NCBI GenBank assembly: GCA_028826165.1
Contig: JAPDFW010000087.1
Span: 62,001 to 126,000 of the forward strand
DNA: 64,000 nucleotides
Reading direction: 5' to 3'
From: Anaeramoeba ignava BMAN
Taxonomy: Eukaryota > Protista > Anaeramoebae
In this document: piece after piece, positions 1 through 64,000 of the stretch
Layout of the letters: every line of letters begins with the position of its first letter
How positions within the stretch are numbered: the stretch's first letter is position 1
The notes under the pieces: generated by a model
Told to the model about the DNA's origin: nothing
The model's input: only the letters and a program-made list of their open reading frames with translations
Database searches by the model: none
Translations under genes and position numbers: made by a program

Positions 1-853
1 TTTATCAAATAATATATTCAATTTATAAATATTTTTAATAAAAAAATTAAAATAAAATATATTGAATATTAATTTATCATTAAATTAATTGTAAATAATT
101 AGATTAAATTTCAAATCTTTTCAAATTAAAAATTAGATTAAAATATGGCAAACAATATTTATATAAAGATTTTAATAAAAATATTTATCACATTTAATAT
201 TTATATTGAAACCAATAGAAATTATAAACAAAACAATAAATTGGGATGGAACAAACGATTAATTAATTAGATTAAAATATTTATTTATCAAATAATATAT
301 TCAATTTATAAATATTTTAATAAAAAATATTAAAATTTAATATTATATTTAATATTAATTTATTATTAAATTAATTGTAAATAATTAGATTAAATTAAAT
401 ATAAATTAACTCAAATTGATTAATTAATTAGATTAAAATATTTATTGATTAAATAATATATTCAAGTTATAAATATTTTAATAAAAATATTAATATTTGT
501 TTAATATTAATTTAATAAATCAATTATAAATAATTATATTAAATTAAAAATAATTCAAATTGATTAATTAATTAGATTAAAATATTTATTGATCAAATAT
601 ATTCAATTTATAAATATTTTAATAAAAATATTAAAATTTAATATTATATTTAATATTAATTTATTATTAAATCAATTGTAAATAATTATATTAAATTAAA
701 CTCAAATTGATTAATTAATTAGATTAAAAAAATATTCAATTTATAAATATTTTAATAAAAAATATTAAAATTTAATATTATATTCAATTTAATTTATTAT
801 TATTAAATTAAAAATTCAAAACTTTTGAATTAAATTAAATATAAATTGATTAA
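1..853. repeat. AT-rich tandem satellite, ~145-160 bp unit
   Basis: The motif GATTAATTAATTAGATTAAAA recurs at about 257, 417, 562 and 708 with similar flanks. Confidence 0.8.
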
Positions 854-943
854 TTGAAAAAAAAAGAAAGAAAAAAAGAAAAAAAAAACAATTTTTATTT
901 TTTCATTTTTTTTTTTCACTTCTTTTTTAAAAAAGAAAAAAAA

Positions 944-1513
944 ATGAATAAAATAATTTTAATCACAATTTTCTTAATTGAAATTTCAAGTATTTTCACA
1001 TTAAAAACGACACCAATATGGCCAACAACATTTATAGCAGATTTCCACACAATTTATCACACTGAACCAATAGAAACAAGAACAAAACAATATTGGGATG
1101 GAACAAACGAGAAAATTCGAGATGACATTCATAAAACAGATACTTTAACAGAAACATTACTATTATTATTTGGGGAACATAAAGCATGTGAAATTCTGAA
1201 TCATACTACAAATGCTGTTTGTGGTTGTTCTGTTGATAACGGAACAATGCCTCATCCTACTTTTGATGAATGGGATTTTGTTAATAAAACAACTTATCTT
1301 CAAAAATCAGTTTTTTTGTACCAAATTCAAACTCAAACTGGTCATTCTTATATGTATTGGTGGGATGTTAATAATGCTCCTTATACTATCGCTAGAATGT
1401 GGAATTCTGCAGTAGATATTATTTATGATTCTGTTCAAATTGTTGAGCAAATTGATCCTTCTGTTTTTGTTCCACCTTCAATTTGTTCTGAAAAAAAGTT
1501 TCAAAACTTTTGA
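944..1513 (+). CDS. Secreted ependymin-related (EPDR-like) protein
   Basis: ATG at 944 is followed by a signal-peptide-like MNKIILITIFLIEISSIF. PIWPTTF, YWD, a Cys pair and the C-terminal DPSVFVPPSIC resemble protist ependymin-related proteins. Single exon. Confidence 0.6.
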   Translation: MNKIILITIFLIEISSIFTLKTTPIWPTTFIADFHTIYHTEPIETRTKQYWDGTNEKIRDDIHKTDTLTETLLLLFGEHKACEILNHTTNAVCGCSVDNGTMPHPTFDEWDFVNKTTYLQKSVFLYQIQTQTGHSYMYWWDVNNAPYTIARMWNSAVDIIYDSVQIVEQIDPSVFVPPSICSEKKFQNF

Positions 1514-1516
1514 ATT

Positions 1517-2210
1517 AAAAATTCATAATTAAATTTTTATCCGATTTTCAATTCAAATTTATAATTAAATTCATAATTAAATTCAATTCAAATTTATAAT
1601 TAAATTTATAATTAAGTTTATAATTAAATTTATAATTAAATTTATAATTAAATTTATAATTAAATTTATAATTAAATTCAATTTAAATTTATAATTAAAT
1701 TTATAATCAAATTCATAATTAAATTCAATTCAAATTCATAATTAAATTCATAATTAAATTCATAATTAAATTCATAATTAAATTTATAATTACATTTATA
1801 ATTAAATTTTTATCCTATTTTCAATTCAAATTCATAATTAAATTTATAATTAAATTCAATTCAAATTCATAATTAAATTTATAATTAAATTTATAATTAA
1901 ATTTATAATTAAATTCAATTTAAATTTATAATTAAATTTATAATTAAATTTATAATTAAATTCATAATTAAATTTATAATTAAATTTATAATTAAATTTA
2001 TAATTAAATTCATAATTAAATTTATAATTAAATTTATAATTAAATTTATAATTAAATTTATAATCAAATTTATAATTAAATTTATAATTAAATTTATAAT
2101 TAAATTTATAATTAAATTTAAAAGAAAATTATAATTAAATTCATAATTAATTTATAATTAAATTCATAATTAAATTTATAATTAAATTTATAATTAAATT
2201 CATAATTAAA
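1517..2210. repeat. 12-mer microsatellite (TAATTAAATTTA)n between convergent genes
   Basis: Direct periodicity visible in the sequence. Confidence 0.85.
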
Positions 2211-2427
2211 AATTCAAATAAAATTCAATTAAAAATTCTTGTTTTGTTGTTTTGTTTTGTTTTGTTATTTTGTTTCCTTTTTTTTTAAAAAAAATTTCTT
2301 CTTTCTTTTAAATTGAAAAATTAAATTGTTGAAAAGAAAAACCCAAAGAAAAACTTTTTTAAAAAAAATTATTTTCTGTTTGTTGTTTTTGTTGTTTCTT
2401 TTAAAGATTTTCTTTTTGTTAGAAAAA

Positions 2428-5400
2428 TTATCTTCTATTAGAAGGTTTTAAAACTTTGTAAATTCTAACAATCCAATGTTCAGTTGTAAAAGCTTCTTCC
2501 AAATGCTAAAAAGAATAAAATGAAATAAAATGAATAAAATTTATTTAGATTTTCAAAAAAAAATAAAATTAATTACTTCAAGAGTAAAATCTTTTCTACC
2601 AATAACAGTATTACGAACTCTATCAAAACCAGGAGGACGATCTAAAATAATTTTAATTTTAATTTTAATTTTAATTTATAAATGAATTTTAATTTTAATT
2701 TTAATTTTAATTTTAATTTTAATTTTAATTTTAATTTTAATTTTAATTTTAATTTTAATTTTAATTTTAATTTTAATTTTAATTTTAATTTTAATTTTAA
2801 TTTTAATTTTAATTTTAATTTATAAATGAATTTTAATTTATAAATGGATTTTAATTTATAAATGAATTTTAATTTTTAAATGGATTTTAATTTATAAATG
2901 AATTTTAATTTATAAATGGATTTTGATTTTGAATTAAAATTTACTTGGATCAGTTGTAACTTGACCAAAACGATAATAAACCATTTTATACATTAAAGAA
3001 TCAAGAAATTTTGGAGCACCTTCTTTATCCACTCTAAATTGTTTTCTTGAATTAAGATAATCATCTTCTTTAACAGCAGGATCAACTGAACCAGCGATTC
3101 TAACAGGCCACAAAAATTTATTAATATCATCAGAAGAGTAACCAACAACGCCACCAAAAAGAACAAGAACATAATCAACATCATGCTTAACAAGAAGGGG
3201 ATACGATTCATTCTCACTAAGCGCAAGCATTTTGCCTACGGTTCCTATGTGACTGTTATTCCAAGTGTTGTTATCAACAAGAACCGTTCGATTTGCCATG
3301 CTCGTAATTTGGTAACCGTAATCCCACCAGCTCATGATCTTTGCTGAGTCGGGCGTGTTTTGTCGAAGCCAGTAATACGCCTCTCGGAAATCATCAAATA
3401 TTATTTTCTCCCCTTGATGTCCCTTTGCTGCTAAAACAACTGATGGCGAACTGTATGCTTCGCTTGCTGCCCAAATTGAATGGCGCATAAATGCAAATAA
3501 TAAAGACATAAAAAGTATGATTGCTACTAATGATGCTACTTCTCCAATGTGGAAGTCCTCGGATTCTTGCTTTGATTTCTGTTTTACTTTCATTTTTGTT
3601 GATGTTTTTTTCTTCTTCTCGGAAAAACTGTTTTCTTTTTCTTTTTCTTTTTTTTCTTTTTTTTCTGTTTTTTCCTTTTCTTTTGATTGATGATAATATT
3701 TCGAGAAAATATCGAGTAATTCAGTTACGGAAATCGCGCCCAAAACGCAAGAAATTGGTGCGAGAACAAGCATTAAACGAACCATAACGCCTGAAAAATA
3801 AGCAGATGTTAAAGCGTAAAGAATCAGAAAGATTTTTCCATCGTTTAATTCTTTGATGCAGAAGTAGATCCCTGCTGGAAATAGAAATATCAGGATGTGT
3901 AAATCGAAAAAGTATGATCCCCATGCTGTCGGTTGATGTTCAGAAACTGATGCAATAATTGGTATGTTTTCTTTTGCGTATGTTGGATCAAGTAAACTGT
4001 AGAATCTACCTCCCCAAGGCGATACATCTTAAATATAAATATAAATATAAATATAAATATAAATATAAATATAAAATTAAAATTAAAATTAAAATTAAAA
4101 TTCATTTAAATATAAATATAAATATAAATATAAATATAAAATATAAATATAAAATTAAAATTAAAATTAAAATTCATATTAAAATTAAAATTAAATATAA
4201 AATTAAAATTCAATATAAATATAAAATTAAAATTAAAATTAAATATAAATATAAAATTAAATTAAATATAAATATAAATATAAATATAAATATAAATATA
4301 ATAATATAAAATTTAATTTAAAATTGATATTAAAATTAATATTAAATATAAAATTAAAATTATAAATATAAAATTCAAATTAAAATTAAATATAAATAAA
4401 ATTAAAATTAAAATTAAATTAAAATTAAAATTAAATATAAATATAAATATAAAATTAAAATATAAAATTAAAATTCAAATTAAAATTCAATATAAAATTA
4501 AAATTAAATATAAAATTAAATTTAAATATAAATATAAATATAAAATTAAAATTCAAATTAAAATTAAAATTAAAATTAAAATTAAAATTAAAATTAAAAT
4601 TAAATATAAAATTAAATTTAAATATAAAATTCAAATTTAAATTAAATATAAATATAAAATTAAATATAAAATTAAAATTCATTTCTTGTAATTTAATTTA
4701 CATCCTAAAAATGTAGCGATAATTAATCCAACTGTTGAAGTGACAACTGTGAAAATTCCGAGTATTTTAATAAATTTAACTACATGTTGTTGAGGAAGAA
4801 GTGATTGAATCCAAATATAACCACCATATAATTGAAGTAAACCAAAAACACCTAAAAAAAAAGAAATTAAATTTGATTTTAATTTTAATATTAAATTTGA
4901 TTTTAAATTTTGATTTTAAATTTGATTTTAATTTTAATTTTAAATTTGATTTTAATTTTGATTTTAAATTTTGATTTTAAATTTTAATATTAAATTTGAT
5001 TTTAAATTTTGATTTTAAATTTAATTTTATATTTTGATTTTAAATTTTGATTTTAAATTTGATTTTAAATTTGATTTTAAATTTGATTTTAAATTTGATT
5101 TTAAATTTTAATATTAAATTTGATTTTAATTTTGATTTTAAATTTGATTTTAAATTTGATTTTAAATTTGATTTTAAATTTGATTTTAATTTTAAATTTA
5201 ATTTTAAATTTGATTTTGAATTTGATTTTAAATTTTAATTTTAAATTTGAATTAAATTACCTAAACCAGCCATATGTTCAGATGATTGAACAGGAAGATA
5301 ACCAACCCAAGTAACTTGCATAGATAACAATGAACCAATAACATACGTAATATTATAAGCAATATAAAGATTTTTAGAAAAACGACCCAAAAGGAGCATA

Positions 5401-7111
5401 ACAAGAGTATAAAGAGGGATTAAATTGATAATAAAAACATAACCACCCCAAGAAGCAACCATATAAAGATAGCTAATAGCAGTAAGTAAAGAGAAGAACA
5501 AAGATCCAGTATTAACGGATTTGACCCACAAATAAAAGGTAAAAACAAGAGCAAAAATAGCAATGCATTCATTATCAAAAGATCCAGCAACAGAACGAGA
5601 CATATATCCAGGAACAAGCGAAATAAAAGTTGCTGCAATCAATCCTGCTCGCGGTTTCTTTGTCACTTCAGTTGTGAAAAAATATGTTGAAATTGCTGTT
5701 AAAGATGCAAAGAATGGTCCCATCATAACGCATACGTTACGGATTTCAACTGCTATTCTTAATACATTTTTGATGATCCAAAAAAGTGTTGCTGCTGTAA
5801 ACATAATTCCTGGAAATACTGTTGATCCTACGTTTCTTCCTAATGGATACCATGAAAACTCGTCAAACCATGTTAGAAATTTGTAAAATCCTTCTCTAAT
5901 CAAAAATAATGTTGAACGATAGTTAAAATGTGGATCAAATTCGTGAATAACACTTTCAAAACGGAGAACTGAAAATAATCTAACCAGAAATGCTATTTTT
6001 AACATGTAAACAAGATTAATAAATTTATTTAAATAATTATATTTATATTTATATTTATTTTTATTTTTATTTTTATTTTTATATTTATATTTATATTTAT
6101 AATTATTTTTATATTTTGATTTATATTTATATTTATAATTATATTTATATTTATATTTATATATATATTTATATTTATATTTATATTTATATTTATATTT
6201 ATATTTATATTTATATTTATATTTATATTTATATTTATTTAAATTTATATTTTATTTTATTTTTATTTATAATTTTATTTATATTTTATTTATATTATAT
6301 TTATATTTATTTTATATTTTATATTTATATTTATATTTATATTTTTATTTTTATTTTTATATTTATATTTATATTTATATTTTATATTTATATTTATATT
6401 TATATTTATATTTATATTTATATTTATATTTATATTTATATTTATATTTATATTTATATTTATATTTATATTTATGTTTATATTTTATTTATTTTATATT
6501 TATGTTTATATTTATATTTTTTATTTATATTTATATTTATATTTATATTTATGTTTATATTTATATTTATGATTTATATTTATATTTTATATTTATATTT
6601 ATATTTTATATTTATGTTTTTTATTTTATTTATATTTATATTTATATTTATATTTATATTTATATTTATATTTATATTTATATTTTAAATAATTTATATT
6701 TATATTTATATTTATATTTATATTTATATTAAATATATTTATATTTATATTTTATATTTTATATTTATATTTATATTTATAATTATATTTATGTTTATTT
6801 ATATTTATATTTATATTTATATTTATATTTATATTTATATTTATTTTTATATTTATATTTATATTTATAATTATATTTATATTTATATTTATATTTATAT
6901 TTATAATTATATTTATTTTTATAATTATATTATATTTATATTGAAAAATGATTTTATTTTGTTTTGTTTTTTGGAATTGAAGAAAGAAAAAAAAATTTTA
7001 TAATTTACCAAGTAAAGAAATAACAATCAAAATTAAAATTCTAAGTGTAACCTCTTTTTTTTCTCGAGTAAAATGGAAAAAAGATGTTGCTTTTTTTGGT
7101 TTTTGATTCAT
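2428..7111 (-). CDS. STT3: Oligosaccharyltransferase catalytic subunit STT3 (6 exons: 7111-7009, 5992-5261, 4851-4702, 4027-2945, 2641-2577, 2505-2428)
   Basis: Motifs [52 protein letters not shown] and C-terminal [18 protein letters not shown]. All five GT-AG introns keep the frame. Confidence 0.97.
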
Positions 7112-7367
7112 TTAAAATATTTCCTTTATTTTTTTTTTAATTTATTTTTTGGTTATTTATTTAATTAATTAATTATTTATTTATTTATGTTTTGGCTTTT
7201 TTTTTTTTGGAAATAAATGGAAAAGAAAAAAAATGAAAAAAAAAAATTAAAAAAAAAAATAAATTTAAAAAAAAATTAGTAATTAAAAAAAAAAATGAAT
7301 AAAAAAATTTTTTTCTTTTTTTTAAATTAAAATTAAAATTAAAATTTTTTCATTTTTTTTCTTTAAC

Positions 7368-10300
7368 ATGAACAAAAAAACGACACTTTATATTTTTTTA
7401 AGTTTTGGAACATTAACCTTACTAGGAATTTCACTACATTATGGATTTATATATCATCGTAAAAGCTTACCCAAATGTGAATTAACGTACATGCGACCAA
7501 ATTTTTTGCCAATTTCAACTCATTCAAAAAACAGGCAATATTCACTTTATTATTATCAAGAAAACTATTATCAAAAACAGAGTCAGTTAAATTATCGAAT
7601 TCAATTCACAGGAATTCCTGTTTTATTTATTCACGGACATGCAGGCAGTTTTCGACAAATGAGATCATTAGCAGCAATGTGTGCTGAAGAAAAACACTTA
7701 AAAAATCAAGTGACCCAAGAATTCAATTTTTTCACAATTGATTTTCAAGAAGAACTGTCAAGTTTTTCAAAATCAATTATAGATCAACAGGCAGATTTTG
7801 TCAACGACGCAATTCAAGCTATTTTATCACTTTATCCCCCTGTTAACAACAAAAACCCCCCTCAACATGTTATTTTATTTGCTCATTCAATGGGCGGCGT
7901 TGTTTCTTATGCTGCTTTATTCAGAGAAAATTATATCAAAGGATCCGTTAGGTTTATGCTTTTTTTAGCCTCTCCAAATAACGAACCGCCTATTTATGCG
8001 GATCGGAAAATTGACAACTTTTATAATTCAAGAAATATTATGTCTCATAATACAAATTTGACTATAATCTCAATTCACGGCGGCGTTAAGGATGAGCTTG
8101 TCCGAAGTGATTTGAATTATTACCCAGATATTTCCAGAAATAATCCCTTTGTTAATTCTTATTTTTTCTACACTCATTCAATGAAAAATGTTTGGATCCC
8201 AACGGACCATTATTCTATTCTTTGGTGCAAACATTTTATCGAGAGACTCACTCTTTTTCTCCATCAAATAATTGATAAAAATACTCTCCAACTTATTGAT
8301 TCTCAACAAACTCTGAAAGAAATCATCCTTTCAAATTTCGAAACTCATTTTCGCTCTATTATTAATCAATCTTTATCTCTCAATTTATCTTTATATCGTC
8401 AACAAAAAGATGATTCGAATTCTGTTATTTTTTTACCTGATCAAGAAATCAAAAAAATTCCTTATAATTCTTTTCAACTTTTTTCTGCTTTTGAAAAGGC
8501 AAATTTAATTGATTTGTTACCTTCTTGGGAATTTTCAATTGAAATTAAAAGTAATTCTAATAATGATGATGAGAAAATTTTATTGATAACAAATTTAGAA
8601 AGCGAAGAAATGGAATTTTATTTGTGCTATGAAGAAAATTCAAATGAAAATTTAGATGAAAATTTAGATGAAAATTTAAATGAAAATTCAAATGAAAATT
8701 TAAATGAAAATTCAAATGAAAATTCAAATGAAAATTTAAAAGAGAATTTAAAAGAAAATTCAAATGAAAATTTAAAAGAAAATTTAAAAGAAAATTTAAA
8801 AGAAAATTTAGATGAAAATTTAGATGAAAATTTAAATGAAAATTCAAATGAAAATTTAAATGAAAATTTAAATGAAAATTTAAAAGAAAATTTAAATGAA
8901 AATTCAAATGAAAATTTAAAAGAAAATTTAAATGAAAATTTAAAAGAAAATTTAAATGAAAATTTAAATGAAAAATTCAAATGAAAATTTAAATGAAAAA
9001 TCAAATGAAAAATTAAATGAAAATTCAAATGGAAATAATCTCAAATGTATCTTGGATCAAAATCATCTTTCCTTCGCTTCAATTCCTTATCCATTTGTAA
9101 CCTTCCCTAAAAATTCTATTCATACAAAATTCAAATCTCAAAATAAACATATCAATCTTCTTAATATATACATCCCAAAATCAGACCCTGAAATAAAATC
9201 AATCATTATTCATTTCAAAAAAAATCACAAAAAACTTCCTGAAGACTTTTTATTTTACGAAAAAATTGAAAACTTATCAAATTACACAAAAATTACATCT
9301 TCATTTCTATTTCCACAAAACCTCTCACTTGAAAACCAAATAATCAATAAATTTCACTTTTCTTCATTAATCTCATCAAATATGATATACAACTTGCAAT
9401 TCAAATTTGATTCCAATTCAGCATTTTTACCTGTTATTTATGGATTTACACCACCAACCCAACATGAAACATTTTCATTAGTTTATGAATATTTGACAAA
9501 ATCAAATGAGGAATTTCTTCAATATAATTTCTATTTAAATTCATGGAACAAATTTAATCAAGAATTAATAATTGTTTCTGATCCTCAACATCCAATTGAA
9601 ATGAAGATCTCAATCAATTATTTGTTAACATTGGGACAATGGATCAAAGTTTTTGGACTTTATTTACCATTATGGTCATTTTCTATTACTGTATTATCTT
9701 TATGGGGACCAAAAGGACTTTTTGCTAAGGAATATTATATTGAGGAAGAAGAAAAAACGAATGAAAAAGATTCAAAAAAATCAAATGAAAAGAAATCAAA
9801 TGAAAAAAATATTCTAAATCAAAATCCTCCCTCTTTTATGGATATTTTGGCATTTTATTTTTTTAGAGCTCTCATTTTATTCCCTATTATAATTATTATC
9901 ACTTTTATTATTGATAAAATTATAGCACCTAATTTACTTGAAAATCAAGCATCTTTTCCTTGGCCAATCTCAGTTTTCCTTGCTATGATTTGTGGTTTTG
10001 CACTTGTTACAATGTTTGCTACTTTCTCTTATATTTTTATTTTCATCTCAACTTTTATTGTCAAAATTTTCAAACCTATTTTTGCAAAAAATTCAAATCA
10101 AAATTCAAATCAAAATTCAAATCCAAATTCAAATCAAAATCAAAATCAAAATCAAAATCAAAATTCAAAATTTTTATCCTTTGCTTTTTTATCAATTTTC
10201 ATTCTTGATTTTGCTTTGATTTTTTTTCTTCACCCCATTTTTGATTATTTTTTCAACTTATTCCTTCGATTTCTTTTTACAATTTTCATCAAAACAAAAA

Positions 10301-10761
10301 CACAAACATCAAACGCACAAACAAAATACAATTTGAAGCTATTATTTAACAAACAAATTGGATTGTGTTCAAGTTCTTTATTCTTATCATTAATGTTTGT
10401 TCCTTCTTTAATGATGTGGAAACAATATCTTGAATATTATGGTTTTTTTTACTCACAATACAAAATTCGACCAATAATTCTTTTATCAATTCCAATTATT
10501 CTCTTGCTTAAAAAAGATATTTGGGAAGCTATTTCTTTAGGATCTCTGCAAAAATATATTTCTTTTCAACAATCAAAAATGGAAACTCAAAAAATTCTTA
10601 TCAAAATTGCAATTTCTCTTTATTTGATTAGTTTAGTTATTGTTCTTCTTTTTTTCATGGATAAGATTTATTATATTCAAGATTTTTTTTGTTTAATTTC
10701 AATTATAGAATTAATTTCAATGGCGATTCCAGTTAAAAAATTAAAAGAAAAACAAGATTAA
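7368..10761 (+). CDS. PGAP1: GPI inositol-deacylase PGAP1/BST1 (one apparent +1 frameshift at ~8970 in an ENxN repeat)
   Basis: N-terminal TM segment, CELTYMRP, GIPVLFIHGHAGSFRQMRSLA, FFTIDFQEELS, lipase motif AHSMGG, VWIPTDHYSILWC, and a multi-TM C-terminal half in ORF 8968-10761. Confidence 0.92.
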
Positions 10762-10851
10762 AAAAGAAAAATTAAAAGAAATCTTTTAATAGAAATATTA
10801 TTGCTTTTTAGAATTTTTTTTTTCTTTTAAAAAAAAAAAAAACTTTTTGAT

Positions 10852-13800
10852 TTAAATTAAAAAAAGAAGTAAACCAACACTAATTTTCCCTTTATCATGT
10901 CCAATAAAAAGATATTTTTCATCAACAGAAATCATTAAAGAACTAATTTCACCTTCTAATTCAAATTGTTTAAAAACTTGAAGAGAATGCAAATTTCTAA
11001 AAGTAAGAATACCATAATTATCACCAGAAATCAAAAACTCAGAATTCTTTGAAATATCCCAACATTGAATAACATTATCAGAATTACAAGAACAAACAAA
11101 CTCAGCATTAATAGTGTAAACCCAAATTTGCTTTTTTTTAATTGAATACAAAATTAAGTGTCCATCAGGTGATATTTTGACAAGATTAATTGTTTTTCTT
11201 GATGAATTATCGGGAATAATTGATCTGACATAACGTCCTCTTTGTAAAGAATGAATAATACAAGTTCCATCTTTGGAACCTGAAAAAATCATATCCAAAT
11301 CAAGATTTATGTCTATGCAAGTAATTTCATCGTCATGTCCATAAAGAACATGCATTGGATTTGTTTCAATGGTTTCCCTTGACTTGATTAAAATTCCAGA
11401 CAACGATTGTCGTGTCTTTTGATCCCGTGACCAAAAATTTTCCTTTTGATTTGATGCAAGTCACAATATCTTTGTGATGAATTATGTTTTGCATTTGTTT
11501 GCTTTTGCGGATGCTTGTTAGTTTGAAACTTTCATCCCAATATCCACATGTAAATAATGTGTTGTGATTAATACTCACACAATTACTTAAATTGCTTATT
11601 TCTGGAACAACTGATACTCCAATTGCTGATTTTTGATAACTTGCATTATCCCGATGTATTGAAAACGGGCAGAAATTATCTTGAATAACTTGATTTTTTG
11701 AAATTTTCCCCAAATTATTATTATTATTATTATAATTATTTTTATTATTTTTTGAATCCTTTTCCAAATTATTATCATTGTTATTCCCATTTTTTGAATC
11801 ATTTCCATTATTTTCTTCCAAATTCTCATTTCCTTTTTGAAATTCATATACTTCAATATGTCTATTGATTTCTTCAAAACTTTTCACAACCCATGAATGT
11901 GTTGATAAATAACGATCCTTTTCATAAATAATAATTTGGTCAGTTACGCCAATAAAGGCGTCAAAATCTTTTGATGCAAAAAGACCAATGCATAAAATTG
12001 GAGACTTGGCAATCGTAAGAGTAAACCGTCTCAAATCAGAAATTTGCCTCATTCTCCAATAAATAAACTTATCGCCATAATGCTGGATCACTTTTTGCCG
12101 ACTCCAGCGTTTTGGATGTTCTTTTGTAAACAATTGTAAAGGTGTTTGTCCAAAATTTTCAATTTGTGTTTTGATTGACTTCAATTCTCTTTGATCTGTT
12201 ACTCTTGACAAATCAATATAATGTTCATAACTAACATAATAGAAAACATTGCAAGCTTTTTCTGCCTCTTTTCCTCTTTGTTTATACCCAAATATTAGAT
12301 CAATCCATTGATGAATATTTTCTGAAACATATTCAGATTCTAATGCTTTTCTATTTATTCTTATGAATTCTTCTGGTGAATTATTTGCCCATAATGGTAA
12401 TTTGCAATCATCAATTTGTTCCAAACTTTGTTTTTTTCCAAAATCAAATTTATTTGAGTTTCGAAGAAATTCCGGTTGATAAAAAAACTCTGGGATTAAT
12501 TCTTTGACATCTGATGTACTTTTTCTACAATTTTTCCAAGCTTTTTCAATAGAATCAAATAATCTATCTGCACGATCAAATTTACCGCCTTGTAAATAAA
12601 TAGCCAAAGTAGTAAATGGTTCCATTCTAATTAAATAATGAAGAGCAACACCTTTTTTTTTTTTTTGGATTGAAAATAAATAATTAAAATATAAATATTT
12701 AGAATATAAATATTTGAATATAAATATTTGAATAAAAATATTAAAATATAAATATTTGAATAATATTTTAATATAAATATTTGAAATATAAAATATTTAG
12801 AATATAAATATTAAAAAAAATATTTGAATAAAAATATTTAAAATATAAACCTGGACTAGAATAATGTGTTCCATAATGAAATGATGGTATATTTGGACAC
12901 GCTCGTTTAAATTCTTCATATCTTTGTCTAAAATAACTCACTCTTTTCTCATCCAATGCTCCAATAGGTTTCGAAAGATCTCGATAATTTTTAGGATCAT
13001 TTAAATCAATACTTGATTTGGAATATTCTGATAAAATCCAAGGAAAAACTGGATATTGAGAAAGATCATTATAAGACCGACCAGAAATAGTATTCAATTT
13101 CATTAAATAATCAAAAGTAGTCATTTGATGTCTGATCCATTGAGTTGTATATTGAGAATCTTGAATCCATTCAATTGGATCATTTGTATCAAAATCTATC
13201 CGTAAATTTTCTGGTTTCAAATCAACTATTGTTTTGTAAATATATTCTCGATCTCCATTTTCAAAGTTGATAAAATAATTTGTTTTGTCAACCATAAAAA
13301 ATTCTAACGCAGTTCTTTGATAAATATATCTGCGTTTATAAATAGTTGTGATATCTTTTAATTGCCATGTTTGCTCCTTATGATTCTTTTCTTTCTTTTC
13401 TTTCTTTTCTTTTTTCTCTTTCTTTTCTTCACTATCACTATTACTATTACTATTACTATTATTTTTTTTTGCATTTTCAATATTTTCATTTTCAGGAACA
13501 AAATAAATAAATTCAGGTGTTAATGTAGCATTTCCTGGAATCACATTATATGGTTTAACAAGCGTGCATTTTGTATTATATTGGAATTCCGCTTTCTTTT
13601 TTTTCGTGGCTTTATTTACTGATTCTTTTGTTGTTTCATCGTTTAAATTGTTGTTTTGTTGATCATCCTTTTTTTGCTTAATTGGTGATCCTTGTTGATA
13701 AATTTTGGAATCTAAATCTTGTTCATCCTTTTCATCGATTTCAGGTATTAAATATATTCCCGAAAGTGTATTTTTCAATTTTTCAGTTGAAATATTTTCC

Positions 13801-16800
13801 ATTTGATATTTTTCTATTAGAATTTTCGCATCTTTTTTCAATCCTTGATCTCTTGTTACTGAAGCTTCATAATGTGAATTAAAATGATAATTTCTTTTCA
13901 ATTTTCTTCTTCTTCGTGATTCATCTTCACTTTTATCGAGTTTCCAATGCATTTCCTCATTTTCTTCTGGTCCTTTCCCCCAAGGTCCTCTTTCAGAAGT
14001 GAGATTATGCAAAACATTCCCCCAAAGTTTATTCACAAAACTCGAATTATGTCTTATAAATATACTATAAATTCTTGTTTCTTCTTTTCTGCAAACTTCT
14101 TGGTAATATTTTTCAAATTCGTTATTTTTCACAATAATTGCTTGTGGTTTTTGTTTGAGACTCTGATAAACTTTGTTCAAGTTATCCAAATAGCTTTCTT
14201 TTTGTTTCCCAAATTTTTTTTGAAAAATTTCCAAAGCTGGTTGCATTTGTTGTTTCAATGCAAAATCCCATCCATTACTAGTGAATATTTTATTTGTTTC
14301 TTCAAATATTTTTGCTGGATCAGTTCCAGCAAGAAAATGTTCTCCTTTTTCATCAAGGAGTATTTCTGCAAGAAGTATTTGATGTTCTTGAATAAAAGTA
14401 TGAACTAATTTAATAAGAATTTCTTTTTTTTTCATAAGTTCTTGATTTTTATCATTTTTTTCTTCTTCTGTTTCTGATGGTTGAATTTTTGTAATATTAT
14501 TTTCTTCTATGAATGATTCTTGTTCCAAAATTAGTAAATCTGTATCTAAATCTTTATCTAAATCTTTATCTAATTTTTCATCTAAATTTTCATTTAAATT
14601 TTCATTTAATTTTTCATTTAATTTTTCATTTAAATTTTCATTTAATTTTTCATTTAATTTTTCATTTAATTTTTCATTTAAATTTTCATTTAATTTTTCA
14701 TCTAAATCTTTATCTAAATCTTCATTTGAATTTGTTTTTAATTTTTCATTTAATTTTTCATCTAAATCTTCATTTGAATTTGTTTTTAATTTTTCATTTA
14801 ATTTTTCATCTAAATTTTCATTTAATTTTTCATCTAAATTTTCATTTAATTTTTCATCTAAATTTTCATTTAATTTTTCATCTAAATTTTCATTTAAATT
14901 TTCATTTAAATTTTCATTTAAATTCTCATCTAAATCTTTATCTAAATTCTCATTTAATTTTTCATTTAATTTTTCATTTAATTTTTCATTTAAATTTTCA
15001 TCTAAATCTTTATCTAATTTTTCATTTGAATTTTCATTTAAATCTTTATCTAAATTTGAATTTATAAAATTAATTAAACTTGCTAAAATTATCAATAAAT
15101 GTTCAATAACTCGTTTTTTTGTTAAAAAATGTATTGATTCTTGTTCTAAAGATTTCAATATTCTGAAAATTTCAATGCATTCATCTACAGTTGAAACTTC
15201 AACACTTAATAATAAAAATTCTAATACAGTCTCAAAAATCATTAATTGCTTCTTGCGTGATAAAAATTGGGAATCTTTATCTTCATTCTTATCCTTCTTA
15301 TTACTTTTATTCAAATTCATTCCATTTTGAATAAATCCATAATAATCAAGAAAATCAATCACTTGACGAACAAGACCATAATCCTCCCATATAACATCAT
15401 TAGACTCGGATTTGATAACTAATGATGTTATTTCTCCCAATGAATTTGCTTTTTCAGTTTGGTTTTCTTCTCCAATAAAAATATTTGTTGTTGATAATGA
15501 TTTTGTAAGTGGTTTGTTCGTAACTACCACAAATGGATCATGAATCATATTCACTGAAAAAGCTGGCTTTAATCTCGAAAAAGAAGTTGTTTTGGATACT
15601 TTTTTCTTTTTTGGTGAATTTTTAATATCGATATTTGAAGACTTATTCAGAAAAGTCTCGTTATTTTTCTTTGTTAAATTTGCTATTTTTGTTGATGAAG
15701 GGAAAAACACAAAATTCCCAATTATTAAAATAAATTCCCCAATATTCATCATCAAATATCTAAAATGTGGTTGTTGAAGAACCTTTTGGAAATTATTTCG
15801 ATGGCGAATTCTATTGAATTCATCAAATTCTTCAACAAATTTCCCTCGTGTTTTGTGAATAAATGTTGATAAAGAAGATATAATACGTTCGAAAAGAAAC
15901 CTTGTGATAATAGCAGCATTTTCTATTTTCTTATTTTCCTTTAAAATCTCTAATATCCCCACAAATTTCAAAATCTCAAGATGAGCATCTTTTTTTTGCA
16001 GAAACATTTCTCCAATTAAAAAAGAAAGCAAATCGCTGGTATAATAATTAATTTTGGATCCAAAAGGATCATATCTTTTCTCGCTCTGTTTGGTTTTTCT
16101 GTTAATTATTTGCTTATGAAGATCATCAAAATGGTAACTTGAAAATATCCATTCTTGCCAATCTTGTTTGGCAATGAAATTCTTGCGACTTTTCTCAAAT
16201 TTCTTCAGATTATTTGTTATTTCCATCATTGTATTCACACTTTCTTGATTTTTATTTCTCCCAATAAGTGCAAAAATGGTTTTAAGAATATGTGCTTTTT
16301 GTGAAGATATTTCGTCCATTTGCCGTTGTAATGATGGTTGAAGAAACAAAAGCTTAATCATAATTTCTGAGACTTGTCGAGTGAGTTGAATTTTAATCAC
16401 ATTTTCATGGAAAATTTGATAATTTTGTTCTTGAAGAAGTGGTGAAAACTGAAGGAAATTTTCAAATTCAGAAGATATCATCATCACTTGAAGTGCTCCA
16501 TGCAAATCATTATTTTTTTGGAATTCATTAAACTTGGTGATTTCATTGATATGAATCTTCAAGATGATCTGCAAACAAATTTCTTGGAATTCTTGATTTT
16601 CAAATTTCAAAAGAGTAATAAAAGGTTCCAAAGCATTGAATAGATCCGAATCATCAGTTAAATAATCAGATACCTTTTTTGTCTCAGAAATGAAATAGAT
16701 AATTTCCATCATCGATACCATAAAATCTGCGTCTTCAGAAACAAAGCAATTTGATAACAAAACTTTGACCAGTTTTCTATCGTTCTTTTTTGATACAATT

Positions 16801-19800
16801 TGCTTTATCAATTCAATATATAGATTCCTCAATTCCAAAATTTCTTTTTGCTCAGGTTTTTTGCCAATTATTTTATCTTTTCTAAGTTCTTTTTTTTCAT
16901 TTGGAATTGCTTTTGATGATTTGTGTTTATTGGTCCATAAATAAAAATGAACAATATCAAGTAAGTATTGAAGATTGAATTCATTTTCATTTTCATTTTC
17001 ATTCTCGTTTTCATTTTCATATTCATTTTGATTTTTATTTTGATTTTGGTTCTGATTTTGGTTCTGGTTTTGAGGTAAAAATGATTCAGCAATATATTTT
17101 ATTAATTCAAAAAGTTTCTTTTGAATCGAAATATTGCAATATATCCATAAACGATAATCTAAAATGAAATTTTGAACTAAATCTTCTCGAAATTTTTTAT
17201 TACGAATTCCTAAATACATCCTTCTAATAGTAGATATAATATTGTCTGTAATATGCTCAGAATTAATGTTCTGGAAAAGAAATGAAATGATTGCAAATCC
17301 ATTTGAATGGATCATATCTTTTTGATTTAAAGAGCTTCCAATCAAAATATCTCCAATCAATTCGAAAATTTGTCCTGAAAAACGAAATGGATCCCGTTTT
17401 TGACTGATTATATTTAAAATTTTATCTGTTTTTTTTTCGTTTTCTTTGACTTTTTTCAGATTTTTTTCTTCCATTTGATTTAACGGCTGATCTAATTGTA
17501 TTATTAAAGGGAAAAATGCTTTGATTCCACCAATACAGTAAATAATGTCATAGAGATGACTCGAAACACATTTAAACATTCTCAGGAATTTTGCATGAAG
17601 ATTATTTAAACTTTGATCAAAACAATCTATTGAATCTGTGGCTTTGCTATTATAGCACATAGCAAGTTGTGAGTTTAGAGAAGAAAGGTTTTTGGATACT
17701 TTTTTTTCTGATGGATGGAAAGTCGAAATATAGTTTGGACCTAATTGATAAATATCTGCAACTTGTGTTTTGGAAAGTGTTGTTTTGAAAAAATAAAGAG
17801 TTCCCATTTGCCCAAAAAATGAATCTTCTTGATAATTAGAACCAATGCGATTTTTATTGAAATTGCTGAAATTTGGATATTTGATTTGTTTTTGTTGAAC
17901 TAAAACACCATCCAAATAAAAATTGAAATCAGTTGATGAACTCCATCTTGTGTAATTTTGTGTAAAAGCAAGAAAATGCCACTCGCGGCAATTCATTTGA
18001 AACTCTATTTTTTCCAATCGATTCAATTTTTGCTTTTTTCCAAAGCATAAAGATATGCAAAGTTTGATTGTTCTTTGTGTTTCTTTTGATTTTGTTCTCG
18101 AATGTTGTTGTTGTTGCTGTTGTTGTTTGCGAAAAATTGTGATGTTTTTCTTCTCTTCATTATTTTGGATGTCATCCCCAATTTTGATCTCATTTGAAGA
18201 AAGCAATTCTTCTCGTTCTGTATCCTCGGAATAATCCGAAGGACTAAAATATTCCGATTTCCATTCAACCAAAAAATTATCATCTGAATTGTTTGATTGA
18301 TTCTTTTTCATTCTTGTTTGGAATTCCTCTTCAGTCTCCGTTTCAAAATAAACACTGAAATTTTGGGTTTCGTTGCTGAAATGAAACAAAGTTGGTTGAA
18401 ATATTTTGTTTCTATTCAAAGAATCCGTGAAGTTTTCAAAACGGATCCAAGTGCAAAAAGAATATCCATTTTTGGAAGGCCATGAAAGTGGTTTTTGTAT
18501 TTCTAAGCATGAAGAAAGTAAATGGAAATCAAAAAATACTCTTGGAGCATTTGTTTCTTTTGAGGAAATTTGTTTCAAACTATTAATAATTAAATGTGCA
18601 TAAGAAGTGCGAAAATTATTCTCATCTCCTTTCAATAAAGAAAAAATAAGCTTTAATTCTTTCACTGTGATTCGATAACTCCCAATTATTTTGATCAAAC
18701 GAAGAACTTTCTTTTGCGATTGGGGTTGCTGCTGAAGTTGTGGTATAAATTTAACCAAAATTGAAATCAATCCTGAATTTGAACAACAAGAACGGTTGTG
18801 AATCGATTTTTCACACAACCATGAAAATGCATCAATTAAATTATTGAAAAATGTCAAATGAGGACGTGCAAAGACTGTGAATATCAAGATAATAATCTCT
18901 GGAGTTTGAATTACATAGTTTTTGCCAACTCCAGAAACTTCTTCATTGAAAAGCATGTGAAATAGAAGAGTGTAAATTTCCTTTCTGGGATTTTGACCCT
19001 CGGATTTATACAATACTTCCCCAAATTCTTCAAATGTAATCTGCTCTTTGAAAATATGAATGCTTTTGCGGTTATCAGAAAATATTTCAAATAGAAAATT
19101 TAGGATTTTCTGCGTTAAAAATCCTTTCAAATTTTCATTTTCAACAAGACCTTTCAGAATTTTGAATATCCCATTTCTCGAAATCAATATTTTTAATTTG
19201 ATATTATTTATGTGTATTGCCTCTGTCAAAAAATCCAACATTTCCCCAATTTGATCTTGTGCATTATCTTCTCCTTGATTTACTTTTTCCTCCAAATTTG
19301 TGATGTATTGGTTAATTTTATTAAAAATAATTTTAGTTCTGGATGACTTGAATTTTTGGCTATTTTTGAAAAGTCCTTCCAGTATTTTCAATGAAAACTC
19401 TGTTGTTTCTCTTTGTGGAAGAATTTCAAACAATGCATTTATTGGAATAGCACTATCCAAAAATTTGTCTTTATTCACATATTCAACAAGAAGTCTATAA
19501 ACCTCAAGCGTAAGATATATCAAGTTTATAAATTGGTTTTTTGTTAATTCAGCTTCATTCCCTAATAATTCTATTTCTTTTTTGTAATAAGTCTTCAAAT
19601 TGATTAATATTTCTGATATAGGTGTTAATAAATCATCTCGAATTGGTTGATTTTTTTTAAATGAGATGATTTGGATCAAAATTTGGAAAATATCTGAATA
19701 AATTTTTAAGTTGCTTTGTTTAGATGACAAAAGGAATATGAAAAAAAGTATGACCAAATCATAAGAAGAATCAATTTTCCTGATAAATAGAAAAATTGTT

Positions 19801-22800
19801 TGAAAAAGTTCAATTTTCAAATCAATAAATGATTGTGGTATTTTTTTTTGAGTTTGATAAATCTACAAAAAGAAAAAAAAAATCATTAATTTTCATTTTC
19901 ATTTTTTTTTTTAGATTATAATTATAATAAAATTTAACCTACATCATTCATTTCATAAAAGAAATATTTTGTGGAAAATAATCTCAATAATTTTTTTTGA
20001 TTTTGAACAGATAAAATGTTTTTTTCAATCAATTTTTTGAAAAGAGAAATACAAATAAATTGGATCATTGGATTTTCATTAGCAATGATTTTTCTTGTTT
20101 GAGAAATGATTTCATTTTCTTTGTGGTAATTATCATCAAATATATTTTCAAATATTAACATCAATTGATCTGAAAAAGGTTTTTTGTTTATTTCTGTAGA
20201 TGAATGAATTTGTTTGTTTTCGATTGATATGATTAATTTAAATAATTTGAAAAGAGAACGAAAAATTTCTTTTAATTTAGGATGAATTTCAAATGAAATA
20301 TTTAGATTATTTTTAAGATTGTATTGAATAATGTTGTATTTCTTATTTAAGTTATAAAATCCTTGAGAGAACCAACAATTTTCTTGGAGTTCAAATATAC
20401 AAGTCATTTTTTCAGGAAGAAATGATTGATTTTTTTCATTTTGATTTTCATTTTCATTTTGATTTTCATTTTCATTTTGATTTTGATTTTCAATTTTTTT
20501 CATTTTGATTTTCAATTTGATTTTCAATTTGATTTTGATTTTGAATTTGATTTTCAATTTGATTTTGATTTTGATTTTGATTTTCATTTTGATTTTCATT
20601 TTGATTTTCATTTTGATTTTCATTTTGATTTTCAATTTGATTTTGATTTTGATTTTCATTTTGAATTTGATTTTGATTTTCAATTTGATTTTGATTTTTT
20701 TCATTTTGATTTTTATTTTGATTTTGATTTTCAATTTGATTTTCATTTTCATTTTGATTTTGATTTTGATTTTGATTTTGATTTTCAATTTGATTTTCAT
20801 TTTGATTTTGATTTTGATTTTGATTTTCAATTTGATTTTGATTTTCAATTTCATTTTGATTTTTTTCATTTTGATTTTTATTTTGATTTTCATTTTGAAT
20901 TTGATTTTGATTTTCATTTTGATTTTGATTTTCATTTTCATTTTCAATTTGATTTTCAATTTGATTTTGATTTTCATTTTCATTTTCATTTTCATTTTGA
21001 TTTTGAATTTGAATTTGATTTTGATTTTGATTTTGATTTTGATTTTGATTTTGATTTTGATTTTGATTTTCATTTTGAATTTGATTTTGATTTTGATTTT
21101 CAATTTGATTTTGATTTTGATTTTCAATTTGATTTTCATTTTGAATTTGATTTTCATTTTGAATTTGATTTTCATTTTGGTTTTTGATTTTGATTTATTC
21201 CAACAAATGAATAAAATGACCAAAGTATAAAATCTGTAATACATAAAACATTTTCTTTAGACATTATATTTGTGAGTAACATTTGATTTTTTGAAATTAA
21301 ACTATGAAAAATTCTAAATATTCGAATTCTTATTTTAAACTGAAAAATATTAAAGTTAAAATCTGGAGATTTTTTTGTTTCAATATTTTGTTGATCTTTT
21401 TTCTTAGATTCATTTTTTTCTTCATTATTTTTCCCAAGTAAATTCATGATAATTTCAAATAGACAAATAAATCCATTTTCATCATTTTGGAAATTAGCAT
21501 CCAAAACTGATGTTAATAAAGGAAGATAAATATTTTGTGGTTTTAATGATTCAAGACAATAACTTATAATTTGATCTTGACTTTTTGAAGGTAATGATTT
21601 TTGAATTATAAAAGATTGGATAAAAGAAAGAATTTTCTTTTGAATTTGATAAATATTTGGTGTTAAAATGAACCTTTGATTTAATTGCTGGAAAAATTCA
21701 AGTTGTTCTTTGTTTTTAATTTTAGAATCAAATTGTAAAGATGAGAAAAGAAAATCATTTTTATTTTTATTTTTATTTTTATTTTTATTTTTATTTTTAC
21801 CAGTCAATTTTTGAATAACTGTATCATCAATCCAAATTTTAAATTTGGAATTTTTTTGAGTTTCATATTTTTCAAAGAGATAAATGAATTTTAGAATATT
21901 TGATAAAAGAAATATTGAAAAATTAAATGTTTGAGTAAATTTGATATTTGAGTCAATCTAAATTGAAGATCAAAAATAAAATGAATAAATGAATAAATGA
22001 ATAAATGAATAAATGAATAAATGAATAAATGAATAAATGAATAAATGAATAAATGAATAAATGAATAAATGAATAAATGAATAAATGAATAAATGAATAA
22101 ATAAATACAAATTCGATTGAATGAGAAAATATTTTAAGAGCAAGTGTAAATAGTTTTAAAATAATTGTATGTGCATTATAAAGGAATAATATTTGTCTAT
22201 GAACAGAAGATCTAGCTAGAAGAGCTACCATTTGTAATGAAATACCATTTTGAATATCAGGTAAAATATCACTTGCAAATCCATTTGAAAGTGTAGATTT
22301 TGCTTGATTTGGGTTTTCTAATATTGGAAGTACTTGTTCTTTTTAATTTTAATTTTAATTTTAATTTTTATAAATTAATTTTAAATTAATTTTAATATTA
22401 ATTTTAATTTTAATTTTAATTTTAAATTTAATTTTAATTTTAATTTTAAATTTAATTTTAATTTTAATTTTAATTTTATAAATGAATTTTAATATTAATT
22501 TTAATTTTAATTTTAATAAAAACCTGATAAAAATTTGAAAAAAAGATTTAAAATTCGAACAGTTTCAGTTGTAACTTCTTTTGGAATTTCATTTTCTTCT
22601 AACAAAATTTGTGAATTTTGTTTTAAATCTTTTTCTTTTTTTAATTGAGTTTCTGAGTTTTGTTTTATTTTATATGGTTTCCATTGATTATATTCATCAA
22701 GAAATACTAAAGAAAATTGAAAGTACCATAAAACTCTTTGATTCTATTAATAAAATTTAATAATTAATTTATTCCAAAAAAAAAAGAAAAGTAAACAATT

Positions 22801-22975
22801 AAAAAAAATTTATTTTTAATTGAATTTTTTCTTTTTCTTTTTCTTTTTTTTTTACAGCTAAAAAATTTGTTCTTTCTTTCCAAATATCTTCAAGATGTGT
22901 TTTATTTTTTGCAAAATTAAAATATGACGAATTTTCTTTTTGTGTTTTTTTGGATTTTGAAAATAAATTTTTCAT
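10852..22975 (-). CDS. Neurobeachin/NBEAL/Lvs-like protein: ConA-like, DUF, PH-BEACH and WD40 domains; multi-exon
   Basis: GYSFCTWIRFE ConA-like region; WKLDKSED; BEACH motifs [59 protein letters not shown]; terminal WD40 repeats. ATG at 22975 with GT-AG introns such as 22855-22744 and 12850-12652. Frameshifts at ~21180/20480 and ~11375. Confidence 0.93.
21975..22100. repeat. (AATGAATA)n 8-mer microsatellite inside a BEACH-gene intron
   Basis: Near-perfect 8-bp period. Confidence 0.9.
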
Positions 22976-23104
22976 TTTATTAATAAAAAAAAAAAAAGCA
23001 AAAAAGAAAAATGAAAGAAAAAAAAATGAAAAAAAAATTAAAAAAAATAAAATTGAGAATTTGGTTTATTTTCTTAAAAGAAAAAAGTAAAAAGTGAAAT
23101 TTTT

Positions 23105-24002
23105 TTAATCTGAATCAGAATCAGAATCAGAATCAGAATTAGAATCAAAGTCATATTGAAGAGAAATTAAAGGATCAAATTTTTTAGATAATTTAATTTC
23201 TTGAGAATTTTGTTTTTCTTTTTTTGAATTAATTTTGACATTTTCTTCTTTTTCTTTTTCAATTTCTTCTTCTTTTTCAATTTCTTTTTCATTTTCTTTT
23301 TCTTTTCTTTTTCAATTTCTTTTTCTTTTTCTTTTTCATTTTCATTTCTTTTTCATTTTCTTTTTCTTTTTCAATTTCTTTTTCTTTTTCTTTTTCTAAA
23401 TTTCCGTTAGAAATAACGGTTTCTGTAAATTTTAATCCATCTTTCTTTTTCTTAATTTGTTTTTTGTTTTTTTTCCTTTTAATTTTTTGATCAACATTTT
23501 TCTCTAAACCAAATTGAACCGAATCAGCAATTCTTCTTTTAGTAAGTCTTCTTTTATGAAGATATTTAGTTTCATCAACAATATAACCACCAGTTTTAGC
23601 AAGAAAATCTTCAGCTTTTTTTTCTAATAATTTTTTTTGTTTTTCTTTTTTTTCATTAGCAATTTTTTGAGGAAGATTAACATGAATCAATCTTCTTCCA
23701 TGAATATCACGACATGCTGTTTTGCTAATATGATTTACTCCAGAACGAAATTTAGAGCTTCTTAATAAAGACCCAAATCCTCCTTTTCCTCCTTCAAGTC
23801 TTAAATTAACTTCAATTTGTTTTTCTTTATCAATTTTTTCTTTTTCATTTAAAATTTTTTTTCCTTGTTTTAAATAAAGTTTTTCTTTTGGAATTCCTTC
23901 TTTTTGACTAATTTGTAAAAGTAAATTATCATATTCATTGTTAGAATTTAATTCAACACATAAATATTTTCCAGAAATTGATCTAACAAATAAAGAACTC
24001 AT
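23105..24002 (-). CDS. SDE2: SDE2 splicing/replication-stress factor (ubiquitin-fold N-terminus)
   Basis: Ubiquitin-like start MSSLFVRSISGK, then RLEGGKGGFGSLLR (GG|KGG processing site) and ACRDIHGRRL. An apparent frameshift at ~23345 lies in an EK repeat; the likely true end is ...YDFDSNSDSDSDSDSD* at 23105. Confidence 0.88.
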
Positions 24003-24307
24003 TTTTAAAACAAAAATAAAAAAATGAAAAAAATGAAAAAATGAAAAAAATGAAAAAAATAAAAAAATAAAAATGAAAAAATGAAAAATAAAATCGGAAA
24101 AAACTTTTTTTAAATTTAAATTTGTTTTTTTTTTAGTAAGAATTTGAAAAGAACTTAAATCCAAAAGAAAAAAGCAAAAAAGAAAAAAGAAAAAAAAAAT
24201 AAATTTGAATTGAAATCAAAAAATTAATCAAAAAATTAATGTGTTTTTTTTTAATGGAATAAAAGATATTTTTTCTGTTAAAATCATTATCATCTTTTCT
24301 TTTGTAA

Positions 24308-26055
24308 TTAATTTATCAAGCAACTTTAGTTTTTTTTTTTTTAATCCAAAAAAAAATATTTTTTTTTTCAATTTAGAAATGTTAAAAAAATATATCAAAT
24401 TATCAATAGAAAATCTTACCCTCCACCACTTTATTTCCAATTTAAATCAAATTCAAAATTAAATTAAAAATTAAATTTAAAATTAAATTAAAAATTAAAT
24501 TTAAAAATTTAAAATTTAAATTAAAATTTAAATATTATTTTACCCGCAATCACATCCTCCTCTAAATTATCCAAAAAGTTTTAAATAATTGAATTTTTTA
24601 CATAAATATTTTTTAAAATTAAAATTAAAATTAAAATTAAAATTTATATTATTTATATTTTTATATTTTTTACGCGCATCCACTAATATAATAAAAATAA
24701 AAAAATTTAATTTTAATTTACATTTCTAAAAATTAATCTATTTATTTATATTTAAAAATTTATCTATTTATTTATATTTAAAAATTTACCCGCAATCACA
24801 TCCACTATTTATAATAATAATTAATAAATTAATATTAAAAATTAATTTAATTATTTATATTTCAAAATTTACCCGCAATCACATCCACTATTTATAATAA
24901 AAATTAATAAATTAAAATTAAATATAAATAGAAATTAATTTATTTAATTATTTATATTTAAAAATTTACCCGCAATCACATCCACTATTTATAATAAAAA
25001 TTAATAAATTAAAATTAAAAATATAAATAGAAATTAATTTAATTATTTTATATTTAAAAATTTACCCGCAATCACAGCATCCACTAATTTTAATAAATTA
25101 ATAAAAGAGAAGAATAAAAAGATTTTAAATTAAATTTCAATTAAAAAAAATTCAATTAAAAAGTTAAACATTTACTCGCAATTACAACCACTAAAATAAT
25201 TAAATAAATTAAAATTAAAATTAAAATTAAAATTATAATTAAATTAAATTTAAAATTAAATTTAAAATCAAATTAAAATTATAACTTACTCGCAATTACA
25301 ACAACCACTAAATTAATAAAATTTAAAAAGAGAAGAATAAAAAGATTTTAAATTAAATTTCAATTAAAAAAAATCAATTAAAAAGTTAAACATTTACTCG
25401 CAATTACAACCACTAATTTTAAAAAAATAATTTTATAAAAATAATTTTATAAAAATAATTAAATAATAAGAAAAAACTTTAAAACTTACTGGCAATCACA
25501 ACTTTTAAATCAGAAATGGAATTAAAAAATTAAAATAAAAATGATTTAATCATTAAATAAAAAAAATCCAAAAAAAAAAATAATAAAAAAAGAAATTAAA
25601 AAAAAAATTAAAGCTAAAAATTATTACCAATTGCAATTTCCACTATTTTTTTTTTTAAATAGAAAAAAAAGAAAAAGGATTTGAAATTAAAATGAATTGA
25701 AATTAAAATAAATTGAATTGAATTAATGAAAAAAAAAATAAAAAAATCATGTTTACCAATCACAACTAAAACAACCTATACAACCATCACAAGCTTTTTT
25801 TTTTTAATTAAAATTAAAATTTAAAATTTAAAATTAAGTGAGAAAAAAATCGTTATTAAAACTTAAAAGAAAAAAATTTTTTTCATTTTCATTTTCATTT
25901 TCATTTTCATTTTCTTTTTAGAAATTACTTCCTGAATTAACTGAAGATTGACCAAGATTTCCCGAATAAGGTTGAGTAGAATGAGGTTGAGGACCAACTC
26001 CTTGATTTTGTGTAACAGCTGTTGAAACAATACCTCCATCAACTTCGTCCGCCAT
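24308..26055 (-). CDS. 15-exon micro-exon gene encoding a 117-aa Cys/Gly/Asp-rich metallothionein-like protein with C-terminal CaaX-type motif
   Basis: Exons: 26055-25929, 25793-25757, 25642-25628, 25501-25490, 25412-25398, 25307-25290, 25190-25176, 25083-25066, 24984-24970, 24887-24873, 24804-24790, 24682-24674, 24561-24544, 24428-24420, 24323-24308. Every internal exon is flanked by AG and GTAA. The joined 354 nt is an open frame ending in TAA. Confidence 0.88.
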
Positions 26056-26267
26056 TATTTAAAAATAAATGAAAAAAATAAATGAAAAAAATAAATGAAA
26101 AAAATGAAAAAATGAAAAAAATGAAAAATGAAAAATGAAAAAATTTGATTAATAAAATCCAAAAATAAATTTGATTAAAAAAAATGGAATAAAATCCAAA
26201 AATTAATTCGAAATGAAATTTATTTTTTTCTTTTTCTTTTCCAAATTAAAAATTATTTGTTTAAATT

Positions 26268-27925
26268 TCAAAATTTAATATTTGATAAAATTTTGCAAAT
26301 CTCATCAAAACTTGGACGAGAATCAGGATTTTGTTTCCAACATTTTTTAATTAAATCAATAATTTCCTGAGGAGCTTGTTTTGTGATTGGTAATTGAGGA
26401 CGAACCTTTTTGTAACCAACTTCATTTCTGAGATCATAATTACGAACAGATTGTAAATGAACTCGATAAGGAACTTGTCTAAAAACAATTTCCCATAAAA
26501 CAAGACCATAACTATAAACATCCACTTTTGAGGTGTATTTAGATTCCTTCCTTAAAATCTCAGGTGCCATCCAATTCAATGTGCCTGTGTTAAATGTAAG
26601 TGGATCCAAATCATATTCTTTTGCTTCATATCTTGAATATCCAAAATCAATTATTTTCAAGTGATTATCTTCAGTAATCAAAATATTGGATGATTTCAAA
26701 TCACGATGAATGAATTTTAAGCTATGCAAATATTTCATTCCTTCTGCTATATCTTTTGCATATCTTACTATTATTGGATGTTTGAGTTTCACTTTTTTTC
26801 TTTTGAGATTCTTTAGTTTTTCATATAATGTTCCTTTTGGTAAATATTCAAGTACAATACATGGATCATATTTTATTTCAGATTTTTTGAGGATTTCTTC
26901 ATTTTTATCATTTTCTTTATTTTCTGTTTGATTTTTTTGGAGAATTTCTTCAGGATAATGATATCCAATAATTTGAATAATATTTGGATGGTTACATTTA
27001 CTTTTTTTAAATTGATTTAAATTTGATTTGATTTAATTTACTTTTTTTAAATTGATTTGAATTTTAATTTGGATTTGATTTAATTTTATTTAATTTGAAT
27101 TGAATTGAATTTGATTTGAATTTAATTTGAATTGATTAAATTTGATTTTGATTTTAATTTAAATTTGATTTAATTTGATTTAAAATTGATTTGATTTGAT
27201 TTAATTTGAATTTTTTACCATAAAACACTAATTTCTCTTTCAAAAAGTTCTAAAGAATATCCATGCAAATTTGAAAATTTCTTCACAGCTACATATTTAT
27301 CTTTGTACTCAGCTATAAAAACAGAACCAAAAGCACCATTAGCAATATGCTGAATTTCTTTAAGTTGAGGAAAATCAATGGAATATTCTCTTTTATTTAA
27401 TTTAGTATCCATTTGATAAGGATTAATAAATTTATCAAAAAGAGAAGGAGAATAATCAATAAATTTTATAGAATAATCCTTCAAAAACGCTAAAACTTTA
27501 TCAGTTGCCAAATCAATAGGAGTTTCATCAAATTCATCCTTAAGAAACGGATTAGCACCAAAAGAAAGAAGTAATTTTGTGATTCTTTCATTTGATGAAA
27601 AAACGGCAAAATGAAGAGCTGTTTCTTGATTTTTTTGATCTGCTTGATCCACATTTGCTCCAAATTCTAAAAGCAAATTTGTAATTTCATAAAAATTATT
27701 TGAAACAGCCATTTTTAACGGAAATCCATAATTTTCATTTCCTAAATTTGGATCGGCTCCATTTTCCAAAAGTACTTTTATACATCCTAAATGCTTGTCT
27801 TGTATTGCAAATTGAAGTGGTGTTCGATCAAGAAAAAAACTGTTGATATCTAATTGGTAACTTTTTAAAATCATTGGTATTTTTTCTGCTTCATGTGAAA
27901 GAATTATATTAATTAAATTTTGCAT
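26268..27925 (-). CDS. Ankyrin-repeat tyrosine-kinase-like (TKL) protein kinase; intron 27218-27001
   Basis: Ankyrin motifs TPLQFA..LLENGADPN and TALHFA..LLSFGANP. Kinase motifs GAFGSV, VAVKK, HRDLKSSN, DFG, GTLNWMAPE, DVYSYG, CW...RPSF. Confidence 0.93.
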
Positions 27926-28018
27926 TTTATAATAAAATAACAAATAACAAATAACAACAAATAACAAGGAAAAAAATGATTTTCCCATTTTTTTAAAAAA
28001 AATATTTTTTTATTATTT

Positions 28019-31000
28019 TTATTTTTGTGTAAAAAGATTGCTAATTTTCTCTTTTAAACTTCCTAATCCATTTTTAACTTCAGAAATCTCTTCAAAATAT
28101 TCCTTTTCATCTCCAAATTTAGAATTTTTTCTAAATTGATTAATTTTTAATGGATCTTTTAAATTTGGGAAAAAATATTTTTGATTTGGATCTTGTGAAT
28201 TATAATTTTCTTGAAGAAAATCATCTTGATCAAAAACTGAACTTTTAAATCTGGGAGTTGTAAAATCTTCAGTTTCAAAAGTTTTTTTTTGGAAAGTATC
28301 ATAAGATACAGTTGTTGGTTTTGATTTTGGTTTTGATTCATTTTCAACTTTTTGATTTGTTTTTGGAATGAATATTTTTGGAATAAATGATTTTTGATTT
28401 TGATTTTGATTTTTTTGAATGTTCAATTTTTCCTTTTCTCCAAATATCATATTCTTAAATTGTGTTGGTGTTCTTAAAGATTCAGAAATGATTGAAGGAG
28501 AATTCTCACTTCTTAAAAATGAATCATTTAGAACATTTTTTGTATTTTTTTCATCTTGATTTTCATCATCATTTACAGTTGTGCTTAAAGCATTTTGAAT
28601 TTTATATTCAGCACTCAATAATTCATTTTTCAAAGAAAGCATTTCTTTTTGAAGATTTGAATATTGCTTTTCTAAATAATAATGTTGTTGCTTGAAATAT
28701 TCTTTTTGCTTTTCCTTCTCAATTAATTCCTGTTTTAGCTCGTTATTCTCCTGAATATACGTTCTTAATTGGCGCTCTTCATCCATTAATTTCTGTTGCA
28801 AATTTTCCAAATTAAATTGAATCTGGTCTCTTTCTTTTGTGACTCTTTGCAAATCAAGCAAAACCAAATTCAATTTTTTCGATAATTTCTCCATTTGCAA
28901 TTTTGTCTGTTGATAATCTTGCAAAGATTGTTGTTTGATTTGGTTTTGATATTCAGTTTCGATTTGATCGAAATCTGTTTCTAGTTGTTCTTTTTCATCC
29001 GTTAATTTTTGGTTTTTTTCTTTGAGTTCGTTTTGAGAATTCAATAAAATTGCTTTTTCCGTTTGTAATTGTCTGATCTCATTTTCACGTTCTTTGAGAT
29101 TTGCAAGTAAATTTTCGTTTTCTTGGTTGGCTTTTTCTCTTTCTTTCATGAGCCATTCATGGTTTTCAATTTGCTTATTCAAGTTTGTTTCCAAATGTTT
29201 AATTTGTTTTTCCAAATTTTCCCGATTTTTTTTAAGAAAAGAAAGTTCTTGAATTGTATTATTTTTGGTGATATTCATATTTGGATTTGAATCGGTATTT
29301 GAATTTGCTTTTGTTTTGGTAATGATTAAATTCCCTTCAATTTTTGCCTTTTCTGTTTCTAATTTTTCAATTTTCTTTTCCGATTCAACAAGCTTTTGAG
29401 TTTGTTGTTGATTAATTTCCTTCAAAAATTTCAGATGATAAATAAACTCGTTAATTTTATTCTCTAAATTTTCTACTCTTTTTCGGTCTTCTTCAATTTT
29501 TTGGTCCACAGAAATAGCAAATTGATCCCATTGCTCTTTTAATTGAGAATATTGGAATTCAAATGCCTTTAATCCGTTGATAAGAATATAAAACATTTCA
29601 AGAAACTTGTTTTTAAATTCTGGGAAATTGTGCGAAATTTCGTTTTGCGCATCACGAAGAAATACAGAATCTGGTGATTCTTTTGGTTGGGGTGATAAAT
29701 TGGATTCCTTTCCGAATAGATTTGAATTCTGCAAAGATGATGAAATCTTTTGCATTTCAGCGAAAACCAACGATAAGAATATTTCCTTTTCTTTTAGATC
29801 ATCTTTTGCTTTTTGCAATTGTTTTTCTTGTTGAATATTTCCAAGTGAAGAATTTTGCAATTGAGAACTGAGCGATAATCTTGATGGAAGCATTTTTTCA
29901 CTCAGTGTTTGTTGTTGAGAAACTGATGATAATTTTTGATCCAAATTGTTAATTGCCATTTCCTTTTCTGAAATAATTTTTTGTTGTTGACTCAACTTGG
30001 ATTCACTTTTCCTCAATTTTTCTTCGAGTTCGGAAATGTATGATGTGAAGAGACTGCGAATCTCGTTTTCTCTCTGATTAAAATCATCCTCCTTTTCTAC
30101 TTGAGATTTCGCGCTCTTCATGCCTATTATATTTTTCAAATTGCTTGAAAAATTCGCAACTAAATTTTGATTTTGTTGATTTATTTGTTTGTCATTTTGT
30201 CGAATTCGAGAAATTTGCATCTGAAGCTTGGAATTTTCGTTTTCATATTCCCGAATCATTTCCAAAAACTTCGAATTATTTGACTCAAGCACTTGTTTTT
30301 CCTGCTCCATTTCAGAAAACTCTTTGAGTAAGTTTTGTGTTTTTGCTGCTAAAAAATTGTACTTGTTTTCCCATTCTTTAACTCTATCATTATTTTGCGC
30401 TTGCATTTTTTCCATTTCTTTAATGGTTTGTTCTGTTTGTTGTTTCACTATCATTAGCTGCTCTTTTGAAAGTGATACTTCTTGTAATTCAAGATCTTTT
30501 TGATAATTTTTTTTCTCTAAATTTGCAATATTTTCTCGAAGACTTTCATTTTCTTCCACAATCTTTGCAACTTTTTGCTTATTTGTTTGCAATTTATTTT
30601 TCATTTTCGATACTTGATTTGTCTTTTCCTCAATTTCATTTGCTTTTTGTTTCTGGTTTGTGTTCAATAGAGATGTTAATTGTTCCACTTTTTTTTCCAA
30701 ATTCATTTTGATTGAATTCATTTGTTTTAATTCTTGAAATTTTTGGGAAACGGATTTTTTTAATTGGTCAATTTCAGTTAGAAATGCTTTAGAGTTTTGT
30801 TCATATTGTATCTTGTATTTTTCATTAGAAGATGCTATCAAGTTTTTTTCCTTCAAAATTTCTTCAAATTTTTCCTTTTGATTTTGGTATTTTATTGTCA
30901 AATCCTTAATTTCTTGATCTTTCCTATTGATTTCTTCTTGATTTGAATTGATTTTTTGATTAAGCTCTTCTTTTTCACTCAACGTATCTTTGATTTGTTG

Positions 31001-32785
31001 TTGATATTTCTCAAGTTGTTTGCTTATGTTTTGTATCATTTGATCTTTTTCTTTTATTTGCGTTTCTATTTCTTGTAAATTTTTTATTGTTGAATTTTTT
31101 TCTTTTTGTGAACTTTCAAAAATTTGTTTTGTTTTTTCCAATTCATTATGATAAGAGTTTATTACTTGCATCATTTCTTGGTTTTCTTTTTCTTTCTGTT
31201 TCAAATCAATGTCTTTCTCTTGGATTTCTTCTTCGAAATTTTTGATTTTAGAAGTATTTTTTGAAATGAACTCTCTCATTTGTTGTATTAAAGATTCTTT
31301 TTGTTGAATTTGAGCAAGTATTTCATTCTTTTCATAATTTAATTGTTCATTCTCTTGATTCAAACGTTGTATTTCTTGTGAAAAATATTCTGTTTCTTGT
31401 GATGAATTATTAATTTTGTTTTGCAACTCATTTTTAATAATTTCAAATTGATCATTTTCATTTTGAAATTTTGTTTGTAATTCATTTAATGTTTTTTCAA
31501 GAATTTGGTTATTATTATTTAATTTTTGGAGTGATTGTTGTGATTCAATAAGTTTTAATTCAAGCTCTTGATTTGAATTATTGATTTCGTAGATTTCTTG
31601 TTGTTTATTATTGAGTGTTTGTTTATATTGTTCAGTTATTTCAAATATTTCTGTTTCTTTTTCAACAACTTCATTTTGCAATTCATTGTTTTCTGATTGT
31701 AAATTTTCTAACTTATCTGATAATTGTTTGATTTCAAGATCTTTTAAAGTAATTTTATCATCTGAGAGTTGTATTGTTTTTTTTAAGGATTCAATTTCTT
31801 GATTTTGAAGAATTTCTGATTGTGTTTTTTGTTGAAGTTCTATTCCTTTTTCCATTAAAGCTTTTCTTTAATTTTAATTTTATAAATGAATTATGATTTT
31901 AATTTTAATTTTAATTTTAATTTTGATTTTAAATTTAATTTTAAATTTTAATTTTAATTTTGATTTTAATTTTAATTTTAATTTTAATTTTGATTTTAAT
32001 TTTAATTTTAATTTTAATTTTAATTTTAATTTTAATTTTAATTTTAATTGTAATTATAATTTTAATTTTAATTTTAATTTTAATTTTAATTTTAATTTTA
32101 ATTTTAATTTTAATTTTAATTTTATAAATGATTTTTAATTTTAATTTTAATTTTAATTTTAATTTTAATTTTAATTTTAATTTTAATTGTAATTTTATAA
32201 ATGAATTTTGATTTTAATTTTATAAATGAATTTAATTTTAATTTTAATTTTAATTTTAATTTTAATTTTAATTTTAAATTTAATTTTAAATTTTAATTTT
32301 TAATTTTAATTTTAATTTTGATTTTATAAATGAATTTTGATTTTTAATTTTAATTTTATAAATGAATTTTAATTTTAATTTTAATTTTAATTTTAATTTT
32401 GAATTAATTGTAATTTTAATTTTAATTTTAATTTTAATTTTAATTATAATTTTAATTGTAATTATAATTTTAATTTTAATTGTAATTTTTACTGGCTTTG
32501 TCTTAAACTATTCCAAGAAAAACGACTAAAAACTCCACTTTTATTTTCATCCATTTCATATTTTGATTGAAAATCTGAAATAACTTCACTTGCTTGCATT
32601 AATAAATCATCTCTTTCTTCAATTTGTTTATTTGCTAAATCTAATTTTGCTTTTAAATCTGCAATTTCTTGTGGATAAAATTCTTCAAAATTTCCTATTT
32701 TTTCTTCCATTATTTTTTCTAATTCTTCTTCCAAATAAAATATTTTCATTTTTAAAGTAAAATTTTCTTGTGAAATTTGTTCCAT
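28019..32785 (-). CDS. Long coiled-coil protein with N-terminal centrosomin motif 1 (CM1/gamma-TuNA); intron 32492-31866
   Basis: MEQISQENFTLKMKIFYLEEEL matches the CM1 core (ENFxLKxxIxxLEE). The splice CA|A joins in frame to the 1278-aa heptad-rich ORF. Confidence 0.8.
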
Positions 32786-32819
32786 TTTTTAATTTCAATT
32801 TTTTAAAAAAATAAATGAA

Positions 32820-35057
32820 AAAAATGAAAAAATAAAAATGAAAATAAAAATAATTTAATAATTAATTTGGAAATGTTTTTAAAATTTAATTATAAAATAA
32901 ATTATAATTAAATATTAATTCAAAATATATTTAAATTTAAATATAAATTTAATCAAAAATTATTAATAATTTTTTATTTAAAAAATAAATAAAAATAATT
33001 TAATAATTAATTTGGAAATATTTTTAAAATTTAATTTCAAAATAAATCATAATTAAATATTAATTCAAAATATATTTAAATTTAAATATAAATTTAATTA
33101 AAAATAATTATTAATTTTATTTAAAAATAAATAAAAATAATTTAATAATTAATTTGGAAATGTTTTTAAAATTTAATTTTAAAATAAATTATAATTAAAT
33201 ATTAATTCAAAATCGATTTAAATTTAAATATAAATTTAATCAAAAATAATTAATAATTTTTATTTAAAAATGAATAAAAATAAATTAATAATTAATTTGA
33301 AAATGTTTTTAAAATTTAATTTTAAAATAAATTATAATTAAATATTAATTCAAAATATATTTAAATTTAAATATAAATTTAATTAAAAATAATTAATAAT
33401 TTTTTATTTAAAAAATAAATAAAAATAATTTAATAATTAATTTGGAAATGTTTTTAAAATTTAATTTTAAAATAAATTATAATTAAATATTAATTCAAAA
33501 TAAATTTAAATATAAATATAAATTTAATCAAAAATAATTATTAATTTTTATTTAAAAATAAATAAAAATAATTTAATAATTAATTTGGAAATGTTTTTAG
33601 AATTTAATTTCAAAATAAATTATAATTAAATATTAATTCAAAATCGATTTAAATTTAAATATAAATTTAATCAAAAATAATTAATAATTTTTATTTAAAA
33701 ATAAATAAAAATAATTTAATAATTAATTTGGAAATGTTTTTAAAATTTAATTTTAAAATAAATTATAATTAAATATTAATTCAAAATCGATTTAAATTTA
33801 AATATAAATTTAATCAAAAATAATTAATAATTTTTATTTAAAAATAAATAAAAATAATTTAATAATTAATTTGGAAATGTTTTTAAAATTTAATTATAAA
33901 ATAAATTATAATTACCATATTAATTCAAAATAAATTTAAATTTAAATATAAATTTAATTAAAAATTATTAATAATTTTTATTTAAAAATAAATAAAAATA
34001 ATTTAATAATTATTTTGGAAATGTTTTTAAAATTTAATTTTAAAATAAATTATAATTAAATATTAATTCAAAATATATTTAAATTTAAATATAAATTTAA
34101 TTAAAAATAATTAATAATTTTTATTTAAAAAATAAATAAAAATAATTTAATAATTAATTTGGAAATGTTTTTAAAATTTAATTATAAAATAAATTATAAT
34201 TACATATTAATTCAAAATATATTTAAATTTAAATATAAATTTAATCAAAAATTATTAATAATTTTTATTTAAAAATGAATAAAAATAAATTAATAATTAA
34301 TTTGGAAATGTTTTTAAAATTTAATTATAAAATAAATCATAATTAAATATTAATTCAAAATCGATTTAAATTTAAATATAAATTTAATTAAAAATAATTA
34401 TTAATTTTTTATTTAAAAAATAAATAAAAATAAATTAATAATTAATTTGGAAATGTTTTTAAAATTTAATTTCAAAATAAATCATAATTAAATATTAATT
34501 CAAAATATATTTAAATTTAAATATAAATTTAATTAAAAATAATTAATAATTTTTTATTTAAAAAATAAAAATAAAAATAATTTAATAATTAATTTGGAAA
34601 TGTTTTTAAAATTTAATTTTAAAATAAATTATAATTAAATATTAATTCAAAATCGATTTAAATTTAAATATAAATTTAATTAAAAATAATTATTAATTTT
34701 TTATTTAAAAAATAAATAAAAATAAATTAATAATTAATTTGGAAATGTTTTTAAAATTTAATTATAAAATAAATTATAATTAAATATTAATTCAAAATCG
34801 ATTTAAATTTAAATATAAATTTAATCAAAAATAATTATTAATTTTTATTTAAAAAATGAATAAAAATAATTTAATAATTAATTTGGAAATGTTTTTAAAA
34901 TTTAATTTTAAAATAAATTATAATTAAATATTAATTCAAAATAAATTTAAATTTAAATATAAATTTAATTAAAAATAATTATTAATTTTTTATTTAAAAA
35001 ATAAATAAAAATAAATTAATAATTAATTTGGAAATGTTTTTAAAATTTAATTATAAA
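32820..35057. repeat. ~144-bp tandem satellite, about 16 copies
   Basis: The TAATTTGGAAATGTTTTTAAAA landmark recurs from ~32867 to ~35028 at ~144-bp spacing, with near-identical units. Confidence 0.93.
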
Positions 35058-35178
35058 AGAGATCTTTAAATTGATTATTTTAGAAATAAATTTAAAAAAA
35101 CCAAAACAAAAAGAAACAAAAAAAATTTTTTTCATTTTTTTTTTTTCATTTTTTTTTAGAATAAAAAATATAAATAAA

Positions 35179-38100
35179 ATGACATCTCCAACAGTAACAA
35201 CGAACCCGAAACGAATGAGTCGAGGATATAGTCAACCATTGATTTTTTTAAATGAGAATGAAAAATTAATGCTTGAAGAAAGTGAGCCAAATTCACCAAA
35301 ACAAGAAGATTCAAAAACAAGCATTTTTTCTGATGATACAATGCTTAAATCTTTTTCAACTGGAAATTTTCAATCAAAACAGATTTTTCAAGCTCAAAAA
35401 GATTTATTGAATCAATATCAATATCAATATCAAAATCAAAATGAAAATGAAAATGAAAATGAAAATGAAACTGAAACTGAAACTGATACAAAAACTGATA
35501 CAAAAACAGAAACTCTAACTGAAAATGGGAATGAATCTGAAAATGAATCTGAAAGTAGTTTTACACAAAATCGTATATTAATCAATAATTTAATAATTTA
35601 ATAATTTAATAATAATTTAATATTTTAATAATAATTTTATATTTTAATATTATTTTTATAATTTAAGAACTAACTCTCTCTCAAAATGAACCGATATTTC
35701 CTATTGAAGAACAACTTAATGAAAACAAGAGATTAAATTCAGATGCTCATTATCCAAAAGCATATCCTAAAGCAAAAACATTATCAAAATCACTAAAATT
35801 GAAATCAACAAAAACATCAAAAAGAACAACAAGTAAAAATTTGAATTTACATGCTTATATGATATTCAAAGATTATCAAAAAGTTGATTATAAATTAAAA
35901 GAAGCAAGAGAAAGTTGCACAAAAAATTTAACTAGAATGATTAAACAAATTGAACAAGAAATGAAAAAAAAGCAAGAAAATCAAGATATTTTCCAAAAAT
36001 TTGTTGAACTTAAAAAAATTATTGGAGAAATTTTAAATTTAAATGAAAAATCTTTAAGCAAACAAAGTTGGGATCGTTTAGTCAAAAAACTTGATATGAT
36101 TTTTAAAAAATCAAAACGAGAAATTTCCTATTTTGTTTCTTCAATTCTATTTAATACTTCAAAAATATTACGTTTAATATCATTATCAGTAGATTTATAA
36201 TAATATCATAAAAAAAATCAATTTCTAAAAAATTCTTTAATACAAAAAATTCAAAATTTAAAATTTAGGAATCTTTCCCTCCAGAATTTCGTGAAATTAT
36301 GAAATATTCAACCAAACATGTTGCAATTATAAGAAATGGGAAACCAATGTAAAAAAAATTATAAATATTAATTATTTATAAAATTAAAATTCATTTATAA
36401 AATTAATATTAAAATAATATAAAGTTCTCCTGAAAAACCAATTCATCGCAAAAAACAAACATTTTCAATTGAAATGAGTTGTCCAGTCGCTATAAATAAT
36501 ACACTTCAGGGAAATACTTTAAATCAAGAAGATGGACAATCAAAACAAAATAAAACATCACTTTCACCAACAATGGATAAAGATTTCAAACAATTTTTAA
36601 TAATGAAAAAAGCTTTATTAAATAATCAAGAGGCACAATCAAGAATTGAAGAAAAACAAGAAAAAATCAAACCGAAAAAACCAGAAAAAAAGGATAAAAA
36701 AATTGTTCATTTAAATTCTCAAGAAGAAATAATTAATGATAAATTAATTGAATCAAAAAAAACAGATCTTGAAATTCCATATCTAGATCCAAATATTCAA
36801 CAAAAAGATGGTCAAATTATTGTTTGTAGAATATGTGGAAGATTAGTTCTTTCAGATATGATTGAAAAACATAGTGGATATTGTGTAATAGAGCAACAAT
36901 CAAGATCTAAAATAAGATATTGTGATGATACTTTGCAAAAAGTTTGCTCAAAGAAAAAAAAAATTTAAGAAGAAAAATATATTGATCTCTTAATTAATTA
37001 TTTGATCCTTTATTTTTATATTTTTTTTCTATTAGTTTTTGGTAGTTCCTTTTAGTCAATCAGTTTATGGAAAAATAGATTTAGAAAATTTAATTCAAAA
37101 TAATTTAAAAATTATTGTTAATTGGTAATAATTCCTTCTTTCAAGAAAACAAATATCAAAAAAATATAAACTAAAAATATTCTTCTTCTTCTTCTTCTTT
37201 TCCAAAAAAAAATTATTTAGTTGTTTAAAAATTAATTTAAATTCAGAATCAGCTGTAATAAAATTAAAAAAATTATTGGAACAAATTCAAGTTCATATTG
37301 GTTATGGAAAAAAGAAAAAATGTCATTTACCTAGAGATATAAATGAAATTCAAAAAATTGTAAGCAGAACAAAAAAATTAAAATTTAAAATATAAAATTA
37401 AAATTTATTTATTAAATTAAAATTAAAATAGTTCCTTCAAAAAATAGAAAGTTTTGAAAAAGTTTTTCAAACATCACCAAATGCAAATCTAACAGCTGTT
37501 TATGGCTCAGAAACAAATGCAAATTTATATAATATTCATTCTTTACAAAGTTTTGAATTTATTAAATTAATTTCAAGAGGAGCTTATGGGTAAAAAGAAT
37601 AATTTAAAATTTCATTTAAATATTAATAATAATAAATTTTTATTATATATATAGGAAAGTATTTTTAGCACAATCTAAAACAACTAGAGATATTTTTGCA
37701 ATTAAAGTTTTAAGGAAAAATGATATGAGTAAAATAATAAAAAAAAATGAATTAATATTTCTTAATTTATTCTTAAAATAAATCAATAAAAATTAGTTCA
37801 AAAAAATCAAACAGAACATATTAAAACAGAGAAAAATATCTTAACTAGAACAGTTAATGATTTTGTAGTCAAACTTTTTTATTCATTTCAAACCAAAAAG
37901 TATTTATATCTTGTAATGGAATATATGAATGGAGGAGATTTATATTCTCTTTTAAAAAATGTTGGATATCTTAGTGAAAAAATGGCGAAATTTTATTTAT
38001 CAGAAATAATATTAGCAATTGAATATATTCACAGTAAAAATATTGTCCATCGAGATTTAAAACCCGATAATGTTTTGATTGGAAATGATGGACATCTCAA

Positions 38101-39410
38101 ATTAACTGATTTTGGTCTTTCAAGAATTGGAATTTATGAAAGACAAGAATTTGATGAACTTGATAGAGTGAATGAAGGTAGATATGAACAATATAAAAAT
38201 GAAAATGAAATTGAAAATGAAAATCAAAATCAAAATGAAAATGAAAATCAAAATGAAAATCAAAATCGAAAATCAAATTGAAAATCAAAATCAAAATGAA
38301 AATCAAATTGAAAATCAAAATCAAAATAAAATTGAAAATGAGTTTGAATTTGAAAATCAAATTGAAAACGAAAATGAAAATGAAAATGAAAATCAAATTG
38401 AAAAAAAACATTTGAAGCATATTTATAAACATAAAGTTCCAATAATTTCTCAAAATTCTGAAAGTGATTTTAACCAAAATATCGATAAAAGTGAAATTAA
38501 ATCAAACCAAATTGACGAAGAAAAAGTTCAGAAAATGATCACAAATGAAAAAAAATATCGGAATAAAGAAACAAAGAAAAAACAAGAAAAAATAACACAA
38601 ACAGAATTTGCAAATCGATTAAAAAACAATATATTATCAATTGAAAAAGAAAAAAAGGAAAAAAAAGAAAAAGTACCCAGCGTAGTTGGTACACCTGAAT
38701 ATTTAGCACCAGAAATCCTGTTGGGAACAGGGCATGGATTTGCTGTGGATTGGTGGTCGTTGGGGATCATAGCATATGAACTTGTTGTTGGAGTAACACC
38801 TTTTCATGGTGAATCAATTCAGGAAGTTTTTGAAAATATTATTAAACACAATTTCGAATTCCCACCATATATTTCAGATGAACTTCATGATCTCATATCA
38901 AAATTACTTGTTTCTGATCCTTCTCAAAGATTGGGATTTAATGGATCTGAAGAAATCAAAGCTCATGCTTTTTTTAAGGATGTAAATTGGGAAAATATTA
39001 TATCGGAAAATCCTCCATTTGTTCCAAAACCAAAAGATGAGTTTGATACTCAATATTTTTCAAAGGAAACTCGTGTTTTTAGTGATTTAGAAGATGATAT
39101 TATTCAAGACATGAACAAACTCAAATCAAATAATAGTTTATCTTTTTCACCTTCAAATTCTGCAGTTTTTCAAGATTTTTCAACCGTTAATTGGAATCAA
39201 TTACTCAACTCAAATCTTCGTCAATTCCAAACTTATAATAAATCTAATACTACTTCTCCTCATAATGTCTCTTTGTCAACAAGTAAAAGAAATTCTGTTA
39301 ATCTTGCTGATAAAAATCTTAATTTTGAAACTTCCGAGATTGATAATAATGCTTTTGATTTATCAATTGAAAAAGATCTTTCTCAATCAAGATTTGAGGA
39401 AAAATTTTAA
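35179..39410 (+). CDS. Rim15/Greatwall/IRE-type (MAST-like) AGC Ser/Thr kinase; multi-exon, apparent frameshift at ~38265
   Basis: C2HC motif CRICGR...EKHSGYC. Spliced ISRGAYGKVFLA and FAIKVL, HRDLKPDN, DFGLS, a long insert, then VGTPEYLAPE, DWWSLG and the AGC tail PPFVPK..DTQYF. Confidence 0.9.
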
Positions 39411-39714
39411 TGTAACTCTTTTTACATTGAAATTTGAATTTGAATTTAATTTAATTCAATTTAATACAGTTCGATTCAATTCAATTCAATTCAATTTAAG
39501 ATTTTCTTTTCTTTTTTTCTTTTAAATTAAATTAAATTAAAATTCAATTCAATTCAATTCAATTCAAATCATCATTTTTTTTTGATTTTTAATAATTTTT
39601 TTTTTGCCAATTCAAAAATAATTTTCCCTAAAAAAAAATTATTTTTTTTGCTAATTCAAATTAAGAAAAAAAAAAAAGAAAGAAAGAAAAAAGGAGAAAA
39701 AAGAAAATTTTTTT

Positions 39715-42700
39715 TTAAATATCAATTAAATTTAAACTTGTTAAACTTGGAGCTAATTGACGTTTTAATTCTCTAAACATTTTTGTTAATTTTGAATGCA
39801 AAGGACGAAATTCATCAGAAACAAGAGTATTATGTAACTTTAATCCTTCTTCAACAACTTCTTGTTGTTTTTTCAAAGCAAGTTTTAATCTGAAAACTAA
39901 AGGTTCATCATTAGGATTTTCAAGTAAATATTCATCAATAAAAAAAGCTTGTTGATATTTCAAAACACCTCCATTAACAGCAGCATCAATTACTCCATTT
40001 AATGACATTGTAAGTGGATTAAAGTTTTCATTTTGATGAGTTTTATAATGAAAAATTTTGTTCATCAATTCAATATTTTTATTTTCTGTTGTATTAACTG
40101 CGTTTTGAATTGGAGTTAAAATTTTGATTTTCTTTTCAACTGAACGTAATCTTCTTCTTACATTTGGAAATGGTTCTTCTAAAATTAAATATTCATTTCT
40201 TAACCATAAATCTTTAAATTCATTTTTGAGTGATTTATCTTTTCTAAAAGGTTTTGAATAAAGAAAAACATTGATATTTGTATTTTCTTTGTTTTGAATA
40301 ACTTGATATGGTATTTTAGAATCTATTTGAGATTCAAATCCATTTACCTAAAAATGTTAAAATTAATTTATAATATTAAAATTAAAATTAAAATTAAAAT
40401 TAATATTAATATTAAAATTAAAATTAAAATTAAAATTATTAATTTTAAAATTAATATTAAAATTAAAATTAAAATTAAAATTAAAATTAATATTAAAATT
40501 AAAATTAAAATTAAAATTAATTTATAAAATTGTTTTACTTCATCTATTGATGATGGTGCTAATGCTGCAACTTGTATATACATTCCTTCTCCTTCTTTTT
40601 GTTCTTGAGAAGGATCATCTGTTCCAATAATTGAACCAGGATATTTCAATCTAATTTTCTCAATAAATTCAGATACTCTTTCCAACAATTCGCCTTTATA
40701 AACAAATTCACTATCTTTCAAATCAATATATTTATCATCATCAAAACCCTTTCCATAATATCCAACTCTAAAATAAGAGGGATAAACTCTGCTATCATTA
40801 ACTAAATTACGAAATAATTCCAATTCTTTTTTCAAAGATTGTTGCAAATTTGTAAAATCAAATTTTGTGAATTCAAAATAATTAGCAAGTTCTCTATTAT
40901 ATTTAATAGCACTTTCCCAAGCTTGTCCTCTATTAAAACAACCAACAGCAAGCTTAATGATTTTTTGTTTTCGTTCTTCTGAAGTTTCTCTTGGAAATCC
41001 AAATTCTTTGGGTTCAATTTTTTGGGAACTCCATGGCAATAATTCTGAATATAATAAAAGTGTATTTCCTGATTCAATGCTATTATTAAATTGTTGGTTT
41101 AAATTGTATAACATTCTAATATATCTTGGAATCATGAAATATTGTTTTTTCTTTCTTAAAAATTCTATTAATCGAATTATTGCTTCTGATTTTTCATCTT
41201 CTAATCCTTGCAAATCTTGCTATTTTCTTTTAAAATCTTGAAATATTTTTAATTTTAATTGAAAGATTTATTTGAGCAATAATTTTCTTTTAAATTGATC
41301 AAGGAAAATTTTCCTAAAATTTAATTGATTATATTTGAATTTATATTTAAAATTTAAATTTATATTTAAATTTATATTAAAATTTATATTTAAATTTATA
41401 TTAAAATTTATATTTGAATTTATATTTAAATTTATATTTAAATTTATATTAAAATTTATATTTAAATTTATATTTGAATTTATATTAAATTTATATTTAA
41501 AATTTATATTAAATTTATATTTGAATTTATATTTAAATTTATATTTAAAATTTATATTTAAATTTATATTTAAATTTATATTTAAATTTATATTTAAATT
41601 TATATTAAAATTTATATTAAAATTTATATTAAAATTTATATTAAAATTTATATTAAAATTTATATTTAAAATTATATTAAAATTATATTTGAATTTATAT
41701 TTAAATTTATATTTAAATTTATATTAAAATTATATATTTAAATTTGAATTTATATTAAAATTTATATTTGAATTTATATTTAAATTTATATTTGAATTTA
41801 TATTAAAATTTATATTTAAAATTATATTTGAATTTATATTTGAATTTATATTAAAATTTATATTTAAAATTATATTTAAATTTATATTTAAAATTTATAT
41901 TTAAATTTATATTAAAATTTATATTAAAATTTATATTTAAAATTTATATTAAAATTTATATTAAAATTTATATTAAAATTTATATTTAAATTTATATTTA
42001 AATTTATATTAAAATTTATATTTAAATTTATATTAAAATTTATATTTAAATTTATATTTAAATTTATATTTGAATTTATATTAAAATTTATATTTAAATT
42101 TATATTAAAATTTATATTTAAAATTTATATTAAAATTTATATTAAAATTTTCTACTTTTTTTTCAAGCTTGGAATTATATTGAAATTTATCAATCATATA
42201 AGGAAAAAATGTCTTCTCAAACTTATTATAATTTCCTTTCTTCATTGCTTTATCAACAATTCCCAAAGTATTTTGTTCAACAGTAGCAAAATCACCAGTT
42301 TTCGAAAATTCAAAAGCAATAGTTTCATAATATAATTCAAGACCAATTGTTTGCAATCTTGAATTATCCAACAAAATAAAAGAAAGAAACGAATCAACCA
42401 AATCAGGCATTAAATCCAAACGATTATCACCACAAGTCATCCACATTCTTTGTACAATTTTAGCTACTTCTTGCCTCATATCTCCTTTACTATCCAAAAT
42501 ATTACGTTGAGTTGTATAACTTGGTAAAAGTTCAATTTGAAGATCATCAGCACTGATAAAATTCACACAAAGTAAGAAGAATTTCAACCAAAGATCCTTT
42601 TGGTAATTTTCTTCTGTTTGCCTCAATAAAATCTTGACCGATCTCCGGATGATCTTCAATATTATTGAATAATGGAAAAGTTGTATTTCTGTTGCATTTT

Positions 42701-45700
42701 GAGAGAATATTTTGTTTTTGCGAGATTGTGTAAAAAATTCAAACAATTCAACAAGAACAAGTTTGTTCAATGATTCATGATAATGTGTTTCTGAAATAAT
42801 ACTAAGTAAATAATCCAAACTTGAGAATTTCAAAAAATGAAACATTGAGAGTAAAATTGAAACAATTTCTTCTTTTAAATCATTTTTTTCCTTGAGAATA
42901 TCCATATATTCTATCTCTTGATCTTGTGTGGTTGATGTTTTATCAGTAATTTCCTTGATAATCAAATTATTTTCTTGGAATGCCAACATTAATAAAGATG
43001 GAAATTGAGCAAGTGCATTAAGTTGGACTTTGAAGATTTCATCTTTTTCTAAAGAAGTTGATTTTTCCTCTGTTGTTATTTTTATTTGCTCTTGGATTTG
43101 AGATGAAGTTTGTTGGCTTTGTTGATTTTGTATCTTCATTAAAATATTGCGTAGAATTGTTACTGATTTTGAAATATTTTCTTCATGAACCAAAATATTT
43201 TCTTCAACTCTTCTCAATAAAAACGGCAATATATTGTATTGTGATTTGGGCGAATCCATAAATACACCATTTGAAAACTCGATCAGGAAGTTCATTTTCT
43301 CATCATCCAAGCCTCTTCTTCCTGCAGAAATGCTTTGGAATATTGATTCCACAAATGAAATGATGATTGTGACATCAAATACTTTTGTTAATTCAACTGT
43401 GATTGGATATAATTTCTTCAAAGCCAAGACTTGTGCTCCATTAATCCAATCAGGTTTCAAACGCTGAAACAAAAGATTAATAGCTTCCAATAATCGAACC
43501 ATATCTTGCTGGAATTTTTCGTTATTTCCAGAATCTGGATTGATTTTGGTTTCAAGTATTCTTGAATTAATTATTAATATAAACAAATATTCCATTTCTT
43601 TGATTGCTTTTCTTGTTTGAACTCCTGTTTCTTCTTTATCTGAGTTTTCGATATAATCCAAAAGTTGCTGAATAAACCACGAATAAATTTTGGATAAATA
43701 TTTCTTTTTTTCTTGGTCTTGTTGAATAAAAAATCTATCGTTAATATAATCTTCCAAAATAACTCTGAAAATTTGGAAATTGGCTTCAATAGAAGAACTA
43801 ATAGAAATAAATCCATCGAAAATGATTTTTTGCACTTTTTCTCCATATTCAGTAACTATTGCGAAAAGATTATCAAAAATTGCTCCAACAAACTATAAAG
43901 CAAAGGATGAAATTAAATTAGAGTATATATAAATATTAAATTATAAAAAATGTTTTGTGTTTTTTTGTAGATAATCATTATAATACGGGAAGTATTTCCC
44001 AGGGACTAAGTGATGTAACGTTGTTCATTGAATCTGAAAGTTTAGTTGTATCGTTGATTGTTATTGTTTGTTTCCAATTAAAAAACTGTGTTAATTCAGG
44101 AATTTGTGCGATCATTGTTGAACACAAATTGTAGTTCACATTTAGTGTATCTTTTGTTGGTAATATTTTGTTTTTGGATGTTGTTGATACTGTTTGTTTT
44201 AAATATAATTTGGGATCTGATTTAGCTTGATGTTTATAAACTGTTAAACTTTCATCTCCTTGATTTAGGATTACTCCATTTTCATAAATAAATTTATAAC
44301 AATATCCAAAAACTTTTTCCGGTTTTTCTTTTAAAAAAAAAATTTTTGAAATTATAAAATTTTAAAATTGGAATTAGAATTTGAATTTTGAAATGAGCAA
44401 AATACTTGGATCATTTGGACAACTAACAAGTGTAAAAAATAAATGAGCTCCTCTTAATAAATGAGGAGGTAAATTGATTCTAATAAAGGAATTATATATT
44501 GGGTCTAATCGATGATAATAAACAACACTATCCCATGAAGAAATGGGATTTAATTGATCTCCAGCAAATATTCCATTTGGAATAACAGTTCCTTTTTCAT
44601 TTCGTATTTCCATTTCAATTTTAATGTTTTTGGTTTTGGAAGTGTGGAAAGCTCCCGATTTTATTGTTAAAAATAAATTGTTAATAATTTGTGAAGGTAA
44701 AACAAGTTTGGGAAGTTTCATGTTTCTTGTATTAGTAGCAAATTTTCGATCAGGAAATAAATCAAGTTCTTTTTTTGGTTGAAGTGTTAATTTGACTGTT
44801 AAGTATTTATTATCATGAAATACTCTTGGATCGTCTTGAGAAATTACTAAAATTCAATTAAACATAAATATAAATAAATATATATATATTTTTTTGATTA
44901 ATTTTGGATTTCGAGTTTTTACATTCATTCATAATTGGAAAAACTGCTTCTTGTTGTGGCAAATGAATTTTCATAACAATTTCTTGTGTTCTATTTTTAT
45001 ATCCTGTTAATAAATTACTTGAAAATTGTAAAGAACTTAATCCAAATGGTCTTTGATATTTTGGAGAATGTTCTTCAATTTTCTTTTTGGCTTTTTTTTC
45101 TTTTAAAACCATATCACCCACTCTAAATACTTTGCAAATTAATTGATGATTATCGATTTCTTGATGTGCAATATCCTTTTATTTTTATTTTTATTTTTAT
45201 TTTTAATTTTTTAATTTTATTTATTGATTTGAATATATTTTTTTTAGATACTTCAAATTCAACAAATTTTGGAGAATCTGGATTAGTAATTGGTTTATGA
45301 TTTTGATCTAAATATAATGGATATTCTTCAGTTACAAAAGCTTTTTTCTCTGTATTATATAAAGAAAATAATAATAGCAATGGTTCTTTAAGTTGAATTA
45401 AAACTGACTATTTTTGTTTTGAATAAAATCAAATAAATCAGAAAAAAAATATTTTGAAATGATAAAATATTTATACTTTGAATTCAAGAAACAATGAATA
45501 ACAAATTTCTTTGTCTTCTCTCGAAATTTCTTTTGAGGATTTAATAAGATCTAAAATATCAAGTGGTTTTTGTTTTTGTTTTTGCTTTTCTTGTGCTTTT
45601 TTATAAAGTTTATAATAATCAAGAAAATTAGTATTATCATCTTTAGCAATCCAACCTTTTGCATTTCTAGGAGGATTTGGAATATTTAAATCTTTATTTT

Positions 45701-47726
45701 GTTCTTCGATTGTTTTAATAACTTCATTTTTCAAAGCGATTAAATTTTCCTATTTTAAGGAATCGATCCAAAAATTTAATTCAAAAATTTGATTCAACTT
45801 GAATTTAAAAATTACTTTTGATAAACGAGGTTTTAGCATTGTTTTCCTTAAACTTAAAAGATTGTTAATTTGTTGAATAATTGACTTAACTTCAGTAATT
45901 TTCTTTTGTTTTAAAAGATGAAGTTTTATATCTTTCCATTCTTGAATTACATTTTCAATTTCTAAAATAATAGGGTCTAATTTTATATTTAAATGAAATT
46001 CTGATTGCATAACTTCTTCCATTGGTGGCATTTCTCCTTCAAGAAGTTCAATAAAATTTACTGGAAATAATCCAATTCTTCCTGAATTAATGCATTTTCC
46101 TCTATACCAACCTACGCATTCTTCTTTAATTTCAACATAATCTCCAATTTGAAGTGGTAATTGATTTAATGATTTTGGAACAAAATTATAAAGTGCTTTT
46201 TCATAATTTTATTAATAATTTTATAAATAATTTTATAATTAATTTTATAAATAATTTTATAAATAATTTTATAAATAATTTTATAAATAATTTTATAATT
46301 AATTTTATAAATAATTTTATAAATAATTTTATAAATAATTTTATAAATAATTTTATAAATAATTTTATAAATAATTTTATAAATAATTTTATAAATAATT
46401 TTATAAACAATTTAATAAATAATTTTGTAAACAATTTTATAACCAATTTTATAATTAATTTTATATATAATTTTATATTTAATTTTATATTTAATTTTAT
46501 ATTTGATTTTGTAAACAATTTTATAATTAATTTTATAAATAATTTTATATTTAATTTTATAAATAATTTTATAAATAATTTTATAAATAATTTTTATAAA
46601 TAATTTTATAAATAATTTTATAAATAATTTTTATAAATAATTTTAATAAATAATTTTATAAATAATTTTATAATTAATTAATTTTATATTTTAATTTTAT
46701 AAATATTTTTATATTTAATTTTATAAATAATTTTTATAAATAATTTTATAAATAATTTTATAAATAATTTTATAAATAATTTTATAAATAATTTTATAAT
46801 TTAATTTTATAAATAATTTTATATTTAATTTTATAAATAATTTTATAAATAATTTTATAATTTAATTTTATAAATAATTTTATATTTAATTTTATAAATA
46901 ATTTTATAAATAATTTTATATTTAATTTTATATTTAATTTTATATTTTAATTTTATAAATTAATTTTATAAATAATTTTATAATTTAATTTTATTAAATA
47001 ATTTTATAAATAATTTTATAATTAATTTTATAAATAATTTTATAAATAATTTTATAAAATAATTTTATAATTAATTTTATAAATAATTTTATAAATAATT
47101 TTATAAATAATTTTATAAATAATTTTATATTTAATTTTATAAATAATTTTATTAATAATTTTATAAATAATTTTATAAATAATTTTATAAATAATTTTAT
47201 ATTTAATTTTATAAATAATTTTATATTTAATTTTTATAAATAATTTTATATTTAATTTTATATTTAATTTTTATAAATAATTTTTATATTTAATTTTATA
47301 AATAATTTTATAAATAATTTTATAAATAATTTAATAAATAATTTTATAAATAATTTTATATTTAATTTTATAAATAATTTTATAAATAATTTTATAAATA
47401 ATTTTATATATAATTTTATATTTAATTTTATAATAATTTTGTAAACAATTTTGTAAACAATTTTGTAAACAATTTTATAAACAATTTTATAAACAATTTT
47501 ATAAATAATTTTATATTTGATTTTGTAAATAATTTTATATTTAATTTTGTAAACAATTTTGTAAACAATTTTGTAAACAATTTTATAAATAATTTTATAA
47601 ATAATTTTATATTTAATTTTATATTTAATTTTATATTTAATTTTTGTAAACAATTTTGTAAACAATTTGATATTTTATATTTAACTTACAAACACCATAT
47701 CTTTCAAATTTTCTCCAATAATCCAT
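39715..47726 (-). CDS. DOCK-family (DOCK-A/B type) Rac GEF: SH3, DHR1/C2 and DHR2; multi-exon
   Basis: SH3 (YGVSLYNF..GWYRG..GLFPVNFI), C2/DHR1 (SVVYYHRLDP..HLFF), DHR2 (YFRVGYYGKGF, EFVYKG, PIQNAV, LNGVIDAAVNGG). Confidence 0.93.
41335..42145. repeat. 12-mer microsatellite filling a DOCK intron
   Basis: (AAATTTATATTT)n-like periodicity. Confidence 0.85.
46200..47660. repeat. (ATAAATAATTTT)n 12-mer filling DOCK intron 1
   Basis: Direct periodicity between the GTAAGT donor near 47689 and the AAG acceptor near 46195. Confidence 0.85.
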
Positions 47727-48042
47727 TTTAAAAAAGAAAAATTTATTTTTTTTTGGTTAAGTTTGTGAATTTTTTTTTTTTTAATAAAAGAGAAAAGAAG
47801 AAAAAAAAAAAAAGAGAAAAATGAAAAATGAAAAATGAAAAATGAATTTTGGAAAATTTAAAAACAAAAATAAGTAAAAAAGAAAAATAAATTCTAATTT
47901 GATCCTTTTTTTTCTTTTGAAAATAAAAAATAACAAAAACAAAAATAAAAAGAAATTTTTTTCAATTTTTTTTTCATTTTTTTTCATTTTCATTTTTCAT
48001 TTTTTTTACTACTTTTTTTTCTATTTTGTTTTTTTGAATAAA

Positions 48043-49527
48043 ATGGCTGATGTAAGTTTAAAAAACCACATTAAAAAGAAAGACGAAAATTTTTAAAAAA
48101 AAAAAATCAAAAACAAAAAAATTTAATCAAAAAAAAATTTAATAGCAAAATGGAGATGAAGAAATTGAAGAATATGAAAATTGGGAGCAATTTTATGAAG
48201 AATCTGAAAAGAAAAAAATTCAAGAAGATAAACAAATTATGGATGATTTAAAACAAAAAGCAGATCAAATGAATGAATTTATTAAACTTTTAAAAACTAT
48301 GAAAAAACAATCAATTTCTGTTAAAACTTCTTCACAAAGTTTTTATTATTCTTCTTTATTAAACCAAAAAAAAAAAGAATTATTTTTTATTGAATTTTGA
48401 AAACTTTTTTGTTTTTAGATCACCAACAAACAGAACAAAATCTTTCAACTACTCTTCAGAAATTTATTGAAATAGAAAAGACTGAAAATGCATTAAGTAT
48501 TAATATTAATTTTAATTTTGATTATAATTTTAATTTTAATTTTAAATTTAAATTTAATTTTAATTTTAAATTTAATTTTAATTTTAATATTAATTTTAAT
48601 TTTAATTTTAATTTTAATTTTAATATTAATTTTAATTTTAATTTTAATTTTTAATATTAAATTTAATTTTAATTTTAATATTAAATTTAATTTTAATATT
48701 AATTTTAATTATAATTTTAATTTTAATATTAATTTTAATTTTAAAAAGAACCTGCAGTTGAGAAATTGAAAAATTTACTTGATTCATTTACTGAATTTTG
48801 GAAACAAAATATTGATGAACAAGTTATAGTTAATTTAAAAGATTTTGCAGATGAATCCCTTAAAAAAAATATAAAAGCAGCACTTGTAAAAATTTATTAA
48901 AATTTAAAAATTAAATTTATTAAAAATTAAAAATTAAAAATTAAAAATAATAAAGGAAGCAAAAAAGAAAGCAGAATCTGCACGTAAAATTTATATTTCT
49001 GCAGTTAATCGATTTAATTCACTTGCCAAAAAAGAAAAATTAGAACCAAATAAATTTATTGCTGTAAGAAAAAATTTTTTAATAAATAAAAAAATTTCGA
49101 AATCGGAAAAAAAAATTTTTAATAAAAAAAATTTAATAGAGTTTAAAAAATGTTCGTGAAACAAGAAATTCATTTGAACATCTTAGAAATGCAGCACAAT
49201 TTGCTTTTAGAAGTATTGATATGTTAAGAGAAGCTCAAACTCTTTTACAATTTTGCAATTATATGGAAAATTTTTCAGAACTTTATCAAAAAGGATATGA
49301 ACAAATGTATTCAGTTGAACAATATATTGCTCAATTACAAGATTATGCAAATCAAGTAAATTAATTTAAATTGAAAAAAATTTGAAAAAAATTTAAATTG
49401 AAAAAAATTTCCGTTTTTTTTTTTAATTAAAAAAATAATTTAGCAAAATCAAAATTTACAACAAACTGTTGATCGAAGAAAGGAACAATGGGCAAATGCT
49501 GCTATTGAAGATTTGGAACTTAATTAA
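48043..49527 (+). CDS. BAR-domain-only helical protein (7 exons; first coding exon is 9 nt, MAD)
   Basis: GT-AG splicing by hand gives an open ~280-aa helical protein. Segments ...LKDFADESLKKNIKAALEAKKKAESARKIYISAVNRF...FCNYMENFSELYQKGYEQM...LQDY resemble ACAP/ASAP-type BAR domains. Confidence 0.65.
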
Positions 49528-49739
49528 TCCAAAAAAAAACTTTTTTGCTTTTTTGCTTTTTTTAAAAAAAAAAATGTCAAATTTTTGGAAAAATTTTTTT
49601 AAAAAAATAATTCTTTTTTTTTTCTTGTTAAATTCAACTAAATTTTTTAAAAAATTTGACAAATTAATTTCAATCAAAAAAAAATTAAAATCAATCAAAA
49701 TTCAAAACAAATTTTTTTTTCCATTTTTTTTTGATCAAA

Positions 49740-50260
49740 ATGGAAAATAAATTGGAAAACAAATTAGAAAATAAATTAGAAAATAAATTAGAAAATAAAT
49801 TAGAAAATAAATTAGAAAATAAATTAGAAAATAAATTAGAAAATAAATTAGAAAACAAATTAGAAAATAAAATGGAAAACAATTTAGAAAATAATTTAGA
49901 AAATAAATTAGAAAACAAATTAGAAAATAAATTGGAAAATATTTATCAAATTCAACTAAAATTAAATCAAAAATTGTTTAATAATTTTAAAGAACAAAAA
50001 ATGAAAGGTTTGTTTATTTATTAATTTTTGATTAAAAAATTTTCTCAATTTCAAAAAAAAAAAAATTTTTTTCTTTTTTAGTTTTTGAAAGATTTCTCAA
50101 AAAAAAAGAAGAAATTTCATTAAGAAAAAAAAATAATAAAACTCAAAATCAAATTATGATTCATTTAGAAAAATCAGATTATAAGACATCTCATTTATTA
50201 AATTCAATAGAAGGATTAGATTATATTGAAAAAAAACTTGAAAAGAAGAAGATGATTTGA
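49740..50260 (+). CDS. Small hypothetical coiled-coil protein with (LENK)n repeat; one intron
   Basis: ATG at 49740. The G|GT donor near 50008 and TTTTAG acceptor near 50081 give an open frame to TGA at 50260. Confidence 0.5.
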
Positions 50261-50369
50261 AAAAAAAAAATTAAAAAAATTTAAAAAAATTAAAAAATCA
50301 TTTTTTTCTTTTCTTTTCTTTTAAAATTTCTTTATTTTTTATTGTTAATTTTAATTTTTTTATTTTGAA

Positions 50370-53300
50370 ATGACTTCTCCTGAACAAAAAGAAAAAATTT
50401 ATGAATGGCTTGAAGAAATTATTGGTGAAGAAGTTAATAAAACAACAAACGAAAAAGATTTTGCAATTATTTTAGCAAGTTTAGCAAATCAATTAATTAC
50501 AAAACAAATTCCTGATAACAAAATCGAAAAGTAAAAATTAAAATTAAAATCAAAATTAAAATTAAAATTAAAATTATAATTAAAATTAATATTGAAATTA
50601 AAATTAAAAATTAAAAATTAAAAATTAAAATTTGTTCTTTTTCTTTTCTTTTAAAATTAAAATTAAAATTAAAATTAAAAATTAAAATTAAAATTAAAAT
50701 TAAAATTAAAATTAAAATTAAAATTAAAATTAAAATTAAAATTAAAATTAAAATTAAAATTAAAATTAAAATTAAAATTAAAATTAAAATAAAAACAACA
50801 AATTAAAATTAAATTTTATAATTAAAATTAAAATTAAAATTAAAATTAAAATTAAAATTAAAATTAAAATTAAAATTAAAATTAAAATTAAAATTAAAAT
50901 TAAAATTAAAATTAAAATTAAAATTAAAATTAAAATTAAAATTAAAATTAAAATTAAAATCAAAAATTCATTTTATAATTAAAATTAAAAATAAAATTAA
51001 AATTAAAATTCATTTATATAATTAAAATTAAAATTAAAATTAATATTAATATTAAAAAGAAACTCGCCAACAAAAAATATCCAATTCTTTTTTACAACAT
51101 GCAAAAAATTTGGAGTTCAACCTAAATACTTAAAAGACAAAAAAAGAGGAGGATTATTAAACGCAGTATTTCAACTATCACTAATAATCAAAAAATGGGA
51201 AAAAACATCAATGAAAAAAAGTCGAAAACTTCCTGTTTCAATTTTAGATGGACATTTAAAATTGCTTTCATCATCAGAATTATTCATTGAATCAGAGGAA
51301 ATTTTCTTACTTACACCCTCAGAATTAATGCAATTTTCCTGCTCAGATATTGCGAAAATTGCGAGACATCCAAAACACAAAACAACTGTTCGTCTCACTT
51401 TTACTGATAAAAGAGCTATTGTGATTAAATTTGTCACTCAATTACATACAAACTCTTTTATTAAAAGAATAAATGCTTATCGTCATAAAGATAAAGAATC
51501 AGGCAATGAAAGTGAAAACTCGGAAAAAACTTCCAAAAATAACCAAAAATCTCAAGAAAAAGATCCAAATTCTGAAAAATCTGATTTTGTAACTGACACT
51601 GAAAATGAAACTCAAAGTGAAAATGAAAATGAAAATCAAAATCAAAATCAAAATCAAAATGAAAAAGAGAAAGAAAAAGAAACTGAAAATGATAAAGTTG
51701 AAAAATCATCCAAAAAGAAAAATTCACAACAAGCAAAAAAACCAACTAAAAAAAATCCAAAAGCCAAAACAAATCCAAAAACAACAAACAAGAAAAAAAA
51801 GAAAGAAAGTTCAGAAGATGAAGATGAAAACAATATCACTGAATGCTCATTATTTTCTCCACAAAAAAAGAGCAAAAAACCAACTAAAAGATTATTCAAT
51901 GTGACGGTTACAAATCGATCACGGAAGAATTTATATCCAGCAATTCTCCATTTTCAGAAGGAAAAATTCCGAATCAAAACCCCGACAAAACGATTCTTTG
52001 TGAAATATAATACTGATTTCCGAATTGCATTTGAAAAAACAACTCAAAGATATGCCAAAATTTCTACTCCTCAAATCAAAGAATTAATTGTTCGTTTTGT
52101 TTCTAAAAAAGAATTCCGTTTATTCTCGGAAATGTATTTATATTTAAAAAAAAACTTTGAAAATCCATCAGATGATGAAGAAAAAGAAAAAGAAGAAGAA
52201 AAAGAAAAAGAGAATGAAAATGAAAAAGAGAATGAAACTGAAACTGAAACTGAAACTGAAAATGAAAATCAAAATCAAAGCGAAACTGAAAACAGTCAAA
52301 ATGAAGAAAATAAAAATTCGGAACAAAATCAAGATCAAGAAGTAATGAAACAATCAAATGTACAGAATATACAGCAAACACCTGAACCTAATCAAGAAAC
52401 ACCTAAACCCAATGGAGAAACAAATCCCAATTCCGAATTGGATGAAGAAAATATTTCAAGAGAATTTGAAAGTGAAGCTCCAAGTGATCTGGAATCTCTT
52501 CAAGAATCCGAGCTTAGCAGTGATGCTCAAGATTCTGATGAGAAAAATGTTTTTGATAGCGAAGCAGAGAGTCAAGATGAAATTGAAGAACCTTTAAGAA
52601 ACAGTTATTCCCAAAATCAAATTCAAGTTCAAAAGCCTCGATTTACTTCACAAAAATCCAATGATTTTAGTCAACTTTTGCGCAAAAATTCAAATACAAA
52701 TGATATTTTTATTGATCCAAAGGAACTTGACCAATTTTATCAAGTAATCAACACATATAACGGGAAAATTGTGAATAAAAATCTTGAAGTATTAAGTCCA
52801 GTTACTCTTATTGTAACACAATATCATGTTATACTTCGGACACATGAATTTCATCAACAGCAACTTTTGTCATTAGATATAAGTTCAGGAACTCATTCAA
52901 ATCATCGAAATATCGTGAAAATTAAAACACCTGATTTTTCAAGTTCTTTTATTGCATTTTCTTCTGTTGATGATGCTTTATCTTTTAAGAATAGTTTTAA
53001 ACAATCAAAAACCAATTGTCAAAATCTTCAAATTAATGAACCAATTCAAGAAGATCAAGAATATTATCCGAAAAAAGAAGGATATGAAATGGATGAAAGA
53101 AATACAAATAAATTAACACAAAAATCAAGATCAATGCAAGCTATTCCAACAAGAACGAATGATGATAAAGAAGAAAAAGAGAATCAAATGATGAAAAAAA
53201 ATCAAAATACATTAACAAGAAGTCAAACATTGATAGTAAATCCACAAGTGAATAATATGCTCAATGAAGATCAACAAAATCAAAATACATTAACAAGAAG

Positions 53301-54306
53301 TCAAACATTGATAGTAAATCCACAAGTGAATAATATGTTCAATAAAGATCAACAAAATCCAAATCCAAATATTCAAAATCCCAATCAAAATCCAAATCCA
53401 AATATTCAAAATCCCAATCAAAATCCAAATCCAAATATTCAAAATCCCAATCAAAATCCAAATCCAAATATTCAAAATCCAAATCAAAATATTCAAAATC
53501 AAAATCAAAATCCAAATCAAAATCAAAATCAAATTATTCAAAATCAAAATCAAAATCAAAATCAAAATCAAAATCAAAATATCAAAAATATTGAAAGAGA
53601 TAATCAAATCAATAACCAAGAAACACCAAAACCTCCAATTTCAGAAAACCCAGGTGAAAGAATACCTTGTGAAATTGTAATTCGAAAACCTGTTAAACGT
53701 AGAGAAAGTGGAGAAGTTTTCATTGATGATTATACAATATCACTCAAATCAGTCAGCACAAGTATTACTGCAAATTTTGAAAACAGAATCAAAATGGCAA
53801 GTCATCCAAAAGATAAAACACTTCTTCGTGTTAATTTTCCAAATCACGATGCAATTATTCTTGCTTTCCAATCGGATCAAGTTCGAAGAAAAGTTTTATC
53901 ACTTGTTTCTCATGGTCGGAAATTGTTCAAAAAAACTGGAGTCAAAAACCCAATATCAACAAATAATTCTCAGCAATCAAATCCAAAAACTGAGAATCAA
54001 AATTCGCAAGTTTCGAAAGTGGATCATTTTTATGTTGATATTGTTTCAAAACAATTTGTTAAACAAAATGCTGCAGAATTAATTTTTTATAAGGATTTTT
54101 TCAATCTTGTTATTTCTTCTCAAGCTCCAATTACTGCTGATTATTCTAGAAAGCAATTAAGTGTTTTTGTACATCCTAAATTTAAGAAAATTGCTAGGCT
54201 TCAATGTCTTGGAACAAGTTATTTAATGGAATTTACTACAGAAGAAAGAAAGATTCAATTTTTGGAAAAATTGAAAGATAAAAAGAAAGAAAAAGGATTT
54301 CAATGA
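50370..54306 (+). CDS. Calponin-homology-like N-terminus followed by five PH-fold-like repeats separated by low-complexity linkers; intron ~50531-51059
   Basis: KIYEWLEEIIGEEV...ILASLANQL...KNIQFFFTTCKKFGV is CH-like. It splices in frame to ORF 51211-54306, which carries five similar ~85-aa modules. Confidence 0.7.
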
Positions 54307-54847
54307 AAGCCAAACATTTAATTCAAAATTCAATTCAATTTAATTCAATTCAAAATTAAATTTTATTTCAATTAAAAATTCAATTTAATTCAATTCAAAA
54401 TTCAATTCAAAATTCAATTCAAAATTCAATTCAATTCAATTCAAAATTCAATTCAATTTAAAATTCAATTCAAAATTCAATTTAAAATTAAATTTTATTT
54501 CAATTAAAAATTCAATTCAAAATTAAATTTTATTTCAATTAAATTTAATTCAATTCAATTTAAAATTCAATTCAATTCAAAATTCAATTCAATTCAATTC
54601 AATTTAAAATTTAATTCAAAATTAAATTTTATTTCAATTCAAAATTCAATTCAAAATTTAATTTAATTTAATTCAAAATTTAATTCAATTCAATTTAAAA
54701 TTAAATTCAATTCAAAATTCAATTTAATTCAATTCAAAATTCAATTCAATTCAATTCAATTCAAAATTAAATTTTATTTCAATTTAAAATTCAATTCAAA
54801 ACAAAATTTCAAACAAAATTCAATTAGAAAATTCAAACAAACAAAAA

Positions 54848-57126
54848 TTATTTTTCCGAATTGTTAATAAAAATATTTGAATCTTCTTGACTACTAATTT
54901 CAGATTCAGATTCAGATTCAGATTCAGATTTTGATTTTGATTTTGATTTTGATTTTGATTTTGAATTTAATTTGAATTTGATTTTGATTTTGAATCTGAT
55001 GTATCTTGAAAAAGATCTGATTGTTTGTTTTGAGATTTAAATTGTGTAAAAATTATATATTGTTGAGGAGCAATTGGAAACATTAAACATAATTGAGTTA
55101 TTGAAGGAATTATTTCAGGAATATAATAAGCAAAAGTTTCAAAAACCTTTTTTTTTAAATTAAAATTGAATTAAAATTGAATTAAAATTGATTTGAATAA
55201 AAATTAAAATTGATTTGAATAAAATTGATTTGAATTAAAATTAAATTGAATTAAAATTGATTTAAAATTAAAATTGGATTGAATTGAATTAAAATTGATT
55301 TAAAATTGAATTAAAATTGAATTGATTTGATTTGATTTGAATAAAGTTGATTTAAAATTGAATTAAAATTGAATTAAAATTGGATTGAATTGAATTAAAA
55401 TTGAATTGAATTAAAATTGATTTGAATTAAAATTGATTTGAATTAAAATTGATTTGATTTGATTTTTTTTACTCCAATCGGTAGATCTTTTTTTGTTATT
55501 GGATTATAAAGAAAAAAAATAAATCTTGAAAGAAAACATAAACTAAATATTGTTGTAAGAAAAGCAATTCTCATTAAAGCTATTGAATTTTTTGGAACAA
55601 AAGGAACAATTTTCTTTTTCATTTTTTTCACAAAATTGGAATTTAATTTTAATTTGGATTTTAATTTTGATTTTAATTTTGATTTTGATTTTAATTTTGA
55701 TTTTGAATTTGAATTTTGATTTTGATTTTGAATTTGATTTTTGATTTTTTAATTTTGATTTTTAATTTTAATTTTGATTTTAAGTTTAAATTTTGAATTT
55801 GATTTTTAATTTTTAATTTTTAATTTTGATTTTGATTTTGATTTTGATTTTGATTTTGATTTTGATTTTGATTTTGATTTTGATTTTGATTTTGATTTTG
55901 ATTTTGATTTTGATTTTGATTTTGATTTTGAATTTGATTTTTGATTTTGATTTTGAATTTTGAATTTTTGATTTTGATTTTGATTTTGATTTTGAATTTG
56001 ATTTTGATTTTGAATTTAAATTTTGAATTTGATTTTGAATTTTGATTTACTTTTAATTTTTTTAATAAAAGAAATCCATAAATCAAAAATCCAAGTGAAG
56101 CAATAAGAGAAACACCAGCAATCAATAATACATTTGAAAGATAAATTTTATAATGATTTCCTCTTGTAAAATTTCGATAATAATCAACTAAAAAAACAAT
56201 ACAATCTGCAAATGTTATAATATATAATATAGCATTTGAAATTATAAAAGGTATTCTTAATTTATTTAATCCAATTCTTTCAACATTTCCATGTGAAATA
56301 TTATGATACATTTCCGCCCTATTTAAACAAAAATATTAATTTTAATTTTAATATTAATTTTTGATTTTAATTTTAATTTTTTTAATTTTAATTTTAATTA
56401 TTTTTAATTTTAATTTTAAATTTTGATTTTAATTTTAATTCTAATTTTAATTTTAATTTTAATTTTAATTTTAATTCTAATTCTAATTCTAATTCTAATT
56501 CTAATTCTAATTCTAATTCTAATTCTAATTCTAATTCTAATTCTAATTCTAATTCTAATTCTAATTCTAATTCTAATTCTAATTCTAATTCTAATTCTAA
56601 TTCTAATTTTGATTTTAATTTTAATTCTAATTCTAATTCTAATAAAATGTACCAATAAAAAATTAAATAAGTAAAGCAAGTATAAAAACCTAAAATAGCA
56701 AATCGATTCAATAAAAGAACAGGCGTTAATTGTTTTTGATCAATAAATATTAACCAAATTATTCTAACTAATTATTATTGTTTTTGTTTTTGTTTTTGTT
56801 TTTGTTTTTGTTTTTGTTTTTGTTTTTAAAAAGAAAAAGAAAAAATTAACTGAAAAATTTTTCCAAAAATAAATAAATAAACAAACAGATAAGAAAAATT
56901 AAAGATAAAACATAGAAATGAACTTGAAGTTTTGATAGAGGATATTTCTTTTTATAAAAAGAAATAATTCTAATAATTCCAACCTAAAAAAAATTAAAGA
57001 AAAAATTAAAGAAAAAATTAAAGAAAAAATTTCCAAAAAATTTTCAATTTAAATTTAAAAGCAAACAATATTAATAATAAGTAAAATAGAATATAAAAGT
57101 AAACCAATCACAAAAACAGTTTGCAT
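54848..57126 (-). CDS. TOM1/THH1 (DUF1084)/GPR137-like multi-pass membrane protein; 6 exons
   Basis: The spliced product has several TM helices, FYWAEMYH, GFLIYGFLL, CFLSRF and YYIPEIIPS. The C-terminus is uncertain (stop at ~54967, or 54848 if a 1-nt error is assumed). Confidence 0.75.
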
Positions 57127-57228
57127 TTTATTATTTTGAAAAAGAAAAAAAAAGCAATTAAAAAAATAAATTTTTTTTTCAATTTTTTTTTCATTTTTTT
57201 ATTTTTTTGGTTTTTTTTCAAATAAAAA

Positions 57229-57408
57229 ATGGAAAAAAAAAATAATGAATTTACAAGTAAAGTTCCTGGTTTATTTCGATTTGGTATTTGTTTATTATTT
57301 ACATGGAGAGAAGAGTATTTTTTTCAAGCTGCATCTTTACTTGTTTCTCCTAAAATATTCCGACTTTTTGAATATATTTGGATTCGATTTAATCAAGTTC
57401 ATAATTAA
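57229..57408 (+). CDS. 59-aa microprotein, unknown function
   Basis: AAAAATG start and an open frame MEKKNNEFTSKVPGLFRFGICLLFTWREEYFFQAASLLVSPKIFRLFEYIWIRFNQVHN*. It coincides with a GC-enriched island and is just below the ORF-track length cut-off. Confidence 0.5.
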   Translation: MEKKNNEFTSKVPGLFRFGICLLFTWREEYFFQAASLLVSPKIFRLFEYIWIRFNQVHN

Positions 57409-57675
57409 GAATTTATTCAATTTAAAATCATTTCAAAAAACAACAACAAAATTAAATGAAAGAATTAATTTATTATTTTCCTTTTTTTCTTTCTTTGTTT
57501 TTTAAATAAAATAAACAATAAAAAAAAATTTAATTTGTTCTTCTTTTATTTTTTTTTTGTTAAAGGAAAAATTAAGGAAAAAAAAAATTTTAATTTTGGA
57601 ATTAATTTGTGAAATGAAATTACTGAATGATTTTAATTTAATCTAATTTAATTTTAGTTAAATATCTTTCTTAAT

Positions 57676-60645
57676 CTACTTTTTTTCTTCAACTTTCATA
57701 TCTTGTTTGTCAACTTTTTCTTCAACTTTCATATCTTTCTTTTCTTCAACTTTCATATCTTGTTTGTCAACTTTTTCTTCAACTTTTATATCTTTCTTTT
57801 CTTCAACTTTTATATCTTGTTTGTCAACTTTTTCTTCAACTTTCTTTTCTTCAACTTTTATATCTTTCTTTTCTTCAACTTTTATATCTTGTTTGTCAAC
57901 TTTTTCTTCAACTTTTTTTTCTTCAACTTTTATATCTTTCTTTTCTTCAACTTTCATATCTTTCTTTTCTTCAACTTTTATATCTTGTTTGTCAACTTTT
58001 TCTTCAACTTTTTTTTCTTCAACTTTTATATCTTTCTTTTCTTCAACTTTTATATCTTTCTTTTCTTCAACTTTCATATCTTTCTTTTCTTCAACTTTTA
58101 TATCTTTCTTTTCTTCAACTTGGTTTATTTTTGGTAATTTATCAGGTTGAAGATGTGGAATTGCCTTTTTAGTTTCAAATTTATCCTGGTTTTGAGATTG
58201 TTGTTTCAACATTTTAGCTTTTTGTTTCTTTTCTATTTCTATTTCTTTTTTCATTCTTTTTTCCCATTCTTTTCTTTCCTTTAATTTTTGTTTTTCTAAT
58301 TTTTCTTTTTCTTTTTGTTTTTTTTTCTCTTGATTTTTTTGAATTTTTTCAATTTTTTGAGCAGAAAATTTTTTTTGCAAATGATCCAAATCTTCAACAG
58401 GAAAATATTGAGGCATTAAATGAGTATAAATAGTCCAATCAACAGGCAAAAAAATGACAAAAATAATGAGATCGATTTTTTCATGATTTTTTTCCATCCA
58501 TTCACGAGTTGTTTGAAGAGCGACTTCAGCAGCGTTTCTGTTAGGATATCCAAATATTCCTGTTGAAATGCAACAAAAACCTATTGATTTCAATTCAACT
58601 TCTTTAAGCAAATCTAAACTTTCCTTGTAACATGATTCTAATGCATCTGGATCTTCCCCAATTGGTCCTACTGTTGATAATACAAATCCACATGGCATTT
58701 TATGTCCTGTTGATAACTTAGCTTCTCCTGTTCGACAGCCTCCTAATGTTGCATTTTCTTTTCGTAATCCACTTCCTGCTGCACTATGAATAGCTCCATC
58801 GACTTAATTTTAATTTTAATTTTGATTTTAATTTTGATTTAATTTTAATTTTAATATTAATTTTAATTTTAATTTTAATTTTTATTTTAATTTTAATTTT
58901 TATTTTAATTTTAATTTTAATTTTAATTTTAATTTTAATTTTAATTTTAATTTTAATTTTAATTTTAATTTTAATTTTAATTTTGATTTAATTTTAATTT
59001 TTAATTTTAATTTTTGTATTAATTTTGATTTTTTTGATTTTAATTTTTATTTTAATTTTTAATTTTAGTTTAATTTTAAATAATTTTGAATTTTTAATTT
59101 TAATTTTAATTTTAATTTTAATTTTAATTTTAATTTTGATTTTTATAAATGAATTTTAATATTAATTTTGATTTTAATTTTAAATTTTTAATTTTAATTT
59201 TAATTTTAATTTTAATTTTATAAATGAATTTTAATTTTATAAATGAATTTTAATATTAATTTTGATTTTAATTTTAATTTTAATTTTAATTTTAATTTTA
59301 ATTTTAATTTTAATTTTAATTTTAATTATAATTTTAATTTTAATTTTAATTTTAATTTTAATTTTAATTTTAATTTTAATTTTAATTTTAATTTTGAATT
59401 TTAATTTTAATTTTAATTTTAATTTTAATTACCACCACCACCACCTAATAAAGAAGAATTAGCAGCATTTACAATAGCATCAATTTCCAAAGTAGTAATA
59501 TCACCTCTCCAAATAGCAACTTTATTATTAAGAGTTTGATTTACAGGGAATTTTTGTTGAAGAAGAAATCGAGGATCAACTGTATCTTTAATTTCAGGAT
59601 AAAATTTTTCCCATTTTTTAACTTTTTCAATTGGAACATATCTTGAATATCGAGGATATTTTTCTCTTCTGTCTTTTAAAGGTTGTTGGAAATATGTTTT
59701 TAACTTTTCTTGAGCTAAATCAGAAACTTTTTTTGGTTCTTCAATTTCTCGTGTTTTTTTCATCATTTCATTATAAATTATTCTTTTTGCTTTTTTTTCA
59801 TCCATTTCAACTTCTTCTTGTTTTTTCTGTTTTTTTTCCTTTTTAGTTTCTTCTTTTTTAACTTCTTCTTTCATTTCTTTTTTAATTTCTTCTTTTTTTT
59901 CCTTTTTAATTTCTTCTTTCATTTCTTTAATTTCTTCTTTCATTTCTTTAATTTTTTCTTTATCTTTCTTCTTTAATTTCTTTAACTTCTTCTTTTTGAA
60001 TTTTTTTGGTTTTCATTTTTTTTTTTCTTTAATTTTTTAATTTCTTTTTTTTTGATTTTTTTTTAATTTTCTTGTTTTTCTTTTAATTTTTTTTTTTCTT
60101 TTGAATTTTTTTTAATTTTTCTTTTAGATTTTTTTTTTCTTTTTAGATTTTCTTTAATTTTCTTCTTTTTAATTTTTAACTTCTTCTTTAAGCTTCTTCT
60201 TTTGGATTTCTTTAATTTCTTCTTTTAATTTCTTCTTTTATTTCTTTTTAATTTTTTTTGAATTTTTTGAATTTCTTTTGAAATTTCTTTAATTTCTTCT
60301 TTTGGAATTTCTTTAATTTCCTCTTTTGGAATTTCTTTAATTTCTTCTTTAACTTCTTCTTTTGGAATTTCTTTAATTTCTTCTTTTATTTCTTCTTTAA
60401 CTTCTTCTTTAATTTCTTCTTTAATTTCTTCTTTAATTTCTTCTTTTGGAATTTCTTTAATTTCTTCTTTAATTTCTTCTTTTGGAATTTCTTTAACTTC
60501 TTCTTTAACTTCTTCTTTTGGAATTTCTTTAATTTCTTCTTTTGGAATTTCTTTTAGAATTTCTTTTGGAATTTCTTTTGGAATTTTTTTGAATTTCTTT
60601 AATTTCTTCTTTTGGAATTTCTTTAATTTCTTCTTTTTTTTCCAT
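57676..60645 (-). CDS. MacroD-type macrodomain protein (ADP-ribose/O-acetyl-ADP-ribose hydrolase) with long E/K-rich repeats; intron 59432-58803
   Basis: [26 protein letters not shown]|[14 protein letters not shown] and [10 protein letters not shown]. The N-terminal (EEIKEIPK)-like repeat region is frameshifted. Confidence 0.9.
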
Positions 60646-61100
60646 TTTTTTAAAAAATGAAAAATGAAAAATGAAAAATAAAAAATAAAAAATTTATTTT
60701 TTTCTCCTTTTTGGTTTTTCTCCTTTTTTTTTCTTTTTTTAAATGGTTTTTTTTTTTGGGGTTTCTTTTGAAATTGTTTTTATTTTGTTTTAAATTATTT
60801 CTATTTTTTATTTTTTAAATTTAAAATAAAAATTACCCCTTTTTTTGATCGATCAGAAAAAAAATAAAAAAAAAAGGATCAAAAAAAAATAAGAATTTGA
60901 ATTAAATTTTGAATTAAAATATTGATTGGATTCTTTTTTTTGGAATTAAAATTAAAAAATTAAAAAGTAAATTAAATAAATTTGAAATCTTTATTAATTT
61001 ATTTTTCAATTTTAAAAATCAAAAAAATAAAAAAAAAAATTTTTTGAATTATTTTTTTTATTTTTCTTTTATTTTAACAATTCAATTAAAAACTGAAAAG

Positions 61101-64000
61101 ATGACAAAAGCAGTTCTTTATAAACAAATTGATAATGGACGAGTTAAATGCTGTTGTTGCAACCATAGATGTACTCTTACTAACTTTAAATCTGGCAAAT
61201 GTAGAGCAAGAAGAAATCGAGATGGTGATCTTTTTTTAGAAATTAGTGGATTTCTTATTAAATCTCATTTTGAATCAATAAATTATGGAATGGTTTGTTT
61301 TACCTTTTAAATCAATTCTATATTAATTTTTAAATCTATTTTAAATCAATTTTATATCAATTTTATATTAATTTTATATCAATTTTAAATTAATTTTATA
61401 TTAATTTTATATCAATTTTATATTAATTTTATATTAATTTTATATCAATTTTATATTAATTTTATATTAATTTTATATCAATTTTATAAAAATTTTATAT
61501 TAATTTTAAATTAATTTTATATCAATTTTATATTAATTTTATATCAATTTTATATTAATTTTATATCAATTTTATATCAATTTTATATCAATTTTATATC
61601 AATTTTATATCAATTTTATATTAATTTTAAATCAATTTTATATCAATTTTAAATTAATTTTATATTAATTTTATATTAATTTCATATCAATTTTTATATC
61701 AATTTTTAAATCAATTTTAAATTAATTTTAAATCAATTTTATATCAATTTTATATCAATTTTATATCAATTTTATATCAATTTTATATCAATTTTATATC
61801 AATTTTATATCAATTTTATATCAATTTTATATTAATTTTATATTAATTTTATATCAATTTTATATTAATTTTATAAAAATTTTATTAATTTTAAATCAAT
61901 TTTATATTAATTTTAAATCAATTTTATATCAATTTTATATCAATTCTAAATCAATTTTATATCAATTTTATATTAATTTTATATCAATTTTATATCAATT
62001 TTATATCAATTTTATATCAATTTTATATCAATTTTATATTAATTTTATATTAATTTTATATCAATTTTATAAAAATTTTATATTAATTTTAAATTAATTT
62101 TAAATCAATTTTATATCAATTTTATATTAATTTTATATCAATTTTATATCAATTTTATATTAATTTTATATTAATTTTATATTAATTTCAAATCAATTTT
62201 ATATCAATTCCAAATCAATTTTAAATTAATTTTATATCAATTCTAAATAAATTTTATATCAATTTTAAATCAATTTTATATCAATTTTATATTAATTTTA
62301 AATCAATTTTATATCAATTTTTATATCAATTTTATATCAATTTTATATCAATTTTATATCAATTTTATATTAATTTTAAATCAATTTTAAATCAATTTTA
62401 AATCAATTTTTATATTAATTTTATATTAATTTTATATCAATTTTATATTAATTTTTATATTAATTTTATATTAATTTTAAATTAATTTTAAATTAATTTT
62501 ATATCAATTTTATATTAATTTTATATTAATTTTTATATCAATTTTATATTAATTTTATATCAATTTTATATCAATTTTTATATCTATTTTAAATCAATTT
62601 TATATTAATTTTAAATCAATTTTATATTAATTTTATATCAATTTTATATCAATTTTATATCTATTTTAAATCAATTTTTAAATCAATTTTTAAATTAATT
62701 TTATATTAATTTTATATCAATTTTATATCAATTTTATATCAATTTTTATATCAATTTTATATCAATTTTATATCAATTTTATATTAATTTTATATCAATT
62801 TTATATTAATTTTTATATCAATTTTATATCAATTTTATATCAATTCCAAATCAATTCCAAATCAATTTTATATTAATTTTATATCAATTTTAAATTAATT
62901 TTATATCAATTTTATATCAATTTTTATATTAATTTTATAATTAATTTTATATTAATTTTATATCAATTTTATATTAATTTTAAATCAATTTTATATCAAT
63001 TTTATATCAATTCTATATCAATTTTATATCAATTTTATATCAATTTTATATTAATTTTAAATCAATTTTATATTAATTTTATATTAATTTTATATCAATT
63101 TTATATCAATTTTATATTAATTTTATATCAATTTTATATCAATTTTATATCAATTTTAAATCAATTTTATATCAATTTTATACAATCAATTTTATATCAA
63201 TTTTATATCAATTTTATATCAATTTTAAATCAATTTTAAATCAATTTTATATTAATTTTTATATCAATTTTATATCAATTTTATATCAATTTTATATCAA
63301 TTTTATATCAATTTTAAATCAATTTTAAATTAATTTTATATTAATTTTATATCAATTTTATATTAATTTTATATCAATTTTTATATCAATTTTATATTAA
63401 TTTTTAAATTAATTTTATATTAATTTTATATCAATTTTAAATTAATTTTATATTAATTTTATATCAATTTTATATTAATTTTATATCAATTCCAAATCAA
63501 TTCCAAATCAATTTTAAATCAATTTTATATTAATTTTATATCAATTTTAAATTAATTTTATATTAATTTTAAATCAATTTTAAATCAATTTTAAATCAAT
63601 TTTATATCAATTTTATATTAATTTTAAATCAATTCCAAATCAATTTTATATTAATTCTATATCAATTTTATATTAATTTTAAATCAATTTTATATCAATT
63701 TTATATTAATTTTAAATCAATTCCAAATCAATTCCAAATCAATTCCAAATCAATTCCAAATCAATTTCAAATCAATTTTATATCAATTCCAAATCAATTC
63801 CAAATCAATTTTATATCAATTTTAAATCAATTTTAAATCAATTTTATATTAAATTCTAAATAAATTTTATATCAATTTTATAAAAAATTTTATATTAAAT
63901 TCTATAAAAATCCTATAAAAAATTTCATTAAATTTGTTAGATTGGAAACTTCTTACCAAACGAAAAAGCTTTTTTTATTGGGACTTTAGGAAGAAATTTA
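61101..64000 (+). CDS. AmmeMemoRadiSam-type radical SAM enzyme homologue, 5' partial (exon 1 61101-61292, intron 61293-63940, exon 2 from 63941)
   Basis: The pattern LY..IDNGRVKCxxCNHRC......GKCRARRNRDGDL...G...H...NFLP.....IGTLGxN follows the N-terminus of prokaryotic AmrS/PFL-activase-like proteins. Confidence 0.7.
61310..63900. repeat. (ATCAATTTTAT)n 11-mer array filling a 2.65-kb intron
   Basis: Direct periodicity visible in the sequence. Confidence 0.9.

Follow-up and report, generated by a model that had tools for sequence, protein, structure and literature searches.

The window analysed here is a stretch of 64,000 nt from Anaeramoeba ignava BMAN (contig JAPDFW010000087.1, positions 62,001 to 126,000 of the forward strand), and all positions below refer to it unless a different contig is named. 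On the minus strand, from 26055 to 24308, lies a predicted gene of 15 exons, assembled by joining the reading frame in a script, with an ankyrin-repeat protein kinase gene upstream and the SDE2 gene downstream. The features of the locus, in the direction of transcription, are:

26268..27988, minus strand: upstream neighbour, ankyrin-repeat protein kinase (Pfam Ank and Pkinase), a separate gene
26056..26205, minus strand: AT-rich upstream region with 8 TTCAT repeats; on the weak evidence of a repeat count, possibly an initiator-like or 5' region
25929..26055, minus strand: exon 1, 127 nt, ATG at 26055; encodes a Gly/Gln/Ser/Pro-rich N-terminus without signal peptide; ends in phase 1
25757..25793, minus strand: exon 2, 37 nt, phase 1-2; first Cys-rich block
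25628..25642, minus strand: micro-exon 3, 15 nt, phase 2-2
25490..25501, minus strand: micro-exon 4, 12 nt
25398..25412, minus strand: micro-exon 5, 15 nt; same sequence as exon 7
25290..25307, minus strand: micro-exon 6, 18 nt
25176..25190, minus strand: micro-exon 7, 15 nt; intron 7 is 96% like intron 5
25066..25083, minus strand: micro-exon 8, 18 nt
24970..24984, minus strand: micro-exon 9, 15 nt; same sequence as exons 10 and 11
24873..24887, minus strand: micro-exon 10, 15 nt
24790..24804, minus strand: micro-exon 11, 15 nt
24674..24682, minus strand: micro-exon 12, 9 nt
24544..24561, minus strand: micro-exon 13, 18 nt; the sole micro-exon with A as first base
24420..24428, minus strand: micro-exon 14, 9 nt; Gly run
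24308..24323, minus strand: terminal coding exon 15, 16 nt; CaaX box Cys-Leu-Ile-Asn, then TAA ending at 24308
23289..24002, minus strand: downstream neighbour, SDE2 (PF22782; public protein of 237 aa), a separate gene

The first-pass annotation had proposed a hidden gene with twelve frame-symmetric micro-exons, and its anatomy is reproduced on recomputation. The sizes of exons 3 to 14 (15, 12, 15, 18, 15, 18, 15, 15, 15, 9, 18 and 9 nt) come out exactly, with phase 2-2 throughout, and the joined frame of exons 1-15 is 354 nt long with no internal stop. The 14 introns measure 68-135 nt, all with GTAA donors, again as described, and their acceptors are TAG or AAG. Introns 2-14 have a GC content of 5.7%; A. 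ignava introns genome-wide have 8.1% GC, a median length of 102 nt and a mode of 76 nt (PMC11550330, Table S3A), and in both length and GC the introns of the micro-exon gene match those typical of the species. Because the donors of introns 2-14 are GTAA in phase 2, retention of any of these introns brings in a TAA one codon downstream.

Three modifications of the model were considered and rejected. An additional exon AG/AAAT/GTAA (24725-24722, 4 nt, AT-only) would shift the frame and leave an intron of 39 nt; GTTT donors 6 nt downstream of exons 5 and 7 would take in an in-frame TAA; and an acceptor internal to exon 2 has the wrong phase after exon 1.

The surroundings of the gene have several peculiarities of their own. 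TTCAT occurs in 8 copies within 150 nt upstream; the gene body, 1.6 kb long, has 2, and the regions ahead of other ORFs average 1.2. Across the sampled ORFs, upstream versus downstream enrichment is not significant (p=0.09). TTCAT/TTTTTCATT tracts lie directly upstream of start codons at 26056-26205 and at 35130-35178, and may be initiator-like; parabasalids have initiator-like elements, which would offer a parallel. The SDE2 frame ends at 23289, and an Asp/Ser-rich, coding-like tail runs on in another frame to about 23107 (23107-23400, minus strand), so that a frameshift in a GAAAAA repeat, i.e., an assembly error, is possible, and the public protein of 237 aa could be a truncated form. Further away, an array of about 2.2 kb (32830-35050), made of tandem units of about 140 bp with about 4% GC and an occasional lone CG site, separates two divergent genes. 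A large BEACH/neurobeachin gene occupies 19820-21807 and 11366-19820 on the minus strand; its upstream coding region contains a long Gln/Asn/Glu/Ile hexamer repeat with apparent frame breaks.

A series of indirect tests bears on whether the array encodes protein. Between 25660 and 24400 there are 12 G-rich islands, each of which starts after AG and stops before GTAA. The alternative frames of the micro-exon block give, in one case, 9 stops and, in the other, a featureless string of Val, Ala and Ile. When the 42.8-Mb genome was searched with the pattern of the 15-nt CxC micro-exon, the five matches were all in this gene, and the control gave one. GC content at the three codon positions of exon 1 is 0.64, 0.50 and 0.10, a coding codon bias that favours a real gene. 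Length variants of the exons differ by 3 or 6 nt only, and 7 of the 14 introns have lengths that are not multiples of three. Codon choice is tied to splice position: all 10 codons that stand as the final full Cys codon upstream of a donor are TGC, whereas of the 19 other Cys codons in the gene 3 are (Fisher p=1.4e-5, a value inflated by duplicated units, which falls to about 0.02 once duplicates are collapsed). TGC may have been preferred there since TGT would set a second GT in competition with the donor, immediately ahead of it; TGC also places a C at position -3, which pairs with U1. Taken together, these tests, all of them indirect, make it very probable that the micro-exon array is a real protein-coding gene.

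The uniformity of the donors had been presented as a distinguishing feature. Fourteen GTAA donors of 14 is indeed notable (about 1e-3 with duplicated introns collapsed), but there is nothing exotic about the signal, since GTAA is the commonest donor genome-wide (47 of 87 ordinary-intron candidates, or 54%; these are rough candidates, and the control gave 26). The donors of the gene are therefore better seen as strong ones than as a special class.

Homologue searches had to proceed exon by exon, and exon 1 is the only one long enough, exons 2-15 being too short for a profile search. No relative of exon 1 was found in the A. ignava genome besides itself, nor among the 50% cluster representatives, the 25-79-aa proteins of the 90% collection, the Atlas or Pfam, and the gene thus draws no support from conservation. 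A DNA search with the locus matched only AT-rich, intron-like sequence, and Rfam gave one sub-threshold chance match and nothing above noise. The 90% collection does contain the neighbouring SDE2 protein (100% identity), and the blank for exon 1 next to it suggests that the public annotation lacks the micro-exon gene. A synteny attempt through the SDE2 protein search showed no named A. flamelloides orthologue.

The array carries traces of its own construction. Sequence likeness reaches 96% between introns 5 and 7 and 95-96% among introns 8, 9 and 10; micro-exon 5 is identical to 7, and 9 is identical to 10 and 11. It follows that the array, or at least its recent part, grew by tandem duplication of units consisting of an intron and an exon. 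The two ends of such a duplicated unit are equal in phase, and only a unit whose exon is a multiple of 3 nt survives, so that symmetry is expected without selection for exon skipping. We propose that a Cys/Gly/Asp repeat domain expanded by tandem duplication of units made of an intron and a 9-18-nt exon. Survivors would be only those units in which an exon of 3n length keeps phase 2, and the symmetry would follow from the mode of construction. The main transcript most likely carries all or most of the micro-exons, and any skipping would probably amount to noisy length variation.

Combinatorial splicing of the gene, as put forward in the first-pass annotation, is open to the array in principle. 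The claim that nearly any subset of micro-exons keeps the frame holds on enumeration: 4092 of 4096 subsets reach the CaaX end, and, as had already been noticed, the joins of exon 2 to 13 and of exon 3 to 13 create TGA, no other skip creating a stop. In silico, the subsets encode 1788 distinct peptides of 59-117 aa, all of them drawing on the same few residues, mostly Cys, Gly, Asp and Asn. Since the exons are near-synonymous Cys/Gly/Asp units, skipping would mainly tune length and the number of thiols and would not produce new surfaces of the kind proposed for schistosome micro-exon genes, in which exon skipping gives rise to protein variants.

The best-surviving alternative takes this further and has the same gene extensively and perhaps regulatedly spliced, yielding a ladder of 59-117-aa isoforms with variable Cys number, by which metal capacity or the length of the anchor could be tuned, an independent counterpart of the micro-exon genes (MEGs) of flatworms. 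Very short exons flanked by weak AT-rich introns are prone to skipping, which counts in favour of such a ladder, as do the breadth of in-frame subsets and peptides just given and the agreement of the gene with the operational MEG rule; a precedent exists in amphioxus MT2, where alternative splicing alters the number of domains (PMC8476144). Yet the origin by duplication already accounts for the symmetry with no selection for skipping, the variants share the same few residues, a secretion signal is absent, and a free-living amoeba offers no host-immunity rationale. We regard the ladder as possible but unlikely. Abundant, condition-dependent skipping of the micro-exons appears slightly more doubtful. 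Much the same doubt applies to a broader proposal, i.e., that this may be an independently evolved MEG-like gene in which skipping of Cys exons of 3-6 codons would set the thiol number of a membrane-anchored, metallothionein-like metal or redox buffer, with at least one further gene of the kind (at C115, see below).

The predicted product is a protein of 117 aa and 11.2 kDa, with a pI of about 4, no Lys or Arg and 29 Cys (25%). Its N-terminal 43 residues are Gly/Ser/Gln/Pro-rich and free of Cys; the remaining 74 hold all 29 Cys, which are separated by 1-2 residues in 23 of 28 spacings and by 0-2 in 26 of 28 (CxC, CxxC and CC), amid Gly, Asp and Asn. The aromatic complement of the Cys domain is a single Phe, and there is also one His. 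By hydropathy, the only measure applied, no hydrophobic leader is seen in the N-terminus (maximum 15-residue Kyte-Doolittle value, KD15, of 0.61). The C-terminus, Cys-Leu-Ile-Asn-stop, fits a CaaX box, with Cys in the fourth position from the end, aliphatic a1 and a2, and a permissive X. Yeast FTase is blocked by Asp, Glu, Lys or Arg at a2 and by Lys, Pro or Arg at X, according to PMC10320760, and Cys-Leu-Ile-Asn contains none of the blocking residues named there. The A. ignava genome has three prenyltransferase beta genes (PF00432).

In composition, the product has the properties of metallothioneins: it is small, with Cys in the range of about 20-30%, has CxC, CC and CxxC motifs, and is poor in aromatic residues. 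Against a kinship of function, many metallothioneins differ from it in Lys/Arg content and pI. In the absence of a signal peptide the protein would be intracellular, acting as a metallothionein-like metal-thiolate buffer or a redox/sulfide buffer. Because the product would be a cytosolic, Cys-dense, aromatic-poor repeat, metal-thiolate binding appears, on composition, the most plausible of its possible activities. Prenylation at the CaaX box would tether the buffer protein to a membrane, and S-acylation is possible as well. The anatomy of the locus, its duplicated units and its coding and splice-site signatures are seen in the sequence itself; the splicing and expression of the gene and the prenylation and metal binding of its product are all things that we infer. 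The reading we prefer as a whole, at a probability of roughly 55%, is of a real spliceosomal gene, built by duplication and spliced for the most part constitutively, with a metallothionein-like, membrane-tethered product.

The same composition could be read as that of a membrane protein of the CYSTM/CYSPD or cysteine-string kind, in which the Cys would be mainly S-acylated and, together with the prenyl group, would anchor the Gly/Pro/Gln-rich N-terminus, without serving primarily as a metal sink. A length of 117 aa, the polar Pro/Gly/Gln-rich N-terminus and the Cys-rich C-terminal region do resemble CYSTM proteins, which have 60-150 aa and are palmitoylated, and CaaX with palmitoylation is a common pairing (PMC10840359). 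The CYSTM domain, however, has 5-6 Cys in a hydrophobic helix, and here 29 Cys stand in a polar Gly/Asp repeat (maximum KD15 0.92), the PPxY motif is absent, and exon 1 has no Pfam match; judged from these features, we hold an acylated anchor of this type to be improbable, and a lesser rival to metal binding. Least probable is that the islands are not spliced into protein at all but are the remains of a gene in decay or a spaced repeat without coding function, exon 1 being expressed unspliced as a 45-aa ORF and in no other form: the lack of a homologue and the apparent omission of the gene from the public annotation would fit, but the frame is intact over 14 junctions with canonical splice sites throughout, exon lengths change only by 3n, TGC is specific to the splice position, a CaaX box ends the frame, the sole Rfam match is below threshold and at chance level, and the 45-aa ORF is likewise missing from the protein collection.

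Pattern searches of the whole genome revealed one further cluster of Cys micro-exons, at C115:916055-916919 on the plus strand. Five 9-nt AG/NNNNTGCGR/GTAAT units are seen there, and their spacings of 95, 182, 184 and 380 nt suggest a unit of about 92-95 nt, with about ten units in all. The Cys codon before the donor is TGC in all five candidate exons. The cluster is probably another Cys-repeat micro-exon gene; a phase-2 reading would place a Cys at every third residue. In a 300-kb sample, no further clusters of 9-18-nt micro-exons were found, and candidates for 3-nt exons (AG/NNN/GTAA) numbered 12, versus 2 in the reversed control; with such enrichment, exons of this minute size seem to lie within the splicing capacity of the cell. 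The 3-nt candidates in C93:100001-200000 and 500001-600000 are often paired. Many contigs carry a separate AT-rich repeat of about 160 bp, frequently close to a contig end (e.g., C3:9-43, C42:414-1046, C57:10096-11124, C108:173208-173879); the repeat may be subtelomeric.

In the literature we found, runs of symmetric micro-exons that make up most of the exons of a gene are described from parasitic flatworms, and the top-ranked matches contained nothing on micro-exons in Anaeramoeba. A. ignava BMAN is an anaerobic amoeba that is free-living and harbours symbionts which reduce sulfate (PMC11550330). A MEG-like gene in a free-living metamonad, with the stage of duplication still visible, provides a test of whether this architecture needs selection for protein variation; the alternative is that a MEG-like layout arises by repeat expansion in a cell with a spliceosome that handles tiny exons. 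The case also suggests that the public annotation of A. ignava may miss whole genes, and, for an amoeba whose symbionts reduce sulfate, it brings to light a candidate protein that resembles metallothioneins and carries a prenylation signal.

Several known systems share parts of this design. Plant HIPPs combine metal-binding Cys motifs with a C-terminal isoprenylation site (PMC10459601); they are, however, proteins of vascular plants with folded HMA domains, whereas the A. ignava product is a low-complexity Cys array, so that the likeness is an analogy only. CYSTM/CYSPD proteins (yeast Cpp1-3, plant CDT1/PCC1), which are linked to metal tolerance (PMC10840359), are also 60-150 aa long, with a Pro/Gly-rich N-terminus, a Cys-rich C-terminus and a likely lipid anchor; they differ in their C-terminal hydrophobic helix with 5-6 conserved Cys, for which the hydropathy of the predicted product (maximum KD15 0.92) is too low, and the A. 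ignava protein has its 29 Cys in a polar Gly/Asp repeat, lacks PPxY and ends in a CaaX box.

Multimodular metallothioneins of tunicates, molluscs, fungi and Tetrahymena are similar in composition, being small, with CxC, CxxC and CC motifs, near-absent aromatics in the Cys domain and internal duplication. Such proteins grow through internal duplication, and BscMT1 has a Cys content of 29%, versus 25% here (PMC8476144). The unit of repetition is different: a single exon of 3-6 residues with 0-3 Cys in A. ignava, and a domain of 9-12 Cys in the multimodular proteins. The Cys-free N-terminus of 43 residues, the lack of Lys and Arg and the CaaX box also set the A. ignava protein apart from them.

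In gene architecture, the closest parallel is with the MEGs of Schistosoma, Echinococcus and Hymenolepis, in which long flanking exons enclose a run of short symmetric exons of 3n length (PMC5825161, PMC4671649, bioRxiv 2020.04.08.031872). The A. ignava gene likewise has longer exons on the flanks of a short symmetric 3n run, a small product of about 11 kDa and a structure that is hard for gene finders. By the operational rule used for tapeworm genomes (bioRxiv 2020.04.08.031872), the predicted model, with 15 exons, 12 micro-exons and a run of 12, qualifies, and exons of 9-18 nt in phase 2-2 fall within the symmetric 6-36-nt exons typical of Schistosoma. Two other Schistosoma traits are missing: micro-exons account for 174 of 351 coding nt (50%), not about 80%, and in place of the signal peptide of a secreted or exposed protein there is no hydrophobic leader and a CaaX end. 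The early description of a hidden MEG-like gene thus stands as far as the gene itself, well backed by indirect tests on sequence, and the operational architecture are concerned, and falls short in these two traits. Unlike the flatworm genes, moreover, the A. ignava gene, known here from a predicted model, has exons that are near-identical repeat units and introns that are visibly duplicated, and it belongs to a free-living organism; no sequence relationship to flatworm MEGs was found or is implied. Its layout is that of a MEG, but we would not class it among the MEGs.
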